A stretch of DNA of 64,000 bases, from the IMG/VR virus record IMGVR_UViG_3300028840_006907, positions 64,001 through 128,000 of that record. The stretch is one strand, 5' to 3'. Source of the DNA: a virus. Made by a program: the position numbers and the translations under genes. Below the pieces are notes generated by a model. That model was not told the DNA's origin, made no database searches, and saw only the letters and a list, made by a program, of their open reading frames with translations. Of the stretch, positions 1 to 64,000 are shown piece after piece. The stretch's first letter is position 1, and each line of letters starts with the position of its first letter.

Positions 1-441
1 AAGAAATTTCTCCGGCAAACAGATCTACTCGAAACGGAAGTTCTTGCCCAAGACGGGGATGGCTTTAAAAAGGCCATACTTCGTAAGAGTGCCCGTCAAG
101 TTGATTCAAAGATATCTTGGGTAGTCTTTAAACGGGATGGCTATATGTGCCGTTACTGTGGCCGTGATGACGTACCACTTACTGTTGACCATTTGGTGCT
201 CTGGGAAGATGGTGGTCCAACCATTGAAGAGAATTTGCTTTCAAGTTGTAAAAATTGCAATAAGAAGCGTGGAAGTATGCAGTATGCTGATTGGTTGAAA
301 TCACAGCGATACAGAAATGTATCGGAAAATCTGTCTGAGGAAATAAAGAGAGCAAATGAAGCTCTTATCTCAACATTAGATGCTATTCCTCGAAAGTTAC
401 ATATTCCATCACGTGGAGGGAAGAAAAAGAAAAAAAGATAA
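1..441 (+). CDS. HNH endonuclease, 5'-partial (open from window edge)
   Basis: Frame 1 is open from base 1. CRYCG...DHLVLWEDGG...NLLSSCKNCNKKRG matches the Cys/His-Asn-His HNH core. Confidence 0.8.
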   Translation, partial: KKFLRQTDLLETEVLAQDGDGFKKAILRKSARQVDSKISWVVFKRDGYMCRYCGRDDVPLTVDHLVLWEDGGPTIEENLLSSCKNCNKKRGSMQYADWLKSQRYRNVSENLSEEIKRANEALISTLDAIPRKLHIPSRGGKKKKKR

Positions 442-469
442 TATATAACAAATAAAGAAGGAGCTTTAT

Positions 470-751
470 ATGAATTATGGTAATTCTGCTAGAAAAGCAT
501 TATTTGGTAAAATTTATGGATCTCCTGGTGCAGATTGGGGTAAAGTACATGCTATATTAAAAAACAAAGAAGCATCAGAACGAAGATCGTCGTCATCTAG
601 TAGTGGGGGTTGTACAGGAGGATATACCCCAACATTTACTCCTCGTGGACCTCGTACAGAGTTCGAAGAAGGGTTTAAAGGTAAATGCAAACATTGTAAT
701 TATACAATTAATTTTCATACCCCTAAAAAGAAATGGTGCCCTCTATATTAA
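470..751 (+). CDS. hypothetical protein (Ser-run, C-terminal CxxC)
   Basis: ORF with AGGAG upstream; no recognisable family. Confidence 0.5.
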   Translation: MNYGNSARKALFGKIYGSPGADWGKVHAILKNKEASERRSSSSSSGGCTGGYTPTFTPRGPRTEFEEGFKGKCKHCNYTINFHTPKKKWCPLY

Positions 752-759
752 AATAAGGA

Positions 760-1410
760 ATGTTAAAAATGTTATTAGAAACTGAATATTTATCATGTAT
801 TTCTGAAATAAATCCTAATTTCGAAAAGATAATAGCTTTCCATAATTTAAAGGAATTAATAAATTTATATTCTGAGAGTTTCCGCATTTATCATAATTTG
901 GATCACATCGAACATGGTTATACATTACTTGAAGAAGTAAAAAATTTGTGTGATGATTATTTTCTGGTTTTATATGCTTGGTTTTACCATGATTGTATAT
1001 ATGTGCCCAATGCTAAAAATATTAATGAAATAATCAGTGCTGATAGAGCTGTATTTGATGGATCTCGGTTAGGTTTTGGTATTGATGCAGTGAGGAAAAT
1101 TCGGAATTTAGTTATGGCAACGGAACATGTTAAACCCATGGTTAATACTAATGATGAGAAAATTATACATGATGTTGATCTAGCAATACTTGGAGCAAAT
1201 CCAGATGATTATGATAGTTATTCAAGTGATATTAGAAAAGAATACTGCATCTTTCCGTGGAATCAATATCGAGATGGGCGACTTTTTGCAATGAATACTT
1301 TTTTGAAATTAGATCAGATTTATTTTACTGATTATTTTAAAGACCTTTTTGAGAAGAGAGCCCGAGCGAACATAAAACGTGAGATGAAAGCAATAAGGGA
1401 AATAGGGTAA
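760..1410 (+). CDS. HD-domain metal-dependent phosphohydrolase
   Basis: YHNLDHIEH ... WFYHDCIY ... HDVDLAILG gives an H..HD..D signature. Confidence 0.65.
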   Translation: MLKMLLETEYLSCISEINPNFEKIIAFHNLKELINLYSESFRIYHNLDHIEHGYTLLEEVKNLCDDYFLVLYAWFYHDCIYVPNAKNINEIISADRAVFDGSRLGFGIDAVRKIRNLVMATEHVKPMVNTNDEKIIHDVDLAILGANPDDYDSYSSDIRKEYCIFPWNQYRDGRLFAMNTFLKLDQIYFTDYFKDLFEKRARANIKREMKAIREIG

Positions 1411-1427
1411 ATTTTTATATAAAGTTT

Positions 1428-1495
1428 GGGGACTGCAGGTGCGTGGGATATATGTCTGCGAAACTTTATCTTACCTTGGTGAGCCTTGCAGTCCC
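1428..1495 (+). other. long GC-rich hairpin after the HD gene (terminator or structured RNA)
   Basis: gggactgcagg (1428-1438) pairs with ccttgcagtccc (1484-1495) with one bulge. A T-rich tract follows. Confidence 0.4.
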
Positions 1496-1509
1496 TCTTT
1501 CTATTTAAT

Positions 1510-1656
1510 ATGTCAATTTTAATACTTGTAATTTTTACTCTTTGTGCATTTATAGTGTGGTGGTTTATTACCCATACCATTTATTCAGCTAAGTGGTATC
1601 TTTTAAGTTTAATAGGTAAACTCAGAAAAAAATTTAAGAAATGGAACCGGTTTTAA
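1510..1656 (+). CDS. small membrane protein (48 aa)
   Basis: MSILILVIFTLCAFIVWWFITH... is hydrophobic. Its stop abuts the ATG at 1657. Below the ORF-track size cutoff. Confidence 0.45.
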   Translation: MSILILVIFTLCAFIVWWFITHTIYSAKWYLLSLIGKLRKKFKKWNRF

Positions 1657-2097
1657 ATGGGATCATTATTAACATTAATTATAAGTGGTAAAGTTAAAGA
1701 AAGAATTAAAGAGATTGTAAAATATGCTGAAGCGCATCGGGTAGATTTTGAAACTCTGATGAGTATGAAAGATTATGGTAATCCAGGTTACACCGGTCCC
1801 ATTCCTGCCGGACTGAATCAAAACAATACGATGAAGATCTATGATATTAAGGGTTACCATTATTATAAAATTGCTTATACTATTGAGCAGATGGAACAAC
1901 TTTGGGTTAGACATTTCTCTGCTTCAGTAAGTACGAATGAAATGCCTAATTTGAAAATGCTTATGATGTGTCTTCCTGATTTCGGTTTTAAAGAATGTAA
2001 TATAAACAAACTTTATGTTGAGCCTCTTCCACCTGCATTACATATATTAGAGCCACTTGATATGACCTGGGAAGAGTTCACAAAGAAATATAAATGA
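1657..2097 (+). CDS. hypothetical protein
   Basis: ORF track; tightly packed with its neighbours. Confidence 0.6.
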   Translation: MGSLLTLIISGKVKERIKEIVKYAEAHRVDFETLMSMKDYGNPGYTGPIPAGLNQNNTMKIYDIKGYHYYKIAYTIEQMEQLWVRHFSASVSTNEMPNLKMLMMCLPDFGFKECNINKLYVEPLPPALHILEPLDMTWEEFTKKYK

Positions 2098-2267
2098 AAA
2101 AGAAGTACCAATTGATAGTGGCCCAATCAGTGGATCGTGAAAATGATATTCATACCTTATTTATGTACTATGTAAGCTGGTGGAGAGCCAAATTAAACCA
2201 GTTTACCCATTATATCTTCAATAAGAAGTGCTCCTCAACAACATTAAGAAGAATACCTTTCGTTTAA
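2094..2267 (+). CDS. small hypothetical protein (57 aa)
   Basis: ATGA start/stop overlap with the upstream ORF. Translated by hand as MKKKYQLIVAQSVDREND... Confidence 0.4.
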   Translation: MKKKYQLIVAQSVDRENDIHTLFMYYVSWWRAKLNQFTHYIFNKKCSSTTLRRIPFV

Positions 2268-2340
2268 TTTACCTTAATTTCCGAGTAATTTTCTATTAAT
2301 ATTTGTTGCAATATCTAAACCAATTTGGAAGGATATTGCA

Positions 2341-5300
2341 ATGTACTCTATTGATGATTTTATTCAAACTGTTTTTTCATATACTCTTCAGAAACAGAAA
2401 TTCTTCGCAGCAGCAGAACGTGCTTTAAAGAAAAATCTCCAATCCTATATACGCCCCGACTTTTTCGGAACTAGTTCGGGAGATGTCCGACTAGATAATT
2501 TACTTGTATCTCTCGCCAATAGATTGGGTGAAGCTGATGTTGAAGATAAAAGAATTTTTCTTGAAGATGCAGTAAGTGATTTTGTCTCAGAAGAGAAGGC
2601 TGACGAGTTAAGAGCAATCCTTGAAACCAAATTGGAAAGAAAACATAAAATCCCTGAAGAACTAGCTGATAAATTTATCAGTAAATCAGGTTTACTTGTT
2701 GATGAAGAGAAAAAAGAATTTGATCGTGTGAAGAAAGATATGGTCAAATTGATCTCAGGTTTTATTTACGGTTTCTTCGAAAATAAATTTAAAGAATTTG
2801 TACGAGCAAAAAAGAAAAAAGAAGATATCGGTAGAGAAGTAGCCCCGGATCTAGAAGTCCTGCCTGATAGTGAATTAATTGATCAAGCTGAAAAAGAACA
2901 AGAATGGCAAGAAGGTTTAACTAAAGATCTGTTTGGATATATCAATAAAAATGTTCCGGAAAAAAGGCGCTATGCTTATAAAATGATCTTGTTAAAAAGA
3001 TTTATGGTAGCACCAGCTAGTAGGATGGGTTTTGTTGAAATGGCAGAAAAGACAGGAATACCCAAATCATCTCTGGAAGAATGGGAAAAAGATTTGGGCC
3101 GTAGACTTGCTGAATATCTCTCTGCAGGTGGCCTTGGCCCTAAATTCGTTAGTGAGGGTGGCCTTTATAAAAAAGATGTTAAAGTTCCCGATTATAAAGA
3201 TGTTTTTAAAAACAAAGAGAATTCGAATGATTTCAAAGATTTCATGGAAGGCAAACAACCAAAAACCGGTAAACCCATGAGTGAGAAGGTAAAAAAAATA
3301 TTAGAGTTGTTTGCTGAAGGTAAAGATACCAAGGAAATCGAATCACAGACTGATGCGAGTATTGGTCAGATAAAAAAATTAAAAAGTACTCATTTCTCTC
3401 CCTGGTATAAAGAGTGGTATGCTGAAATGCTTAAGGATGTCAGAGAAGCTACAGAACGTATAAAGAAAGCTCTTATGATAATTAATGGTGAGACACCTCC
3501 TCCAGCTTCTCATGAGAAATATGTGAATATGGCAATAGCTAAAAAATACCCTCTTGAACTTACTGTAACTTTTAGTGCCAATTATGATAACCAGGATTTA
3601 ATAAAGGAAAGTGATCGAGTTGATCCGGAAAAAGACCCGGTTGATTTTAAATACAAACATTACCAGGTAAAATTAGAAAGGACCAGTAGACCCCGAATTG
3701 AATATACTTTTGATCAAAAATTAACCGATAAAGGTGATTTTGAAGGTAGCCCTCGATCATCATTGGTCATTGAAGGAAATCCTGGTCATGAAGGTTTGAG
3801 AAGAAGGCTCGATGAATATGTCGAGCAAGAAATGAAACCAGAGGGTATCCTTCCTTACGGTCCTTCGGTAAAGGGTAGAAAACCTGTCCAGATCCCTGTT
3901 GAATATGTAAATGAATCTCTTGATAGTACTAAGACCTATGATGGGTCTAAAAAAAGAAGATATCGTGGATTTATTGATTTCGCTGACAAGTACAAAGGTT
4001 TCATGGTAAAAGACCAACCTCATTTAACCCGGGTTCAGGAAGAAAGTAAAAGGGAAGAGAAGAAATTGTTACCTAAGGGTGGAAAAAATGAAATTCGAAA
4101 ATTGATCCAGCATTTAAAAGAAAATATTGGTGATGAAATGGAAGAGACTACACCCGATAAGAAAAAAGTTGAGGTGTGGAAAAAACAGATTAAAGAATTA
4201 CAGGATCATTTGAAGAAAGATTCTGAAAAAGAAATAGTGGATTTTGTCTCAAAACATAAAGAGAGGTTTAAATTCGCTGTCTCTGAAGAGCGCATGAAAA
4301 ATGTTCGTGAATTGATGAAACTCAGAGAACTAGTAGAAAACCAAGAACAACGATTGTTACAAAGAAAAATGAAAGGTGATCCTAAAGATAAGGATACAGT
4401 TAAACTTAAAGAAGATATAGCAACAAATAAAGATAAAATCACTAAGCTCGAAAAAATCCTTGAAGAAACAAAAGAGCCATTTCCTCCACCAGAATCGGCT
4501 AAAGTTCAAAAGTTATTAAAGGAACTTTCTGATCTCGGTATTAAAGACAGAAAATTAGAAGAATTCCTGACTTCAACTGATCTCCAATTTTTTGTTAACC
4601 AGGTACAAGGTGCTCTGGCCAAGGAAGCACAAGATAATATCGCAGGTGTTAAGAAAAACAAAAATATGAGTGATGAGGAAAAGAAACAGGAATATGAAGC
4701 TATTGAGAGAAAACGTGGTGTAAAGCTGAATAAATTTATCGAGTTGTTTGAAGCTGTACCTGAAGACATGAAAAAACGTCTGGAGAAATATAAAAAGGCT
4801 GATCCCAGTGGGTATAAAAAATTAGAAAAGAAGCATGGGGCTCTTTTAAACTGGGTAAATAATCCTGAAAAAGCCCTCTCTAAAGTAAAACAGAATCTTT
4901 CTACACCGAAAACTCTTGAGGCTCCAAAAGGTAAACAGGAATCAGTGGTACCTATGGAGGAAGAGGATGCTAAATACATGCTCAATTGGCTTGAGGCCCA
5001 GTTACAGGGTTTCGATGTTATAGGAGAAAGATTTGGTCAGGCAGCTTTAAAAGCAGAAGGTTTAAGTCCACAAGAGAGAGTTAAGGTAGAAAAACAATTA
5101 AAAGATACAGAAAAAGAGTTTCAGGATTTACGAAATAGAATAGGTGAAATGGAAGGTAAAGGGAAGGCTACCACTAGTGAAATCAAAGATCTGAAAAAAG
5201 ACATACCGACTTATATGAGAACAATAGAAGGTTTAAAAAGTTCTCTTTCTGATTCAAAAGAATCTCCTGCTATGATTATGGCACAAGTTTTAACTGATCG

Positions 5301-6885
5301 ACTTTCTGATTTCACTAAAATGTACAATCCGTTATCAAAGACTTTATGGTTTAGCCCAAAAACCTATGAGAAGAGAGCAGAAATTGTTACCAGTGAAGAT
5401 GATCCAGCTTTAGCTTCATTGCAAAAGAACATTGCTAAGGATACAGTTTCATTTTCAAAACTCAGCATCTTCGATAAAGAATCCATTAGATCTCTGGCAA
5501 GTACCATCCGGTCAGGTTTATCAAAATTCAAAAAGGAGTTACCAAGAATGGCCTCTTTTAATCCAATCTATTTAACAGTAGAAGAAAAAGCCCTTATGGA
5601 TAAACAAGCTAAGGAAGAAGATCACTTTGAAAAACGTGTTAAATTTGTTTTTCCTGAAGGTGAATTGAATGATGCCAAAAATATGGTAACTCAGCTCAAA
5701 GAGAAGAAATTAGATGATGCATCGAAAAAAGCTCAGAAAGAATTATCAGAATTAATTAAAAATGTCACAAGTGCCTATGATGATTTCGATATAGGTAAAA
5801 TTAAAGCATTGGCAGAAAAAGAGGAGATTTCTGAATCAAAAGCTGCTGTTCGTTTAAAAAGAATAAAAGACTCATTGGCTAAATATGCTCTAAGTCAATT
5901 CATTCTTAAGTGGCAAGATGTCATAGACATGGGATTTAAAGATACTCCAAGAAAGAAAGGACCTTTGGGAGGACCGGAATCCCAAAAATATGATAAAATT
6001 TTGGAAATAATTGAAGAGGATGTACCTGAGTTATTTAAAGAGGCTCCTCCTGAGAAAGAAATAAAAGAAGCTCCTAAAGGCTTACCTACTCCTAAGGAAA
6101 TCAGAGAACGTATCGAAATGGAATTTGAAGAAGGATTTCCAGCACAAAAAGAAAGAGAATACAGAACTCTGAAGGACAAAGGTCATAAATTATTCAAAGA
6201 TCCTTCTGGGGCTGGTGGTGGCGGTGGCGGAAAAGGTAAAAGTCGCCCAAAACCTATAAAGAAACATCCTCCTGCCCATACATATGAAACACTTAAGAGT
6301 AATTTCAAAGAAGCTCTGAAAACAAAATCAGTTCATGACATAGTACTTAGTGAAATAGGCAGGTATTTACATAATGTGAGAAATTATGTGAAAGGTGGCT
6401 CTTATTTCGATGTGGATGATGTTGTTGCTGGAGTTGTCGATGTATTGAAAAATTTTAAAAAAGTCATCAAATCATTAAGAGTAACCATGGATCCAGGAGC
6501 TACTGCAGATATAAAACTGAAAGATGAAAAAGAGGCAAAACAACTTTTTAATAAATTATCAGATATTTACAAATTAATAGATATGATTGCTGCTGATGAA
6601 AGTGGGAAACCTGTTATAAAAATAGGTCCTATACCAGGTGATCTGAGTAAGATAAAAACTCAACGTGGTGAACCCGATACCTGGTTCCCGAAAGGTCTTA
6701 TGGAAGCTGTTCAAGTAAAAAAACGAGAAGAGATTGAAGAAGGAGCAAAAGAGAAAGCTCCTGAAAAGTCAGTTTCAGCAAAAAAAGTATCAGCACAATT
6801 TTTGGCTTTTAAATTAGCACATAAGTTTTCCTTTTCAGATTTACAAAAGATTGAAGGTCTGAAAGAAGATATAGATAAAAAATAA
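2341..6885 (+). CDS. giant Lys/Glu-rich coiled-coil protein (1514 aa), function unknown
   Basis: Uninterrupted 4.5-kb ORF with a Gly run GAGGGGGGKGK. The N-terminal part has two HTH-like stretches (MGFVEMAEKTGIPKSSLEEWEK; TKEIESQTDASIGQIKKLK). Confidence 0.7.
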   Translation: MYSIDDFIQTVFSYTLQKQKFFAAAERALKKNLQSYIRPDFFGTSSGDVRLDNLLVSLANRLGEADVEDKRIFLEDAVSDFVSEEKADELRAILETKLERKHKIPEELADKFISKSGLLVDEEKKEFDRVKKDMVKLISGFIYGFFENKFKEFVRAKKKKEDIGREVAPDLEVLPDSELIDQAEKEQEWQEGLTKDLFGYINKNVPEKRRYAYKMILLKRFMVAPASRMGFVEMAEKTGIPKSSLEEWEKDLGRRLAEYLSAGGLGPKFVSEGGLYKKDVKVPDYKDVFKNKENSNDFKDFMEGKQPKTGKPMSEKVKKILELFAEGKDTKEIESQTDASIGQIKKLKSTHFSPWYKEWYAEMLKDVREATERIKKALMIINGETPPPASHEKYVNMAIAKKYPLELTVTFSANYDNQDLIKESDRVDPEKDPVDFKYKHYQVKLERTSRPRIEYTFDQKLTDKGDFEGSPRSSLVIEGNPGHEGLRRRLDEYVEQEMKPEGILPYGPSVKGRKPVQIPVEYVNESLDSTKTYDGSKKRRYRGFIDFADKYKGFMVKDQPHLTRVQEESKREEKKLLPKGGKNEIRKLIQHLKENIGDEMEETTPDKKKVEVWKKQIKELQDHLKKDSEKEIVDFVSKHKERFKFAVSEERMKNVRELMKLRELVENQEQRLLQRKMKGDPKDKDTVKLKEDIATNKDKITKLEKILEETKEPFPPPESAKVQKLLKELSDLGIKDRKLEEFLTSTDLQFFVNQVQGALAKEAQDNIAGVKKNKNMSDEEKKQEYEAIERKRGVKLNKFIELFEAVPEDMKKRLEKYKKADPSGYKKLEKKHGALLNWVNNPEKALSKVKQNLSTPKTLEAPKGKQESVVPMEEEDAKYMLNWLEAQLQGFDVIGERFGQAALKAEGLSPQERVKVEKQLKDTEKEFQDLRNRIGEMEGKGKATTSEIKDLKKDIPTYMRTIEGLKSSLSDSKESPAMIMAQVLTDRLSDFTKMYNPLSKTLWFSPKTYEKRAEIVTSEDDPALASLQKNIAKDTVSFSKLSIFDKESIRSLASTIRSGLSKFKKELPRMASFNPIYLTVEEKALMDKQAKEEDHFEKRVKFVFPEGELNDAKNMVTQLKEKKLDDASKKAQKELSELIKNVTSAYDDFDIGKIKALAEKEEISESKAAVRLKRIKDSLAKYALSQFILKWQDVIDMGFKDTPRKKGPLGGPESQKYDKILEIIEEDVPELFKEAPPEKEIKEAPKGLPTPKEIRERIEMEFEEGFPAQKEREYRTLKDKGHKLFKDPSGAGGGGGGKGKSRPKPIKKHPPAHTYETLKSNFKEALKTKSVHDIVLSEIGRYLHNVRNYVKGGSYFDVDDVVAGVVDVLKNFKKVIKSLRVTMDPGATADIKLKDEKEAKQLFNKLSDIYKLIDMIAADESGKPVIKIGPIPGDLSKIKTQRGEPDTWFPKGLMEAVQVKKREEIEEGAKEKAPEKSVSAKKVSAQFLAFKLAHKFSFSDLQKIEGLKEDIDKK

Positions 6886-6923
6886 AAATAAAATAAGAGC
6901 CCTCTTAGAAGGCTTGTAAAGGC

Positions 6924-7682
6924 TTGGAGACATCTGTGAAGTATAGCGTACTTGTACCCTACTATAAACGCCTAGGGCACCTACATAATACCTTTATTTC
7001 CTTTCTACACCATTATTCAGATAGAAATGATTATGAGGTTGTCATAGCAGAAGATTATAAAAATGTCCAGAATAAAAAAGACCATGACGGTCTATCAGAA
7101 ACCATTGAGAAATTCCGTGAAAAAATACCGATAATTCATTTAACTCTTTCTATGGAAACCTGGAATCCAGCTCATGGTTTTAATGAAGCTGCAAAGTGGG
7201 CTTCTGGTGAATATTTCGTTGTAACCAATCCAGAATGTTTCCATCAAGTGAACATACTGGCTGGACTCGATAAAGAATTTGAAGAAGACCCCAATGTCTA
7301 TGTTGTATGTGGTTGTATGAATTATGTCCGTTGTAATTTTTTTATTAAAAACTTTAATGATCTAAATGGAAAATTTCAGAGATGGTACCAACACTCAATA
7401 CATAGAGCAGCCCACTATCATTTCTGTTCAGCTATTTCAAAACAGAATTGGGTAAAAATAGGAGGATTCGATGAAGACTTTGCTATGGGTATAGCCTATG
7501 ATGATGTCGATTTTAAATTAAGCATTCAAAAAGCCAAGATACCCTTTCATATCCGGGATGACCTTCTTACTATACATATTGACCATGGTTCCTTCCCATC
7601 TCCTCCAAATGCTCAGAAATTAGTTAATCGAAATAGAATCACCTATCAAAGAAAATGGGAAGGAAGTAATGAATCTTACTAG
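6924..7682 (+). CDS. family-2 glycosyltransferase
   Basis: YSVLVPYYKR N-terminus, EDY and DDVDF acidic motifs. The start may be GTG at 6936, 5 nt after GGAGA. Confidence 0.7.
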   Translation: METSVKYSVLVPYYKRLGHLHNTFISFLHHYSDRNDYEVVIAEDYKNVQNKKDHDGLSETIEKFREKIPIIHLTLSMETWNPAHGFNEAAKWASGEYFVVTNPECFHQVNILAGLDKEFEEDPNVYVVCGCMNYVRCNFFIKNFNDLNGKFQRWYQHSIHRAAHYHFCSAISKQNWVKIGGFDEDFAMGIAYDDVDFKLSIQKAKIPFHIRDDLLTIHIDHGSFPSPPNAQKLVNRNRITYQRKWEGSNESY

Positions 7683-9762
7683 TTATACCGCAGCCGACAG
7701 TATCCCGATAAAATTGATTAAGAACTTTAAATTGTTAAAGTCCATGACAACAAAAGGAGTCATCTTACCAATCCATGTCCAGTTCATACCCACAAATAGA
7801 TGTAACATGAAATGTGGATTTTGTAGCTGTGCTGAAGATGACAGAAAAACAGAAATGTCCCTTAAAAATGCTAAGAAGATCATCAGAAAATTAAAAAAAC
7901 TCGGTACTCAATCCGTAACCATCACCGGAGGAGGAGAACCACTCCTTTATCCTCATCTCCAAGAATTGTTTTCTCTGTTTAAAGATGCCGGGATAAAAAT
8001 CGGTTTTGTTACCAATGGCCTCTTATTAGGTAAATGTACCTATGAAGATGTAACCTGGTGTCGGATTTCTAATTCTGATGAAAGAAAAATGGACATGGAC
8101 TATTATCACACAATAGCTTATGCTGTTGAAGATAACCCAAACGTGGACTGGGCCTTTAGTCATGTCGTTTCTCCAAAACCAAATATCTCCGAAATAAAAC
8201 GGATCATAGAATTTGCCAATCTCCATGATTTTACCCATGTCCGATTAGTAGCTGATCTATTGAATTATAAAGAAGTAGATTTAATGCAGTTAAAAATCAC
8301 TCTTCGAGATGAAAATGTCGATGATGATAAAGTCATCTATCAAAGTAGAAATACCCCGCTCAGAGGCGGAGACTGTTATATATGCTATCTTAAACCCATG
8401 ATAGGGGCTGACTGTAATGTGTACGCTTGTTGTTTAGAGGCTAATGAACCTGTATTAATCCAGAGAAATAACGAAAGGATGTATTTATCTATAAAGGATG
8501 TTGTTCCAGGGGATTATGCTTGTGAATATGGAAAGATTTTAAATGTGTTTCATAAAGAGGGTGAAGAAGGCTTGGAAATAGTTTTGCAAAATAATAGGAC
8601 TATTTATGTTTCGAAAGATCATCTTATGCTTAAATTGACAAACCCTGAAATTAGACATAAGAGAAAGAAGTTATTATCTGACTATGAATTAGATACAATA
8701 GAATCTTCTGAATTAAGAATTGGAGATTTACTTCCGGTCAAATATAAATATGATATTAGTGAAATAAAAGAAGATACTATATCTGAAGAAGAAGCAGAAT
8801 TAATAGGATATTATGTAGCTGAAGGTTGGTCCAATGAACGAACTTGTATAGTTGATAAAAAATATCCTACTAGAACTACCACTATAGGATTTATGCTAGG
8901 GAAAGAGTCAAGAGAATATATAAGAAGATTTGAAGAAATTTGTGATATTTTGAATCTAAATTTTTCTATGACTGAACGTAGAACTGGTATGCAGTATCAG
9001 ATAGGTGCACATAAACCCTACGATGACTTAATTGTACACTGTGGTAATAAAGCAGAATTAAAAAAGATCCCTCCTTTTATTTTAAACGGCTCTGATAAAA
9101 TAAAGTGGAAATTTATTCAAGGCTATTTTGGAGGTGACGGGAATTTTCAAACTCCTTCTAAAAGCTATGATGGTTTTAAAATGAGAATGAGTACTGTCAG
9201 TAGACAACTAGCTAATGATATAATTTATCTCTTTTGTACTTTAAATATTCATGCTTCTATGAGAGTTGAGAGACGTGAAGGAAAAATGATAATAGAAGGA
9301 AGAGAGGTAAATGCTAAAGATCGGTATCATATAAATATAGGGGGAGCCTATAATTTAGAAAAAGCCCCATTCCTAAATGTAATTCAAACAAAAGAAAGAA
9401 GTCCTAAAAGAGCCCTCGGTTTTTTGAAAGATGAGGATAAGGGCATTATGTTTGTACCAGTTAAAGAGATCAGAGAGAAAAAGTTAGGAAAATTAGTAGA
9501 CATTCAAGTGGAAGGTTCAAATAAATTTATATCTTCATTTGGTATAATAGTTCATAATTGTGGCGTCCAGTATGCTCTTAAAAAGCCTTCAAAGAATCTT
9601 CCTAAGAAACTGAGCCTAGGAAGTGCTTTTGATCTTGAGAAGATAATTGAGAACAGTAATAAGCCCCTGGACGGGAGCATGTGTTATCGATGCTATTATA
9701 GTAATTATAACAAGATACTAGGATCCATCCTGGATGATACCGATCATATGGAGTTTGTATGA
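7669..9762 (+). CDS. radical SAM enzyme interrupted by an intein
   Basis: CNMKCGFC (CxxxCxxC) and a GGGEPLL SAM motif. The extein is 321 aa after removing residues encoded by 8431-9558. Confidence 0.85.
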   Translation: MNLTSYTAADSIPIKLIKNFKLLKSMTTKGVILPIHVQFIPTNRCNMKCGFCSCAEDDRKTEMSLKNAKKIIRKLKKLGTQSVTITGGGEPLLYPHLQELFSLFKDAGIKIGFVTNGLLLGKCTYEDVTWCRISNSDERKMDMDYYHTIAYAVEDNPNVDWAFSHVVSPKPNISEIKRIIEFANLHDFTHVRLVADLLNYKEVDLMQLKITLRDENVDDDKVIYQSRNTPLRGGDCYICYLKPMIGADCNVYACCLEANEPVLIQRNNERMYLSIKDVVPGDYACEYGKILNVFHKEGEEGLEIVLQNNRTIYVSKDHLMLKLTNPEIRHKRKKLLSDYELDTIESSELRIGDLLPVKYKYDISEIKEDTISEEEAELIGYYVAEGWSNERTCIVDKKYPTRTTTIGFMLGKESREYIRRFEEICDILNLNFSMTERRTGMQYQIGAHKPYDDLIVHCGNKAELKKIPPFILNGSDKIKWKFIQGYFGGDGNFQTPSKSYDGFKMRMSTVSRQLANDIIYLFCTLNIHASMRVERREGKMIIEGREVNAKDRYHINIGGAYNLEKAPFLNVIQTKERSPKRALGFLKDEDKGIMFVPVKEIREKKLGKLVDIQVEGSNKFISSFGIIVHNCGVQYALKKPSKNLPKKLSLGSAFDLEKIIENSNKPLDGSMCYRCYYSNYNKILGSILDDTDHMEFV
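8431..9558 (+). mobile_element. LAGLIDADG-type intein (376 aa) inside the radical SAM gene
   Basis: N-terminal junction YAC|CLEANEPVL; block B SKDH. Two LAGLIDADG motifs (LIGYYVAEGW, FIQGYFGGDGN). C-terminal junction GIIVHN|C. Confidence 0.85.
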
Positions 9763-10310
9763 TCCGTTATAAAGAGATCTATGAACGAGTATTTGACATA
9801 CCTCATTATTCCAGAAACCAAGACCGAAAGATTACCTGTTCCCAAGTACATAACTATTTAATAGGAACTGAAAAATCTATCATTGATATAGGATCGGGGC
9901 GTGGGCCTGTTCTTATAGAACTGCTGAATCATTTTCAGAGATCTCAGATATTGTCTTGTGATTTAAAAAAGTTCCATGATATTGAAGTCCCGTTCCTGAA
10001 ACTGGATTTAACTGAGTTCAAGGATCGGGAAGCAATATTGAGGGTCTTTCCACAGTTTGATTTCTTAACCTGTTTTGATGTCCTGGAACATATCGAGCGA
10101 CAGGAATTGCACGCTATTCTCAGATTCTTTAAAGAGCTATCTAAAAAACATCTAATTATTGTAGCAAATCACTCTGATAACTGGGGCCAGGAATTACATT
10201 TAATACAGGAGCCCATGGACTGGTGGGAGGAAAGTTTTGGTGAATATTTTAAGATATTGGATAAAAAGAGTATTCATAATGATAGAGCGTATGTATTCCA
10301 TTTAGAATGA
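9759..10310 (+). CDS. class I SAM-dependent methyltransferase
   Basis: IIDIGSGRGPV motif I; FDFLTCFDVLEHI motif. Confidence 0.7.
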   Translation: MIRYKEIYERVFDIPHYSRNQDRKITCSQVHNYLIGTEKSIIDIGSGRGPVLIELLNHFQRSQILSCDLKKFHDIEVPFLKLDLTEFKDREAILRVFPQFDFLTCFDVLEHIERQELHAILRFFKELSKKHLIIVANHSDNWGQELHLIQEPMDWWEESFGEYFKILDKKSIHNDRAYVFHLE

Positions 10311-10320
10311 GAGGTATAGG

Positions 10321-10572
10321 ATGTTTAAAGGACTGATCAATTCGATTAAGGAAGATAACGGTAATGCTTCTTCTACCAGATTTATTATGTATGGTACTGG
10401 AGCTGTTGTCTTAGGGACATATCTTTTTCATAACATACTTTCTGCAGTAAGAGGAGGAGAATTTATTGATTTCCCAGTAAACAGTGTCGTTGTTCTTGGT
10501 ATCGTTCTGACGGGTAAAGTTACACAGAAATTCGCTGAGTTTAAAGGTAGCAATGGGAAGACAGATGCTTAA
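10321..10572 (+). CDS. small membrane protein
   Basis: Two hydrophobic segments; ORF track. Confidence 0.5.
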   Translation: MFKGLINSIKEDNGNASSTRFIMYGTGAVVLGTYLFHNILSAVRGGEFIDFPVNSVVVLGIVLTGKVTQKFAEFKGSNGKTDA

Positions 10573-10726
10573 GTTTCTTCGTGCTTTAAAGGAAAAAATA
10601 AAACCAGCAAATCCTACTCGTAGAAGTACTGTGATTAAATATTTAATGAGTCACCCTTTTGATAAACACACAAAATTAATCCCATTTGATAAATATTTAA
10701 AAAATATCCGGAAAAAGCATTCATGA
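10565..10726 (+). CDS. small basic hypothetical protein (53 aa)
   Basis: ATG overlaps the upstream stop; hand-translated. Confidence 0.3.
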   Translation: MLKFLRALKEKIKPANPTRRSTVIKYLMSHPFDKHTKLIPFDKYLKNIRKKHS

Positions 10727-10976
10727 AATGTCCCTTTATATAGAAGGAGATTGTCATGAATGTAATAAAACTAGAAGACTGCAGGAAATATTTCAAAGAT
10801 GAAGGAAATTTTAGGAAATTTGTGGAAACTTTTGGAAATTTTTTTAAAAAAGTTTCTCTTATCTTATCCTTGGTGATGATATTATAGGCACAACTTTAAC
10901 TCCTGAGTCCACCAAGGAATATATTATCGAAAGAATTTTAAAGAGGGAAGATATCCTGATAAAGGTTATAGAGGAG

Positions 10977-11540
10977 TTATAGGGATTTATTTGCGTGTGG
11001 AAAAGGTTTAACCACAATTTCTCGATCCAGGAACTTGCACAATGTTGCATATTTATTTTTATCTTCAATATCTATGAGTAGGAATCGGGGTTTGTCTTTG
11101 AAGAACTCTATGATTTCTTCATTCCTCTTATGGTATCGATCTATTATTTCAGCTTTGTTCTCTGGAATAAATTCAATCTTCCATATCCAGTTATACATGA
11201 CTTGTGCATTTTTTAATTGAATCCAATTTAAAACTGAGTTAAACCATTTCTCGGGATCCCGGGTCAAATGAATGAAGTAGGCATCGGGGAACATATCATA
11301 GAGCATTTCATGACTCCCTTCTAAATTGAAAGGGATATCACAAAATAAATTGGCTGTATATTTTCTTAATCGAAAAGCTTTAAAAAGTTGAATCATATTT
11401 TCTTTGGAATGTTTAAGTCCACCTCCAAGATAGAGTCCATATGCTTTAGTAGAGGGAATAGGGTTGAAACCAAGCTTTTTTATGGCTTGTTCCATAGAGG
11501 TTGTACCGGTTTTATTTGAGCCTATACAAAAGACTTTCAT
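10977..11540 (-). CDS. sulfotransferase-family protein
   Basis: N-terminal MKVFCIGSNKTGTTS, a PAPS-binding P-loop-like motif typical of sulfotransferases. Confidence 0.55.
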   Translation of the reverse strand: MKVFCIGSNKTGTTSMEQAIKKLGFNPIPSTKAYGLYLGGGLKHSKENMIQLFKAFRLRKYTANLFCDIPFNLEGSHEMLYDMFPDAYFIHLTRDPEKWFNSVLNWIQLKNAQVMYNWIWKIEFIPENKAEIIDRYHKRNEEIIEFFKDKPRFLLIDIEDKNKYATLCKFLDREIVVKPFPHANKSL

Positions 11541-11705
11541 TTATGTATGATCTTTTTCCCATCTTGCTCTGAACGATTCACTTTCTTCTTCTATCCATTT
11601 ATGGATTGTGTCATCATTCACGTGGTTACCGGCTTCTCTTTCTTTTTTAAGGTGCTTCTCAATTTCCTTGATCTGGTCTTGCATAAATTCTTTTTGTCGT
11701 CCCAT
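11541..11705 (-). CDS. small charged protein (54 aa), or -1-frame C-terminus of the upstream Cys-rich ORF
   Basis: MGRQKEFMQDQIKEIEKHLKKE... Its stop abuts the sulfotransferase ATG. GGGAGG lies 9 nt upstream of its ATG. It overlaps the 3' end of the 11618..11983 ORF. Confidence 0.45.
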   Translation of the reverse strand: MGRQKEFMQDQIKEIEKHLKKEREAGNHVNDDTIHKWIEEESESFRARWEKDHT

Positions 11706-11983
11706 TCTTCCAGACCTCCCTTATTGAGAGTATCATTTTTAAGCGTTAAGTTCAAGTCTCTTAATGACATACATGGAACATCCCGTACTCGTTTGGAGTT
11801 CCATATAGGGCATACAGTATGATTACACCTATTAGGACCTAACCTACACTCGACATTAAAATGTCCAGGTTCTCCGGCATAGAGGAAATTTCGTTCTATG
11901 CAGTGCGCCTGGAATACCTGAAAAGGCATTATCTTTTCGACACTTACCCCGTTTTTATGTGATTTATTATTCATATTTTTCAT
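11618..11983 (-). CDS. Cys/His-rich hypothetical protein
   Basis: The track ORF extends to 12127, but that part overlaps CRISPR repeats. The likely start is MKNMNNK at 11983. Contains HC...ECRLGPNRCNHTVCP. Confidence 0.45.
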   Translation of the reverse strand: MKNMNNKSHKNGVSVEKIMPFQVFQAHCIERNFLYAGEPGHFNVECRLGPNRCNHTVCPIWNSKRVRDVPCMSLRDLNLTLKNDTLNKGGLEEWDDKKNLCKTRSRKLRSTLKKKEKPVTT

Positions 11984-12025
11984 TCTAGGAATGTAAAGTA
12001 TTAGAGGATTATTAAGGGGAGGGAA

Positions 12026-15018
12026 ACCCCGCTCAGATGCAGGGAAGAAGATTTCATTAAGAAGTTTTAGGAAGAGCCCCGCAGAGGAGGAACCTCGCAA
12101 GATGCGGGGAAAAGGAACTTCAGGCAATTGGCTGGGATTAGCCCCGCGAAGGTGCGGGGAAAACAGTTTCCATGAACTATATTAGGGAGAGCCCCGTTGA
12201 CACGGGGAAAAACCCGTCTTTACTTAGTGAGATCGAGGAAGGAACAGCCCCGTTGATACGGGGATAAAATAATATGACTTTTACGAATCCTCTAGGGACA
12301 GCCCTGCAGAGTGCAGGGAAAAGTAACGTCTGGGAATTGTTTAGGATTAGCCCCGCGAAGGTGCGGGGAAAGCCATAGATTTTATATTGACACAGGAAAA
12401 ACCCCGGTATAGTCCGGGGAAAAGTACGTAATCAAGATGTAAGAGGATTAGACCCGGCGAGTCCGGGAAAAGATTGGCCCAATCACTATTAAGTAGGGTG
12501 GGATAGCCCCGCAGAATGCAGGGAATAGATGCCTCACTTCATACCACTGCGTCAACCCCAGTAGAGTCCGGGGAACATGAGTGTAAATCTCTGTCGTAGG
12601 TTCAACCCCGGAGAGATCCAGGGGAAATGGGTACAACTTTGTGTACAAGGGGTAGCCCCGGAGAAATCCGAGGAAAATGAGTGTAAATCTGTGTTGAGGG
12701 TCCAGCCCCGCTCAGTGCAGGGAATATTAAGGGTCAAAACCGGTTGCCCCTGCGTCAACCCCGGTGAAGTCCGGGGAACATGAGTGTAAATCTCTGTGGT
12801 AGGATCAACCCCGCAGAGTGCAGGGAAAAATTGAACTTTTTAATCAACCCTGTAACAGCCCCGGAGTCAGTTTTGACAAGTCCGGGGGAATATCACTTCG
12901 TAAAGGAGTGGCTGTCAAGGGGGCAACCCCACAGAGATGTGGGGGAAAGTAAGCCAACGTTCCGGCATAGGCATAGCCCCTGAATTTACAGAGGGCAATT
13001 TTTCCAGTGTCCAGAAGAAGATGCAGGGAGAACCCCGGAAAGTCCAGGGGAAAATGTGTCACAGAACAACTCTTTGTGATCTCCAGGGTGAACCTCGCAG
13101 AGGTGCGGGGGAAAAGTGTCAATGAATACCAGTATGAGTCAGCCCCGGTATAGCCCGGGAATAATTACTTCTAGTCTGATAGAAGGTGCAACCCCGGGAA
13201 GTCCGGGGAAATCGGTCATAGCCATCTGGACCAGGAAGAACCCCGGTGAGATCCGGGGAAAAGGACGTTTAAATCCTGACATAGTAGCTAACTGAGGCGT
13301 AGCTCCGGTCGGGTCAGCCCTGCAGAGAGCAGGGAACAAACATAGGTAATAAATCGGCACGTGACAGCCCCGCAGAGAGGCGGGGATATATAGCGTGAGT
13401 TGCAGGGTAAGGTTCAACCCTTGTTTACCAAGGGAAAAATACCGGCAGATAAGAATTTAGGATGACCCCCGGTGAAAGTCCGGGGAAAATAATTAATACG
13501 CAAAACAGCAGGGCCAGTCCCGCGAGATGCAGGGAATGTTCAGCCAGTTTGTGTAATATTTCAGGAGACGGTGGTGCAACCCTGTCAAGGACAGGGATAT
13601 GCAACATCTGTGGCTCTACGAGGATCAGCCCCGGCAAGTCCGGGGAATTATCTTTTTATAAATGCCAAAAATAACAGTTGGGAGGGGCCAATTCCGCTGA
13701 TGCAGAAAGACATTTCATAATTAATATATTTATGGAAGAGCCCCGGTGAAATCCGGGGAAGTCAAGTAATTACAGCTCGCTGACCACTGGGGGTAGCCCC
13801 GGTAAGATCCGGGGAAAAGTTTGTTTTGAAACAAACGCTAGGAACAGCCCCGCTCAGGTGCGGGAGAATCACTGCATATTTGGTTAATGGCCCCCCTGAG
13901 TCAATCCCGCTCAGGTGCGGGGAAAATAAAGAGATAGACTAATTCAATATGCAGGAAGAACCCCGCTATATGCAGGAAAATTTAAAAAGTATGGATATCT
14001 CCTTGAGTCAACCCCGGAGATCCAGGGAAATGTAGGCACTCGTTGTCCTTTGTCGAAGTGTGAAGGGCAAACCTCGTTGATACGAGGAACAAATTTAGTT
14101 TTACTTTTGAATAAAAGTGGTCAAGCCCCGCTCAGGTGCAGGGAATAGATAAGTATACCGACGATAGCCAGGACAGCACCTGTGGTTTAGCCCTGCATGT
14201 GCAGGGAATAGTTGAGTTGAAGATTGAAGAAAAAGATAAAGTAGGGTCAGCTCTGCATGTGCAGAGAATAGCCTTTCTTCAAGCGTTGACTTGGGAGTAG
14301 GTGGGGATCAGCCCTGCACATGCAGGGAATAGAATGGTGAATCAAATTCCATTTTGTCAAAGAACGGCGACAGCCCTGCCAGTGCAGGGAATATGATTTT
14401 AACGATGGTAAAATTGGGAAGGGGTCAGCCCTGCACATGCAGGGAATAGTCGCTAGTTCAAATCCAATCGCCCCGACAGGATCAGCCCTGCATACGCAGG
14501 GAATAGAAAATACTGACGATAAACTAGCGATATGGGATCAGCCCTGCATACGCAGGGATATAGCTTGACGAATGGCCGTTTTAATGCCAGGAGTAACCCC
14601 GCTGCGAGGAATAGTCATTTCAAATATATAGGTAAAGCCCCGCGAAAGAGCGGGGGTATAATATGGCGGATTTTGTTCTATTGGTGGAATCCGGGCCATC
14701 CCCGTAGATTGACACGGGGAGATCTTTTAGAAATCTACCAAGGTGCCTTTCCGGAGTCATCCCCGTATATACGGGGGAGATTTCAATTCAGGGAATTTCG
14801 GTACAAAATTGGTCGGTTTATCCCCGTATACACGGGGAATATTGTTTCAATAGGGCATAGCAGATCTAGGATCGGGGAATCCCCGCAGGGGCGGGGAACA
14901 TCTCGGATTTATTAATCAAATTCAAACGTTTTTCGGGGAATCCCCGCAGGGGCGGGGAACATTGTTTTAAGAGGTGGTAGTTACCTCGTAGGGGAATCCC
15001 CGCAGGGGCGGGGAACAT
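12026..15018 (-). CRISPR. CRISPR array 1 with highly heterogeneous I-E-like repeats (~55 units)
   Basis: Three identical leader-proximal repeats, GGGGAATCCCCGCAGGGGCGGGGAACAT, start at 14874, 14935 and 14991. Read on the minus strand they are ATGTTCCCCGCCCCTGCGGGGATTCCCC, close to the type I-E consensus GTGTTCCCCGCGCCAGCGGGGATAAACCG. Hairpin units then continue every 49-62 bp down to ~12026. Confidence 0.9.
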
Positions 15019-15057
15019 ACTAAGTCATAATGCCATTCAAATCAAAGGTTTATAGGA

Positions 15058-15112
15058 ACCCTAATTTTCTACCAAAGAAAAATGTACTTGTCATGTATAA
15101 ATGTCAAAGAGC
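15058..15112 (-). promoter_or_regulatory. CRISPR leader, array 1
   Basis: accctaattttctaccaaa..gtacttg.c.t.tataaatgtcaaagagc is nearly identical to 22626-22677. The minus-strand reading contains TTGACA (15102-15107). Confidence 0.7.
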
Positions 15113-15127
15113 GTCAGAGAGAAATCC

Positions 15128-17359
15128 CTAGTGGATATACCGAATCCATTCATATCGAATTTTCATCGTTTTATAAGGAGCTTTTTTTCTCCCTGGAAAT
15201 ATGTTTCCTTCAAAAAGGAAAAATTTTTGAACAATTTTAAATTCAGCGTTTGATGGTGTCAAGCTCTGTGGTGCATAATCCGAACGCCAGTAATTATTAC
15301 AATATATAAATTTTTCTTCTCTGTCTTTTTGTATAAGGCCCGGAAACACCACTAAAACTATCTTTTCGTTTTCAATAACAATATCCCCTTGATAAATAGC
15401 TATTTCTAAATCCAGACCATCCTGCTCTATCACACGAGCATATTTCGAGAGTTTCCCATCAATCTTTACTTTAGCTTTAGGGGGAATATCAAAAGTTATC
15501 CATTCACCTTTTATGTCCTTAATGCTTTGAATAGGTTTTTTAACTGGAATTTCTTGAAAGACATGATCTTGGTATTCTGCTTTTTTAAGGATTTCTCCAT
15601 CTTTTTCCATATTAAGCAATAAAGCCTTTTCCATGATGTCTTTAAGTTCATAGAGATCTTTTTCAGTTAAGGGCTCTTTTGTTCCGAATACGATGGAACC
15701 TACATTCTCTAATCGAGCGATTTTATCAAAACCCTGTTTCCGGACAAAGTCTATGGTAATATGTTCTATTTTTCTATTTCTTGAAAGTCTTATGATTCTT
15801 ACAAATTCAGTTTTAATTGTGTCTTTGAAATTATCAAAACTTAAATGATCTTCTACGTAGGGATGATACAAATCCGCTATAAGACTTAATAAAATTTCTA
15901 TGTCTTCAGGTTTATCCTGTTTACGGTTGTAATCATAAGCTTTAATAATTTCTTGTCTCATTTCCATTAATATATCAGGAGCCATTATTTCACTTAAACT
16001 GGTAGATCCTTTTTTGTCCCGATAAAAGGGAGCTGTTGGAAGTAAGGGAATCCTGATAGCAGCACAAAGTTCTGACATTACAATTGAGGTTAAGAACAAA
16101 TTCAATCTGTCTGAATATAATGCCCTGATATTATTACGTTCTTCTTTTTTAATAGGTGGAACATAAATGTATAACCATATTTTATCTTTTTTAGGGTAAC
16201 ATCTGAAAATACGAAACATTATTTGAGAGAAGGTCACCTGACTCTTTCCATAACTTGTATTATGTAAAACAGCAGCAGGAGGCCAATCATACCCTTCATA
16301 GAATATTCTGCAAGATACGGCGACCCAGTATTTTTTATGATTACGTCTCAATAACTCTCTATTTTTTTTCTGAGTTTCCGGTGTGACTAAATCCAGTACT
16401 TTGGACGCAGGATATATTTCGTGAATAGCTTTTAAATATTTTTTAAGGGTTCCTTCCTCTCTGAACCGGTTCCCCATGTCAGGTAATATGACAATGTGTC
16501 TTTGATCTTTGTGCTCTTTCATATATCTAATGATCTGAGTAAGGGGATCTTTCCTATAGTGAGTGAAACGGAAATTGAATTCTTTGATTTTTATGATTGA
16601 GAGATAGTCATTTAATGGGATAACCCATTTTTCAAAATGATGTTTATAAGCATTGGGGACTATTTCTCCTCTGTCTGTGCGGTGGTAAGTAGCTGTATAA
16701 AAATTTACGTTACAAGTAGGTTCATGGATGGTACATACATCTCTGACAAAATCACCCAAATGAGTGGAATCTAGTGGGGTTGATTTTGAATGATGGCATT
16801 CATCTACATGTACAGTTAAATTTCTAAGGGCTTTCTTTTTTTCATAGTTGGTTAATTTTTCCCAGGTCATGACAAACCCTCTATGGGTAGCTGTAGCAAT
16901 AGGGCCTGTTATATGTTTTTCATTGTACGGGTATTTTCGAGGATCTGCTAAAAGGAATTCTTTAAGTCCTTTAATGGATTGAGGGTTTTCACTATTGAAT
17001 TTATGTTCTTTTGGTACTTCCCACAATCTTACCATACCTTTATATTTGATTTTTATTTGTCTATTTTGGGATCTGCAGAAATTTTCACCTATTTCTATTG
17101 TTGGTGCGATAAAGATATGTTTTCGAGTATTTTTAGATATTATGATTTCATCCAGGGATATGCATACTGCTAAAAAAGTTTTGCCGACTCCCCCTGGTGC
17201 ATCAAAGATCATGTATCTGAATTTTTTCCCATATTCTTTTGCATTGCATTGCCAGCCAGAGGGTATCATGATCCCTGATTCAAGTTTTTTATTATAGGTA
17301 CCAAGGTCAACCGGTTCTATTTTAATAGATTGCTGGAAAAGCGGTAATAGCTTTTTCAT
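15128..17359 (-). CDS. SF2 DExH helicase, Cas3'-like position, no HD nuclease domain
   Basis: Motif I APGGVGKT, motif II DECHH, motif III TAT, motif VI-like QIMFRIFR. Only ~55 aa precede the Walker A, so there is no room for an HD domain. Last gene of the cas operon. Confidence 0.75.
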   Translation of the reverse strand: MKKLLPLFQQSIKIEPVDLGTYNKKLESGIMIPSGWQCNAKEYGKKFRYMIFDAPGGVGKTFLAVCISLDEIIISKNTRKHIFIAPTIEIGENFCRSQNRQIKIKYKGMVRLWEVPKEHKFNSENPQSIKGLKEFLLADPRKYPYNEKHITGPIATATHRGFVMTWEKLTNYEKKKALRNLTVHVDECHHSKSTPLDSTHLGDFVRDVCTIHEPTCNVNFYTATYHRTDRGEIVPNAYKHHFEKWVIPLNDYLSIIKIKEFNFRFTHYRKDPLTQIIRYMKEHKDQRHIVILPDMGNRFREEGTLKKYLKAIHEIYPASKVLDLVTPETQKKNRELLRRNHKKYWVAVSCRIFYEGYDWPPAAVLHNTSYGKSQVTFSQIMFRIFRCYPKKDKIWLYIYVPPIKKEERNNIRALYSDRLNLFLTSIVMSELCAAIRIPLLPTAPFYRDKKGSTSLSEIMAPDILMEMRQEIIKAYDYNRKQDKPEDIEILLSLIADLYHPYVEDHLSFDNFKDTIKTEFVRIIRLSRNRKIEHITIDFVRKQGFDKIARLENVGSIVFGTKEPLTEKDLYELKDIMEKALLLNMEKDGEILKKAEYQDHVFQEIPVKKPIQSIKDIKGEWITFDIPPKAKVKIDGKLSKYARVIEQDGLDLEIAIYQGDIVIENEKIVLVVFPGLIQKDREEKFIYCNNYWRSDYAPQSLTPSNAEFKIVQKFFLFEGNIFPGRKKAPYKTMKIRYEWIRYIH

Positions 17360-17444
17360 TGTCTTTTTCCTCTCAAATAAGTCCTGGAAAGCCTTTTCAG
17401 GGGCTTTCCAGGATTAATGTACTGTGTATTCTATATCAACACTT

Positions 17445-17600
17445 TCAATCGTTTTTATCAATCTCCGTGGCTAATACCGACATAAATGACATTCCGGTTC
17501 CTCCTGGTAATTCAATAATAGAAGGTCTTTTGATGTTCTCTTCTAAATTCCTAGAAGCGAGTTGCCAAGAATAGGCTTTTATAGTTTTTGTATTATTCAT
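17445..17600 (-). CDS. 51-aa ORF resembling the helicase N-terminus (degenerate Walker A)
   Basis: YSWQLA...IIELPGGTGMSFMSVLATEI aligns with SGWQCNA...MIFDAPGGVGKTFLAVCISLDEI of the helicase. GGAG lies upstream. Confidence 0.4.
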   Translation of the reverse strand: MNNTKTIKAYSWQLASRNLEENIKRPSIIELPGGTGMSFMSVLATEIDKND

Positions 17601-17628
17601 TTTAAAATCTCCATATAAAAGGTTTATT

Positions 17629-18273
17629 TTAATAAGATTTATACGGTGCAATAAGCATCATACCACATCCGAAACCTTTACTCTTACCAATTCCATTATA
17701 AATAGTATTCACAAAAAGATTTTTATTGACTACCTGAAGGACTCCTCGTAAATCAATACTGAAAAAAGATACAACTTTACCATCTTTTTTTTTGAATTTA
17801 CAGAATTGAAAAGATTGAACGGAATGCTTTTGAATCATATTTTTAAAACCGTAACTTTGGCCACGTTTCTGAAGCCAATTCTTTGAGGATTCGTGAGCAA
17901 TGAAATTCCAATTATAGGGTTCATCAAGAACTTTCATTTCATTTGCCAGATCCGTCATGATTGAAACCTTTTTCCTGGTTTTCAATTTACAAACTTCGGC
18001 ATTGAGTCTGAGATCGTATTGAAGAAATATTCCAGATTTTAAATTATTTAAATCGAATACTTTTGTTTGTGTAGTGTATTCGTCCTCTGGAGGATTTGGT
18101 TTCTTTTTTGATATGATATAAAGTTCACCATTATAGAGATAATAAAGGAAATCTCTTACCCTGTTAGATCTTTGATCACCAAAAAATTCCCAGACTTTTT
18201 GATGAAGCTCATATATACCTTCGGTGGGAGAATATCTTCTCAAGCTGTCACTGTAAATTTTACTCAGAAACAT
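17629..18273 (-). CDS. cas6e: Cas6e (CasE) crRNA endoribonuclease
   Basis: MFLSKIY...YELHQKVWEFF...RDFLY and C-terminal GIGKSKGFGCGMMLIAP parallel E. coli CasE (MYLSKV...LHQGLW...GIGPAKSMGCGLLSLAP). AGGAGG lies 6 nt upstream of the ATG at 18273. Confidence 0.85.
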   Translation of the reverse strand: MFLSKIYSDSLRRYSPTEGIYELHQKVWEFFGDQRSNRVRDFLYYLYNGELYIISKKKPNPPEDEYTTQTKVFDLNNLKSGIFLQYDLRLNAEVCKLKTRKKVSIMTDLANEMKVLDEPYNWNFIAHESSKNWLQKRGQSYGFKNMIQKHSVQSFQFCKFKKKDGKVVSFFSIDLRGVLQVVNKNLFVNTIYNGIGKSKGFGCGMMLIAPYKSY

Positions 18274-18910
18274 TCGATACCTCCTTCCATCCCATATACT
18301 CAATTCGGGATCGGTATTGTTTGGGACCGGTTACCTGATCAAAACGTTGATTGCTTTTTACTATTTTGATACTGGTATCGGTACCTTCCCAAAATATTCG
18401 GTTCTTTTCACGCCCTTTAAGACTACCATTAAGAAATTCAGGAAGAGAGTACTGTTCAAACGCCTCTGAGAGGCTCTCAGCCTTAACGATCTTAGGATCG
18501 GGTGGTATGTCATAGGAACAGCATTTCCTTCCAAGAAAGGGGGTATAGATGGGCCTATTAAGGGCTTCCATTATTTTCTTCAAAGTATAGGGACAGTTTT
18601 CATTCTCCCATATACATACGGTAAAGATGGCATTGACTAGGTAAAATCTATTCGAGACAATTCCTGGTCCGACTCTGACAATATGGAAATCTTTTAGAAT
18701 AGTACCAGGATTATCTTCCCTACAGGCAAATCCTAGTTGGGCAATCTGAGTTAATTCTTTCACCATTTCTCTTGAGACTCCAAGAGAAGCAGCGATTAAC
18801 CCGCTTACGCCAGATTTGGTAGGGTGATCATCTGTCTTTCGGGTATTACCCTGAAGGGGGAGACCCCAGGCGGATAGAGTACCCGAAAGAAGGAATAATA
18901 AATAATTCAT
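18260..18910 (-). CDS. cas5e: Cas5e (CasD)
   Basis: MNYLLFLLSGTLSAWGLP...TRKT..HPTKSGVSGLIAASLGVSRE parallels the Cas5e N-terminus (LRLAGPMQAWG...PTRSGLLGLLGACLGI). Confidence 0.85.
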   Translation of the reverse strand: MNYLLFLLSGTLSAWGLPLQGNTRKTDDHPTKSGVSGLIAASLGVSREMVKELTQIAQLGFACREDNPGTILKDFHIVRVGPGIVSNRFYLVNAIFTVCIWENENCPYTLKKIMEALNRPIYTPFLGRKCCSYDIPPDPKIVKAESLSEAFEQYSLPEFLNGSLKGREKNRIFWEGTDTSIKIVKSNQRFDQVTGPKQYRSRIEYMGWKEVSNVSE

Positions 18911-18933
18911 AATATTATAACTCCTGGTAACAA

Positions 18934-20019
18934 TTAGAAATCGATGAATTTAATAAGTTCGTTAAGTGATCCTTCTTTTGTGAGTACATTCAAGATCCTA
19001 TAATCCATTTCATGGTAACATGAATCAAAACTACTTTTCATGTCAAGAAGGGCTTTGACAGCATTTTCCATAACCGCAGGACCTTTAATAGGAGTATGGA
19101 AGGCTTGACAGAGACTTCGTGGGGCAGTTGGAGCTTTTTCGATCATAACGAATGCTGGCCATGTTTGACTATCAGCACATCTGTTTTTATTAGCTGAGGG
19201 GGATGAAGTGGTTAATACTTCGACTATCTGTCGGATGGTTTTGATAGCTAGTTCTTTATTACCTTGAAGATTTTTCGTTAAGAGCTTGGAATTGATTACA
19301 AAGAAACTATAATAGACACCCTGGGTAAAATAGAAATTATCTAGGTGACCTGAACCTTTGGTTCCTTCTAATCCAAGGTTATCGGTAGCTGTAAAATAGT
19401 CGGTTTGGACAGATCCTATATCATTGACAGTAAAAGCGAAATTTGAGGACAGTGAAGCTTCAACATCATATTGGGGCAGTTTTGCAATCATGCGACCGGT
19501 AAGGGCTGTTCTGATTCCTGTATTTTCTTTTAAAAAGAAGAATTCTTGATCAGTGGGTTTATGCCCCTCAATAATTTTGTCAATCAGTTCTTCAATATGT
19601 TGTCTTTCGCTCGGTTGAATTTTAATGGTTTCGGTTTTAAGAAGATCAACCTTTTTTTTCTTTTTCTTTGTATTTTTATCATCTTCTTTTTCAGTGTGCT
19701 TTTTGATATCAACAAAAGTACCAATAAATTTAAATGCGTATTCTTCAGCTTTTTTAGGTGATATTCCACCATCAATTAATCTTTTCTCGACATATTTTCC
19801 AATAAGAGGAGTCTGAAGACCTATATCGATTTCGCACCTTTCAAATAGAGCCTTGTTTAAATCATATTTTCGATTTTGTGAAGACGAATAACCTCGGTTG
19901 GTATCATTAAGTTTCATTGTTTTAGGACGTCCGTCCTGGCCTCGGTTTATGCTAGATACAGCTACACCAGTGAGAAGGTGAATTAACCAGTAGGGGTCTT
20001 TAATAATAGTTTTAGACAT
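18934..20019 (-). CDS. cas7e: Cas7e (CasC/Cse4) backbone subunit
   Basis: LIHLLTGVAVSSINRGQDGRPKT...RGYSSSQNRKYDLNKAL parallels CasC (HVLISHSPSCLNRDD...RISSQSLKRAMR). 361 aa, like CasC. Confidence 0.85.
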   Translation of the reverse strand: MSKTIIKDPYWLIHLLTGVAVSSINRGQDGRPKTMKLNDTNRGYSSSQNRKYDLNKALFERCEIDIGLQTPLIGKYVEKRLIDGGISPKKAEEYAFKFIGTFVDIKKHTEKEDDKNTKKKKKKVDLLKTETIKIQPSERQHIEELIDKIIEGHKPTDQEFFFLKENTGIRTALTGRMIAKLPQYDVEASLSSNFAFTVNDIGSVQTDYFTATDNLGLEGTKGSGHLDNFYFTQGVYYSFFVINSKLLTKNLQGNKELAIKTIRQIVEVLTTSSPSANKNRCADSQTWPAFVMIEKAPTAPRSLCQAFHTPIKGPAVMENAVKALLDMKSSFDSCYHEMDYRILNVLTKEGSLNELIKFIDF

Positions 20020-20045
20020 AAATACTCCTTGATATTTATTATTTA

Positions 20046-21989
20046 TTATATGTTATTTGAATATTCTCTTTCCCAGTAGAACTTGACATCTTTGCTCCAG
20101 TGGGCATACCCTTCCATGAAACTGATGATGTTAAATCCTTCCATTCGAGAAACAACATCAGCAAATACTTTCCAGTTTTTTTGTATATCCGTTTTATTGA
20201 AACTCATCATTTCGTCAACATGTCGGCGGTTAATTTTTTGAGAACCCATTTGGGCACCGAAAGATTGAGAAAAATCCAGATCCTTAGCTTTAAAAACAAT
20301 TAGTAGAAGAGGTACGAAAAGAGTCTTCATATCTTCTGATCTTAAAGCAGGGAAATGCATAGACATTTCTAAAATAAAATTCAAATAAAGGTCTTCATGT
20401 TTTAAGATATCGATGTCAAAACATCGGGTAAATACCCTATGTTTTTCTGTATTTCTAATAGTCCCGTACCAGGACAGGAATGGTTTGGTAAAGACCTGGT
20501 TAAAATGAGGTAGGTTTAATTTCCTGTATTCGATATGGGCGAAATTCTCATATTCTAATGGTTGTAGTTTAAGAGGTTTAACAACTTTTTTATTTAAGGT
20601 TTCGATAAATTGTTCCTTAAAATATTTCTGTAAACCTCTCTTTTCAGTACCTACATTTTTTTCAAATGTATCGAAAGCTTTAACTACCATCTTTTCCAAC
20701 CATTTTTCGATATTATGATTCTTGAGAACTTCATAGAAGTATTCTTCAGTTTCTGTCAGAAATTCGTGAAATATTAAAGGTTCGGTTTTATCAGTTCCCC
20801 AGAACTTTCTTATATAATTACAGGTATACCATCCTATAAGATATGAGTGTTCTCTGATATTTAAAGTAAACGCACTATCTTTATAGAGTTCTTCTGGGAT
20901 ATCGAATTTATTTTCCTCCCATCCAAAGAGTTTGGCTTTAGCCATATTATAACCGAAAGTCCATAATCCGAAATCAGTTATTCCAAGATATTCTCGGTTC
21001 TCCATGAAATGACTCACCACTAAAGCTGGAGTTAATTTTTTAGCTGGTAGTAGATAGGTCACAAGATCGAGATGGCTGGTAAAGTCCAGGGGTTTCCGGA
21101 AACCTGTTTCTTTGCCTTTTATAATGGGTGAAAGGATATGACGTGGTTTGACATAACAGTTACCATAATTCCTCGTTTTTATCTTTCTAACCATTAATTT
21201 GGAATGATTGCCACAGATAGTACATGATTCATCAAATTTATCAAAGATAAGATGAATACGTAGAGGCATTTCCCAGAGCGGGTAATAAGGATTCATCTCA
21301 TCCAGGGAAACAGTAGCTTTGTTTTTACTATCAACGGTATCACTAAGCCATGGGAGTGTTACACCTTTTGGATTTCCTCCGAATTCAAACATGGTCTTTT
21401 TAATAATAACATTAGACCATATTGTTTCCCATAACGTGGAACCGGTAATAATAGTGGTAAGAGAACCATTGGCACCGGCTGTTATCGAAGTACGGTATCC
21501 TTGGCCTCCCATAATGGCACTGAGTTGATTAAGATAAAGGGCAATTGTAGCACAGGATTGGCAAAAAGTATGTATCTTTGCTTTTTGGAAGAAATCTTTA
21601 CCAGCTTTAATTGTCGCTGTCCCTGGAGTATCAAAGAGGAGATTACCAACATTTACGATTCTTTCAAGGTCCTGTGGCCGTTTATCCTGTAAAAAACGAG
21701 GACCTTTGCCATCTAGTTCAAAGAGTTTTGGTTTAAGTTTTTCTAGGATGGCTTTTTGGTTTGGTGCTTTTTTGAATAGTTTTTTCCATTCTTTCTTACT
21801 TGTAGGAGCAAGATAAGTGTTGAAAAAACCTATGAGAAGCCGTACACCTACAGCATTGAAATCGGGTCTACCGAAATCGAGAGCTATTATAGGGTTATTA
21901 GGTTTTGAAGTTATTTTGTAGGGTGGAATGTTTTCCCTGGTACCGTCTTTTCGGATGACGGGGATCCAAGGGTCCTTAATTACATTCAT
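20046..21989 (-). CDS. cas8e: Cas8e (Cse1) large subunit with fused Cas11/Cse2-like C-terminal domain
   Basis: N-terminus MNVIKDPWIPV and CQSCATIALYLNQ...GGQGYR parallel Cse1 (NWIPV; CGGCTAIALFNQ...GGGFK). The C-terminal ~170 aa (SFGAQMGSQKINRRHVDEMM...HWSKDVKFYWEREY) parallels Cse2 (SLGRALANSGRINERRIFQLI...WWGKRERQQLLEDF). There is no separate cas11 gene. Confidence 0.8.
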   Translation of the reverse strand: MNVIKDPWIPVIRKDGTRENIPPYKITSKPNNPIIALDFGRPDFNAVGVRLLIGFFNTYLAPTSKKEWKKLFKKAPNQKAILEKLKPKLFELDGKGPRFLQDKRPQDLERIVNVGNLLFDTPGTATIKAGKDFFQKAKIHTFCQSCATIALYLNQLSAIMGGQGYRTSITAGANGSLTTIITGSTLWETIWSNVIIKKTMFEFGGNPKGVTLPWLSDTVDSKNKATVSLDEMNPYYPLWEMPLRIHLIFDKFDESCTICGNHSKLMVRKIKTRNYGNCYVKPRHILSPIIKGKETGFRKPLDFTSHLDLVTYLLPAKKLTPALVVSHFMENREYLGITDFGLWTFGYNMAKAKLFGWEENKFDIPEELYKDSAFTLNIREHSYLIGWYTCNYIRKFWGTDKTEPLIFHEFLTETEEYFYEVLKNHNIEKWLEKMVVKAFDTFEKNVGTEKRGLQKYFKEQFIETLNKKVVKPLKLQPLEYENFAHIEYRKLNLPHFNQVFTKPFLSWYGTIRNTEKHRVFTRCFDIDILKHEDLYLNFILEMSMHFPALRSEDMKTLFVPLLLIVFKAKDLDFSQSFGAQMGSQKINRRHVDEMMSFNKTDIQKNWKVFADVVSRMEGFNIISFMEGYAHWSKDVKFYWEREYSNNI

Positions 21990-22120
21990 ATGATACCTCC
22001 GCGATTTATGAATGGTTGCGGAAATTTAATTATTTATGTTTTTACTCAACTTATTTATGTTTTTTTGCTTAGCTGAGACTTTGATTTAATTTTTTAATTA
22101 ACCCATTAGTTATAAAGTTA

Positions 22121-22149
22121 ATTATAATCTAAAATAAATATAAATGCAA
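22121..22149 (-). promoter_or_regulatory. sigma70-like promoter upstream of cas8e
   Basis: Minus strand reads TTGCAT, 17 nt, TATAAT, about 130 nt upstream of the cas8e ATG. Confidence 0.55.
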
Positions 22150-22210
22150 CATTTTTTCAAGTACTTTATATATAACTATAATATTTCGAATTGTTTATAG
22201 CATGAGAAAT

Positions 22211-22236
22211 ATTTCCTCCGTTTACACGGAGGAAAT
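22211..22236. promoter_or_regulatory. perfect 10-bp inverted repeat between array 2 and the cas promoter
   Basis: atttcctccg tttaca cggaggaaat. Could terminate the array-2 transcript or act as an operator. Confidence 0.45.
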
Positions 22237-22266
22237 TTAGGATTATATCAGAGATGGGCTCTGAGA

Positions 22267-22586
22267 CAGCCCCGGTAAAGTCCAGGGAAATAAAAATTAG
22301 TGATAATTCGGGAATCAGCAGGAGGAGAGCATCAGCCCTGCGTATGCGGGGAATAGTGTTATCGTCTTACAGGATGTAAAGCAGAGACAGCCCCGCGTAT
22401 GCGGGGAATAGAAATTAATACATCTCATAAAATCTAGCATCAGCCCCGCGTATGCGGGGAATAGTTATTTATCTATACTTCCTACAACTCCCATAACGCA
22501 TCAGCCCCGCGTATGCGGGGAATAGCTCGTTGGTTTTCCCATTCCACAAAAGTTCAACGCATCAGCCCCGCGTATGCGGGGAATAG
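22267..22586 (-). CRISPR. CRISPR array 2 (6 repeats)
   Basis: GCATCAGCCCCGCGTATGCGGGGAATAG occurs at 22437, 22498 and 22559, with variants at 22329 and 22384 and a divergent unit at 22267. The two leader-proximal spacers are 33 nt. Minus-strand reading is CTATTCCCCGCATACGCGGGGCTGATGC. Confidence 0.9.
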
Positions 22587-22625
22587 ACTATAATATAATT
22601 AGTTGAAAATCAGAGAGTTACAAAG

Positions 22626-22677
22626 ACCCTAATTTTCTACCAAAAAAAGTACTTGCCGTTTATAAATGTCAAAGAGC
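22626..22677 (-). promoter_or_regulatory. CRISPR leader, array 2
   Basis: Near-identical copy of 15058-15112, including TTGACA on the minus strand (22667-22672). Confidence 0.7.
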
Positions 22678-22683
22678 TTATCT

Positions 22684-22857
22684 TTAAAGGTATAAATCCT
22701 CTTCATCCTCAGGAGCCAGATCTATATCTGAAAGAGTTCTGCTCCCACCGAAATCTAATTCTAATACTTCATCTTCTCCACCTGTATTAAAAAAATCATC
22801 TTCTTCACTTGGCTCTTTAAGAATCTCATCAGCATCGTATTCTTCGATTGGTAACAT
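22684..22857 (-). CDS. highly acidic 57-aa protein
   Basis: MLPIEEYDADEILKEPSEEDDFFNTGGEDEVLELDF...EDEEDLYL, hand-translated. Ends 7 nt before the array-2 leader. Confidence 0.45.
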   Translation of the reverse strand: MLPIEEYDADEILKEPSEEDDFFNTGGEDEVLELDFGGSRTLSDIDLAPEDEEDLYL

Positions 22858-22872
22858 AACATTTCCCCTCTT

Positions 22873-23316
22873 TTAATTGTTTCCTTCATTGATATAAAGA
22901 AATCCAGTTCTTTCCAATGTTAAATCTAAATCATTCTCTTTAAGTTTAAAGTTTTTTATTGTGTCTTGCACATCTTTTTTTCCATTCATACATACCCATA
23001 ATGCGTGTTGAAAGAATTCATCATTATCAGGTAACTTTGAGATGTACTTATGTGTAGGTGGAGGACAGTTTTCAGGTTTAATATCCTTTTTTAAAGCCAG
23101 TGCGGTTTTACCGCTATTAAATACATGTAATGGTAATCCTAAGAGATATACCCGACTTTTCATCTCTCTCAATGTCTGTTCTGCCTGGGATAATGTCATT
23201 TCATTGTTTTTCATTAATTCCATGATAGTTTGAGCCACAACCATTGCATTGTTATATTGTGGTTGATCTATAATTTTATTCATCTTTTTTAATACTTCTT
23301 TTATTATATCTGGCAT
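22873..23316 (-). CDS. hypothetical protein
   Basis: ORF track; co-directional block. Confidence 0.6.
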   Translation of the reverse strand: MPDIIKEVLKKMNKIIDQPQYNNAMVVAQTIMELMKNNEMTLSQAEQTLREMKSRVYLLGLPLHVFNSGKTALALKKDIKPENCPPPTHKYISKLPDNDEFFQHALWVCMNGKKDVQDTIKNFKLKENDLDLTLERTGFLYINEGNN

Positions 23317-23317
23317 G

Positions 23318-23812
23318 TTAAATATTCTCTCCTTGTCCGGCTACAGTAATGCCTATTACTTCTTCTGGTTTTATGGTGAATTTAGTAAGGCTTTTAACAA
23401 CACCACTTGCTTTTGGATAATCTTTTAAGAAGATAAAGTTTATACATGTTTTAAGGGCTGTATAATTAATGGACTTTTCATTTAATAGAAGGACATATTT
23501 TAATCGGGGGTAATATTGACTGATTGTTTTTGTCCTTTCCTCAAAAGAAATAATATGAGAGATGGGAAATTGGTATCTTATCATTTTTATAATTAAGTTA
23601 TTACGTAGGTTAGATCCTGTAAGTAAAAATTCATTTCCTTCTAGAATAGGACGAAATTCATTATAATTATAATCAAGTCTTCCGAATACAGATAAGGTGC
23701 GATTAACTTGTTCATCATCTATGATATGGGTAAAAGAAAATTTTAAATACTTGAATAGTATTTTCTGCTTTTCTTCAAAAGACCCATGAGCCCATTTCCA
23801 GTTCTCAGTCAT
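23318..23812 (-). CDS. hypothetical protein
   Basis: ORF track; 1-nt spacing to its neighbour. Confidence 0.6.
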   Translation of the reverse strand: MTENWKWAHGSFEEKQKILFKYLKFSFTHIIDDEQVNRTLSVFGRLDYNYNEFRPILEGNEFLLTGSNLRNNLIIKMIRYQFPISHIISFEERTKTISQYYPRLKYVLLLNEKSINYTALKTCINFIFLKDYPKASGVVKSLTKFTIKPEEVIGITVAGQGENI

Positions 23813-23815
23813 TTT

Positions 23816-24100
23816 TCACTCTTCCTCTTCTTCCGTAGCTTCTTCATACAAATTTATCATCCCGTCAACTTGGGTCTTGTGAGATCTTAATCTTTCCAAT
23901 AGGATTCTTTGGAGATCCTTTTTACTATTTATTTCTTCTTCATCATTGGTCCAGTACAGGCTATCACTGAAAAATATATAGATATCATTTCCATTGGTTT
24001 GTAGAGAAATAGTTTCGATAGTACTTAAATTATCAATACCGGTTTCAATCTCTTTATTTAGCTCTTTTATTATTTTCAGTAGTTCGGGAATATCCAACAT
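23816..24100 (-). CDS. hypothetical acidic protein
   Basis: ORF track. Confidence 0.55.
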   Translation of the reverse strand: MLDIPELLKIIKELNKEIETGIDNLSTIETISLQTNGNDIYIFFSDSLYWTNDEEEINSKKDLQRILLERLRSHKTQVDGMINLYEEATEEEEE

Positions 24101-24111
24101 TTATAATGCTC

Positions 24112-24444
24112 CTATAATTCAGTTACTTTAATTCCAAGATGTTTATAAAACCATTCTGCGACGATATGTCTATGGCAGAATTTTGTTTTATTTTCCCAGC
24201 ACAGGAGAATGGCATTCTCACCAAGTCGTTCATAAATTCTTTTAGGATCTAATTTATCCAGTACGTTTTCATAATAAAGTTTAATGTATTCTTTGGTATT
24301 GAGATCTTTTTTAAATTTATTTATGAGCCATCTTGGTGGAGCTAAAAGAGTAAAGTGTCTTCCTTTGAAACTGGGAGGATTTTTATATGCTATCGATACT
24401 GCATTTGGATTTTTACCTGATTTAGAGAAGTAGGATGTATTCAT
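24112..24444 (-). CDS. DUF488-like protein
   Basis: ILLCWENKTKFCHRHIVAEWF resembles the DUF488 LLCxE....CHR motif. Confidence 0.45.
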   Translation of the reverse strand: MNTSYFSKSGKNPNAVSIAYKNPPSFKGRHFTLLAPPRWLINKFKKDLNTKEYIKLYYENVLDKLDPKRIYERLGENAILLCWENKTKFCHRHIVAEWFYKHLGIKVTEL

Positions 24445-24896
24445 TATGTGTCACCGTCCATGGGTTTTGCTACTTGTACAAATATTTCATTTTCATATTT
24501 TATCCAATCCCATTTATCTTTAATCCATCTTCCTCTCATACTACAGGTATATTCGTTATTGTAATAGCAATTAAAAATAAGGTACAGCTCTTGTGTTTCG
24601 GTCCATCTCTTAAAGAATTCATCTATTCGAACACTGTTATTTAAATCTTTTGCATCAACTATTGAATCTACCTCAGTTCCAATAAGAATGGTCCTTTTTT
24701 CAGGATCAATGTGTACATCTTTGTTCAATCCATCTAAAGCTATTTCTAATTGTTGTGCTGTGTAGAGTCTGGGTAAGCCATCCGCTGTAACACAAAGTAC
24801 AGGGATTTCATCTTCAACAAATTCTCGTTCTGTTTTTTCGTCCATAGTAGAGGTGATCGTGTGTTTACTTGTAGTTGGTGAAACTATAATATTCAA
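24444..24896 (-). CDS. hypothetical protein
   Basis: ORF track. Confidence 0.6.
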   Translation of the reverse strand: MNIIVSPTTSKHTITSTMDEKTEREFVEDEIPVLCVTADGLPRLYTAQQLEIALDGLNKDVHIDPEKRTILIGTEVDSIVDAKDLNNSVRIDEFFKRWTETQELYLIFNCYYNNEYTCSMRGRWIKDKWDWIKYENEIFVQVAKPMDGDT

Positions 24897-24952
24897 AATT
24901 TATTATCCTTTCTTTATGGTAAAGTATATAAATATATCATTTCATAATATTA

Positions 24953-25150
24953 CTATTTTCTTTTATCGGGAAGATACCAGGAGGTCATAATAGCATACAT
25001 TCCCCCGATGATTAGAAGTACTTCTTTTATACCTATTTGTTCACCGTTAAGGAAAATTGATACTCCGTAACAAAAGAGTAAAAAAAGACCAATGATTAGA
25101 TAAGTTAATCGATTTATTTTAAGCATTTTTTCTGTCTCGCAATTTGACAT
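24953..25150 (-). CDS. small membrane protein
   Basis: Two hydrophobic helices. Confidence 0.45.
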   Translation of the reverse strand: MSNCETEKMLKINRLTYLIIGLFLLFCYGVSIFLNGEQIGIKEVLLIIGGMYAIMTSWYLPDKRK

Positions 25151-25203
25151 AACAAAGTGAAAAGAACAGTTGAAACAATCTTTTTAATACTTTCAATCAT
25201 AAT

Positions 25204-25404
25204 TTACCAATCTTCAGAATCGGTTAAATTAATTTCCTCTCCACATAAACATTCGACATGAATCAAAGGACCCATGCCGGTAGGGGTAAATACGAATGAA
25301 AGTCTACCTCCAATGGCTCCAGCATCACTGTCGCATTTTTCACGATGTTTTTTATCCCACTCTTTGAATTTCCTGACTTGTTCTTCATCTAATTCAAATT
25401 TCAT
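25204..25404 (-). CDS. hypothetical protein
   Basis: ORF track. Confidence 0.5.
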   Translation of the reverse strand: MKFELDEEQVRKFKEWDKKHREKCDSDAGAIGGRLSFVFTPTGMGPLIHVECLCGEEINLTDSEDW

Positions 25405-25467
25405 AATTTACCCTTTTAATTATGTCCATGGATCAGGGAGATGTTCCCTGATCCATAATTAACATAA

Positions 25468-26352
25468 TTATTTTTTGAGTCCTTTTGCTAATTTTAAATC
25501 TTCAAGCCCAAAAACCCAAGTGGCCTGTTGTCCTGATTCAGAAATTTTATTAACCATCTCTTGTGTCTTGTTTATTTGATAATATGTTGCAAATGGGATG
25601 CCATTTCTTTTACAAGCTTTACCCATTGAATCAATTTTAGCTACTTCAAGTTTCACACTAACCAATTGAGCAGTTTCTTGGACTATTTTTTTATCTTGTT
25701 GAATATTTGATGCAGTTACATTTGTTAAAGTTAATGGCACTGAATTTCGTTGAAATATGGTATCTGCCATTGCATATAATTGGTTATTCAATACTTCTTT
25801 ATTCTTTTTAGTATTAAGTGTTTCAAAATTTTTAAATCCGGCAAAAACTATTCTGGCACTGGGTCTGCAATCCATTCCGGCATAAGTATCATAAACTGAC
25901 ATTAAGCTTATAATCTCTGTATTAGGGGTAGTACCTGGTTTAGATTTCATTTCACCTAATATTTTTGTGAGGTACTCAGTATTATTTCGAGAGAGGTTTA
26001 CTTTGTACCTGACATCTACAGTTAAGGGCGCTTGGTCTCCAAGAGTTATTCGATGGTCTTTGTCAGGGCTCTCTTTTACAAAGGGCTCTTTCTTGGTATA
26101 TACTCCAATTTCTACGAGAATTAGCTTGTTATGAAATTTAGTCTTTCTGTCTACTTTCCCTAGATTAACTAATTGTCCGGAGGTGTAAATTTTTAATTTG
26201 CCTCCACCGTCCATTTCAAATCCAGTGCTTATTTGTTTTACCCCAATATATTTTCGCGGTACTTCGACATATGTATCTCTAGCACAGCCTATCATCATGA
26301 GTAGGAATGAGGTAATTATTATGGTCGATAGAAGTTTTATGTACAGTTTCAT
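25468..26352 (-). CDS. lipoprotein, possibly SPFH/band-7-like
   Basis: Signal peptide with lipobox LLMMIGC. The body loosely resembles the SPFH fold pattern. Confidence 0.5.
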   Translation of the reverse strand: MKLYIKLLSTIIITSFLLMMIGCARDTYVEVPRKYIGVKQISTGFEMDGGGKLKIYTSGQLVNLGKVDRKTKFHNKLILVEIGVYTKKEPFVKESPDKDHRITLGDQAPLTVDVRYKVNLSRNNTEYLTKILGEMKSKPGTTPNTEIISLMSVYDTYAGMDCRPSARIVFAGFKNFETLNTKKNKEVLNNQLYAMADTIFQRNSVPLTLTNVTASNIQQDKKIVQETAQLVSVKLEVAKIDSMGKACKRNGIPFATYYQINKTQEMVNKISESGQQATWVFGLEDLKLAKGLKK

Positions 26353-26384
26353 TTAAAGTGGTCTCCTTTTTTATAGTTAAATGG

Positions 26385-26693
26385 TTATTTGGTTGTATCT
26401 TGATAAACGGCTTCCCGTTTTTTCCCAACATCAGTTTCAAAAGTACTCTCTGGCATTTCCTGTGGTGGTATTAATCTTTCCTGATATCTTTTAGCGGTTG
26501 TAAATATCTGTAAAGCGATAATAACGATATTTAAAAGAATCCAAGTTTTTCCAAAATGCTTTTGAATTCCTTTGGGTAAAGATTTCTTTTTGAAACTGAT
26601 TATAGCTATCACAACATTTAAAATCAATAGAGTGGTTATTAAACCAGTCCACATTCTAAGATCTGATCTAAAAAGTTGTTCTATGAGATCCAT
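26385..26693 (-). CDS. membrane protein
   Basis: Two TM segments. Confidence 0.5.
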   Translation of the reverse strand: MDLIEQLFRSDLRMWTGLITTLLILNVVIAIISFKKKSLPKGIQKHFGKTWILLNIVIIALQIFTTAKRYQERLIPPQEMPESTFETDVGKKREAVYQDTTK

Positions 26694-26714
26694 TATTTTT
26701 CATCACCTCCTTTT

Positions 26715-27032
26715 TTATTTCAGTGTTATAAACTTCCCATTAGGATTTGGCTTTTTTTCACATTTAGGACAGTACGGCATTTGTTCTTGTTTGACTTGTC
26801 CTGAACCTGACAAAGCAAAAAGTCCGTCATGAACAGGATGGGCTATTAAACCTACCAATATTTCATTACCACATTCAGTACAAATGAAATCATTATTTGT
26901 GCATTTGTAGGCATGTTTTTGGGAGAGCTTCTTATGGTAGACAGTATTGCATATAACGCATTTAGCTATATGTATCTCTTCTTCGATACCCCCTCCACGT
27001 GTAAATTTAAGTTCAACATCGCAACATTTCAT
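26715..27032 (-). CDS. zinc-ribbon protein
   Basis: Several CxxC pairs (CVIC, CTEC, CPKC). Confidence 0.55.
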   Translation of the reverse strand: MKCCDVELKFTRGGGIEEEIHIAKCVICNTVYHKKLSQKHAYKCTNNDFICTECGNEILVGLIAHPVHDGLFALSGSGQVKQEQMPYCPKCEKKPNPNGKFITLK

Positions 27033-27322
27033 AATGCCTTCTTTCTTCTTTTTCGTCTATGTTCTAAAAGTATTTTTCCCATTTCATAATTTGTGATTTC
27101 TTTGGCACCCATTTCAATAGCTCTTTTTCTTCGGCTTTCTACCAAATCGAAATGAATAAAACCGGTTCTACTTTTTTGTATCCAGTTTTTTTTCATTCCA
27201 ATCTTTTCTGCAAATTCGAGTAATTCTTTAATACTAATATCAGAAAACATGTGACAGTTTTTCACATATCTTCCACGAAGTTTCCAAAGGTTATCTTTTA
27301 ATTCATCTACATATATTGTCAT
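27029..27322 (-). CDS. DUF4031-family protein
   Basis: IYVDEL...CHMFSD..EELLEFAEKIGMKKNWIQ...HFDL...RKRAIEMGA follows the DUF4031 pattern. Confidence 0.6.
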   Translation of the reverse strand: MTIYVDELKDNLWKLRGRYVKNCHMFSDISIKELLEFAEKIGMKKNWIQKSRTGFIHFDLVESRRKRAIEMGAKEITNYEMGKILLEHRRKRRKKAL

Positions 27323-27849
27323 GGTAATGTTAATCCGAATTTGTCAAAAATTCCTATGATTGCTTCAGCATTACCCATAGCATCATCTAGTGGATTATGG
27401 GTATGTTTTGTTTTTCGAAACTTCTTTTTCCAGTTCCTTTGAGCGTTGAATTTTTTTACAAGCCCACTATATAGATCCCCGATTCTCCTGGCACTATGTC
27501 CAAAAGGATTGTTATTACAAAAATGCCATAGATAATAATTTATGAATTGCCAGTCGAAAACGGGGTTATCCGAAATGAATACAATTCCTTGTTCTTTTTC
27601 ATTTATATTTTTTAACCATTGGTGAAATTTTTCTATTACTTTTTTGGGTGGAGGGAATTTTTTAACTTCTTTATATGAGAATCCTGAGACAACTAGAGCT
27701 GATTCGATAAATTTATTTGTTATAGGGCGTAATTGACTATAAAAAGTCCTGTTTAATTCTGGCTCTACAACTACCGCTCCGAAACAGACCATGGAATAAT
27801 CGCCGGGGCATGGACCGTCAGCTTCAATATCTACTGAGATAAGTTTCAT
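27319..27849 (-). CDS. DEDD-type 3'-5' exonuclease
   Basis: SVDIEADG (Exo I), FISDNPVFDWQF (Exo II), HNPLDDAMGNA (Exo III). Confidence 0.65.
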   Translation of the reverse strand: MKLISVDIEADGPCPGDYSMVCFGAVVVEPELNRTFYSQLRPITNKFIESALVVSGFSYKEVKKFPPPKKVIEKFHQWLKNINEKEQGIVFISDNPVFDWQFINYYLWHFCNNNPFGHSARRIGDLYSGLVKKFNAQRNWKKKFRKTKHTHNPLDDAMGNAEAIIGIFDKFGLTLP

Positions 27850-27853
27850 TGGT

Positions 27854-28030
27854 TTAACCTTTCATGTATTGTCTATTTATGTGTTTTTCATTTAGACCTA
27901 ATTTTTCAAGTGCTGAGGTAACCATATAATCCACTATTGTGATGTCAATTTCTTCTTCAAGATTTTCTTTAACAAGATTACCCGTTCTAATAATTTCTTG
28001 CACCATGTTTTCTTTTATAGTTTTTTTCAT
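27854..28030 (-). CDS. small hypothetical protein (58 aa)
   Basis: Hand-translated MKKTIKENMVQEIIRTG...; fills the gap between neighbouring genes. Confidence 0.35.
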   Translation of the reverse strand: MKKTIKENMVQEIIRTGNLVKENLEEEIDITIVDYMVTSALEKLGLNEKHINRQYMKG

Positions 28031-28031
28031 T

Positions 28032-28346
28032 TTAATTGGGATTTATAAATTTAAAAATTTCTTTTATAGCATCATCACAAGTATTATTTTTTGGAGAAGA
28101 TTTTAATATAGAATCAATTGCTGTAGCATAAAGCGCTCTGAGTTCAAATATAAATCGAATCTTTTCTTCTTTTGAAAGAGCTATATACATATCTCCTACA
28201 TTCTTGTCATGATTCATTATTTTTTCTTGGCAACTCGGACAAACAACTTGATTTAAAGGGCATCCTTTTTTACTATTACATGCTAAACATTTGGTTGGCA
28301 ATTTATCCTCTGTAATAAAACTGTGGCACAATTTACATCTATCCAT
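28032..28346 (-). CDS. Cys-rich zinc-binding protein (paralog of 28363..28863)
   Basis: CKLCHS..KCLACNSKKGCP..VCPSCQEK. Confidence 0.55.
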   Translation of the reverse strand: MDRCKLCHSFITEDKLPTKCLACNSKKGCPLNQVVCPSCQEKIMNHDKNVGDMYIALSKEEKIRFIFELRALYATAIDSILKSSPKNNTCDDAIKEIFKFINPN

Positions 28347-28362
28347 TTATTATCCTTAATTT

Positions 28363-28863
28363 TTAAAATTTCATAAAAGGTGGTAAATCTTCATCTGAAC
28401 CTCTTCTGAAAAAATCAGATAACATTTCAGATAACATATCAAGTATTCTTTCTACTCTTTTATTAGTAAATAGTTCCATAAATTTTTCTGAAAATTCCCT
28501 TCTCTGAATTGGATTAAGATCTATTAAAAGGTCTTTAATACTTTCTTTATTGGTATGTACTTTGTTAATACAGTCACTACAGAATATTTCCAGTAACATA
28601 CAGCTTTTTTGGCCATAGCAATCATGGCATCTCTCAATTTTGTTTTCTCCTTTTTTATATGTCTTTTTGCATAAGAGACATGATTCCTTTTTTTCTTTTT
28701 TATTGAAGTCAGTTTTGCAGGAATCTACTTTTTCTAGGCATGCTGTACATAAAGTATTCGGTCCAATACAATCTTTTTTATATTCGCATATTTCACATTT
28801 ACCACATTTTCTTATATCTTCTATAAGAGGTTTTTCACACTTTTTACATAATACTATTTTCAT
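28363..28863 (-). CDS. Cys-rich zinc-binding protein
   Basis: Two copies of the CKKCEK..KCGKCEIC..KKDC..LCTACLEK-type module. Confidence 0.55.
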   Translation of the reverse strand: MKIVLCKKCEKPLIEDIRKCGKCEICEYKKDCIGPNTLCTACLEKVDSCKTDFNKKEKKESCLLCKKTYKKGENKIERCHDCYGQKSCMLLEIFCSDCINKVHTNKESIKDLLIDLNPIQRREFSEKFMELFTNKRVERILDMLSEMLSDFFRRGSDEDLPPFMKF

Positions 28864-28895
28864 TATTTTCTACTCTTTTTTATATATAATTTTAA

Positions 28896-29093
28896 TTAAA
28901 GGGTTTCGAATTTTTCTTTTTCATCGTATTCATGTATAATTTTTCGCATTTGTTCAATCCGTTTTTTGAAATCGGGCATAGTTCTAATTATTTCAGAAAG
29001 AGGCATCCCCATTTTAATGACATATGTTGCTGTAGCATATCCTAATTGAAAAGCTTCAAATGCAAGATCTACCCGTGATTTATAATGATCCAT
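28896..29093 (-). CDS. hypothetical protein
   Basis: ORF track. Confidence 0.45.
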   Translation of the reverse strand: MDHYKSRVDLAFEAFQLGYATATYVIKMGMPLSEIIRTMPDFKKRIEQMRKIIHEYDEKEKFETL

Positions 29094-29102
29094 ATACCTC
29101 CC

Positions 29103-29312
29103 CTATTTCAACATTTTAAAATGCTTAAAGGTATCCCAAAAGAAATTTATTGTACATATGATAAAATAGCCAGGTATCAATTTTAATAAGAGTTCTTTTT
29201 TTGTTTTATATTCTCCTAACCATAAATGCCCAAGAACAACAGTCCATTGCATTAATAAAAAATTCGCTATTACAAATAATACCCATACTAATCCTATAGA
29301 CATACTTACCAC
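29103..29312 (-). CDS. small membrane protein
   Basis: Hydrophobic. Confidence 0.45.
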   Translation of the reverse strand: MVSMSIGLVWVLFVIANFLLMQWTVVLGHLWLGEYKTKKELLLKLIPGYFIICTINFFWDTFKHFKMLK

Positions 29313-30025
29313 ATTTCCCCAATGGCCTTTTTCTGTTTATTGGTTAATTTATAAACCAGCTTGCAATTAATACATTTCATTCTAGTTATATTCCCAAATA
29401 TATCATAAAGATCATCAGTTACCTTTCCAATCTTGTGACAAGAGTTTTGCTCACCTGCAGAAATGGTCCCATCGATATTAACTGATGGAGTGCACATTTT
29501 ACCCATCATTGCAAGACCCATCATAACTTGTGAAAGAGAGTTCGCCCCTGAATTTCGGCATAAGGATCTAAGGTTAAAACAATTAGGTGCTTTAGAGGTT
29601 ATTGGAAGTTCATTTTTAATGGCTCTTCCAAAGGGTGTTATCACTCTAAGCTGATGCTCATATGTAATATTAGGATGTTGTATAATAGGTACTTCTTTTG
29701 GATAGTACCGAGGATCATTGGTAATTTGAATATTTATTCCAATTTGAATGATTTCTTTTTTTAATGTTTCATCTTCAAGAAAAGTACCATTCGATAAAAG
29801 TGCTGGCATCAAACCTATATTTTTGGCTCTATTAATCATTTCAATAATGTCTGGATGTGAAGTTGGCTCTCCGCCTGTAAGCATTATTATAGGCATTTCA
29901 AGATTTTTTAAATATCGCAATGTCTGGTCATATGTTTTAAGATCCATATGTTCACCTTCCGGACATGCATTCACTGAACAATGAATGCAATTCATATGGC
30001 ATTTTTCAGTGACTCTTACGAGCAT
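29306..30025 (-). CDS. radical SAM enzyme
   Basis: CHMNCIHC (CxxxCxxC) and LTGGEPTSHP. Confidence 0.75.
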   Translation of the reverse strand: MLVRVTEKCHMNCIHCSVNACPEGEHMDLKTYDQTLRYLKNLEMPIIMLTGGEPTSHPDIIEMINRAKNIGLMPALLSNGTFLEDETLKKEIIQIGINIQITNDPRYYPKEVPIIQHPNITYEHQLRVITPFGRAIKNELPITSKAPNCFNLRSLCRNSGANSLSQVMMGLAMMGKMCTPSVNIDGTISAGEQNSCHKIGKVTDDLYDIFGNITRMKCINCKLVYKLTNKQKKAIGEMW

Positions 30026-30183
30026 TTCACTTATCCTTTCAAATATAATACTTACTTCTCCTCTATACTATATATACCAGATTTAAAGGCCAATTATCCC
30101 AAAATAATTTTAAATAATTTTGGGTATACTATATAACTCTATATTTATGAATGTATTATATAAGAAAAAAGTTGAGGGGAGAT

Positions 30184-30873
30184 TTAGTGTTTTCTATGTT
30201 TTCCAGTATTTAGAGATTTCTCATAATTCTTAGTGAGATGGTCATACATCTTTAAAAACCAACGATGCCATCGAGGTTTTTCTAACCAGCAGTCTTTTCC
30301 TACATGCCGAAATCCCATTTTAGAAGGAGGAGCACCTGTTACAAGATCATAGCCATTTTCTACGCGAGTTGTATCTATTGGAAGTTTATTATATTCATCT
30401 CTAAATGTCTTGTTTCCAATACGAGGACAACCATATACTATACAGGATAGGCCATTGATTCCTCTATTTTTGGCAAGGTGGCGTGCACATAAAACAGCCA
30501 GGGCTGCTCCACGAGAATGGCCTGTGGTATATATAGGCTTTTCATCATATGATTTTATGTATTTATCGATCATTTCTTTAAAGACAATCCAGCCATCATA
30601 GAAACCCTGGTGTATGGTCTTCGCCTCTTGGAGGGGGTAGATTTCAAAATCTGAGAGCCATCCTTTAATATTATCGGTACCACGAAAGGTCATGATAATA
30701 CGATTGGGATATTCAGCTATGAAAGCATAGTCAGTATTGTCTATTTTATGTATGAACTTGTCAGGTTCTTGGATATTATATCTATTTTTAGAAAGAGAGA
30801 CTAATTGTCCAGCATTGGTTGGTTCTTGGTATGCAATATTAGCAAAACCCCAGATATCTCTAAGTATCTTCAT
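30184..30873 (-). CDS. class-3 lipase / alpha-beta hydrolase
   Basis: FRGTDNIKGWLSDF and the nucleophile elbow GHSRGAA. Confidence 0.7.
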   Translation of the reverse strand: MKILRDIWGFANIAYQEPTNAGQLVSLSKNRYNIQEPDKFIHKIDNTDYAFIAEYPNRIIMTFRGTDNIKGWLSDFEIYPLQEAKTIHQGFYDGWIVFKEMIDKYIKSYDEKPIYTTGHSRGAALAVLCARHLAKNRGINGLSCIVYGCPRIGNKTFRDEYNKLPIDTTRVENGYDLVTGAPPSKMGFRHVGKDCWLEKPRWHRWFLKMYDHLTKNYEKSLNTGKHRKH

Positions 30874-30906
30874 ATCAAAGCCTTATAACTATATTTTTGA
30901 TTATTT

Positions 30907-31197
30907 CTATTTAAGAGTGGATTGATACCCCGATACCTTAACATACTTTTTTGTGAGCGCTTTTCTCAATGATTTTATTTTTGGGATAATCTTTCTAAAT
31001 ATTAAAATTGCTTTCTCTGCATGAATACTAAAATCGGTTATAGCCTTATCCAGCCGAATCTTATTTAATTGGTATTCATCAAGTTTCACATGTTTGAAAC
31101 AATTGGCTATTGATTGGTTAATTTGGTGTAATCTTTTAAGTTCCTTTTCATTAATTTTAAGTATCATTTTTGGAATCGGTTTCATCTTCTTCCTCAC
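30907..31197 (-). CDS. hypothetical protein
   Basis: ORF track. Confidence 0.5.
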   Translation of the reverse strand: MRKKMKPIPKMILKINEKELKRLHQINQSIANCFKHVKLDEYQLNKIRLDKAITDFSIHAEKAILIFRKIIPKIKSLRKALTKKYVKVSGYQSTLK

Positions 31198-31316
31198 GAG
31201 GTTTTCTATTTAAATTACACCTTTCTGAATCTCGCTCTACGTTACATCCTTCAGGAGACATGTACCAAGCGCAATCAGAACAATTACCATAACCTAATTT
31301 TTTATCTGACATAATT

Positions 31317-32270
31317 TTATTCCTTAAAATAAAATTTAGATTTTAAATTATCGTAAGCACTCCAATTACCTTCAATAATACGATTAGTATATATAGTACT
31401 TAGATTGTATTCAGAGTCGATTATATCAGCTTTAGATAAAAGTATAGCTTCAGGAGTCATCGGGACTACTGCAGCCCCTAAATCCAGAGAACCGTGATGA
31501 CTTAATATTAAATGACCTAATATTTTTTTCATTCGGTTTCTTTCTTCCGGAGGAGCTTCTAATGCGTTTATGATTGGTATAATATTAGTATAACTTAAAT
31601 TGAGATGACTATGCAATCGTCCTATATCAGTCATTTCAATAGTCAAGTCATATGTATAGGAAAACATTTTTCCGTGATCATGAAGAAAAGCTCCCATGCA
31701 AATGATAGAAGGATCTATTGGATAAATATAACAGAAAGAGGAACAGATCTTCGTTACACATAAAGTATGCTCTAATAGACCGTGTAGATAAGCGTGATGG
31801 ACGTTACCCTTTCCTCCAGGGCACATTTTAAATTTATGCACAAATGTTTCATTATTTTTAAATTTATCCCAGAGATCTCTCATATATTTATTTTTAACTT
31901 TATCATCCATTATTTGAACTAGTTCAACCCACATTTCATCGGGATCATGTGGTGAAGTAGGAAGGAAATCTACAGGATTATAAGGATTTGTTTCTTCAAT
32001 TGAAGATACAATGATTTGATTCTGACCTTGATATACATTAACTTTCCCTTGAATACGACAAACTTTAGCATTTTTAACTATTTCGTAATAAGTATCTGCA
32101 TGATTGAAAGCGGTTGCTGCTATCTGTCCTTTTTTATCTCTCAACTCAAAAGTTAGAAAATTACCTTTTGAAGCGTTTTTGAATGGTCTTAGTGAAGCGT
32201 CTGCTATAACGAAGATTCCATCTATATCTGTTCCACTACTCAATGTTAATATATCTGCTGTGTTTACCAT
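31317..32270 (-). CDS. YhaM-like OB-fold plus HD-domain 3'-5' exoribonuclease
   Basis: N-terminal OB-fold-like region, then HHAYLHGLLEHT and FLHDHGK HD motifs. 317 aa. Confidence 0.6.
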   Translation of the reverse strand: MVNTADILTLSSGTDIDGIFVIADASLRPFKNASKGNFLTFELRDKKGQIAATAFNHADTYYEIVKNAKVCRIQGKVNVYQGQNQIIVSSIEETNPYNPVDFLPTSPHDPDEMWVELVQIMDDKVKNKYMRDLWDKFKNNETFVHKFKMCPGGKGNVHHAYLHGLLEHTLCVTKICSSFCYIYPIDPSIICMGAFLHDHGKMFSYTYDLTIEMTDIGRLHSHLNLSYTNIIPIINALEAPPEERNRMKKILGHLILSHHGSLDLGAAVVPMTPEAILLSKADIIDSEYNLSTIYTNRIIEGNWSAYDNLKSKFYFKE

Positions 32271-32474
32271 TATTCTCCTCCTATATCTATGTCTATTTCA
32301 CCAATACCATCACCGACTTCTTCAATACCATCACAAATGATATCACAAAATGGTATATGCTTTCGGAAGATATAGCAGAAAATTATAATGAGAATTATTA
32401 TTGCAACAACAATTAAAACCCAACCCCACCAAGGCATAGGTCACTCCTTTATTATGTGTTATCTATTATTTTAT

Positions 32475-32885
32475 TTATACAAATTCAGTCATTGCTGTTA
32501 TATCAAATTTTAACTGAATCGGTATTGGTGCACCAAAATCCCATATAGAGAATTCTTTACAGTCAGTGCATCTATAAATTACTTCATTATCAGATTCTGT
32601 TATGAAACTTCCAGAAGTAATCAGCTCATTTCCGCAATTACATTTTAAAAAAGTGCATGGTTCATATGTAAATCTAACATCATACCAATCCAAACATTTC
32701 TGTGAAACTGAATTGAATGTTTCCATTCCTATTTGATTTTTTAAGCATCTTTGTAGGATATAAGCAGTTGAAAGGATTTTTAATTTTCCTTCAAGCTTTT
32801 TCCACCAAATGAATCTTCTCACAATTCTGGTTTTATTATAGACTTTCTTATGTATGCCTGGGTATGGATGAATATTGATCGCCAT
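32475..32885 (-). CDS. hypothetical Cys-containing protein
   Basis: ORF track. Confidence 0.55.
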   Translation of the reverse strand: MAINIHPYPGIHKKVYNKTRIVRRFIWWKKLEGKLKILSTAYILQRCLKNQIGMETFNSVSQKCLDWYDVRFTYEPCTFLKCNCGNELITSGSFITESDNEVIYRCTDCKEFSIWDFGAPIPIQLKFDITAMTEFV

Positions 32886-32912
32886 CTTGAATTACTCCAT
32901 AATATAAAAAGA

Positions 32913-33232
32913 ACCTCATACTCTCAGTGCCTTTCAAGTCAAATTCCATTGCCAAATCCATGCATTAATCTGATATAGAATATATTTGTACTTGAGGTGA
33001 CATAATCGCCTGTCCCGCCTAGGCCAATCGTCTCTCGTTGGGCAAAGGATCGAACATATTAGTTGTCCCTATACCCTTGTGAGCCCGATTTTCAAGAGCA
33101 GAAATCTTTCTGGTATCGTCAAGAAAGATCCGCGACTGCACTTCGATAACATTTCTTTATCTTTTATTTTCGAGATACCACCGGAAATATCTTCATCAAT
33201 ACTTTGTAACCTCCTTTTGAGAGGGTATGAGG
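32913..33232 (-). ncRNA. candidate structured RNA (unclassified)
   Basis: ~320 nt with no credible ORF, visibly GC-richer than its flanks. Termini pair: acctcatactctc with gagagggtatgagg. On the minus strand the closing stem is followed by a T-run. Confidence 0.3.
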
Positions 33233-33242
33233 CCCTATTAAT

Positions 33243-33881
33243 TTAAAAAATACTTTTATATAATGTATTGTCACTATTTCCAATTTTATATGAAACTAGC
33301 GCTCCGAATTCTACAAATCGTTGCATTAATAAATATGCTTTGGCTCCAAATTTTTTAGAATAATCTTCAATCAATTCTGCCAGCTCTTCACGAGAAAATA
33401 AATGCGTGGTTATATCTTCACTTGCTTCGCTTAGATCTGAACTTATTTCTCCTTTAACAGAGCATAAAATCATAAATACCGATTCGTTCGTTAATCCTGT
33501 TGAACTATATATCGGAGGAGATACATGAAATATTTGATCGATATCTAATCCAGTTTCCTCCTTCATTTCTCTACGAGCCGCGATTTCGGGTGTCTCTCCT
33601 TTATCTATGAGCCCAGCAGGAAGGCCCCACTCGTAGTCTTCCAATGGTACTCTGTACTCTTTTGTTATCACCATTTTTCCATTATATAAAGCAGCGATAA
33701 CTACAGCTTTTTGATTATTAATTCTACGTACCCAATCCCATTTTTTATGTTCACCTCTTGTATCAATATATGGTGATGTAACCATTTGGATAAAAGGTGT
33801 TTTAAAATTAATTTCGATTAGATCCTTTAATATCCTCATTTTTCCATTAATCCTTAGAAATAAATGTTTCTGGTAACTCAT
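33243..33881 (-). CDS. NUDIX hydrolase (ADP-ribose pyrophosphatase-like)
   Basis: Nudix box GLPAGLIDKGETPEIAARREMKEETGL. Confidence 0.8.
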   Translation of the reverse strand: MSYQKHLFLRINGKMRILKDLIEINFKTPFIQMVTSPYIDTRGEHKKWDWVRRINNQKAVVIAALYNGKMVITKEYRVPLEDYEWGLPAGLIDKGETPEIAARREMKEETGLDIDQIFHVSPPIYSSTGLTNESVFMILCSVKGEISSDLSEASEDITTHLFSREELAELIEDYSKKFGAKAYLLMQRFVEFGALVSYKIGNSDNTLYKSIF

Positions 33882-34335
33882 GTTCTGATATTATCATGGT
33901 TCTTGTATTTGTTACTCGTAATGTATGCCATTTATATTCAAGATCATCCCAGAGTCCCTTAAATGTAAAAAGGTATTTTTCTTTTTTATCATACACATTG
34001 TATTCAAGACCGAGCATTCTAGTTTCTACCCACCGTTCAAGAAAAGAATCTCCGTAAGTGTTGCTGTCTTTAATATCATATTCTATAAGAGCTGTGTTAG
34101 GATCATTGAATCTTCCACTTATAACCAATCTTCTTTTTTCTATATCAACACATACATATTTAGATAAATCACGGCAGACACTTTTCAGTTTATTTTTATC
34201 AATCTTTTTTGAAGATTGATCTAAAACAGCTATACAAGAACATACAGGGACATCGGTTTTTTTCATTGTCTCAGCACCTGGAGACACTAAATGTCTTGTG
34301 GAGCTTAAATAAACAGTGAATTGTTTTAAACCCAT
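33847..34335 (-). CDS. hypothetical protein
   Basis: ORF track. Confidence 0.55.
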   Translation of the reverse strand: MGLKQFTVYLSSTRHLVSPGAETMKKTDVPVCSCIAVLDQSSKKIDKNKLKSVCRDLSKYVCVDIEKRRLVISGRFNDPNTALIEYDIKDSNTYGDSFLERWVETRMLGLEYNVYDKKEKYLFTFKGLWDDLEYKWHTLRVTNTRTMIISEHELPETFISKD

Positions 34336-34425
34336 AATAACCTCGAATCGTTGAAGTTAAATGCTCCTATATATTATACAAGATTGGGATAAGTAATATT
34401 CACTTTTTTTAAAAAAAATTTAGGA

Positions 34426-34502
34426 TGGTACCCCAATCAGGACTCTAACCTGAAATCTTTGGCTCCGGAAACCAACGCTTTATACAATTAAGCTATTGGG
34501 GC
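34426..34502 (-). tRNA. tRNA-Arg(CCG)
   Basis: Hand-folded cloverleaf: acceptor GCCCCAA/TTGGGGT, anticodon loop TTCCGGA, T-loop TTAGAGT, CCA encoded. Confidence 0.85.
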
Positions 34503-34511
34503 ATTATAAGA

Positions 34512-34586
34512 TGGCGGTGCGTAAGGGAATCGAACCCTTGCCAGGAGATCGACAGTCTCCGGTCCTAACCACTGAACGAACGCACC
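34512..34586 (-). tRNA. tRNA-Asp(GTC)
   Basis: Acceptor GGTGCGT/ACGCACC, anticodon loop CTGTCGA, T-loop TTCGATT, CCA encoded. Confidence 0.9.
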
Positions 34587-34782
34587 GTATTTTTATTAAT
34601 CAATTTTTTTATTTCCGATAAAAAGACCGCAGTCGCATTGCCGAGCCATTTTCGTTTTATTCTTTATTACAATGCCTATTGCTTTAATAGGCTTTTTACA
34701 AGTGTTGCAAATATTTTGCTGTGTCTTTTTGTCATGCTGTTTCACTGCTGTTTTAGCCATTACTTGTACTCCTTAAATGTTA

Positions 34783-34856
34783 TGGCAGGGACGGTCAGAT
34801 TCGAACTGACATCGCCGGTTTTGGAGACCGGGTGCTTGACCGTTAGCGACGCCCCT
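34783..34856 (-). tRNA. tRNA-Trp(CCA)
   Basis: Acceptor AGGGGCG/CGTCCCT, anticodon loop CTCCAAA, T-loop TTCGAAT, CCA encoded. Confidence 0.85.
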
Positions 34857-35062
34857 GTATTGACAAATTTTTCATGATTTGAACCATTCACTACAACCTT
34901 CGGCTAGTTCTAATAAATGAACACAAGGTTTTGTTTCTTTTGCCAGAACACAGCCACACACTGTACAAATTACCACAGCAGGTTTCAAATCATGTTTCTC
35001 AATTTCAGCGAATGCTTTCACTATATCATTCACTATATCATTCATTTTTTCTCCGAATTATC

Positions 35063-35135
35063 TGGGCGCAGACGGACTTGAACCGCCCACGAATGGCTTA
35101 TGAGACCACTACTCTACCGACTGAGTTATACGCCC
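35063..35135 (-). tRNA. tRNA-Met/Ile2(CAT)
   Basis: Acceptor GGGCGTA/TGCGCCC, anticodon loop CTCATAA, T-loop TTCAAGT. Confidence 0.85.
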
Positions 35136-35143
35136 TTGACTTA

Positions 35144-35221
35144 TGGCACACCCGGCACGATTTGAACGTGCGACTTCTTCGTTCGTGGCGAAGATCTCTA
35201 TCCGGACTGAGTTACGGGTGC
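35144..35221 (-). tRNA. tRNA-Arg(ACG)
   Basis: Acceptor GCACCCG/CGGGTGT, anticodon loop CCACGAA (note C rather than U at position 33), CCA encoded. Confidence 0.75.
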
Positions 35222-35227
35222 GTATTT

Positions 35228-35728
35228 TTATAAAAAAGTTTTATACGTTTTTTTATTAATGATATATGATAATGTTGATTTTGCTGATTTATATTCCTTT
35301 GCTAATTTATTTAAACTTTCTCCATTTTTATTTCTGTTAATTATAGATTCTATCTCTTTTTTTGTGAATTTTCTTAATTTATACGCAGCTTTAACTGCTT
35401 GCTCTTTTCTTTCTTTTTCAGGTATATCAAATGAATTCTCTGATCTTGTACCAATTGATATATTAGAATCATTGAAATTTAATCTATTTCTATCTAAGTG
35501 TCTAGTCTCAATCCCTTCTTCAAAAACTTTATCCCCAAATAAAAAGTATGCTTTTAATTTATGTACTTTTAAATTTTTAATCTTTTTGTTTACATAGATA
35601 TTTATGGTAGGGTAACCTTTTGAATAATGGAATCTTAAAGGTTTTCCCATTGGCCCAATAACTTCATTTTTATCATTAAAATGATATCCTTTTTTTACAG
35701 CTATTTTTAAGACATCATTATTTTTCAT
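35228..35728 (-). CDS. HNH (HNH_3/NUMOD-type) homing endonuclease
   Basis: VHKLKAYFLFGD...ETRHLDRNRLNFNDSNISIGTRSEN plus a C-terminal HTH-like tail. Sits inside the tRNA cluster. Confidence 0.7.
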   Translation of the reverse strand: MKNNDVLKIAVKKGYHFNDKNEVIGPMGKPLRFHYSKGYPTINIYVNKKIKNLKVHKLKAYFLFGDKVFEEGIETRHLDRNRLNFNDSNISIGTRSENSFDIPEKERKEQAVKAAYKLRKFTKKEIESIINRNKNGESLNKLAKEYKSAKSTLSYIINKKTYKTFL

Positions 35729-35748
35729 ATATTAATTTTTCTTTCTAA

Positions 35749-35821
35749 TAGGGGTACGGGGAGTCGAACCCCGGTCGTGGGAGAGAAAATCCCATATCCT
35801 AAGCCATTAGAAGATACCCCC
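35749..35821 (-). tRNA. tRNA-Glu(TTC)
   Basis: Acceptor GGGGGTA/TACCCCT, anticodon loop TTTTCTC, T-loop TTCGACT. Confidence 0.85.
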
Positions 35822-35866
35822 ATAAAATAAAAAAGCTCCTGTCTGGTTCTCACCCGACAGGAGCTT
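35822..35866 (-). terminator. rho-independent terminator
   Basis: 11-bp stem aagctcctgtc/gacaggagctt, followed on the minus strand by TTTTATTTT. Confidence 0.7.
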
Positions 35867-36023
35867 GTATTTGCTTTATTGTTAGACAATATTATACCCT
35901 ATCAGGTGATATGTACCTCCCGATCTCGTTCGCGCCATTCTATAGCGATTGATATAATATTGTTTGTTGTTTTCATAATAATTTAAATATACCCCAAAAG
36001 GAAAGATATGTCAACTTTAAATT

Positions 36024-36653
36024 TTATTTTTTCTTGAGTCGCTTATGAAAAGTATAAGCTTGAGCTGTTTGAAGTAAAAGAGTTAACCAGTTTTCTTCAA
36101 ATTCTGTTATTAGATAAGGGAATTTTTTGACATCTTTATCTAATTTTGCCCACTTCCAATTAATTGGATCATCGTTACTACTAACCCATATATCTCCATT
36201 GTGCTGATTAATATAAGCTACCCAAAGTTCATTTCTTTCATTAGTATAAGAGTGAAAACAGAATCCTGTTATAAACGGCCCATCGGGAAGTTTGAATGGA
36301 TCTTGGTATTCTTCGAAAAATTGTTTTGATGTTTTTAATCCTGTTTTAATACATCCTGGAATAATTATTTTTTCTATGACATTTTTTTCTGACATTTCTT
36401 CGTTCAATTTTAAAGTAAATTTTGTACTACCTGAGTGCCTTTTCTTCATTTCTTCTTCTGATAATTGTTTAACAATACCGTAATCTTTAAAAGAGGATAG
36501 GTTGAAGGAAGCCCCAATATTCTTTTTACTTTTATTATTAAAAGTAGCTTTTTTTGTCAATCCAGTAATATCTGATATTACATACCCTATGTAAGTTAAA
36601 TTTTCTTTACGCCTAATTTCTAAACCATTTTCTAATAGCTGTGTGTCTTTCAA
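36024..36653 (-). CDS. hypothetical protein
   Basis: ORF track. Confidence 0.6.
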   Translation of the reverse strand: MKDTQLLENGLEIRRKENLTYIGYVISDITGLTKKATFNNKSKKNIGASFNLSSFKDYGIVKQLSEEEMKKRHSGSTKFTLKLNEEMSEKNVIEKIIIPGCIKTGLKTSKQFFEEYQDPFKLPDGPFITGFCFHSYTNERNELWVAYINQHNGDIWVSSNDDPINWKWAKLDKDVKKFPYLITEFEENWLTLLLQTAQAYTFHKRLKKK

Positions 36654-36908
36654 AACATCTCCTTTGATTTATTATATGGATTTAAGATTTCTATATAATT
36701 AGAAATATATGAAAAATATAAGGAAAAATCAAGAAAAATTTAAGATATCGTGAAAAAGTCGTGAGAACTATTTAAGTATAAAAATCGGAAGTACATAGAT
36801 AGGGATGAATTATATTATTAATCGACACTTTTTTAAAATGATGAAGCCCTTTTGAGGGTAGTCGCACGGGATATCTGTGATTATGAAAATTATCATAGGT
36901 ATCCCATT

Positions 36909-37106
36909 TTATTGTATTATATGTAGCTGATTATCTATTTCCCAATTATCCTCATCTTTAATAATATCTTCTGGCCATCTGGCTGCAGGAGAAAATTCAT
37001 TATTTTGCCAAATTATAAATTTTTTCATAGCTTCTGATTTGTCTTTTGCTAATACAAGATATTGGTGGCATCCACATCCTTCAGCAAGGAATGTATAATA
37101 GTTCAC
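36909..37106 (-). CDS. hypothetical protein
   Basis: ORF track. Confidence 0.45.
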   Translation of the reverse strand: MNYYTFLAEGCGCHQYLVLAKDKSEAMKKFIIWQNNEFSPAARWPEDIIKDEDNWEIDNQLHIIQ

Positions 37107-37140
37107 TTAAAAGAGCCTTTTTAATATGTAGGAATTTAAA

Positions 37141-37174
37141 TTGGAGGATCCGCATTATGACGCAGATCCTCCAA
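37141..37174 (-). terminator. hairpin terminator after the coiled-coil gene
   Basis: 13-bp stem ttggaggatccgc/gcagatcctccaa. The single non-Watson-Crick position is a G-U pair on the minus strand. Confidence 0.5.
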
Positions 37175-37193
37175 CAATGAAAGGAACTTAATA

Positions 37194-38192
37194 TTATTTA
37201 GATTTATTACTACCGGCGGCAATTTTCGAAACTTCTGAAATAGTCGCAGCGTCACCTTGTGCTTTCAGAGCTGCCTGTGCCATTGTAGCAACTTTTTCGT
37301 TGGCACTTAATACAGCTTCATTTGCTCTATTAATTTGTTTTTCCAGATCCACCACTTTAGCTTCAAGATTGGCAATAGTAGATTGAGCAATTTTAGCCTC
37401 AGCATCGGTATGGGATTTAACCATATTAGCCTGGAATTGCGCCGATTTCTTAGCTTTTTCCTCACCATTAGTAAAAGCTTCATCAATTTTATCTTGAATA
37501 CTCTTTTCAAGATTTTCAATCTTTCTAGAAAGTTCATCAATTTTACTATCTTTTTCATTGGCTATTTTTTCACGTTCACCGACTTCTTTTTCACGTTGAT
37601 CAAGGGATTTTGATTTCAACTCTAATTCATCAGCGACCTTATCAGCATCTTTACGACGGTTGCGTGTAGTATCATAGTTATATTGTTCTTCTTCACGAGC
37701 ACGTTCAATATCTTGTTTTTCTGTAATTTTTTCTGCTTCCTCATTGGTTTTCTTAATGGTGTCACGATAATATTCATCGGCTTCTTTCTTTTTCTCTTCA
37801 GCGTCAGCAATAATTTTCTTGGCCTCTTCATCTTTGTCAGCAATTAATTTTTCTTTAACCGCAGCCAGAGCAGCCAGGTCATTAGCACTAACTTCAATAC
37901 CATGAACTTCTTTTAATTCTGCTTTTTTAGCACCAATTGCAGTAACAAGATCATCGTATTCTTTTTTTAAGCCAACAACACCTTCGACAAGTTTTGTAAG
38001 AACAGTTTCAATAGTACTCGTGTCAATTCCAGAAGCATTTTTAACCGCACTTGATACAGCATCTTTGTTTGCTCTTTCAGTAGTACTGACAGGTTCATTT
38101 GCTTTTAATTTAGTTAATTCAGCTTTAGTTTCTTTATATGCATCCCATATTTCTTTTTTTGTGGAACCCATATATTTAATCTCTTCTGCCAT
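37194..38192 (-). CDS. Ala/Lys/Glu-rich coiled-coil protein
   Basis: Heptad-like composition throughout. Own terminator and a long upstream AT-rich region suggest high expression. Confidence 0.6.
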   Translation of the reverse strand: MAEEIKYMGSTKKEIWDAYKETKAELTKLKANEPVSTTERANKDAVSSAVKNASGIDTSTIETVLTKLVEGVVGLKKEYDDLVTAIGAKKAELKEVHGIEVSANDLAALAAVKEKLIADKDEEAKKIIADAEEKKKEADEYYRDTIKKTNEEAEKITEKQDIERAREEEQYNYDTTRNRRKDADKVADELELKSKSLDQREKEVGEREKIANEKDSKIDELSRKIENLEKSIQDKIDEAFTNGEEKAKKSAQFQANMVKSHTDAEAKIAQSTIANLEAKVVDLEKQINRANEAVLSANEKVATMAQAALKAQGDAATISEVSKIAAGSNKSK

Positions 38193-38334
38193 TTGAAATT
38201 CCTTTCTTTCAAAAGATTATTAATAAAAAGTTTGTACTACCCAACTATTTTTTGGTTGAGTAGTCCGTTAAATAATATTTAATTGTGAATATTTTTACTA
38301 GAGGAATTGGATGCTCCTTTACGGAGCACCTTTA

Positions 38335-39456
38335 TTATTTCATTCCGTGTTCCCAGTCCTCGACCTCATAAAGAAATTTTGTACCAGCAAGCAACTTCCG
38401 GTTATAGGAAGTACTCTGGATAAATATATTGTATTTGCCAAGATCTGCTTCTTTAGGAGCAAAAGAGACTCTTCCTTCTGGAATGCCTACGATCTCTCTT
38501 GCTTCACTACCACTGAAAAAATCTCCGGTGATTTTATCCTGGAGAATGACTTCTTTATATTCCTGAATCAGAACACGTTTAATAAATTCGTAGAATCCTC
38601 GGCCCTTCTTAAATGTCATCCCATTGTCTAGGACAAATTGTTTAATTGGACAATCTTCCTCAACATCCATAACCTGAAACCGTCCTGGTGGTACTGCAGA
38701 TAGCTTTGTGGTAGCATAACGCTCTTTATATTCTTTCGGAAGTGTAATTTCAGCTCCAGTAAGGGCTGTAAGGTTTTTGACCATGGAACGAGAGAAGTGA
38801 CGCTTCTTGAATCTCTTATTTACAAATTCAACAACTTTCTCTTTCCCGGCCTGGGAATAACATATAGCTTTAATCAGATCTGGAACATCTGAAAACTGAT
38901 TTAGTTCAAGATGAAGTCCTTCAGTTTTTCTGGCTACTTCTTTATAAAAACTGGTAGCATGACGACGGCCTAGTGCCTGAACTGCATATACGTGAACGCC
39001 CATTTCCAGGAGACAGTCTAGTTCGTTTCTCCAATCAAGATGTTTGTAATTTTGAGCCTCATTCTGTTTATGGGGAACATCATCACCGATAAGAACTAAA
39101 ACTTTGTTTTTGCCTGCTGTCCAGTTAAAGGCTCTGGCAGAATGAAGAACTAATTCATAACATTCCGGTGCATCACCACCGTAAGTATTACCACAATGAC
39201 GAATAAATTTTATTAATGAACTTTGATCGGTTGAGAGTTCATGTGTTTTAATAACATAAGTATTTCCATCATCACAATAATCCCCATGTGCAATTAACCC
39301 CATGCGAAAATTTGGTATGTCTTTAAAGAGATTTTTTGTAAACTTTTCGACCTCTTTTCGAACCTGGGTCAGGCATGGGTACATCGAGCCAGTAGTGTCA
39401 AAAGACACTAACACTTCGACGATTCCTTCTTTTTCATCCATAATTTTTTCCTCCAA
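38335..39456 (-). CDS. von Willebrand factor A (vWA) domain protein
   Basis: MIDAS-like VSFDTTGSM near the N-terminus; vWA-like beta-alpha pattern. Confidence 0.6.
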   Translation of the reverse strand: MEEKIMDEKEGIVEVLVSFDTTGSMYPCLTQVRKEVEKFTKNLFKDIPNFRMGLIAHGDYCDDGNTYVIKTHELSTDQSSLIKFIRHCGNTYGGDAPECYELVLHSARAFNWTAGKNKVLVLIGDDVPHKQNEAQNYKHLDWRNELDCLLEMGVHVYAVQALGRRHATSFYKEVARKTEGLHLELNQFSDVPDLIKAICYSQAGKEKVVEFVNKRFKKRHFSRSMVKNLTALTGAEITLPKEYKERYATTKLSAVPPGRFQVMDVEEDCPIKQFVLDNGMTFKKGRGFYEFIKRVLIQEYKEVILQDKITGDFFSGSEAREIVGIPEGRVSFAPKEADLGKYNIFIQSTSYNRKLLAGTKFLYEVEDWEHGMK

Positions 39457-39495
39457 TTTATGATTTTGGATTTTTGAATTTGTTTATTTATGTAT

Positions 39496-39852
39496 TTATG
39501 TTTTTTTGGCTGGAAAACCTAAATATGTAAGTTTCCAATCTAATTTTTGAGTCCATCCTTTTTCGATGGCTATATTTCTTGCTTCTTTTCTTGTCCTTGC
39601 TTGAATAACTTTAAAAAAATCTTTACGTGCAGGTACAGTAAAAAGAAAGAGAGGGGGATTTCCGTTAGGCATCTCCACTTTTGGAAGATGTTGATCTTTA
39701 GAGAAAATCCTCTCTATAGTTGTTACCCGATACCCACACTTTGGATTGGTACATAATCTCCTTCGCCTAGTGACATAAGGAGTTTTACAACGTGAATCTA
39801 TTACTTGAGTAGCACTCTCACATTGAGGGCATTTAAATTTTGTATGTGTCAT
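39496..39852 (-). CDS. NrdR-like zinc-ribbon protein lacking an ATP-cone
   Basis: [15 protein letters not shown]...[20 protein letters not shown] parallels the NrdR N-terminus (CPFC...VIDSR...RRRRxC..C..RFTTFE). Only 118 aa. Confidence 0.55.
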
Positions 39853-40726
39853 CTATACTTTGTTCCGCTATATTTAACAAATATTTTCCGTAATTATTCT
39901 TTTCCATTGGTAGAGCTAGGTTCATTAATTGCCCCTCATTTATATAACCATTTCGGTATGCTATCTCTTCAGGAGAAGAAATGATCAGTCCTTGTCTGGT
40001 TTGTATAGCTTCTACAAACTGGGAAGCTTGCATCATGGATTCATGTGTACCCGTATCAAGCCATGCTACTCCTCGGCCAAGAAGTTCTACTTTCAATAAT
40101 TCTTTTTCAAGATAAATCTGGTTAAGGCTAGTTATTTCAAGTTCTCCTCTGGGGGAGGGTTTTACCTGATGAGCGTATTCCACAACATTTTCATCATAGC
40201 AATATAAACCGGTAACAGCATAGTTTGATTTTGGATATTTGGGTTTCTCTTCAATACTAATGGCTCTTCCGTGTCCATTAAATTCTACAACTCCATATCT
40301 TTGGGGATCTGTGACTTGGTAACCGAAAACAGTAGCACCATGATTAAGTGTTACTGATTTTCGGAGTTTATCAATGAATTTATGACCCCAGAATATATTG
40401 TCTCCTAAAATGAGTGTCGTAGGTGAATCCATGGCAAAATCAGCCCCGACAAGAAAGGCTTGAGCCAGCCCTTCAGGTTTAGGTTGTATTACATAAGAGA
40501 AGGACAGCCCCAATTTATGGCCATCTCCGAGTAATCGTTTATACGACTCTATATCCTGGGGTGTTGATATTATGAGAATTTCTCTAATTCCTGCAAGCAT
40601 TAGTATTGATAGAGGATAATATATCATCGGCTTATCGTATATAGGAATTAACTGTTTGCTTATTCCTATAGTAGCTGGATAGAGCCTAGTCCCTGATCCT
40701 CCGGCAAGGATAATACCTTTTACCAT
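39833..40726 (-). CDS. rmlA: glucose-1-phosphate thymidylyltransferase
   Basis: [40 protein letters not shown] is a canonical RmlA N-terminus. Confidence 0.9.
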
Positions 40727-40944
40727 TATTTTGTCTCTCCTTCAAAAGCTGCTTCTTTTTCATCACCTTTATTTTTATTAGCCATTTCGATGTATCTTTG
40801 TTCAATAAGATATGCTATCTCACCAGGTTCTAAATTTAATACAGCAAACCATCCTGGCATATCATTACGCATTAATCTTATTTGTACAACAGTAGGAGAG
40901 TGTTTTACATCACAGATGCTTATAACAGGCTTTTGTTTTGACAT
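40726..40944 (-). CDS. small protein, tandem paralog A
   Basis: Shares NMPGWFA.L.L...EI..L.E.(R/K)Y with 40953..41177. Confidence 0.5.
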
Positions 40945-40952
40945 AATTCCCC

Positions 40953-41177
40953 CTATTTTGATTTTAATTTTCTTGGTAATTTAGAAAACCCGCTACGGTC
41001 TTCAATTCCATTTTGAATTAAATTTTCATCAATTTTATATTTCTCTTCAAGTAATTGAGTAATTTCTTCTGCATCTAAATCCAATTCTGCAAACCATCCT
41101 GGCATATTTTTTTCTTTTAGTGTGATTCTGATAGCCCCCTCAACAGGTATCACATCTAATATGCTAAATGATCCCAT
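40953..41177 (-). CDS. small protein, tandem paralog B
   Basis: See the paralog at 40726..40944. Confidence 0.5.
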   Translation of the reverse strand: MGSFSILDVIPVEGAIRITLKEKNMPGWFAELDLDAEEITQLLEEKYKIDENLIQNGIEDRSGFSKLPRKLKSK

Positions 41178-41189
41178 CCTTTCTCCTTA

Positions 41190-41441
41190 TTAACATTTGG
41201 GTGGTTGGTTATAACTGGACACATTTGCAAGAGAACCAAATGCACTTTTAACTCCTTTAAAAGTTGATGTGATTATATTGTCTATTGTTGAAATAGTAAC
41301 TTTACATATAGTTACTATCCCTGTAACAATCACCCACAATGAAAATCCTGCCGTAACTAGAGTGAAACAACAAACAATTGTTTCTTGCACGTTGAGCCCA
41401 TCATTAATTAATTCCACTATTGCTTGCATTAATTCATTCAT
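41190..41441 (-). CDS. small membrane protein
   Basis: Hydrophobic core. Confidence 0.45.
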   Translation of the reverse strand: MNELMQAIVELINDGLNVQETIVCCFTLVTAGFSLWVIVTGIVTICKVTISTIDNIITSTFKGVKSAFGSLANVSSYNQPPKC

Positions 41442-41466
41442 ATCTGATTCCTATTTTATTTATTAT

Positions 41467-41931
41467 TTAATCTTCCCAAACAGTGTATTTATTAACACCT
41501 TGCCAATTAGTCTTATCATAAATGATCACAGGTCTTAAGAGATCCGGATCCAGAGCCATGGGAATCAACCATCTTAAATTTGGAATGATATTATTTGGCA
41601 AGTTGTTAATATCTGCTATAATTACTTTCTCATCTGTGGGATTATGTTCGGGTAAAATCAGTGCTGCTTTATTCAAAGCATAGAAAAAATAAACTCTCCA
41701 TCCTGAACCATTTATGATAGCAAAGTTTTTAAAATCCGCGATAGTATAAGAAGTTTCTTCTTTAAATTCCCTGATCATTGCCTGTTCAGGAGACTCCATT
41801 GGTTCAATATGACCTCCTATTCCGTTTACTTTATTTATCTGCCATTCTGGTCGATTTTTTTCTATCAGCATTACTTTATTAGTATGCCCTAAACAATCAT
41901 TAAAAAGAAATCCGACTACCATTTCAGTCAT
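41467..41931 (-). CDS. NUDIX hydrolase
   Basis: Nudix box GIGGHIEPMESPEQAMIREFKEETS. Confidence 0.75.
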   Translation of the reverse strand: MTEMVVGFLFNDCLGHTNKVMLIEKNRPEWQINKVNGIGGHIEPMESPEQAMIREFKEETSYTIADFKNFAIINGSGWRVYFFYALNKAALILPEHNPTDEKVIIADINNLPNNIIPNLRWLIPMALDPDLLRPVIIYDKTNWQGVNKYTVWED

Positions 41932-42317
41932 TCTTTTACTACCTCGATTGCGGGTTCACCTGGTTTATATGAATTACAAAGAGAATCGATAAATTCTTCT
42001 ATTGTACCGTACCTTTCTCGGGCACCTAATCCTTTATATTTTTCATTGTTCCAAAATTGGTCTGCCCGTTTCTCCATATACTCTCGATGTTTCTCAGGAG
42101 TAAGATCTGTAAAGATCCTGGAACCAACGGGAGGATCGTAATTAGGAAGACAACAATCTCCTTCCCAGTTTATATGAAGCATGTCTTTACCACATTTTAT
42201 ACATGTGATACCAAACGGGGTAACACCATCACGGCTGTTCCATATTGTTTCGGAATATCCACAATCCTTACACTGATATTTCATTAAACAGAAAGCTTCT
42301 TTGTGTAGATATGCCAT
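41928..42317 (-). CDS. zinc-ribbon protein
   Basis: CKDCGY...CIKCGK. Confidence 0.55.
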   Translation of the reverse strand: MAYLHKEAFCLMKYQCKDCGYSETIWNSRDGVTPFGITCIKCGKDMLHINWEGDCCLPNYDPPVGSRIFTDLTPEKHREYMEKRADQFWNNEKYKGLGARERYGTIEEFIDSLCNSYKPGEPAIEVVKE

Positions 42318-42329
42318 AGATCCTCCTTG

Positions 42330-42542
42330 TTAATGTCCAAATACTTCATCTGTATCATCTTCAACAAATGCTATAGGATCAGCTACTCCGAATTCTCCCA
42401 TATCTTTTACGCACTCATGGTAAACACAAGTGGGAGTTAACGGCTTGTTTGCTTTAACATTTTCTTTGAATTCAATCTCATTTATACCAATTTCAAAAGT
42501 GCGCTTACAATTTCTGCATAAAAGTTTAATATAATATTTCAT
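42330..42542 (-). CDS. hypothetical small protein
   Basis: ORF track. Confidence 0.45.
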   Translation of the reverse strand: MKYYIKLLCRNCKRTFEIGINEIEFKENVKANKPLTPTCVYHECVKDMGEFGVADPIAFVEDDTDEVFGH

Positions 42543-42790
42543 TTGGTTTTGTCCTTTTTAAGTCTGTTTTTAACCCGGTCCTTTTCTTGAAAATGCAAAT
42601 CTGCTGTTGACATGTGTGGGCATCCATCATATGGATCAGTGCAGAATTTAATTTCATGCCGAAAACCAATATGTGATTTTATTAATATTATTTTTTTGCA
42701 CCATATGTTTTTGTCTTCATCAGTTATAAGACAACAGACTGGTAGGGTTTCAATACCTTTATTAGAATTTTCTTCGTAATTTACCATCAA
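42539..42790 (-). CDS. hypothetical small protein
   Basis: ORF track; 4-nt overlaps with neighbours. Confidence 0.45.
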   Translation of the reverse strand: MMVNYEENSNKGIETLPVCCLITDEDKNIWCKKIILIKSHIGFRHEIKFCTDPYDGCPHMSTADLHFQEKDRVKNRLKKDKTK

Positions 42791-42996
42791 TTTAAACCTA
42801 TATGATCAAATCGTTTCAAGGCACATTCTACACATTCATCATCACTTTTTATTTCTATTTTCGGATTTACATCACATCCGCAGTCTATGCATTTCTTTGG
42901 TTTAATTAATCTCGCTTTAATATTTAATTTTGTAAATAGTTGTATAAATTTTCCTATAAACTTTTCTTGTGTTTCTATTATAAAATAGTGGCTCAT
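42787..42996 (-). CDS. hypothetical small zinc-ribbon protein
   Basis: CIDCGC...CVEC. Confidence 0.45.
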   Translation of the reverse strand: MSHYFIIETQEKFIGKFIQLFTKLNIKARLIKPKKCIDCGCDVNPKIEIKSDDECVECALKRFDHIGLN

Positions 42997-43047
42997 TTAT
43001 TGTTCTTGCCCTTTTGCAAGGTTCCTTTCTTTTTAGGTTTAAATACA

Positions 43048-44658
43048 TTAGTACAGAGGCTTTCCTGGTGCTGATCTCATACTCATAGGTCTTGGTATTT
43101 CTTCTTTCGCTGTTTCATCTTCTATAATAGCTATCTCTTCATTGAATTTATATGCTTTTAAATTCTTTTTAGACTGTTCGAAAAAGGTGATAGCTTTATC
43201 GATTTCATCTATAAGTGTTGATGTTTCCGGATTATCCATATTAATAAAGACCTTTTCAATAATACCGCATGTTAATTCTGCTTGTGTAAAATTATTGTTT
43301 AAGCATCGTGTTAGTATTTTTTCCAGATCTTTTTGTAGAGGAAATTCAATATCTTCGAATTTGGTATAGAAGCGTTTTAGTTTATTGAATTTGGACAGCA
43401 TCACGACATATGCCTCATCCCCGGTTCTGGGAGGTTTTATTTCAACTATTTCATCGAATCTCCCTGGTCGGTCAATGATAGTTTTATGGACTAATTCTGT
43501 GTCGTTAATGGTTATTAAAAGAACTATGTTAAGGTTATTATTTGTATCATCTATTTCATTTATAAAAGCTCCAACACGTTCGTTTTTTTCCTTAAATCCA
43601 AGAGCATCGAGATCTTCAATAATAACAAGAGCTGGTTGAATCATCCGAACAAATTGAAAGCACTTTTTTATTCGGTAAACTGTGCTGAATTCTTCAGGAC
43701 CTAGTTTGATAATAGTTATATCCGTAAGGATCTCTTCGAGTTTTTTTATGATAATAGATTTACCGGTACCCTGAAGCCCTATGAATCCGAAACCCCTTTT
43801 ACGATTATACTTTAAAATTTTCCTTATTACTTGTGCAAAAGCAGGAACATCATATTGGTTGATATTCTCTTCAACCTTCTGACGTGGTTTTGTTATAAGG
43901 CCATTTCTGAATTCCAATATATTGTCATGGGTATTAAAGGTGACAATGAAATCTTTTATTATGAGTTCTTCTAGATCGCGGATAATTTCTTCTGCTGAGT
44001 AAGATGAATTTAACGCATATTGTAAATCAAAGTAATATGAGGAAGATATCAACTTTGTGATCTTTAAATCGAACAATATTTTCTCATCATTAAATTCAAC
44101 CAGAATAAGGATCTCATTAAATTCGTGATCGAGTGAAACCTTTTCTAATGGTTTAAAAGAATGATCATAGTAACCTATTATTTTATATCCATTTGTTTTC
44201 GGGCTTTTAAATAGCCAGAATATGATGTCTTCATTTAAATATTTAGTCTCGTAATAACTGACATTATGGATATCCTCTATCTCTAAAAATTCTTTTAATT
44301 TCTTCTGCCTCTTATCATATTCAGAAAGTTCTTTTTGGTTTATTTTATCTATATATTTCTTGATTTTAATACCCATCTCCAGGCCATAGAGTGAAGCCGG
44401 TAAGGTATAGCGAAATAAGTTGAAGGTGTTTTTAAAAGTGAGTTTTCGATTACCATTGGTTAAGAATTTAAATCCTTTATCTAAATCTAAGATAACAGAT
44501 AAAGCTTTTGTGATATCTGCTGGACTTCCGTAATTTTCACCAATAAAATTGAATAAATGATATAGTTTGTGGTTTCTGGGAACCAGATTCATCAGTGATA
44601 TATCTGTTTTGGGATTTTCATCTCCTGCTGTCGTTACTGGCATATTTACTCGTGGCAT
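43048..44658 (-). CDS. AAA+ ATPase
   Basis: Walker A GLQGTGKS, Walker B LVIIEDLD, followed by an arginine-finger-like DRPGRFD. Confidence 0.75.
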   Translation of the reverse strand: MPRVNMPVTTAGDENPKTDISLMNLVPRNHKLYHLFNFIGENYGSPADITKALSVILDLDKGFKFLTNGNRKLTFKNTFNLFRYTLPASLYGLEMGIKIKKYIDKINQKELSEYDKRQKKLKEFLEIEDIHNVSYYETKYLNEDIIFWLFKSPKTNGYKIIGYYDHSFKPLEKVSLDHEFNEILILVEFNDEKILFDLKITKLISSSYYFDLQYALNSSYSAEEIIRDLEELIIKDFIVTFNTHDNILEFRNGLITKPRQKVEENINQYDVPAFAQVIRKILKYNRKRGFGFIGLQGTGKSIIIKKLEEILTDITIIKLGPEEFSTVYRIKKCFQFVRMIQPALVIIEDLDALGFKEKNERVGAFINEIDDTNNNLNIVLLITINDTELVHKTIIDRPGRFDEIVEIKPPRTGDEAYVVMLSKFNKLKRFYTKFEDIEFPLQKDLEKILTRCLNNNFTQAELTCGIIEKVFINMDNPETSTLIDEIDKAITFFEQSKKNLKAYKFNEEIAIIEDETAKEEIPRPMSMRSAPGKPLY

Positions 44659-44927
44659 TATTCTTTATCTTCTTCCTCTATTAATTTGTAACCCATACTA
44701 TGAGGCTCTTGTGGTTTAAAATATTTGTCATAAGTATCTGTGTCATCAATGTGAGCTATAATATAATCCCCTTTTATTTCTTTTACTTTCCCTATTATTT
44801 TATCTCCAAATTTAATTGGAGACCCTATAGGAGGTGCCCCTAAATTTGGGTTAATAGGAAATTTTATAAATTCCCCTTTTTCTTTTCGTTTTAAGAATTT
44901 TAAGAATATTTTTGGAAGAGCCATCAT
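44658..44927 (-). CDS. hypothetical protein
   Basis: ORF track. Confidence 0.5.
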   Translation of the reverse strand: MMALPKIFLKFLKRKEKGEFIKFPINPNLGAPPIGSPIKFGDKIIGKVKEIKGDYIIAHIDDTDTYDKYFKPQEPHSMGYKLIEEEDKE

Positions 44928-45202
44928 AATCCTAGTGCTTCTTTTTCTTTTTTGGTTAATTTTTTTAAAGCTCTTTTTCTGTAAATAACTTTGGGATCTG
45001 TTTTATCCAAATTATAGACTTTTCCTTCAACAATGACACGACCGCCACTGATCTCTTCTCCACTGGCTTTTAAAGGTCTGTAATCAACCCATTCTTCTTT
45101 CAAATCCCCACATTTTAATTCACAAGTTTCTTTATGGATAAATGCCTCTTTCATAAGATTCGACCCACCCATTGTACTTCTTTTCATTAAATAGACTTCC
45201 AT
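44924..45202 (-). CDS. hypothetical protein
   Basis: ORF track. Confidence 0.5.
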   Translation of the reverse strand: MEVYLMKRSTMGGSNLMKEAFIHKETCELKCGDLKEEWVDYRPLKASGEEISGGRVIVEGKVYNLDKTDPKVIYRKRALKKLTKKEKEALGL

Positions 45203-45214
45203 TATTTATTCCTT

Positions 45215-45601
45215 TTAATCAATGTCAAAAGAGTCAGCACTTCCACATTTGGGACACCTAGCTTTTCCATGGTTGTGGTCTCTTTTCCAATTCTCATAAA
45301 ACCACCATTTTTGAATCCAAAACTTTCGAAAGATCCTTTTAAATTGCTGTAACGCTAACCACCAGGAGTGCGGGTCAGATCTTTTCCAACCATTTTCTTC
45401 AGCATAATAGTCATCAAACCTAATTCGTGTTGGATACCAGTAACCTTTTTTAGTGAATACATATGAAAGGAAACAGGATATTGGATTATACCCCCATTTT
45501 ATTTTTATGATTGGGAAAGTATAATAACCATATTTTCCAAATTTAAAGTCCCAGAAATCATCCTGACTCCAATCACAGTTATGACAGTGTAAATAAGCGA
45601 T
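45215..45601 (-). CDS. Trp-rich zinc-ribbon protein with no canonical start codon
   Basis: 144-codon open frame (45215-45658) with no in-frame ATG, GTG or TTG. HCHNC...CPKC and 12 Trp. AAGGAG lies 6 nt before an ATC at 45601. Confidence 0.5.
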   Translation of the reverse strand: MAYLHCHNCDWSQDDFWDFKFGKYGYYTFPIIKIKWGYNPISCFLSYVFTKKGYWYPTRIRFDDYYAEENGWKRSDPHSWWLALQQFKRIFRKFWIQKWWFYENWKRDHNHGKARCPKCGSADSFDID

Positions 45602-45612
45602 ATTTAACTCCT

Positions 45613-46407
45613 TTATATATAGGTAGTGATTGTCTTTTCTACTGCCATAGGCAAAGTCTCAAAATTGGCATCTAATCTAATACAGGGAATTATACTAACA
45701 ATTTCTTCCATATTAAAATGCGATACTTCAAGTTCTCGTTTATAACCATCACTGTAATGATCGTAACATTTTTTATATTTATTAACAAAGTCTTGCCTGA
45801 CAACGAGATTTCTGTTTTCTTCTACAATAAGCCTCCCTTTGGTACCCTTGGTTCTCTGTACTACATTGTAGTATCTTTTCGCATATTTCGGAATTTTAAA
45901 ACGCCATAGATCATCAGGAGAAGCCCCACTGAATTTTACTGCTAATTTTCTTTTTTTCGATGGAGGTAAAAAACCGTCAATTAAAATCAATGCCTGTATG
46001 TTAGGTTTTTTATGATATGGTTTGAAAAAAGACAAGGCGGTAAGGGTATCCCCAACTCCGAAGCTCTTGGCAACAATGATATGATTAACATTATTTCCAT
46101 AATATTGCATAGTTTGTTGTAAAGCCTCAAAGAGACATTCTTCTGAGTCAGATCCAATAGTACCTCGACCAAAGATGAATACATAATTATCTTTGGTCTC
46201 AGGGGCCTTATTGCTCGTCCTGGCTTGTTCAACCCCGGTTAAGACTTCATAAAACAGGGAAGAATTGGTTTTCTCTATTTCTTGAACGTGAGGTAGCCAG
46301 ATAGTATTATAACCATCTAGTGCGTTCATATCAAAAGGATGTTCAGTGTCCTTTTGATGGAACCGGTTCATCCCAAGCATTACTGTTATAATAGTATATG
46401 AATCCAT
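45613..46407 (-). CDS. hypothetical protein
   Basis: ORF track. Confidence 0.6.
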   Translation of the reverse strand: MDSYTIITVMLGMNRFHQKDTEHPFDMNALDGYNTIWLPHVQEIEKTNSSLFYEVLTGVEQARTSNKAPETKDNYVFIFGRGTIGSDSEECLFEALQQTMQYYGNNVNHIIVAKSFGVGDTLTALSFFKPYHKKPNIQALILIDGFLPPSKKRKLAVKFSGASPDDLWRFKIPKYAKRYYNVVQRTKGTKGRLIVEENRNLVVRQDFVNKYKKCYDHYSDGYKRELEVSHFNMEEIVSIIPCIRLDANFETLPMAVEKTITTYI

Positions 46408-46654
46408 CCATTCTCCTAATTGTTGAAAAAGCTACATATATTTTACGACATAAGGAGACGCTTTCATTAAGTAGTTTTTTTGAAAATCTAAAATAGTTTT
46501 ATTCGGGAAAAATTTCTGTGGTTAAATATTTGATATTAAAGTATGATTTTAAAGGAATTATCTAAGTTAAATCATTTTTTCAACTCAACAACGTAATATT
46601 AATATACCTTCATAAATATAGAACACTCTTTATCACATTTTTTTAGGATGGATT

Positions 46655-47758
46655 ATGAAATTGTTTGTTACCGGTGGAGCAGGATTTATAGGAGCTAATT
46701 TCGTAAATTATTGGATTCAGAAACACCCCAATGACTATGTTACTGTTTTTGATAAATTAACGTATGCAGGGAATCTTAGTAGTTTATCAAAAGTAATGAA
46801 ACATCCTCATTTTAAATTCATTCGTGGGGATATTTTAGATTATAATTTATTATGCAAATCATTGAAAGAAGTAAGTACAGTTGTTCATTTCGCTGCGGAA
46901 TCCCATGTGGATCGGTCTCTTTCGGGATATGAAGCAGAGATGTTGTTTAATCGAACTAATTTGGATGGTACTATCACGCTTCTTCATGCTTGTTCTTTAA
47001 TGGATGTTGAGAGATTTCATCATGTCTCTACAGATGAGGTATATGGTGATTTAGGATATGATGATAAGCCATTTAATGAGAAATCACCCTATAATCCCCA
47101 TAACCCTTATGCTATAAGTAAAGCTGCGGCTGATTTTGCGGTTAGAGGATTTTCCCGTAGTCATGGGTTGGTATATACTATAAGTAATTGTACCAATAAT
47201 TATGGTAAATACCAAACCCCAGAAAAAATTATCCCTCGATCTATATGTCTTTTATTGCAGGATAAAAAGATTGAACTCTATACCGATGAACTAGGAAATC
47301 CAGGGACGAATATTCGAGATTGGATTTTTGTAGAAGATCATTGTAGGGCAATTGAGAAGATCCTTTTATATGGGAAAAATGGAGAAACTTATTGTATTGG
47401 TGGTAATTGTGAGCTAAAAAATATCGAATTGGTTAAAAAGATTTTAGCAATTATGTCAAAATTATTGGGTAAAACCTTTTTTGTTGAAAATAATGTCAAA
47501 CTAGTTAAAGACAGACCCGGGCATGATTTAAGATATGCTATGGATATTGAGAAGATTTCTTCTGAGTTGGACTGGATCCCTAAGCATTCATTTAATGAGG
47601 CATTTGAGTTAACCGTAAAGTGGTATTTATCAGAAGAAGGACAACAGTGGTTAAAATCAGTTGAAAAAACTTCTGGGGAAGTGAGAAAAGATCAGAGTAA
47701 AAAACATAAGAAGAGTTTTGATCTAAAGAATAAATTCAGCCATATTTTCAAACAGTAG
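46655..47758 (+). CDS. rmlB: dTDP-glucose 4,6-dehydratase
   Basis: MKLFVTGGAGFIGANFV Rossmann motif, catalytic YAISKAAAD, and typical RmlB length and pattern. Confidence 0.9.
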   Translation: MKLFVTGGAGFIGANFVNYWIQKHPNDYVTVFDKLTYAGNLSSLSKVMKHPHFKFIRGDILDYNLLCKSLKEVSTVVHFAAESHVDRSLSGYEAEMLFNRTNLDGTITLLHACSLMDVERFHHVSTDEVYGDLGYDDKPFNEKSPYNPHNPYAISKAAADFAVRGFSRSHGLVYTISNCTNNYGKYQTPEKIIPRSICLLLQDKKIELYTDELGNPGTNIRDWIFVEDHCRAIEKILLYGKNGETYCIGGNCELKNIELVKKILAIMSKLLGKTFFVENNVKLVKDRPGHDLRYAMDIEKISSELDWIPKHSFNEAFELTVKWYLSEEGQQWLKSVEKTSGEVRKDQSKKHKKSFDLKNKFSHIFKQ

Positions 47759-47760
47759 AA

Positions 47761-47789
47761 GTTGGCCTCTCCTATAAGAAGAGGCCAAC
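47761..47789 (+). terminator. hairpin terminator after rmlB
   Basis: 10-bp stem gttggcctct/agaggccaac. The T-tract is weak. Confidence 0.5.
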
Positions 47790-47872
47790 CATTCTTTAAG
47801 TGGTATACACAACTTAAAGAGCGGTCCTTCATGTTAACGTAGGTAATTTTCTCTGTAAGTTGTTGATTTATA

Positions 47873-48282
47873 TGGAGGTGAGGAGAGTTGAACTCCTGTC
47901 CGCGAAGGTATCTTGAGTAAACCTCTACATGTTTAGTCTATGGTTTAAATCTTATTCATAATCACGTTCACAGACAAACTTAATTAAGAACCAGTCTCTA
48001 GTCTCATTCATTGGTCAAGACTCCTCAATGAACCAGAACCCGTTTGGCTATCCGGAATTAACAGGGTTCAGTTAAAACCGGATTTGTCGTTTTTTGTTTA
48101 AACGACGGCTTCTTCTGCTTGATGAATAGCAGCAAGGTTAAGTGCTGAAAACATCGCACAGAAGTTAACTGTATTAGTTTTTTCAGTTATTATTGAAATC
48201 GGCTTTTTTACGAGGCCAACCGATTAACCTCGACATGCAGTTTACATTTCAACTCATCACGTCGAAAACCAAGTACACCCCC
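47873..48282 (-). ncRNA. ssrA: tmRNA
   Basis: 5' end GGGGGTGTACTTGGTTTTCGACG. 3' end AGGAGTTCAACTCTCCTCACCTCCA (T-arm plus acceptor). Acceptor GGGGGTG/CACCTCC has a G3-U70 pair (Ala identity). CCA is not encoded. Confidence 0.85.
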
Positions 48283-48305
48283 AGAATTATCAAAGAACTA
48301 TTAAT

Positions 48306-48334
48306 AGTATAAACTATTTCAATGAAAATATCAA
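48306..48334 (-). promoter_or_regulatory. sigma70-like promoter of the tmRNA
   Basis: Minus strand reads TTGATA, 17 nt, TATACT. It ends 23 nt upstream of the tmRNA 5' end. Confidence 0.6.
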
Positions 48335-48382
48335 ATGTTTTTATCTTTATAAGGCTGTTTTTTAATTAGACTAAATACTAAT

Positions 48383-49201
48383 TTAACTTGATAAAGTTAA
48401 GCTTGGCACTTTTTTAATAGTAGTCTCAGTTTTACTCTCTTCAAAACTGACACCAACAGTAGTCTCATAAAAATCATATAATTTCTCTAATTGTTCTTCC
48501 AATCTTTGATTTGATTCAATAGCTATTTCTCTCGCTTGTTTAAACATGTTATAAGCCATTTTTAAATAATCTTCTTTGTTTTCATCGTAAGCTTCACGAA
48601 TTTCTTCCCTTGATACTTCCATTTTATCACTACAATAAAAATTATCAAAAAACTGGCTAGTTAATTCATATAGTATGATAGCTTTTTTCTCAGCATATTC
48701 TTTAAATTCATTATCAGTCATTTTATCAATATGATTTTGTTTAAATGCTGTAATCATGAGTTCTTTGACATCTCTACACATAATTAAATCTACAAGAGTG
48801 GCAAATGCTTTGTAATCTTCATGAGATGTGACATTTTTACTATCTTTAATATGTGGCATAAGAAGTTTACCATAAGTATTAAGCATGGCTGAACGGGAGA
48901 TAATTAATTGTTCTTCAACAGCAGACATTTGAGCTTTAAGAGTTTCCTGATATTTGATATTGCTATATACAGACATCACTTCAATTGTTTTTACCACGGT
49001 TTTTTTGAAATCAATGTTATGAGGGCATTTTTCATGAGGGGATGTTTTTCCTCCTTTTTGTGTCCCCAGTGCGAATACGAAAGATTTACCTATTTTTATA
49101 TATGGTTTTCCAAGAAAAATGATGATTAGTAATGTGATTAGGATAATGAGCAACACAGTCATAAGTTGCCAAAACTCAAATTTACTTAGAAATTCGACCA
49201 T
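48383..49201 (-). CDS. membrane-anchored hypothetical protein
   Basis: N-terminal TM helix. Confidence 0.6.
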   Translation of the reverse strand: MVEFLSKFEFWQLMTVLLIILITLLIIIFLGKPYIKIGKSFVFALGTQKGGKTSPHEKCPHNIDFKKTVVKTIEVMSVYSNIKYQETLKAQMSAVEEQLIISRSAMLNTYGKLLMPHIKDSKNVTSHEDYKAFATLVDLIMCRDVKELMITAFKQNHIDKMTDNEFKEYAEKKAIILYELTSQFFDNFYCSDKMEVSREEIREAYDENKEDYLKMAYNMFKQAREIAIESNQRLEEQLEKLYDFYETTVGVSFEESKTETTIKKVPSLTLSS

Positions 49202-49300
49202 AAGATAAACTCCTCCGAAATATTTAAACGATTAAAATGCTGTTATCTTGTTGCAATTTCTGTTTAATAAATTTTCGGTATTAATACATTATTGGAGTTT

Positions 49301-49651
49301 TTAGCTCTTTTTGATGAATTTTTTAGTGAGTGCTGTAAAACGATTGTGTCTAATCTCTTCTTTTTTTGGCTCCATTCTAAGGATCTTATTACTCCATAAA
49401 AATTCGCCTTTTTTTAGTATAAACCATATATCTTCTTCTACTAAATAACCCAATTCAAGATGGTCATGTTTCTTAAATAGTCTCCCTAAAACATTTATAA
49501 TGTCATCTGGAATGATAAAGGTTATGACAGAATTTCTAAGATTTGCTACGAATTGCTTTATTTCGGTTTTTTTTATTGGGTCAATAATTTTTTCTATTAA
49601 AACAGTGACTGTATTTTTTCTTAGAATTTTGTTAGTATAAAAATTGTGCAT
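49301..49651 (-). CDS. hypothetical protein (paralog of 50631..50987)
   Basis: AAGGAG precedes the internal ATG (MHNFYTNK). The longer track ORF overlaps the amidase 3' end. Shared C-terminal pattern WF(I/V)L..GE(F/I)LWSN...RF(T/N)..TAL. Confidence 0.55.
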   Translation of the reverse strand: MHNFYTNKILRKNTVTVLIEKIIDPIKKTEIKQFVANLRNSVITFIIPDDIINVLGRLFKKHDHLELGYLVEEDIWFILKKGEFLWSNKILRMEPKKEEIRHNRFTALTKKFIKKS

Positions 49652-49706
49652 TATTGTTCTCCTTAACAATAATACACAATTTAGGTAAGAAAGATTTAGA
49701 AAAAAA

Positions 49707-50627
49707 TTAAATAATTTTATCCCAGTCGAATCCTGGGCCAATATCAAGTTTTCCATAGCCTCGATAGTTTACATGTGAACAAATTCCCTGGAAAGTCTGA
49801 GCTTCCTCTTTAGAAGGGAATAATCTGTAACGTTTATTCTCTGGAAGTAGTTCATGAGGAATATTGAATCTACTACATAGATAGGCTAATAAGTTACGAA
49901 GAGAGTCATATTGCTCTTCTGTGAAAGTAGCAAAATACGTATATTTGCGAAATGGCGTATCCAATTTAACATAAAATTCATCTTCATTAATGCCACAATA
50001 TTTCGTTCCGTAAACGGTATGTAAGTCTCCATTCTCTCTTACCAATGGGCCTATATTGGATAATTCAATAGCGATACTTCGTTTCGAATTTATACCATTT
50101 CCACCGACAGATCCTCGGCCCAGATGGTATGACCAATATCTTGGATCAAAAAGCTCGTATACAACACCATTTCGGCCTATCACATAAGCCGTAGACATAT
50201 GGACATCCTGCTCAGTCAGAGAGGCTAAATCACTCCGTAAAAACCCAACTGTAAAATGCAAGACTACCATATCTTTATCATATTCTGTCTCATAATAATA
50301 GCCAGTCACACCCTTTGGAGTTAAAATCGATAAAGGGAAAGTGAATGACCCATCTTCTTTCACATCATAAGAGACTCCGTCAGTATCTTTTTTTGTCCTT
50401 TCAAATTTTTCCTCGTGATTAGTAATACCTTCAGGGTACATCATTACCTCCTTTGTCTGATTGGTATTATCCTTTTCTGGTTCTTCTTTAATAGGCTCCG
50501 GCATTAAAGAAGTAGATGCAATAACTGATTCTTTTATTTTTGGTTGATCAGTTATTTTTTTGTTTGACTCGGTATTTGCAAACATTTGGCTTAAAAACCT
50601 GAAAAATGATTCTAATAAATTTTTCAT
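49707..50627 (-). CDS. N-acetylmuramoyl-L-alanine amidase-like lysin candidate
   Basis: The C-terminal ~190 aa (VLHFTVG...STAYVIGRNGVVYELFDPRYWSYHLG...SIAIELSNIG) resembles the Amidase_2/PGRP core. Confidence 0.5.
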   Translation of the reverse strand: MKNLLESFFRFLSQMFANTESNKKITDQPKIKESVIASTSLMPEPIKEEPEKDNTNQTKEVMMYPEGITNHEEKFERTKKDTDGVSYDVKEDGSFTFPLSILTPKGVTGYYYETEYDKDMVVLHFTVGFLRSDLASLTEQDVHMSTAYVIGRNGVVYELFDPRYWSYHLGRGSVGGNGINSKRSIAIELSNIGPLVRENGDLHTVYGTKYCGINEDEFYVKLDTPFRKYTYFATFTEEQYDSLRNLLAYLCSRFNIPHELLPENKRYRLFPSKEEAQTFQGICSHVNYRGYGKLDIGPGFDWDKII

Positions 50628-50630
50628 AGT

Positions 50631-50987
50631 TTAACCTCCTTCCTTTATAAGTGCAGTATACCGATTGAACCTTTTCTTTGGTTCTGATTTTACTTCTTTA
50701 GGTTTTTCTGTAGTGATTTTAAAGTTACTCCATAGAATTTCCTCACCTAGAATCACAAACCATAATCTGTGTTTTCGGATATAACCTACATCACATATAT
50801 TATTTTTAAGAAGTACTTGATTAATTTTATAAAGAGTACCATTTGGTATCTTTAAACTAATCGTCCTATCTACATTGCGTGCATAAGTATCACCACCCTC
50901 CGTAAAAAGTAATACTTTGTTATAAGTGTCTTGTAATTCATCTATGGGAACATAAATAGGAAATTTTTTACTCATAATTCTACCCAA
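50631..50987 (-). CDS. hypothetical protein (paralog of 49301..49651)
   Basis: See the paralog at 49301..49651. Confidence 0.55.
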   Translation of the reverse strand: MGRIMSKKFPIYVPIDELQDTYNKVLLFTEGGDTYARNVDRTISLKIPNGTLYKINQVLLKNNICDVGYIRKHRLWFVILGEEILWSNFKITTEKPKEVKSEPKKRFNRYTALIKEGG

Positions 50988-51305
50988 TTCATTATATATT
51001 TAAAATTCACCCTCAATACATTATACAAGATGTATAAGAGAGAAATTTGGTACTATTTTACTTTTTGAATATATTTAAGAGTACATCTTCAACTTTTTGC
51101 TTTGTAAGTTTTGTCTTTTTAGTGGCATATAGATATTGAATATCCAATAAATATTTCTTGGCTTCATTCATCTCATTTGAGGTATCTGTCTTTGATGTTT
51201 TTAAGTCCATAAGGTTAAAAAATAAAATTAAAGGATTATTACAGAAATTAATTATATTAAAAACAGATTTATAAAGAAAAAAACCATATTTACAAGAGAA
51301 CTACC

Positions 51306-51479
51306 ATGCCGAAATGTAGCGTATGTGGCCAGGATAAAGGAACTGTTGATAGAAATATGTTTGATGGTATGTGTGCTGAATGTACGGATAAAGCTTTATA
51401 TGACCCTTCAGTTAGTAAAAAGGCTGAAGAGAATAATAAATTACTTAAACAATTAAATGAATTGAACATTTTTTAGGAT
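51306..51479 (+). CDS. small zinc-ribbon protein (57 aa)
   Basis: MPKCSVCGQ...GMCAECTDK, hand-translated. Confidence 0.4.
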
Positions 51480-51484
51480 TAATT

Positions 51485-51946
51485 ATGCTAGATAAAGTAC
51501 CTACATTATATGTATTAATCGGTATCCCGGGTTCAGGGAAGAGCCGTTGGGCCATAAAGAATTCTCAGTATTACCGAATATGTCCTGATGATATGATGAA
51601 TCAGAAGAATAATATCAATGCTCATTTAATTGTAAGAGGAATGTTGATCACAGCTTTAAAATTTGGTATAGACACCGTTTTAGACGGGACTAATCTTAAT
51701 ACACGTTTTCGTAGAGAGATGTTTGCTAAACTCCCATTTCATAAAAGATGTGCAAAAATGTTTGAGATAGATCCTGAAATAGCTTTTGACCGCATGAGCA
51801 AAGATATAAAAGACGGTATTTATAGAGCCGATGTACCTAAATCCACATTTTATCGATATTATGGAGATTTTTTATATTGTAAAGAGGCTGTGAAAGAAGA
51901 AGAAGAATTCGATTCGATAGATTATGTTGATCAGGATTCATTTTAA
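51485..51946 (+). CDS. P-loop kinase (AAA_33 / polynucleotide-kinase-like)
   Basis: LIGIPGSGKS Walker A; ~150 aa. Confidence 0.55.
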   Translation: MLDKVPTLYVLIGIPGSGKSRWAIKNSQYYRICPDDMMNQKNNINAHLIVRGMLITALKFGIDTVLDGTNLNTRFRREMFAKLPFHKRCAKMFEIDPEIAFDRMSKDIKDGIYRADVPKSTFYRYYGDFLYCKEAVKEEEEFDSIDYVDQDSF

Positions 51947-52063
51947 GTCATCTACTTCAAAGACCCACAGAAAAACCATATATAGTAAGAAAAAATCTGT
52001 TTTCTCTGAAAAATGTATTATTTTAATATCTATATATAATATAGAGCATAGGAGGAAACTGAT

Positions 52064-52522
52064 ATGAATATAAGAGATAGAGTGTTAGATCTTTTAGAGA
52101 AAAGTTCGAAACCCTTATCTTCAGAAGAAATTGCAAAGCAATTGAAGCTAACTAATCGGCAGGTTCAAGAAGCAAACACAAAACTTAAAAGACAAAAGCG
52201 TATTAAATCACATGGTATTCGTCCATGTAAGTTTTCGTTTCTCACAAGAGAACTAGGGACAAAACTATCAACCAAAAAAGTCGAAAAGAAAAAAACTGAA
52301 AAGAAGAAAACGACTGTTAAAAATAGTTCTTCTTTTAAATTTAATGGCTACATATTGATGTTTTTAACGGAGGATTCTCCTGACCCTAAGATGCTCCATG
52401 ATTTTGATAATGCTAAAGAATTAACTGATAAATTCGAAGAACTTCAAGATATGGATGGATTGATTGATATAGCGGCTTATTCAAAAATTGGGATGGTTCG
52501 AAAACTACAATTAGAAATTTAA
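52064..52522 (+). CDS. winged-helix DNA-binding protein
   Basis: N-terminal RVLDLLEKSSKPLSSEEIAKQLKLTNRQV, wHTH-like. Confidence 0.45.
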   Translation: MNIRDRVLDLLEKSSKPLSSEEIAKQLKLTNRQVQEANTKLKRQKRIKSHGIRPCKFSFLTRELGTKLSTKKVEKKKTEKKKTTVKNSSSFKFNGYILMFLTEDSPDPKMLHDFDNAKELTDKFEELQDMDGLIDIAAYSKIGMVRKLQLEI

Positions 52523-52523
52523 T

Positions 52524-53405
52524 TTATTTGTCTATATAGTGATAGCCCATTTTCTCCCACTGCTCTCTGAATTGAATAGCTTCATATTCTATCCCTAATA
52601 AATTTATTAGTATCTTTTCACTCTTTTTTGTTTTTTGTTGAATAGCTTGTTTAGTGATTTTATAAGAGTTAGCTAATTCTTCAAAAGTCCATTTACCTTT
52701 ATTATCCAAATTATACCGATGGATAATAATATTTTGTTGTTGTTCATTTAAATAGTTTTTTATGACTCTTCGAATGATAACATCTATTTCCGAATTCTCA
52801 TATTCTTTTCCGGTTAAGTAATGTTCATCAAGATCAGGTATATTATTTATTAGAAGGATGTCTTCAATTTCATTTCCATTACCTATGGGTTCATAGAGAG
52901 ATTCAACTTTTAATAATTTAAATCTCAATTTTTCCTTTTCTGTATATCTAATGTGAGGCATGTATTTTGTAATTATATTCTTTCTCGCTATTGGTGGTAT
53001 CATACTCATTATAAAAGTGGTCTCTTTATAAGCTGGGTTATAGCATTTACTTGAATGGGTGAGAATAGTAAGATTGATTTCATTTATAATATCCTGATAT
53101 TCTACTCCACCTTGTAAAGAGGTATATATCTTCTTTGCTATATTCACGACTATTCCTTCGTGTTTGGCTGGATCTATACGGTATATCTGTCGTATTAAAA
53201 TTTCTTTTCCTTTTATGGATGGTGAAGGTCTTTCTTTAAAGAGGCGGTATTCAGCTATTTTATTTTTTATTTGTTTAATTCCCGCTTTTTTGGCTGTCTT
53301 TTCATCGGTACAATTTGTTACTACTGCTGTGAATACTCTTTTGGAACCACTGAGATTTAATTTATCAGCTTTACCTTGTAATTTTACCTTAACTTCAAAT
53401 AGCAT
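52524..53405 (-). CDS. sigma-factor-like protein
   Basis: C-terminal LNEQQQNIIIHRYNLDNKGKWTFEELANSYKITKQAIQQKTKKSEKIL resembles sigma70 region 4. Confidence 0.55.
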   Translation of the reverse strand: MLFEVKVKLQGKADKLNLSGSKRVFTAVVTNCTDEKTAKKAGIKQIKNKIAEYRLFKERPSPSIKGKEILIRQIYRIDPAKHEGIVVNIAKKIYTSLQGGVEYQDIINEINLTILTHSSKCYNPAYKETTFIMSMIPPIARKNIITKYMPHIRYTEKEKLRFKLLKVESLYEPIGNGNEIEDILLINNIPDLDEHYLTGKEYENSEIDVIIRRVIKNYLNEQQQNIIIHRYNLDNKGKWTFEELANSYKITKQAIQQKTKKSEKILINLLGIEYEAIQFREQWEKMGYHYIDK

Positions 53406-53564
53406 TATAACTCTCTTATTTTTTATATGAATATTTTCCAGGAATCACCCTAGCATGATCTGTGATATTTTGTTGTGGAATTTATTTAAATTACAGTTTA
53501 TGGGATTCTAATTATGACATGAATATTTAAAGAATATTACGATTTAATTTATTTGAAGAAGTTG

Positions 53565-53593
53565 TTGACTTTTTATTCGAAATTGAGTATACT
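53565..53593 (+). promoter_or_regulatory. sigma70-like promoter
   Basis: TTGACT, 17 nt, TATACT. Confidence 0.6.
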
Positions 53594-53632
53594 ATACAAA
53601 TAGCAAATGAAATTTAAATTAAAGAAGGAAAA

Positions 53633-53722
53633 ATGACTTCAATAAATCTAAGCGCAATTATAAAAACAGCGGGAGCCACCGGGACAACAGTCGTAGTGGG
53701 TACGGCAGGAGTATTGCCTTAG
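53633..53722 (+). CDS. 29-aa Gly/Thr/Ala/Val-rich peptide
   Basis: MTSINLSAIIKTAGATGTTVVVGTAGVLP. AAGGAA RBS. Lies between the promoter and the terminator. Confidence 0.3.
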   Translation: MTSINLSAIIKTAGATGTTVVVGTAGVLP

Positions 53723-53756
53723 AGGAAGTCTATATTATATATAAAGTCAAAGAAAA

Positions 53757-53792
53757 AGGACTTCCTCGATAAAAAGAGGGAGTCCTTTTTTT
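53757..53792 (+). terminator. rho-independent terminator
   Basis: Stem aggacttcctc/gagggagtcct (1 mismatch) followed by T7. Confidence 0.65.
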
Positions 53793-53794
53793 AT

Positions 53795-53868
53795 GCCGGA
53801 ATAGCTCAGTTGGCCAGAGCGGTTGATTTGTAATCAATTCGTCGGGGGTTCGAATCCCTCTTTCGGCT
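53795..53868 (+). tRNA. tRNA-Thr(TGT)
   Basis: Acceptor GCCGGAA/TTTCGGC, anticodon loop TTTGTAA, T-loop TTCGAAT. Confidence 0.85.
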
Positions 53869-53934
53869 TGTAAATTTATTTGGAAAGGAGATGACATGAT
53901 GGCGAAAGTGTGATACTTAAACAAAGGAGCCGTT

Positions 53935-54234
53935 ATGTCTCATCCGAAAAACAAAAGAGAACGTTTTCTTATTGGGAAACGTAAAGGGGAAAAACGTTCT
54001 TATTTGTATTGGAGTGGTTATTCCAATTGGTTTGACCTTCCAGATTATTTCTATAAGAAAAGCCCTCGTAATAAGGGTGTTGAGTATGAGGAGAAAAAGA
54101 GATTACTCGAAAAGAGTAAAGCAATAAGAAGGGATACAACAAAGTTATGCTCTTGTCCTCAGTGTGGAAATCCGCGCAGACATTTTAAAGAGCGTACTTT
54201 ACAAGAAAAAAGATATTTTACTGCGGGGGGCTAG
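53935..54234 (+). CDS. basic hypothetical protein with CxxC
   Basis: ORF track. Its 3' end overlaps the next tRNA by ~13 nt. Confidence 0.5.
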   Translation: MSHPKNKRERFLIGKRKGEKRSYLYWSGYSNWFDLPDYFYKKSPRNKGVEYEEKKRLLEKSKAIRRDTTKLCSCPQCGNPRRHFKERTLQEKRYFTAGG

Positions 54235-54294
54235 GCCTGGTGGTCTGGCAGGTCTCATAAGCCTGCAACTCAAGTTCAATTCTTGGCCCCGCAA
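54222..54294 (+). tRNA. tRNA(CAT), Met or Ile2
   Basis: Acceptor TGCGGGG/CCCCGCA (U1-A72), anticodon loop CTCATAA, T-loop TTCAATT. The D/anticodon junction is tight. Confidence 0.65.
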
Positions 54295-54314
54295 ATGCAT
54301 ATAAAGGGGAAATA

Positions 54315-54683
54315 ATGGGAATGGATATACATGAGTGTTTTGAATATAAATTAAAATCATTTAATGAAATGGTTGCAAAGATCAATGAGAAACCGAAAGA
54401 AGATGAAGAGATCGATCTTGATAAACCTTATATCAGTCAATGGGATCATTTTGAGAGCTTCTTGAGGGAATTAATCTCTGATGATCACAGTCGGTTTAAA
54501 AGTGCTATTTTATGGCTTTTCTTTGCTGATGAAGAATTAGAGTTGCATGAAAAGATGAAAAACTTGTTTAACATATTAACAGATTTTGACGATAAACAAT
54601 TGATCTCTATGGTTTATGATTCGGGTTGTGATCGAGTGAAAGTTGATTTTGATAAATCGGAAAGTATAATTCATATGGAATAA
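54315..54683 (+). CDS. hypothetical acidic protein
   Basis: ORF track. Confidence 0.55.
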   Translation: MGMDIHECFEYKLKSFNEMVAKINEKPKEDEEIDLDKPYISQWDHFESFLRELISDDHSRFKSAILWLFFADEELELHEKMKNLFNILTDFDDKQLISMVYDSGCDRVKVDFDKSESIIHME

Positions 54684-54689
54684 AAATGG

Positions 54690-54765
54690 GGGCCGGAATG
54701 TTCCAAGGGGGCGAGAATGCCTTGCAAGCAATCTGCGGTGAGTTCGATTCTCACTCGGTCCACCA
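54690..54765 (+). tRNA. tRNA-Ala(TGC) with poorly paired D-arm
   Basis: Exactly 76 nt. G3-U70 present. Anticodon loop CTTGCAA, T-arm GTGAG-TTCGATT-CTCAC, CCA encoded. The D-stem (tgtt/gcga) has only 2 of 4 pairs. Confidence 0.6.
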
Positions 54766-54780
54766 TAAGTAAAATAACAA

Positions 54781-54908
54781 AATCTTTCAAAAGGAAGTAG
54801 GCTTAAGAGTAGCCACTTTAATGAGTGATGAAAGGCGATGTGCACACGAATTTCGTGGAGTAGTTATCCGAATAGTCTTTGGTGTAACAACACACCTTTT
54901 GAAAGATT
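54781..54908 (+). ncRNA. structured inter-tRNA element (unclassified)
   Basis: Perfect 14-bp closing stem aatctttcaaaagg/ccttttgaaagatt encloses ~100 nt with internal hairpins (cacgaatttcgtg; ggtgt..acacc). Confidence 0.35.
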
Positions 54909-54919
54909 ATTAATATAAT

Positions 54920-54994
54920 GCGAGTGTAGTTCAATGGCAGAACCCCACCCTTCCAAGGTGGTTGTTGTGAGTTCAAATCTCATCACTCGCTCCA
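54920..54994 (+). tRNA. tRNA-Gly(TCC)
   Basis: Acceptor GCGAGTG/CACTCGC, anticodon loop CTTCCAA, CCA encoded. Confidence 0.9.
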
Positions 54995-55001
54995 AATTTA
55001 T

Positions 55002-55076
55002 GCGGTAGTAGCTCAATGGTGGAGTTCCTCTTTGCCAAGGAGGAGGTTATCGGTTCAAGCCCGATCTACCGCTCCA
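55002..55076 (+). tRNA. tRNA-Gly(GCC)
   Basis: Acceptor GCGGTAG/CTACCGC, anticodon loop TTGCCAA, CCA encoded. Confidence 0.9.
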
Positions 55077-55166
55077 GGTCAAAGGCTCTGGCAGGTTGCC
55101 TTAAATAAAATGGGGTGTGGGTACCTAGGCACTTCTCACATCTCTGCCTGACCTGATTAAATTTAC

Positions 55167-55245
55167 GGGCGCGTAGCCTAGCTGGTTAGGGCACCTGTTT
55201 TACACGCAGGAGATTTCGTAGGTTCAAGTCCTACCGCGCCTACCA
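55167..55245 (+). tRNA. tRNA-Val(TAC)
   Basis: Acceptor GGGCGCG/CGCGCCT, anticodon loop TTTACAC, T-loop TTCAAGT, CCA encoded. Confidence 0.85.
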
Positions 55246-55253
55246 TAAATCAA

Positions 55254-55328
55254 GCCGGAGTAGCTCAGAGGCAGAGCAACGCTCTCGTAAAGCGTAGGTC
55301 AAGGGTTCAAGTCCCTTTTCCGGCTCCA
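55254..55328 (+). tRNA. tRNA-Thr(CGT)
   Basis: Acceptor GCCGGAG/TTCCGGC, anticodon loop CTCGTAA, CCA encoded. Confidence 0.9.
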
Positions 55329-55424
55329 TTATGAAAGAAGAAATAATATGCCAAAAGCAGAAAGGGCAGATGCCCATTAACTATCTCTGGAAAAACAATT
55401 GATGGAAATTTCGTTGTTAAGGGT

Positions 55425-55655
55425 GTGTTTCCATTATTCTCTTCATTAACAGGCTTACCTCTTGAAGATATCCTAGAAGTTTTAAAACAGAATAATATGA
55501 TTGTGGATTGGCTGGATTTTTATGACCAGGCAATGGAAGAGAATTGGAAACCGAAACGGACTTTATTGAAAATTCGTGATTCGGTCGGAGAGGTATATGG
55601 ATCTAAGGTAGGAGAAGAGATCATGAAAAAATTTAAAATTTTTCGGGATATTTGA
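55425..55655 (+). CDS. hypothetical protein
   Basis: ORF track. Confidence 0.5.
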   Translation: MFPLFSSLTGLPLEDILEVLKQNNMIVDWLDFYDQAMEENWKPKRTLLKIRDSVGEVYGSKVGEEIMKKFKIFRDI

Positions 55656-55705
55656 TATTCTAGTCTCGTATAATATTTATAGGGATATTTAAATATAAAT
55701 AATAA

Positions 55706-56290
55706 ATGGAGGGAAATATGGTAAATAAAGATCCAGAAGATGTGGCTTTATTCGACATGGATGGCACTCTCTGTGACTACGAGAAAGGACTTATAAAGAG
55801 CTTGGAACAACTCAGGTCACCAATGGAGCCTCCTGTAACGAAACCACCTTCAAAAAGTTCCCCGAACTATTTAAGGGTACGTGCGGATCTGGTACGTACG
55901 AATGAAGATTGGTATGTTAACCTTGATCGATTTGAACTTGGTTTTGATATCTGGAATATTGCTGAAGAACTCGATTATACCAGAATGATTTTAACCCAAG
56001 GCCCGAAACGAAATCCATTCGCATGGTCTGGGAAAAAGATGTGGATCGATAAGCATCTGGGGACGGATGTTGGCATCACCATCACGCGAGATAAAGGGTT
56101 AGTGTATGGACGTGTTCTTGTAGATGACTACCCAGGATATATCAATCGTTGGTTGGAATGGCGTAGGAACGGGTTGGTAGTAATGCCAGCTAGTAGAATT
56201 AATGGTGATTTCAAGCATCCTCAGGTTATCCGATATGACGGGAGTAATTTAAATGAAGTCAGAGAAAGAATGATTGCAGTGAAGAGGTAA
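55706..56290 (+). CDS. HAD-family 5'(3')-deoxyribonucleotidase-like
   Basis: ALFDMDGTLCDY (DxDxT) and VLVDDYP. Confidence 0.6.
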   Translation: MEGNMVNKDPEDVALFDMDGTLCDYEKGLIKSLEQLRSPMEPPVTKPPSKSSPNYLRVRADLVRTNEDWYVNLDRFELGFDIWNIAEELDYTRMILTQGPKRNPFAWSGKKMWIDKHLGTDVGITITRDKGLVYGRVLVDDYPGYINRWLEWRRNGLVVMPASRINGDFKHPQVIRYDGSNLNEVRERMIAVKR

Positions 56291-56291
56291 T

Positions 56292-56693
56292 ATGAGAATG
56301 GTTTATTGTTTTCAAGATTTTGGGTCACACGGATTAATATATCCTCTTGAAGGTGATAATACTCCTAATATGGTTTTTTATATTGAGGAAAATGAAAACG
56401 GTATTTTAGATAATGCATATTTAATGAATACTATTTTTTGTAAAACAAAAGAGATATTCAATACAATTCTTAATAGAATTAAGAATGATCTATTTGAAGT
56501 GAAATATAAAGATTATTCGATTATGTTTAAAGCAATGAAATCGGATAAATCTTATGTGGGTAAATTAAAAAAGCCTTCGAATTCTCTATGGACATTAACA
56601 GAAATTGAAAAAAAAGATACAATCACTCAAATAGATTTATTTATAAAATGTGGCATTGTTCTAATAGGTTATTCTGAGGGAAAAGTAAAATGA
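56292..56693 (+). CDS. hypothetical protein
   Basis: ORF track. Confidence 0.55.
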   Translation: MRMVYCFQDFGSHGLIYPLEGDNTPNMVFYIEENENGILDNAYLMNTIFCKTKEIFNTILNRIKNDLFEVKYKDYSIMFKAMKSDKSYVGKLKKPSNSLWTLTEIEKKDTITQIDLFIKCGIVLIGYSEGKVK

Positions 56694-56902
56694 ATAATTT
56701 AAATAATTCCGAAGATTTAATTCAAAATTTATCTAATAGATCGCTTTTTTTATTAGATCAAGTCTCTGTTTTGAAAAACGATGAAGATTTTCTACTTTTA
56801 TGTTTACATATTGATTCATTGAAATCTTTCGAAAAAAAGATATTTATTAAATTACTTGAGAAAGAAAATATGGATTTTTATGAAAGATTTAAAAATTTAT
56901 GA
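56690..56902 (+). CDS. hypothetical protein
   Basis: ORF track; 4-nt overlaps. Confidence 0.5.
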   Translation: MNNLNNSEDLIQNLSNRSLFLLDQVSVLKNDEDFLLLCLHIDSLKSFEKKIFIKLLEKENMDFYERFKNL

Positions 56903-57333
56903 AATGTCCTGTTTGTAGTACTAAAATAAAAACAATGCCGAATGACGAAGATACGGTTTATTGCCCTAATTGCCATTCAGAGATTCCTCAAAGATTTGCT
57001 GAGAATTTTGAATTATATAAAGAAATGGGAAAAAGGATCAATCCATTCAATGAAATTGAAATCGCTCCTCAGGTCTTAGCGGATCAGTATGAAGATATTG
57101 CAAATCATTTTATACCACAAATCATTGGAGTAAAAGGATTCCTGATAACTGATGAATCGAGTTTGCTTGATTTTAATTTCGAAATTGTAGATGGGAAAAT
57201 AAAAAGAGAGACCAAAAAGACACTGAAGAAAATAAAAAAAATTTATGATGTAGATGTATCTGATATCAAAGATTTGAATTTAATGAAAATCTTTGAACGG
57301 TTAAGGATATTATCACCTGTATTTAATCAGTAA
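56899..57333 (+). CDS. zinc-ribbon protein
   Basis: CPVC...CPNC at the N-terminus. Confidence 0.55.
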   Translation: MKCPVCSTKIKTMPNDEDTVYCPNCHSEIPQRFAENFELYKEMGKRINPFNEIEIAPQVLADQYEDIANHFIPQIIGVKGFLITDESSLLDFNFEIVDGKIKRETKKTLKKIKKIYDVDVSDIKDLNLMKIFERLRILSPVFNQ

Positions 57334-57475
57334 AGTGAGGTATTATGCTTTATTTAATTATTAACTCAATAATGATTCTTATAGCTATAGGGGTTTTAGT
57401 AATGTTCTATAGATTCAGTGAACAAGATATTGGCATGGAGTATGCCAGGGACGGATTACCATATAAGGGGAAAAT

Positions 57476-58360
57476 GTGGATTTAATAATTGAAACAGATA
57501 TAGGTCATGATCCTGATGATTTCTTTGCACTCTGTTATTTCTTTTCTGTAGGAGTAAATGTACGGGCTATTTTAATCTCACCAGGAGATGAATCACAAGT
57601 TGCTATTGTTCGTTTTCTCCTCTCTGAACTGGGTAGAGAGGATGTAGTTGTAGGTGTCCCGGAACTGGGCAGAAGAAAGGAATATTTAACAAGTATTCAT
57701 AAATATTTTATTATAAGATATAATTATCCACGTTTTTCAGATGATTGTTGTGTTGGTGAAGAAATTCTTCATACTGTTTTTGATATATACCCTCAGAGTG
57801 AATTGTTTATTTGTGGTGCAATAAGAAATATTGGTAATTATCTTATCAGAAATGAAAATATAAAAATACCGAAAGCAGTCATGCAAGGTGGGTTTATAGG
57901 ATACGATACTCATGGTATTGATGTACCTAAATTAGATAAGTTCATTGGTAAAGAGAGTGTACCAACTTTTAATCTCAATGGATATGTCAGAGGTTCTCAG
58001 GCTTTTTTAAATCATTATAATATTGGGGAAAGATGGTTTGTTTCTAAAAATGTGTGTCACACAGCTATCTATGATTCAAAGATCCATGAAAAAGTTACGG
58101 CTATTCCGGCCAAGAACAGAGCAATGGAATTATTCCAGGAAGGAATGACAGAGTATTTAAGGAAACATCCTAAAGGTAAGAAATTCCATGATCCAACGGC
58201 AGCGGTATGCCATCTTCATCCTGAAATCGGGACTTGGGTAAAAGCCCGGTTATATCGATATCAAGGGGGATGGGGTTCTCGTATAGACGGTAATGGTGAT
58301 AATATTATAGTTGATATTGATCATAAAAAATTATGGGATTACATTGCAAAAGGAAAATAA
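57476..58360 (+). CDS. nucleoside hydrolase-like protein
   Basis: N-terminal IIETDIGHDPDDFFAL resembles the IU-nucleoside hydrolase DxDxxxDD motif. GTG start. Confidence 0.5.
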   Translation: MDLIIETDIGHDPDDFFALCYFFSVGVNVRAILISPGDESQVAIVRFLLSELGREDVVVGVPELGRRKEYLTSIHKYFIIRYNYPRFSDDCCVGEEILHTVFDIYPQSELFICGAIRNIGNYLIRNENIKIPKAVMQGGFIGYDTHGIDVPKLDKFIGKESVPTFNLNGYVRGSQAFLNHYNIGERWFVSKNVCHTAIYDSKIHEKVTAIPAKNRAMELFQEGMTEYLRKHPKGKKFHDPTAAVCHLHPEIGTWVKARLYRYQGGWGSRIDGNGDNIIVDIDHKKLWDYIAKGK

Positions 58361-58369
58361 TAGTTTGAT

Positions 58370-58645
58370 ATGTTACAGATTGCTTTTGATGTAGATGGTT
58401 GTTTAATTCAACAAATTGGGGTAAAAGAAGATACTCCCCGATATGATGTTATTGCTCTTTATCGTTTATTTGAAAAATTTGAAAATGATCTGTACATTTG
58501 GTCCGGCGGTGGTATAGATTATGCTACTAGATGGAGAGATAAATTAGGTTTAACAGGTGAGGTCGTTCAAAAAGGCTCTTTTAAACCTGATATTGCTGTT
58601 GATGACGAAGAAGTTGATCTTGGTATAGTAAATTTAAGGGTTTGA
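58370..58645 (+). CDS. small HAD-like protein
   Basis: IAFDVDGCL ... VDDEE. Confidence 0.45.
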   Translation: MLQIAFDVDGCLIQQIGVKEDTPRYDVIALYRLFEKFENDLYIWSGGGIDYATRWRDKLGLTGEVVQKGSFKPDIAVDDEEVDLGIVNLRV

Positions 58646-58646
58646 T

Positions 58647-58829
58647 ATGAATGCAAATAATGAAGAAAATCTGGATCAGGAAGATACTGGTTTTATATTA
58701 TGGTGTTTAGGATTTGTCCTTGGTGTATCAGAAGGTTTAGATGATAAACATAAAAAATTTATAAAAGATAATCATGATAGGGTTGCTTTAAAAATAGGCC
58801 GAATACATGAGAGGCAACAGGTAAATTAA
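58647..58829 (+). CDS. hypothetical protein
   Basis: ORF track. Confidence 0.45.
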   Translation: MNANNEENLDQEDTGFILWCLGFVLGVSEGLDDKHKKFIKDNHDRVALKIGRIHERQQVN

Positions 58830-58993
58830 TGGGACTTATAGGAAAACCTAATAAAGAATATAAAATCCGATTAAAATATTGGACCAAAGGCATGGAAATA
58901 CAATGCCCTAGTTGTAAAACAATGGTTAAAGAACCCTATAAATGTCCTAAATGTTTTTCTATTCTTAAACCATATGTTAAGGGGAAAAGATGA
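58829..58993 (+). CDS. small zinc-ribbon protein (54 aa)
   Basis: CPSC...CPKC, hand-translated; overlaps neighbours by 1-4 nt. Confidence 0.4.
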   Translation: MGLIGKPNKEYKIRLKYWTKGMEIQCPSCKTMVKEPYKCPKCFSILKPYVKGKR

Positions 58994-59796
58994 TAAAGTT
59001 AATTTATGCTACTGACCTTCATGGGGATCCTCGTAAGTATCGAGCTGTTCTGGAATTCGCTCTGAAACATGATATAAAGTTAATTCATCTCGGTGCTGAT
59101 ATATTACCGAAAGGTACCAATCTGTTAAAGATACAGAAAAGGTTCGTTAAGAATTACTTAAAAGATTTTCATACTGAGTGCGACTCTTATGGTATCAAAA
59201 TTTTAAGTTTCTTTGGCAATGACGATATCTATACTCGTAAGAAGTATTTTCGGGAATATGGTGAATTGCTCGATGAGAATCCATGTACAATAGAAGGCTA
59301 TGAATTTAAAGCTTACCCCTATGTCTTGGATTATCCCTTTGGTATAAAATCCGCTTGTAAACTGGATTATCCTGGGTGGAAATGTCCCGATCTTTATTTA
59401 ACCAATCCATGTGAGTTTAATGAAAAAGGTTATTATCTCATTGAAGATATAAATGATTACTTTCTGCAGAAGGGTACTGTGGAAGATGATCTTAAAGAGA
59501 TCCATGCCGATGATAAAACTATCATGGCGATGCATATGCCTCCGCAGGGACTCGGTATGGATGTCTGTTACGGGAACAGGCGTGTAGGTTCCAAGTCAGT
59601 CCTGGACTGGATCTATCGGGAACAACCCTTGTTATTTCTGTCAGGTCATATTCATGAAAGTCCTGAGATAACGGGTATTTGGAAGACTATGGTAGGTGAC
59701 ACAGTGGTTATTCAGCCCGGACAAAAAACCGATAAAACCACAATGGTTTATATCGAAATAGATGGTAATAAAGTTGATGCTCAATTAATAGGATAA
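58990..59796 (+). CDS. calcineurin-like metallophosphoesterase
   Basis: YATDLHGD, LGADIL, FGNDD, GHIHES motifs. Confidence 0.65.
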   Translation: MIKLIYATDLHGDPRKYRAVLEFALKHDIKLIHLGADILPKGTNLLKIQKRFVKNYLKDFHTECDSYGIKILSFFGNDDIYTRKKYFREYGELLDENPCTIEGYEFKAYPYVLDYPFGIKSACKLDYPGWKCPDLYLTNPCEFNEKGYYLIEDINDYFLQKGTVEDDLKEIHADDKTIMAMHMPPQGLGMDVCYGNRRVGSKSVLDWIYREQPLLFLSGHIHESPEITGIWKTMVGDTVVIQPGQKTDKTTMVYIEIDGNKVDAQLIG

Positions 59797-59799
59797 ATT

Positions 59800-60072
59800 A
59801 TGTTTGAAAATTTACAGATAATAGTTTCTTCGGAAGAAGAGAAACAGGAATTATTAAGAGGGTGTAAGCATATTCATGATTTTACTGTGTTGTCTCAGGA
59901 TGATAAAAGCATCACAGCTCACGATGAATTTGGTGAAACTAGACCTCTTGAAAAAGATGTTGTTGGGGTATGTTTGAATTTCGATGAGTACCCTTTTGTT
60001 AATTTCCTAGCCGGACTATACGACTGTGATGATAAATCGATTCAAGAAGATATTATTAAAGTAAAACCCTAA
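59800..60072 (+). CDS. hypothetical protein
   Basis: ORF track. Confidence 0.5.
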   Translation: MFENLQIIVSSEEEKQELLRGCKHIHDFTVLSQDDKSITAHDEFGETRPLEKDVVGVCLNFDEYPFVNFLAGLYDCDDKSIQEDIIKVKP

Positions 60073-60170
60073 TTGCTCATACTAAATTATGATGTGATTA
60101 TAAAGTGAAAATATAAAAAGAAACAGTCTAATACCTGAAGAATACAGAAAAAATAAAAATAAAAAACTGG

Positions 60171-60199
60171 TTGACACGGTTATGTTTTTTTAGTATTAT
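60171..60199 (+). promoter_or_regulatory. sigma70-like promoter
   Basis: TTGACA, 17 nt, TATTAT. Confidence 0.6.
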
Positions 60200-60241
60200 T
60201 AAGGGTAGTTATTGAAGATTAAATTTTTAAAAAGTAGGAAA

Positions 60242-60376
60242 ATGATGAATTTATTTAAGGCCCAGAACACAGTCAAAAGCATAAGACTACTATCAAGTAG
60301 TTTTAAATGCTCATTGTGTTTATCCCATATGCTCTATTCAATTAGAGGAAAACAGGTATGGGTGGGGTCTATGTGA
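60242..60376 (+). CDS. 44-aa ORF between promoter and terminator
   Basis: MMNLFKAQNTVKSIRLL...; may instead be a small RNA. Confidence 0.25.
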   Translation: MMNLFKAQNTVKSIRLLSSSFKCSLCLSHMLYSIRGKQVWVGSM

Positions 60377-60407
60377 ATGTGATTTAATACATAATACGGA
60401 TAAAAAA

Positions 60408-60442
60408 AGCCCCCGCCCGATAAAAAGGACGGGGGCTTTTTT
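60408..60442 (+). terminator. rho-independent terminator
   Basis: GC-rich stem agcccccgccc/ggacgggggct followed by T6. Confidence 0.75.
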
Positions 60443-60462
60443 CGTTTATAGGGTTAAAAGTA

Positions 60463-60711
60463 ATGAAAACAGTAAAAGACAGAGCATATTCATTTAATCA
60501 TACGAAAGATCGGCTTCTTGAAAGATGCCAGGTATCTTTATCGTTCGATGAATACAATGAGCTTTGTCAGAGATATATTGATAATAAAGTAACAATTGAT
60601 AATGTGGAAGGAGAGCAGATAGTATTCCTGACTGGATTTAAAGGAAACATGATTAAGTTTGTCTGGTCAAATAAACGTAAGTTGATTACAACTGCTCTTA
60701 AAACAATTTAA
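60463..60711 (+). CDS. hypothetical protein
   Basis: ORF track. Confidence 0.55.
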   Translation: MKTVKDRAYSFNHTKDRLLERCQVSLSFDEYNELCQRYIDNKVTIDNVEGEQIVFLTGFKGNMIKFVWSNKRKLITTALKTI

Positions 60712-60767
60712 CAAAGGAGACAGCCATTATGGTTGATGACTTTAGTGACTTTAGAAGTTTTAATTAT

Positions 60768-60843
60768 GGCTGTCTGACCGATGTGGTAAAGGTGCTGGAC
60801 TGAAAATCCAGAAATTCCGGTTCAATTCCGGAGGCAGCCACCA
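60768..60843 (+). tRNA. tRNA-Phe(GAA)
   Basis: Acceptor GGCTGTC/GGCAGCC, anticodon loop CTGAAAA, T-loop TTCAATT, CCA encoded. Confidence 0.85.
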
Positions 60844-60870
60844 TTAGTAAATTAGTGTTTTTTAATAAAA

Positions 60871-60946
60871 GGGCGTATCGGCAAGCGGTTAAGCCACTAC
60901 TCTGATAAGGTAGCATGCGAAAGTTCAAATCTTTCTACGCCCACCA
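60871..60946 (+). tRNA. tRNA-Ile(GAT)
   Basis: Acceptor GGGCGTA/TACGCCC, anticodon loop CTGATAA, CCA encoded. Confidence 0.9.
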
Positions 60947-60965
60947 TAAATCTTAGGAGGACAAG

Positions 60966-61732
60966 GTGTTCTGGGTTTTACAAAACAATCTTTTTAATGA
61001 AGTAGGGTTTCAGTCTTTGGTAGGAACTCTGGAAAGGATGAATATAAAACATATCATTGTGAAAGTGGTTCCTTTTGTAGGAGATATAATTCCTGACATA
61101 AACCCGAAGAACCCTGTCATAGCAGTGGGAGCCTATTCCATGTGGAAGGTTGCCAAAAGAAAAGATGGCACCCAGGTGTCTTTGTGAATGAGAATTTTAC
61201 GTATCCGAAATTGATAAAACATTATGGAGACAATCTCTTAAATAAAGAATGCAATATAACTACACTTGAGAATGTTCTCCCGAAATATAACGAATTTTTT
61301 ATAAAACCTTGTAAGGATAGTAAAGTTTTCTCAGGACAAAGGATGACCTGGGTAGAATTTAAAGAGTGGAGAGAAAGAATCTTAGAACTCGGATGGGAGG
61401 GTTCAGTAAAGGGAAGTACCTGTGTAGTACAGGCACCTGTAAAAGAAATCTACCGGGAGTACCGGTTCTTTATAGTGAATGGTAAAGTTGTCACAGGTTC
61501 GCAATACAGAGTAGGAATGCGGGTATTTTCAACGGAATGTCATGAAAAGGATGTAATTGAATATGCTCAACGAATGGTTGATCTCTGGAGTCCGGATGTA
61601 GGTTTTGTCATTGACATAGCACTAACTCCTGAAGGATTCAAAGTTATCGAGATAAACTGTTTAAATGCTTCAGGCTTTTATGCCTGTGATATGAGTAAAG
61701 TAGTTTTTGCATTGGAGAAAATTTATAATTAA
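60966..61732 (+). pseudogene. ATP-grasp-domain gene split by a -1 frame change (frameshifted gene or pseudogene)
   Basis: The ORFs 60966..61187 and 61142..61732 overlap in frames 0 and -1 around gccaaaagaaaagatgg. The downstream part has an ATP-grasp-like EYRFFIVNGKVV...VIDIA...VIEINCLNASGFY. Confidence 0.55.
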
Positions 61733-61733
61733 C

Positions 61734-61819
61734 GCAGACGTGCTGGAATGGTAGACAGGCTTGGCTAAGGACCAAGTGTTCGTATGGGCGTGAGAGTTCG
61801 AGTCTCTCCGTCTGCACCA
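61734..61819 (+). tRNA. tRNA-Leu(AAG), type II
   Basis: Acceptor GCAGACG/CGTCTGC, anticodon stem CTTGG/CCAAG, loop CTAAGGA, long variable arm, CCA encoded. Confidence 0.8.
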
Positions 61820-61833
61820 TATAGGAAGTAAAG

Positions 61834-61998
61834 ATGGGCGAATGTAATTGCTGTTATATGACAATGGGAGAACATGCTTTGACTTGCCCTGCGTATAAAA
61901 GGGATAAAAGTCAGCCCTGTGATTGTTGCTATATGACAACAGGAGAACATGCTCTTACTTGCCCACAGTATGAAATTGAAGATAATGAGGAGGATTAA
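61834..61998 (+). CDS. 54-aa protein with a tandem Cys motif
   Basis: C(N/D)CCYMT(M/T)GEHALTCP(A/Q)Y occurs twice. AGGAAG RBS. Confidence 0.45.
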   Translation: MGECNCCYMTMGEHALTCPAYKRDKSQPCDCCYMTTGEHALTCPQYEIEDNEED

Positions 61999-62077
61999 GA
62001 TGGGACTGAACTCATCGTTGTTTAAACGTAAGTGGTTTGTAGATTAAGACCTGAGCCTGAGTGCTACAGGTCTGTAC

Positions 62078-62150
62078 GGGCTTGTGGCCAAGTTGGTAAG
62101 GCTCTTGACTTTTAATCAAGAAATCGTCAGTTCGATCCTGACCAGGCCCA
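62078..62150 (+). tRNA. tRNA-Lys(TTT)
   Basis: Acceptor GGGCTTG/CAGGCCC, anticodon stem CTTGA/TCAAG, loop CTTTTAA. Confidence 0.85.
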
Positions 62151-62159
62151 TATGTAAAC

Positions 62160-62236
62160 GCTCCCGTAACTCAGTTGGTCAGAGTAGCTGATTCTTAATC
62201 AGCGAGTCGAGTGTTCAAATCACTCCGGGAGTACCA
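62160..62236 (+). tRNA. tRNA-Lys(CTT)
   Basis: Acceptor GCTCCCG/CGGGAGT, anticodon loop TTCTTAA, CCA encoded. Confidence 0.9.
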
Positions 62237-62255
62237 TAAGTAAAGTAAATAATTC

Positions 62256-62344
62256 GGAAGGGAGCCAGATATTGGTTAGCTGGGGCTGTCTGCTAAACAG
62301 TTGTTCTATAAGGACTTAGGGTTCAATTCCCTATCCTTCCGCCA
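62256..62344 (+). tRNA. tRNA-Ser(GCT), type II
   Basis: Acceptor GGAAGGG/TCCTTCC, anticodon loop CTGCTAA, long variable arm, CCA encoded. Confidence 0.85.
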
Positions 62345-62360
62345 TAAAAAGAAGATTAGC

Positions 62361-62603
62361 ATGAAAGATGAAGATGAACTTAAATGGTGTGATGACGATT
62401 GCAAAAATTGTGATGACGATTCAATAATTAAAGAAATACATGCTATTCGGAAGGAACATGCTAAAAGGTTTAATTATGATATAAAAGCTATGGGAGACGA
62501 TCACAAATTAAAACATCCAATCATTGTAGAGATGATGACTGCAAGTAGAAAAGGAGATCATGAAACTGTTAGAAAATTAAGACAAAAGTTGAATTCTATG
62601 TGA
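62361..62603 (+). CDS. hypothetical protein (80 aa)
   Basis: The track ORF starts inside tRNA-Ser. The likely start is MKDEDELKWCDDDC at 62361. Confidence 0.5.
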   Translation: MKDEDELKWCDDDCKNCDDDSIIKEIHAIRKEHAKRFNYDIKAMGDDHKLKHPIIVEMMTASRKGDHETVRKLRQKLNSM

Positions 62604-62767
62604 ATGAAAAGATTTTAAAAATGAATATGAAAAAGAAAGAACAGAAAAAGGCAATAAAATGGGGCAGAAGAAAGATATACATAGGAAGAAAAAGATTAAT
62701 GCCCGTAAACGAAAACCGTGTAATCGGGATTGCGAAAACTATAAAAAATTCAAGTGTTAATATATAG

Positions 62768-62845
62768 GGCCGAGTGGTGAAGTTGTTTTAACACGGTAGT
62801 CTGCAAAACTATTATGCGTCGGTTAGAATCCGACCTCGGCCTCCA
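62768..62845 (+). tRNA. tRNA-Cys(GCA)
   Basis: Acceptor GGCCGAG/CTCGGCC, anticodon loop CTGCAAA, T-loop TTAGAAT, CCA encoded. Confidence 0.85.
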
Positions 62846-62858
62846 GTTCTTTGAAATA

Positions 62859-63064
62859 AATAAGTATATCGAGTCCACGCGCAGATGTTAAGTCTGTGAG
62901 GAAGCTCAGGACATCACCGCTGACGGAAGGAGACGTAAGTCGTAGGTACTTCCTAGGATGCAACACAAACAGACCTATGCCGGTGAGCGGGGCTATGATG
63001 GTCGGGTTAGTGGCAAAGATAAATGTGGACATAAAACAGAATCCTGGCTACGGATATACTTATT
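62859..63064 (+). ncRNA. rnpB: minimal RNase P RNA-like gene
   Basis: GAGGAAGCTCAGGAC (62898-62912) parallels the bacterial CR-I GAGGAAAGUCCGGGC. ACAGAATCCTGGCTAC (63036-63051) parallels CR-V ACAGAACCCGGCUUA. The two strands form P4 (AGC-U-CAGGA with UCCUG-GCU) with a bulged U. P1 is 12 bp perfect (62859-62870 with 63053-63064). P2 pairs gtccac with gtggac. AGATAAATG parallels AGAUGAAUG. Confidence 0.7.
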
Positions 63065-63068
63065 ATAC

Positions 63069-63176
63069 GGAGAGGTAGGTTTAATTGGTAAAATCAGTGC
63101 TTTGCACAGCACCTAAGCTAGCAAGGTGCCATTCCAGGGATGGATTTCGGGGTTCAAGTCCCCGTCTCTCTGCCAA
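63069..63176 (+). tRNA. aberrant 108-nt tRNA-like gene (anticodon uncertain)
   Basis: Canonical acceptor GGAGAGG/TCTCTCT, D-arm, T-arm CGGGG-TTCAAGT-CCCCG and CCA. Between the D-arm and T-arm lie ~53 nt with competing hairpins. Confidence 0.5.
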
Positions 63177-63186
63177 TAAATTATAC

Positions 63187-63275
63187 GGAGGTAGACCGGC
63201 TGGACGAGGAGCCTGTCTTGAAAACAGGTAGGGCTGTAAAAGGTCTTCGGGGTTCAAGTCCTCGTGCCTCCGCCA
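63187..63275 (+). tRNA. tRNA-Ser(TGA), type II
   Basis: Acceptor GGAGGTA/TGCCTCC, anticodon loop CTTGAAA, long variable arm, CCA encoded. Confidence 0.85.
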
Positions 63276-63352
63276 TAAAAACAATAGTTATCAAAAGGTA
63301 ACTATAAGTTCTTTGACATTTCGGTTATTATGAAGTAAGCACATATTTATAT

Positions 63353-63431
63353 GGTGAGCGTAGCTTAACTTGGTTAGAGCACTGGATTGTGGTTCCAGGA
63401 GTTGGGGATTCGAGTTCCCTCGCTCACCCCA
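63353..63431 (+). tRNA. tRNA-His(GTG) with encoded G-1
   Basis: G-1 plus acceptor GTGAGCG/CGCTCAC, discriminator C, anticodon loop TTGTGGT, CCA encoded. Confidence 0.9.
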
Positions 63432-63459
63432 TAAATTTTCATTTTATATAGAATGAAAC

Positions 63460-63549
63460 GAGTAGGAGGTCAGATAGTGGTTGGCTGCACCGGACTGTAA
63501 ATCCGGATCTCGTAAAGGGACGCTGGGGGTTCGACGCCCTCCCTACTCA
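63460..63549 (+). tRNA. tRNA-Tyr(GTA), type II
   Basis: Acceptor GAGTAGG/CCTACTC, anticodon loop CTGTAAA, long variable arm. Confidence 0.85.
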
Positions 63550-63563
63550 TTTGTCAATTTTAT

Positions 63564-63649
63564 GGAGAGCAACCGAATGGTTAGGAGGCGGTTTCGAAAA
63601 CCGTTAAGGCTGAAAGGCTAACTAAGTTCGATTCTTAGGCTCTCCGCCA
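63564..63649 (+). tRNA. tRNA-Ser(CGA), type II
   Basis: Acceptor GGAGAGC/GCTCTCC, anticodon loop TTCGAAA, long variable arm, CCA encoded. Confidence 0.85.
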
Positions 63650-63985
63650 TTAACAAACAGATTTTAAAAAAGATGATGCTACTCTTTTAATTGCTTCTTT
63701 ATCGGCGTTTTCCATTTGATTAACAATTTTTTTGGCCCAGGTATATCCAGAATCACCTCCCCAAACAAGCCATGCTACATAACCTTTATCTTTCCATGGT
63801 TCATTTTTATATTCTGGGTTTATCTTTTTATTCTTTTGATGACGGTCGAAGAAAGCTTTCATTCTTTTGACTGTTTTGGGAGATAAAATATCTCTGTTTT
63901 TAAGATTAACAGCTCTTTGAACACCAGACCCAACACCTTCTGCTTTTGCCTGTTCAACTGTTAGTCCTCCTTTACCACCGGCCAT
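63650..63985 (-). CDS. hypothetical protein
   Basis: ORF track; Trp/Lys-rich. Confidence 0.55.
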   Translation of the reverse strand: MAGGKGGLTVEQAKAEGVGSGVQRAVNLKNRDILSPKTVKRMKAFFDRHQKNKKINPEYKNEPWKDKGYVAWLVWGGDSGYTWAKKIVNQMENADKEAIKRVASSFLKSVC

Positions 63986-64000
63986 TCTTCTATATCTTAA

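Follow-up and report, generated by a model that had tools for sequence, protein, structure and literature searches.

A 206-nt gene for a mini RNase P RNA lies inside the tRNA gene cluster of a huge-phage genome, at positions 62859–63064 (+) of the window (the whole 64-kb stretch of DNA that was analysed, itself part of a 469,617-bp contig, NCBI JAEORW010000001.1), where it runs from the 5′ strand to the 3′ strand of its P1 helix. Its fold is that of the catalytic domain of bacterial class-A RNase P RNA. A first-pass annotation, made from the sequence alone, had placed an RNase P RNA-like gene between tRNA-Cys and the next tRNA-like gene on the same strand, and P1 indeed begins 13 nt after the former and ends 4 nt before the latter. 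The tRNA and tmRNA context described in that annotation was recovered as well, since ARAGORN identified 21 tRNAs and a tmRNA in the array of the window, and Rfam or folding added one odd tRNA-like gene and two type-II tRNAs. The remaining gene content is huge-phage-like, with many PHROG families of unknown function, and includes HNH endonucleases, NUDIX and radical-SAM enzymes and a type I-E Cascade set. The mini RNA has a G+C content of 47% (versus 35% for the window) and is more stable than shuffled sequences (fold z-score –3.15). Its parts and immediate neighbours are as follows, with percentages giving the paired cells in the family alignment described below.

62768–62845 (+): tRNA-Cys (GCA), CCA encoded
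62859–63064 (+): whole mini RNase P RNA
62859–62870 with 63053–63064 (+): P1, AAUAAGUAUAUC with GAUAUACUUAUU, 12 bp and perfect, read directly
62873–62878 with 63025–63030 (+): P2, GUCCAC with GUGGAC, a pseudoknot with P4
62880–62898 (+): P3 hairpin; 87.8% paired, double changes in 4 of 5 pairs
62898–62911 (+): CR-I, GAGGAAGCUCAGGA, comprising GAGGA and then the P4 5′ strand AGC-U-CAGGA
62912–62915 with 62957–62960 (+): P5, CAUC with GAUG; 100% paired, double changes in 4 of 4 pairs
62917–62921 with 62986–62990 (+): P6 pseudoknot, CCGCU with AGCGG in the P17 loop; covarying
62922–62955 (+): S-domain replacement of 34 nt, with stem GGAAG/CUUCC, internal loop and inner hairpin
62932–62941 (+): inner hairpin GAC-GUAA-GUC
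62961–62963 (+): J5/15, CAA
62964–62966 with 63010–63012 (+): P15; 96.8% paired, compensatory changes
62972–62975 with 63000–63003 (+): P16; 89.7% paired, compensatory changes
62977–62981 with 62991–62996 (+): P17; 88.2% paired, compensatory changes
63005–63007 (+): L15, GGU (RNA positions G147 G148 U149)
63017–63025 (+): CR-IV, AGAUAAAUG
63031–63049 (+): J2/4 and CR-V, AUAAAACAGAA (ACAGAA at 63036–63041), then the P4 3′ strand UCCUGGCU (63042–63049)
63069–63175 (+): atypical tRNA-like gene ending in GCCA, supported by its fold and by an Rfam tRNA score of 30.1 bits

Comparison with E. coli M1 RNA and Rfam models

The E. coli rnpB sequence was retrieved, and M1 RNA and the mini RNA were both numbered for a one-to-one comparison. 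Such a structural alignment had been proposed in the first-pass annotation, and it yielded a position-by-position correspondence across the catalytic domain (CR-I, P4, J5/15, L15, CR-IV and CR-V). Specifically, the C-G-C junction between P2 and P3 corresponds to M1 C18-G19-C20, and GAGGA followed by A45-G46-C47-(U48)-C49-A50-G51-G52-A53 corresponds to M1 G61–G74, with the bulged U at 62906 (RNA position U48) as the counterpart of E. coli U69. The P4 3′ strand (U184–U191) aligns with M1 C353–U360, and P4 has the same geometry as E. coli 66–74/353–360 (3 bp, bulged U, 5 bp), its sequence having changed with respect to M1 while the other strand compensates. Further downstream, P5 is equivalent to M1 75–78/243–246, C103 A104 A105 of J5/15 to C247 A248 A249, AAACA to A254–A258, and ACAGAA to A347–A352, within a J2/4–CR-V segment that matches E. 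coli A347–U360. G146 G147 G148 U149 correspond to M1 G291–U294 (with the GGU of L15 as G292 G293 U294), the loop that pairs with the 3′-CCA of tRNA.

The CR-I-like and CR-V-like segments noticed earlier were thus found in their places and align with M1, as does the presumed J18/2-like AGAUAAAUG, which is the CR-IV equivalent of E. coli A328–G336. The short P3, the perfect P1 and the GUAA-closed hairpin were also borne out. A stretch that had been likened to the specificity domain, GCAACACAAAC (62960–62970), turned out to be J5/15 and P15, with E. coli G246–A258 (GCAAGGCCAAAUA) as its counterpart, and its interpretation as an S-domain remnant was rejected on the basis of this alignment. CR-IV (AGNNNAAUG) runs into the 3′ strand of P2, and the P1-P2-P3 arrangement that is a feature of class A is present. 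Two further class-A hallmarks, the P6 pseudoknot and the GGU of L15, had been overlooked in the first-pass annotation; P6 together with P16/P17 separates class A from class B. Because CR-IV comes directly after P15, P18 is absent from the window RNA, which also contains neither CR-II nor CR-III. Three features of class-A RNAs are lacking: a score above the Rfam threshold, the S-domain with CR-II and CR-III, and P18.

With regard to the first of these, Rfam run over the window at gathering thresholds returned nothing but tRNAs and the tmRNA, the mini RNA remaining below the cut-off. When E-values were used as the criterion, RF00373, the model for archaeal RNase P, matched positions 62862–63061 over its full length (model positions 1–288) with 46.8 bits (E = 3.6e-12 for 501 nt searched). 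The cmsearch that had been suggested as a check on the locus therefore supplied an end-to-end match, which stands in favour of the assignment, at a score that does not reach the gathering cut-off of 84 bits for this model. For relatives of the window RNA, the best Rfam model was that of bacterial class A (RF00010), with 82.7 bits for homologue L230 and 54.7 bits for the copy in phage DLP_6, both spanning model positions 1–367 and both under the gathering cut-off of 100 bits. In the RF00010 alignment of L230, the S-domain is reduced from ca. 140 model positions to ca. 45 nt, and the 24-position P18 segment is deleted. A family covariance model of 206 positions built in this analysis (referred to as R1) gave a single match over the window, at 62854–63064, with 185.2 bits. 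The same model barely scored E. coli M1 (14 bits only), which sets the family apart from canonical rnpB. As the Rfam thresholds miss this family and its copies in GenBank phage genomes carry no annotation, phage annotation would gain from a model of its own for it.

Family distribution and selection on the fold

Homologues were sought with a gapped core pattern, GAGGAANNUC-N(95-125)-AGANNAAUG-N10-ACAGAA, which yielded 76 loci in IMG/VR viral contigs (27 of them on contigs >100 kb and 9 on contigs >200 kb). These loci represent 65 distinct sequences, one of which (L132) was a false positive. In GTDB genomes (596 Gb), the same pattern gave 44 matches of which only ca. 17 had a complementary P4, so that there is a strong enrichment of the family in viral sequence. 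Another 106 confirmed members came from two scans that each omitted part of the core and whose candidates were then searched with R1, and an exact 14-mer scan mostly gave chance matches in coding DNA that required filtering. In total, approximately 190 homologues were found, mostly on IMG/VR viral contigs, many of which exceed 100 kb, with GC contents from 31% to 60%.

When the window locus was compared with 50,697 phage records by BLAST, tRNA matches alone were returned, and BLAST is too insensitive for the mini RNA. When concatenated family queries were used instead and R1 was then applied, only huge uncultured phages and one cultured phage were retrieved. The carriers include GenBank phages of 595–735 kb, among them the largest published phage genomes, with R1 scores of 131 bits in LR756501 (735 kb) and 137 bits in LR745206 (635 kb), while LR756502 and LR756511 have copies that only BLAST retrieved. 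The cultured carrier, Stenotrophomonas phage vB_SmaS-DLP_6, has an unannotated copy at KU682439.2 105767–106020 (R1 109.7 bits), located 5 nt upstream of tRNA-Arg and with a tmRNA nearby. The family is not strictly viral, as a few copies reside in bacterial chromosomes: one in an Achromobacter anxifer isolate genome lies within an array of 32 tRNA genes, and those on Gemmataceae MAG contigs lie amid housekeeping genes (MalQ, aldose epimerase, glycosyltransferases).

Members usually lie in tRNA arrays of their own strand, with 575 tRNA/tmRNA genes on the same strand as the mini RNA in the family loci versus 11 on the opposite strand. A same-strand tRNA was present at 100 nt or less in 38 of 73 members, and in 31 of the 73 a same-strand tRNA started within 100 nt downstream, in many cases 0–8 nt after P1; about 20 of the 73 had no tRNA within the fetched flank. 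CCA is encoded by 16 of the 21 tRNAs of the window, which fits the retained GGU loop. Taken over all loci of the family, however, GGU stays constant whereas the encoding of CCA is bimodal, so that the idea of tRNA-encoded CCA tracking GGU was rejected and the CCA–GGU link is weak.

The first-pass annotation had also called for covariation in related loci, and this was analysed in a MAFFT alignment (A3) of 73 distinct members over 54 pairs, among them those of the pseudoknots P2 and P6. Standard pairs occupied 90.2% of the cells, versus 34–43% when the 3′ partners were slid by 1–3 columns, and the covariation score was 0.685 versus 0.10–0.14 in these slid controls; none of 500 column shuffles reached the observed values. 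Changes on both sides were seen in 47 of the 54 pairs, both pseudoknots included, and every helix of the mini RNA family showed compensatory changes. An earlier alignment of 61 sequences and RNAalifold agree with this result.

Among the individual helices, P4, which the first-pass annotation had drawn with its bulged U, was 99.1% paired with double changes in 6 pairs, and the proposed P2 was 94.0% paired with compensatory changes in 5 of 6 pairs. P6 was 85.4% paired (double changes in 5 of 5 pairs), and the two remnant stems of the S-domain replacement were 87–95% paired, both covarying. In P1, the inner 7 pairs all showed double changes, and 74.5% of the cells were paired although the flanks align poorly. 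The P3 hairpin differs in length among members. P18 is missing from most members, but P18-like hairpins occur in DLP_6, in L058 and in the 735-kb phage. The homology to RNase P RNA that had been proposed for the locus is strongly supported, and the P1, P2, P3 and P4 pairings proposed with it are correct, backed by the compensatory changes in the 73 aligned homologues.

Conservation extended to positions that had not been imposed by the search pattern. In J5/15, A105 (A249 equivalent) was invariant in the 73 sequences and A104 (A248 equivalent) was conserved in at least 90%; in L15, G147 (G292 equivalent) was invariant, and G148 and U149 (G293 and U294 equivalents) were conserved in at least 90%. 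Members that were found without requiring CR-I still had GAGGAA..UC in 28 of 31 cases, and those found without requiring CR-IV or CR-V kept the AG and AAU of CR-IV. Where CR-V had not been required, the AC and the last A of ACAGAA were nearly invariant, with ACAAAA in 22 of 74 such members and ACAGGA in 7 of 74. The copy of the 635-kb phage has GAGAAA, and supposedly universal bases are thus altered in some members. Judged from this pattern of sequence change, the fold, the substrate-contact nucleotides and the active-site nucleotides are under selection.

These data bear directly on the possibility that a host rnpB was picked up along with tRNA genes and that the locus is what is left of it in decay, or that the resemblance is due to chance. 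The sub-threshold Rfam scores would agree with such an origin, as would the disruptive-looking insertions of L058 (the nearest relative of the window RNA, where they lie in J2/4 and next to the 3′ strand of P4) and the partial duplicate in L124. Yet approximately 190 homologues have kept the same pared-down architecture, every helix of which shows compensatory changes, only one of the 65 distinct viral matches to the core pattern was false, and the replacement of the S-domain is itself conserved. A pseudogene or chance match is scarcely credible in this light and, because of the covariation, we exclude it.

The S-domain replacement and related RNase P RNAs

The module that takes the place of the S-domain consists of a stem and a short hairpin, between which lies an asymmetric internal loop (GA // GUAGGUA) that is conserved. 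Within the internal loop, G74, A90 and C91 (window 62932, 62948 and 62949) were invariant in the 73 sequences without having been used in their retrieval. The terminal loop of the remnant hairpin is not conserved in the family, and a GNRA tetraloop contact from this hairpin was rejected for that reason. Inspection by eye gave no support for a T-loop or a kink-turn in the conserved internal loop. The conservation of the replacement argues for a single origin followed by purifying selection. The S-domain measures the distance between T-loop and acceptor, and its loss together with the presence of a replacement with three invariant bases suggests a new function for the module rather than simple loss.

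This might in turn indicate that the RNA is an RNase P-derived ribozyme with a narrowed or altered substrate range, which has lost T-loop recognition and chiefly serves certain phage substrates, candidates being the odd tRNA-like neighbour, tmRNA, closely packed tRNA arrays or mRNAs. The strictly conserved internal loop in place of the S-domain and the tmRNAs and atypical tRNA-like genes nearby are in line with such a specialisation, and an M1 RNA without residues 94–204 loses cleavage of pre-tRNA-Tyr but still cuts pre-4.5S RNA with protein (PMC11143913). On the other hand, the family adjoins ordinary tRNAs of all isotypes, the canonical tRNA contacts (GGU and the A248 equivalent) are conserved, and published C-domain constructs do cleave pre-tRNAs (PMC11143913). 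We therefore regard a narrowed substrate range as rather unlikely, albeit as the foremost of the alternatives considered here.

Among known RNAs, the mini RNA most resembles class-A RNase P RNA (RF00010; clan CL00002; M1, rnpB), with which it shares P1–P5, the P2/P4 pseudoknot with the bulged U, the P6 pseudoknot, P15/P16/P17, the GGU of L15, the CAA of J5/15, and CR-I, CR-IV and CR-V. It differs in its length (206 nt versus 377 nt for M1), in the replacement of the S-domain (P7–P14, CR-II, CR-III) by a 34-nt hairpin, in the absence of P18, and in being encoded by phages or tRNA arrays, whereas class-A rnpB is a single housekeeping gene. The first-pass annotation had called the RNA a minimal form of roughly half the normal size, and this description holds, the S-domain being cut down and P18 deleted. 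The mini RNA probably descends from bacterial class-A RNase P RNA and would work like it.

A comparable reduction is found in archaeal type T (type P) RNase P RNAs of Pyrobaculum and other Thermoproteaceae, which are ca. 200 nt long and combine a catalytic domain with almost no S-domain; the RNase P RNA of Pyrobaculum lacks nearly the whole S-domain (PMC4919922, PMC7191817). The archaeal form, however, is cellular and works with archaeal proteins, whereas the mini RNA has the P6, P16/P17 and L15 GGU of class A. Archaeal descent is not what we found either, since relatives of the mini RNA best match RF00010 and lie in a bacterial-phage context with tmRNA. The type-T and phage reductions thus appear to be independent. 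Engineered bacterial RNase P RNAs that were minimised or cut down to the C-domain have the same parts list, but these are laboratory deletions, while the mini RNA represents a natural and widespread lineage with a conserved module of its own. The RNase P RNAs of CPR bacteria also score below Rfam thresholds and have lost helices, P12, P13, P14 and P18 among them (PMC8172020); unlike the mini RNA, they are sole cellular copies that keep the S-domain, in many cases without GGU, and are not phage-borne. Finally, theta (minimal HDV-like) ribozymes are likewise phage-encoded and embedded in tRNA clusters, where they were proposed to release phages from host tRNA-processing enzymes (bioRxiv 10.1101/2023.06.13.544163). 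Those ribozymes have an unrelated fold and self-cleave in cis at the 3′ trailer, whereas the mini RNA would act in trans at the 5′ end.

Predicted role in phage tRNA maturation

Taken together, it is quite probable that the product of the locus is an RNase P ribozyme that acts in trans, consists of a catalytic domain only and belongs to a phage- and tRNA-array-borne lineage derived from class-A RNase P RNA. According to this model, the mini RNA would share a transcript with the tRNA genes around it and be freed from this polycistronic precursor by processing of the tRNA array, its 3′ end being set by RNase P cutting at the downstream tRNA, 4 nt away. It would then fold via P1–P5, the P2/P4 and P6 pseudoknots and P15–P17, bind the acceptor stems of pre-tRNAs through J5/15 (A248 equivalent) and the pairing of L15 GGU with CCA, and cut the 5′ leader at the metal site of the P4 bulged U. 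Its substrates in trans would be phage pre-tRNAs and plausibly pre-tmRNA. The likely benefit would be additional or host-independent 5′ processing for the burst of 20–30 phage tRNAs and the tmRNA, and the phage may in this way control the 5′ maturation of its own tRNAs.

Such a functional mini ribozyme is plausible in the light of published work. RNAs of type A and type B that were stripped of the S-domain, leaving the C-domain, cleave pre-tRNA with and without protein, although the C-domain alone binds pre-tRNA weakly and E. coli M1 loses more than 3000-fold in cleavage rate when P18 is deleted (PMC11143913). RnpA proteins can be exchanged between bacterial species (PMC4919922), and the Pyrobaculum RNA provides a natural precedent. 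As the T-loop-binding S-domain and P18 are missing, host RnpA would probably be required for affinity and folding. Pfam scans of the 64-kb window detected no RnpA gene among its 111 ORFs or 10 small basic ORFs, and tblastn with E. coli RnpA against phage records revealed no phage-borne RnpA, the matches looking like host contamination. Besides this lack of a detected RnpA, the sub-threshold Rfam scores, the loss of the S-domain and P18, the altered "universal" bases, the L058 insertions, the bimodal CCA encoding, the members with no tRNA in the fetched flank and the absence of a conserved neighbouring protein count against a catalytic-domain-only ribozyme.

The RnpA results also bear on whether the RNA could be a non-catalytic mimic that titrates host RnpA or the 3′ ends of pre-tRNAs, thereby depressing or redirecting host RNase P during infection. 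The regions that bind RnpA in the Thermotoga holoenzyme (P2/P3, CR-IV, CR-V and P15) are all retained, and no phage RnpA was found. Moreover, E. coli M1 is crippled in vitro by losses of the S-domain and P18 such as those seen here (PMC11143913). A decoy, however, has no need of a bulged U, a P4 of 3 + 5 bp, A248/A249 or GGU, and all of these are selected in diverse sequences; furthermore, tRNA-adjacent copies occur in bacterial chromosomes, where sabotage of RNase P would be harmful. We consider the decoy improbable, ranking it below a specialised substrate range and above a pseudogene or chance match.

RNase P is seen as a housekeeping ribozyme that is universal to cells. In full-text searches of the literature available without subscription, no account of an RNase P RNA encoded by a phage or other virus came to light; in a 2024 review of RNase P, phages appear solely as a source of tRNA substrates, and a large IMG/VR survey of structured RNAs does not mention RNase P. 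The earlier remark that this is not a standard annotated phage feature holds in view of these searches and of the unannotated DLP_6 copy. On balance, we lean towards the broader view that the family is a previously unrecognised, horizontally mobile RNase P lineage of large- and huge-phage tRNA arrays, and sometimes of bacterial chromosomes. No virus-encoded RNase P would have preceded it and no RNase P RNA of bacterial type would be smaller, and it would work in vivo with a catalytic domain and a small conserved module, together with host RnpA or no protein. A viral RNase P would add a catalytic RNA to the translation parts of huge phages (tRNAs, tmRNA, ribosomal proteins). If this view is correct, nature has selected a bacterial RNase P that consists of the catalytic domain only, offering a natural test of the minimum required in vivo and of the roles of the S-domain and P18. 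For structural studies, the small conserved module in place of the S-domain offers a well-defined object, and since DLP_6 is a cultured phage, its copy opens the question to direct testing.

With respect to neighbouring proteins, no conserved neighbour, RnpA included, was present in the family loci, the best cluster being HNH endonucleases in 8 loci. A Tpt1-like ORF was observed near the mini RNA in 5 family loci.

Variant copies of the mini RNase P RNA

L058 is the locus most closely related to that in the window, and its tRNAs follow one another in the same order. In the RNase P-like gene of L058, additional hairpins are present both where P18 would lie and within J2/4, and ACAGAA (CR-V) is separated from the 3′ strand of P4 by an insert of ~37 nt. 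Sequence changes at the conserved motifs themselves were found in the homologous locus L247, where GAGAAA replaces GAGGAA (CR-I) and GCAAAA replaces ACAGAA. All helices are kept despite these changes, and this member is a natural variant at bases usually regarded as universal.

7104-7420, +, RNase P-like gene of L058 (IMGVR_UViG_3300031673_009100)
2952-3178, L247 member (LR745206, 635-kb phage), 137 bits
3410-3509, -, partial second RNA copy in homologous locus L124, covering model positions 54-154 (48.5 bits)

The full copy of L124, at 3204-3407, directly adjoins the partial one.

Small RNase P-like RNAs in MAG contigs and an Achromobacter isolate

Members of the family were also observed in bacterial chromosomal settings, namely in Gemmataceae (L223 and L211) and in Achromobacter anxifer (L230). 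The Gemmataceae copies have genes for MalQ, aldose epimerase, DUF58 and glycosyltransferase as neighbours, and the Achromobacter copy lies inside an array of 32 tRNAs.

4562-4782, L223 family member, Gemmataceae MAG contig
5907-6124, L211 family member, Gemmataceae MAG contig
6078-6297, L230 family member, Achromobacter anxifer LMG 26857

Other small RNase P-like RNAs of ~200-300 nt differ from the mini RNase P family in their S-region (the specificity-domain position), and the family model gives them 48-64 bits. P18 is retained in L232. These RNAs may represent further reduced forms in cells or in the viruses of cells.

3627-3852, L210, uncultured archaeal MAG contig
494-692, L226, uncultured archaeal MAG contig
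2972-3275, L232, Bacteriovoracaceae MAG

tRNA-like genes and recurrent neighbour ORFs

Three tRNA or tRNA-like genes near the window RNA were not called by ARAGORN:

63069-63175, +, atypical tRNA-like gene of 104-107 nt (Rfam tRNA, 30.1 bits)
63462-63547, +, type-II tRNA, anticodon GUA, Tyr-like, CCA not encoded
63564-63650, +, type-II tRNA, anticodon CGA, Ser, CCA encoded

The atypical gene, which starts 4 nt downstream of the RNase P-like RNA, ends in GCCA, and its acceptor, D and T arms are normal. Its anticodon region, by contrast, can be drawn in two ways: as a stem of 5 bp capped by a 6-nt loop and accompanied by an extra arm of 35 nt, or as one long extended stem. Downstream in L058, an HNH-endonuclease ORF takes the place of this gene, and HNH homing endonucleases recur close to the mini RNase P in eight loci. 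In five loci (L137, L139, L167, L171 and L181), an ORF judged by eye from its sequence to resemble the RNA 2′-phosphotransferase Tpt1/KptA lies <3 kb from the mini RNase P.

CRISPR-Cas and tmRNA genes

According to Pfam, several window ORFs encode a type I-E Cascade set, a predicted CRISPR-Cas system on a phage-like 470-kb contig.

Window ORF, Cse1 (4.6e-48)
Window ORF, Cas7/CT1975 (1.1e-52)
Window ORF, Cas5 (1e-26)
Window ORF, Cas6e (5.9e-32)

The window also holds a tmRNA gene:

47870-48282, -, phage-borne tmRNA (Rfam, 159.9 bits)

Its predicted tag peptide is unusually long (EKTNTVNFCAMFSALNLAAIHQAEEAVV). L126, L152, L183 and the cultured Stenotrophomonas phage DLP_6 likewise carry a tmRNA alongside the mini RNase P.

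Follow-up and report, generated by a model that had tools for sequence, protein, structure and literature searches.

The best explanation for an oversized tRNA-like gene of 107 nt, located in the tRNA array of a phage with a genome of roughly 0.4-0.47 Mb, is that it is the fifth, redundant serine-type (class II) tRNA gene of that phage, now either a relic or, at the very most, a "punctuation" element for processing. That it is a non-decoding relic of a Ser tRNA, a redundant and lineage-specific paralogue, we judge to be on balance probable. The gene lies in a stretch of 64,000 nt (positions 64,001 to 128,000 of IMG/VR record IMGVR_UViG_3300028840_006907), which we call the window and whose coordinates are used below unless a contig is named.

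The 107-nt gene is a genuine tRNA-like gene with a serine class II scaffold. A length of 108 nt had been given for it in the original prediction; the real length, CCA included, is 107 nt, and position 63176 is an additional A outside the gene. The tRNA-like acceptor stem, D-arm, T-arm, G73 and CCA named there are all present as judged by sequence, Rfam and fold. Acceptor, D and T arms all align to the Rfam tRNA model (RF00005), with a marginal score of 30.1 bits against a gathering threshold of 29 and an E-value of 0.03 for the whole window or 5e-4 for the 1.1-kb region; ARAGORN at default settings did not call the gene in the window. Each of the 7+5+5 scaffold pairs is either standard or G·U, the acceptor stem GGAGAGG/UCUCUCU having G·U at pairs 1:72 and 7:66, and the nucleotides of the tertiary contacts (U8, G18-G19 and the T-loop) are intact. 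The discriminator G73 (63172) is accompanied by a long, base-paired variable arm (pair probabilities about 0.65-0.74 in the folding ensemble), the pair of features by which class II tRNA-Ser is recognized. This serine class II scaffold had been overlooked, as had the fact that the gene is a singleton.

Table. Coordinates of the 107-nt gene, its parts and neighbours, and of related or unusual elements. Positions without a contig name refer to the window.
Feature	Location	Strand	Remarks
Promoter-like motif gttctttgaaat	62846-62857	+	conserved, before mini RNase P RNA-like gene
Mini RNase P RNA-like gene	62862..63061	+	Rfam RNaseP_arch 46.8 bits, E 8e-12, threshold of 84 not reached
Leader attatac	63062..63068	+	second copy at 63180-63186, before tRNA-Ser(UGA)
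107-nt tRNA-like gene	63069-63175	+	CCA included
Acceptor stem, 5' strand GGAGAGG	63069..63075	+	first 9 nt of gene = GGAGAGGTA
D-arm GGUUU-AAUUGGUA-AAAUC	63078..63095	+	best read as 5-bp stem GGUUU/AAAUC with GG in loop
12-nt insertion GUGCUUUGCACA	63097..63108	+	between tRNA positions 26 and 27
Ancestral anticodon arm GCACC(U)-AAGCUAGCA-(A)GGUGC	63109..63129	+	from folds and alignment
Long variable arm UCCA-GGGA-UGGA	63133..63144	+	class II feature
T-arm CGGGG-UUCAAGU-CCCCG	63148..63164	+	canonical
Acceptor 3' strand UCUCUCU, discriminator G73 and CCA	63165..63175	+	
Canonical tRNA-Ser(UGA)	63187..63275	+	D-arm type differs from that of relatives' gene
Mini RNase P RNA-like copies	L001 ~7100-7420, L103 ~6350-6540, L090 ~7326-7440		
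Mini RNase P RNA-like copies	L088 ~2211-2370, L235 2237-2427, also L082-L089		
ACAGC-motif tRNA scaffolds	L134 527-640, 710-820, 1052-1166, 1253-1367; L143, L167, L164		
ACAGC-motif stand-alone copies	L085, L140, L142, L150, L151, L154, L155, L168, L173		
Long-arm tRNA oddities	L083 (oriented) 5936-6026, L084 1316-1407, L087 528-620, L175 ~4695-4782		
Long-arm tRNA oddities, further contigs	L170, L139, L149, L161, L163, L138, L153		
Cas genes	18934-21989	-	
5-repeat array	22326-22586		
Hairpin-repeat field	12000-14300		

The middle of the gene is indeed oversized, but it counts 52 nt and not the ~53 reported, and the proper comparison is with the ~33 nt of the gene's own class II family; by that standard the excess is 19 nt in the middle and 21 nt gene-wide, not about 31. 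Because the 33 nt at 63097-63129 contain GUGC, GCAC, GCAC and GUGC, several pairings compete within this segment. In the minimum-energy fold (-35.0 kcal/mol, about 73% of the ensemble), the insert at 63097-63108 pairs with 63121-63129 in a G·U-rich helix of 9 bp, GUGCUUUGC/GCAAGGUGC, which has three G·U pairs and an AGC/GCU cap. The second fold (-34.5 kcal/mol, about 25% of the ensemble) consists of a mini-hairpin GUGC-UUU-GCAC followed by GCACCU-AAGCUAGCA-AGGUGC. Neither of these two leading folds gives a standard anticodon arm: in the first, the anticodon region is taken up by the 9-bp helix, in the second it has a 9-nt loop on a stem of 6 bp, a 5-bp stem closing a 7-nt loop with U33 and a purine at position 37 is not found in the gene, and the Rfam tRNA model and a Ser covariance model each require an insertion of 16-18 nt in the anticodon loop. 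The hairpin GCACCT-AAGCTAGCA-AGGTGC described earlier, with CTA at the centre of a 9-nt loop, is present. Its proposed competitor, GTGCT-TTGCACA-AGCAC, counts one A twice; the actual sequence, GTGCT-TTGCAC-AGCAC, has a 6-nt loop and carries ~0.2% of the ensemble weight. Nor are the hairpins strictly exclusive of each other, as had been stated, since GUGC-UUU-GCAC and GCACCU...AGGUGC are able to coexist (~25% of the ensemble). A hairpin is likewise favoured where CCAT...ATGG had been proposed, but it is the variable-arm hairpin TCCA-GGGA-TGGA, whereas the proposed pairing takes C61 from the preceding helix. The folding energy of the whole molecule is only marginally better than that of shuffled sequences (z = -1.78), and the non-random part of the gene is its tRNA scaffold, not its total folding energy.

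In global alignments against the 487 tRNA genes predicted across the loci fetched by that stage, the best matches of the 107-nt gene were the tRNA-Ser(GCU) genes of L001, L104 and L090. Its first 9 nt, GGAGAGGTA, are identical to those of the Ser(GCU) genes of L104 and L235, and its last 34 nt (63142-63175) are 91% identical to the tRNA-Ser(GCU) of L235. The D-loop AAUUGGUA is the loop of the relatives' GGAUAAUUGGUAAUCC-type Ser tRNAs, the D stem having gained one U-A pair. Both this D-loop and the anticodon stem GCAyC/GGUGC-C match the Ser(GCU) gene of L001, in which the anticodon stem GCAUC...GGUGC corresponds to the stem at 63109..63129. The anticodon loop has gone from 7 nt (CUGCUAA) to 11 nt (UAAGCUAGCAA), or to 9 nt plus a U-A pair, and the enlarged loop retains GCU and, overlapping it, CUA. 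Of the 21 nt by which the gene exceeds the 86-nt family, 12 are the insert GUGCUUUGCACA, 4 belong to the anticodon loop and 3 to the variable arm, and the extra U-A pair of the D stem accounts for the rest. The Ser covariance model, made from 13 phage Ser tRNAs, scored the gene at 33.8 bits, with the extra bases falling in the D stem, anticodon loop and variable arm, although this model is unspecific in that every tRNA of the window scores with it. Where the gene departs from its nearest homologues, several of the changes are compensatory (in two pairs of the T stem, in one of the D stem and in the inserted U-A pair), and the remaining pair differences from L001, L104 and L235 are changes from G-C to G·U. 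The 12-nt insert is a perfect small palindrome adjoining GCAC. Template-switch (quasipalindrome) mutation yields palindromic products of this kind, and the insert would appear to resemble one. These alignments demonstrate, at the level of sequence, a descent from the GGAGAGGTA...GTCTCTCCGCCA tRNA-Ser(GCU) lineage of the phage clade, and by the same comparison small insertions, namely the 12-nt palindrome at 26/27 and the 4 loop nucleotides, are seen to have destroyed the standard anticodon arm.

The neighbouring ATP-grasp protein led to related contigs when its homologues were sought in IMG/VR, in JGI metagenomes and in a set of 5.8 billion proteins; the relatives' proteins share 75-85% amino acid identity with it (82-85% for the best). 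These relatives retain the arrangement Ser(GCU)-Cys-[RNase P-like RNA]-Ser(UGA)-His-Tyr. tRNA-Ser(UGA) comes immediately after the RNase P-like RNA in L103 (with L101/L104), L090, L126, L233 and L235; a single ORF lies between the two in L001, and Cys is followed directly by Ser(UGA) in L128 and L234. The 107-nt gene was absent from every one of these contigs, all of which span the slot, and in the window phage it fills the place that the relatives give to tRNA-Ser(UGA). Public copies of the window phage genome are all 100% identical across the region: the window equals NCBI JAEORW010000001.1 (469,617 bp) and JGI Ga0180437_10000019 (388,651 bp) over the 4 kb compared, and exact-protein look-ups returned identical copies of the same phage only. 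An exact 27-mer from the 5' part of the gene had no match in IMG/VR. A degenerate pattern (D-loop...T-arm...GCCA with an oversized middle) yielded no orthologue in IMG/VR and GTDB (185,579 genomes), returning normal long-arm Ser tRNAs plus unrelated oversized genes, and a T-arm/acceptor pattern of the Ser(GCU) lineage found normal genes of 86-90 nt only in IMG/VR. Against GenBank phages, BLAST matched the 1-kb region only to generic tRNAs. No description of a comparable gene emerged from the literature searches; theta ribozymes, which occur beside phage tRNAs, are a different element (bioRxiv 10.1101/2023.06.13.544163). By these comparisons the 107-nt gene is, to all appearances, a redundant, lineage-specific survivor of an older Ser type.

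The window phage has more than 22 tRNA genes plus a tmRNA. As the original prediction had it, the 107-nt gene stands just after an RNase P RNA-like gene in the tRNA array; this mini gene of ~200 nt lies directly upstream and ends at ~63061. The 5' context that the 107-nt gene was said to have in common with the following tRNA-Ser was also confirmed: each stands behind the leader ttattatac, whose attatac part (Table) has its counterpart in the leader a(c)tat(t)tac of the relatives' tRNA-Ser(UGA). In addition, 63147-63164 (a U plus the T-arm) is identical at 17/18 positions to the T-arm of the adjacent tRNA-Ser(UGA). A motif gttctttga(a/c)at is found at 62846 and at ~63308 (before tRNA-His), with counterparts in L001. 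Because this promoter-like motif precedes the RNase P-like RNA and recurs before tRNA-His, the arrangement suggests that the mini RNase P RNA, the 107-nt gene and tRNA-Ser(UGA) may form one short transcription unit. The core 18-mer of the mini RNase P RNA-like gene, GTGAGGAAGCTCAGGACA, was found in 9 IMG/VR phage contigs, and in the stretches retrieved this gene was always among tRNA genes. In 6 of the 10 phages carrying the RNA, a tRNA begins no more than ~10 nt from its 3' end, so that co-processing of the RNase P-like RNA and the following tRNA is plausible.

Canonical Ser tRNAs with the anticodons GCU, UGA and CGA are present in the window, a fourth (GGA) lies just past it at L130:8976, and there is an ordinary tRNA-Cys 300 nt upstream of the 107-nt gene. 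The canonical Ser tRNAs of the window phage have a D-arm type unlike that of the relatives' genes, with the exception of Ser(CGA), which is similar to the L090 gene. The tRNAs of this phage are divergent. The genes for tRNA-Tyr(GUA) (63461-63547), tRNA-Ser(CGA) (63564-63649) and tRNA-Ala(UGC) (54690-54765) were missed by default ARAGORN and fell below the Rfam gathering threshold, being visible with relaxed settings or the Ser covariance model only. A downstream "tRNA-Stop(UUA)" was called at a relaxed threshold only, was gone at default and was rejected. In the relative L001, a tRNA-Sec(UCA) at 8313-8411 (Rfam tRNA-Sec, 64.3 bits) lies between tRNA-Tyr and tRNA-Ser(CGA); the window phage has no tRNA-Sec at the equivalent position.

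Several properties of the 107-nt gene are those of a pseudogene: an essential element is lost, the function is redundant and the gene is absent from relatives. Pairs 1:72 and 11:24, G-C in relatives, are G·U in this gene, which looks like relaxation. Uncompensated disruptive changes in stems were, however, not found in the gene; every standard helix is still perfectly paired and the inserted sequences themselves form neat helices, both of which run counter to the relic reading, a reading drawn from one sequence. Because all scaffold pairs are intact and several differences are compensatory, which is unexpected in an old pseudogene, the data suggest either that the scaffold has been selected for or that the break happened very recently. 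As a relic, the gene would no longer decode codons and would probably still be transcribed with the RNase P RNA and tRNA-Ser(UGA). The features by which RNase P recognizes its substrates are the acceptor/T-arm stack, the elbow and the CCA. Since the acceptor stem, T-arm, D-loop/T-loop elbow and CCA are all intact, the 107-nt RNA would then probably still be excised as a stable tRNA-like RNA, and its excision would also set the 3' end of the RNase P RNA. The RNA may even carry serine, because SerRS does not read the anticodon. A role as a processing element is something that we infer purely from this arrangement, and the downstream tRNA-Ser(UGA) could serve equally well.

The combination of an intact scaffold and a remodelled middle would also be expected of a tRNA-scaffolded small RNA, in which a Ser-tRNA body provides processing and stability and the switching 33-nt middle is the functional payload (for example a decoy, a protein-binding module or a regulator), a reading that we consider unlikely. 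The two alternative folds, near-equal in energy (73% versus 25% of the ensemble), speak for it, as do tRNA scaffolds in L134, L143, L167 and L164 (Rfam tRNA, 47-53 bits) in which the anticodon loop is replaced by 44-55 nt with a hairpin and an invariant ACAGC(A/U)A. The middle of the 107-nt gene aligned to one such insert with a score of 24 against a shuffle mean of 12.6 (p ~0.001 uncorrected), but this value fails much correction for multiple comparisons (about 5-20 comparisons); the link between the middle and the ACAGCAAU-motif inserts is a single alignment and probably due to chance. Moreover, the window phage and its relatives showed no clear ACAGCAAU elements, and the "ACAGC next to helix" test is non-discriminating, as 45-55% of all ACAGC sites pass it. 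A regulatory RNA, as suggested in the original prediction, is conceivable, but the 107-nt gene is a singleton without conservation and an antisense-target search of the window returned no complementary site but the gene itself. Less likely again is the wider proposition that the gene produces a natural tRNA-scaffold RNA (processed, stable, perhaps serylated and maybe kin to the ACAGC inserts) or that its 9-nt loop reads a non-triplet or stop codon. Less likely still, taken by itself, is the possibility of a working non-standard tRNA. Such a tRNA would be charged with serine and, with the 9-nt loop AAGCUAGCA on its 6-bp stem, would decode UAG, AGY or a codon of 4-5 bases, with suppression or frameshifting as the result. 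G73 and the long variable arm are serine identity elements, the indifference of SerRS to the anticodon is established, the loop holds GCU as well as CUA, and the acceptor and T arms required for EF-Tu binding are intact. However, neither GCU nor CUA has a U33 or R37 context, the loop-exposing two-hairpin fold is the minor form (about 25%), relatives do without the gene, and a 12-nt hairpin stands at the D/anticodon junction, for which we know of no precedent among decoding tRNAs. The window is also in the standard code: ORFs of at least 100 aa (code 11) cover 83% of it, TAG ends 11 of the 82, and the window (64 of about 470 kb) gave no sign of stop-codon recoding. An amber suppressor, as envisaged earlier, is thus not borne out, with CUA lying between G's (AAG-CUA-GCA) in a 9-nt loop that lacks U33 and R37, and with TAG in use as a stop.

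The earlier suggestion of an intron was examined by enumerating all single excisions that result in a Y-U-NNN-R-N loop on a 5-bp stem. Six excisions qualify, each of which removes 16 nt and uses the weak stem GUGCU/GGUGC (three G·U in five pairs), and the anticodons that result are AGC, GGC, GCC or GCA (Ala, Gly, Cys), never Ser, on a Ser scaffold with G73 and a long variable arm. A Ser anticodon (NGA or GCU) in a standard loop was not found; GCU occurs only within the 11-nt (or 9-nt) loop, preceded by AA. The excision test can succeed for intron-like inserts, because the short inserts of other phage and MAG tRNA genes (L174, L165 and L186) do yield perfect cognate loops on removal. These genes, together with the placement of the 16-18-nt insertion within the anticodon loop by both the Ser covariance model and Rfam, are points in favour of an intron-bearing pre-tRNA that is spliced to a standard tRNA. 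So too is the result of ARAGORN with its intron option, tRNA-Cys(GCA) with an 11-nt intron, but we rejected this model: it needs a G·A mismatch in the stem, it places C37 and U38 in the loop, its identity is wrong for a G73 class II scaffold, and a normal tRNA-Cys is already encoded upstream. A group I intron would not fit into an insert of 16-21 nt. Neither a splicing endonuclease nor an RNA ligase was found among the 10 large ORFs scanned (part of the genome), an Rfam E-value scan gave no ribozyme match, and no bulge-helix-bulge motif was seen by eye on its predicted folds. We regard the intron as the weakest of the readings and as very improbable.

The survey brought up other unusual tRNA genes. 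In L165 (IMGVR_UViG_3300028887_001689), an otherwise perfect tRNA-Asn(GUU) at ~7263-7446 is split within the anticodon (CUGU/UAA). The intervening tRNA-like element of 109 nt is equipped with an acceptor stem, a D-arm TTTAATTGGTAAA (shared with the 107-nt gene), a T-arm, G73 and CCA of its own, and its middle is oversized. The arrangement is a tRNA within a tRNA; in principle, the outer halves could be ligated back together once RNase P and RNase Z have made their cuts. Inserts of 30-50 nt in or beside the anticodon occur in L174 (c5991-6093), L186 (Omnitrophota MAG QNCG01000033.1; 3360-3476), L148 (1799-1919) and L185 (c699-810). Simple excision gives a cognate 7-nt loop for tRNA-Asn (CUG/32 nt/UUAA) and tRNA-Ser (CUUG/~30 nt/AAA). 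These inserts are too short for group I introns, and we know of no bacterial mechanism for removing them. Oversized tRNA-like genes of 102-117 nt with normal acceptor, D and T arms were seen in the tRNA arrays of other huge phages, namely in L086 (c4198-4314), L085 (c469-570) and L120 (8391-8492), that of L086 having G73, a long variable arm and two hairpins instead of an anticodon arm; the oversized kind makes up about 1% of the tRNA-like genes in the surveyed loci. Unexpected long variable arms (Table) were found on tRNA-Lys(UUU) and tRNA-Ile(UAU), and Ser-like scaffolds (G73 plus long arm) with a GUU (Asn) anticodon in several phage contigs. The ACAGC inserts belong to a recurrent RNA-like motif, AAG-N5-NN-ACAGC(A/U)A(U/A)-35-70 nt-N5'-CUUG, that is free-standing just past tRNA 3' ends, often enclosing a T-arm-like hairpin, or replaces anticodon loops; its elements matched no Rfam family at the gathering threshold.

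Elsewhere in the window, the phage has Cas genes resembling those of type I-E (Cse1, E 5e-48; CT1975/Cas7, E 1e-52), accompanied by a regular array of five repeats, CAGCCCCGCGTATGCGGGGAATAG. Dozens of degenerate hairpin repeats (A/GCCCCGG...CCGGGGAA), at a spacing of ~50 nt, make up a field of 2.3 kb. An intein that contains a LAGLIDADG homing-endonuclease domain splits a radical SAM protein (7669-9762, +). The tmRNA (47870-48282, -; Rfam 159.9 bits) has a predicted tag peptide that is unusually long, at 28 aa.

If the 107-nt gene is a relic, it offers a snapshot of tRNA gene turnover in the tRNA arrays of huge phages, in which a Ser tRNA would have been duplicated, its isoacceptors replaced by genes of another type and the old copy broken by palindrome-forming insertions. 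If its scaffold is under selection, it would add to the hints from other contigs that phages reuse tRNA bodies as carriers of, or processing signals for, RNA modules. Oversized tRNA-like genes of this sort call for caution before they are read as introns or suppressors.

Compared with known systems, the 107-nt gene resembles the tRNA pseudogenes of arrays in being redundant with intact isoacceptors, lineage-specific and deprived of its decoding element, but its other helices and its tertiary contacts are intact and its differences compensatory. Like MALAT1 mascRNA and mitochondrial "tRNA punctuation", it places an acceptor/T-arm RNase P substrate 3' of a non-coding RNA, and the Rfam mascRNA model gives it a weak match of 20.6 bits; those systems are eukaryotic or organellar, whereas processing of the 107-nt RNA is predicted and the next tRNA could do the same job. 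With quadruplet or frameshift and amber suppressors it has in common an enlarged loop with a central CUA and its phage origin. Known suppressors, however, keep U33, R37 and loops of 7-8 nt and have no additional hairpin, and the window shows no sign of recoding. The additional sequence in the anticodon-arm region recalls intron-containing tRNAs, but, unlike bulge-helix-bulge or group I introns, it amounts to 16-21 nt in two or three places, contains no ribozyme core, leaves no cognate loop upon excision and shows no bulge-helix-bulge by eye. Allo-tRNAs (Mukai et al. 2017, PMC5389517) are likewise metagenomic and combine a Ser-type scaffold with a non-Ser or odd anticodon arm; they have 8/4 or 9/3 acceptor/T-stem pairs and normal 7-nt loops, in contrast to the 7/5 arrangement and the lack of a normal loop here. 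From the phage and bacterial class II tRNA-Ser of the GGAGAGGTA...GTCTCTCCGCCA type, the gene differs in its length (107 nt versus 86), its 5-bp D stem, G1·U72, the 12-nt hairpin at 26/27 and a 9-11-nt loop in place of the 7-nt anticodon loop, but it has with them in common the 7-bp acceptor stem, G73, CCA, the D-loop AAUUGGUA, the stem GCAyC/GGUGC, a long variable arm, a canonical T-arm and near-identical ends.
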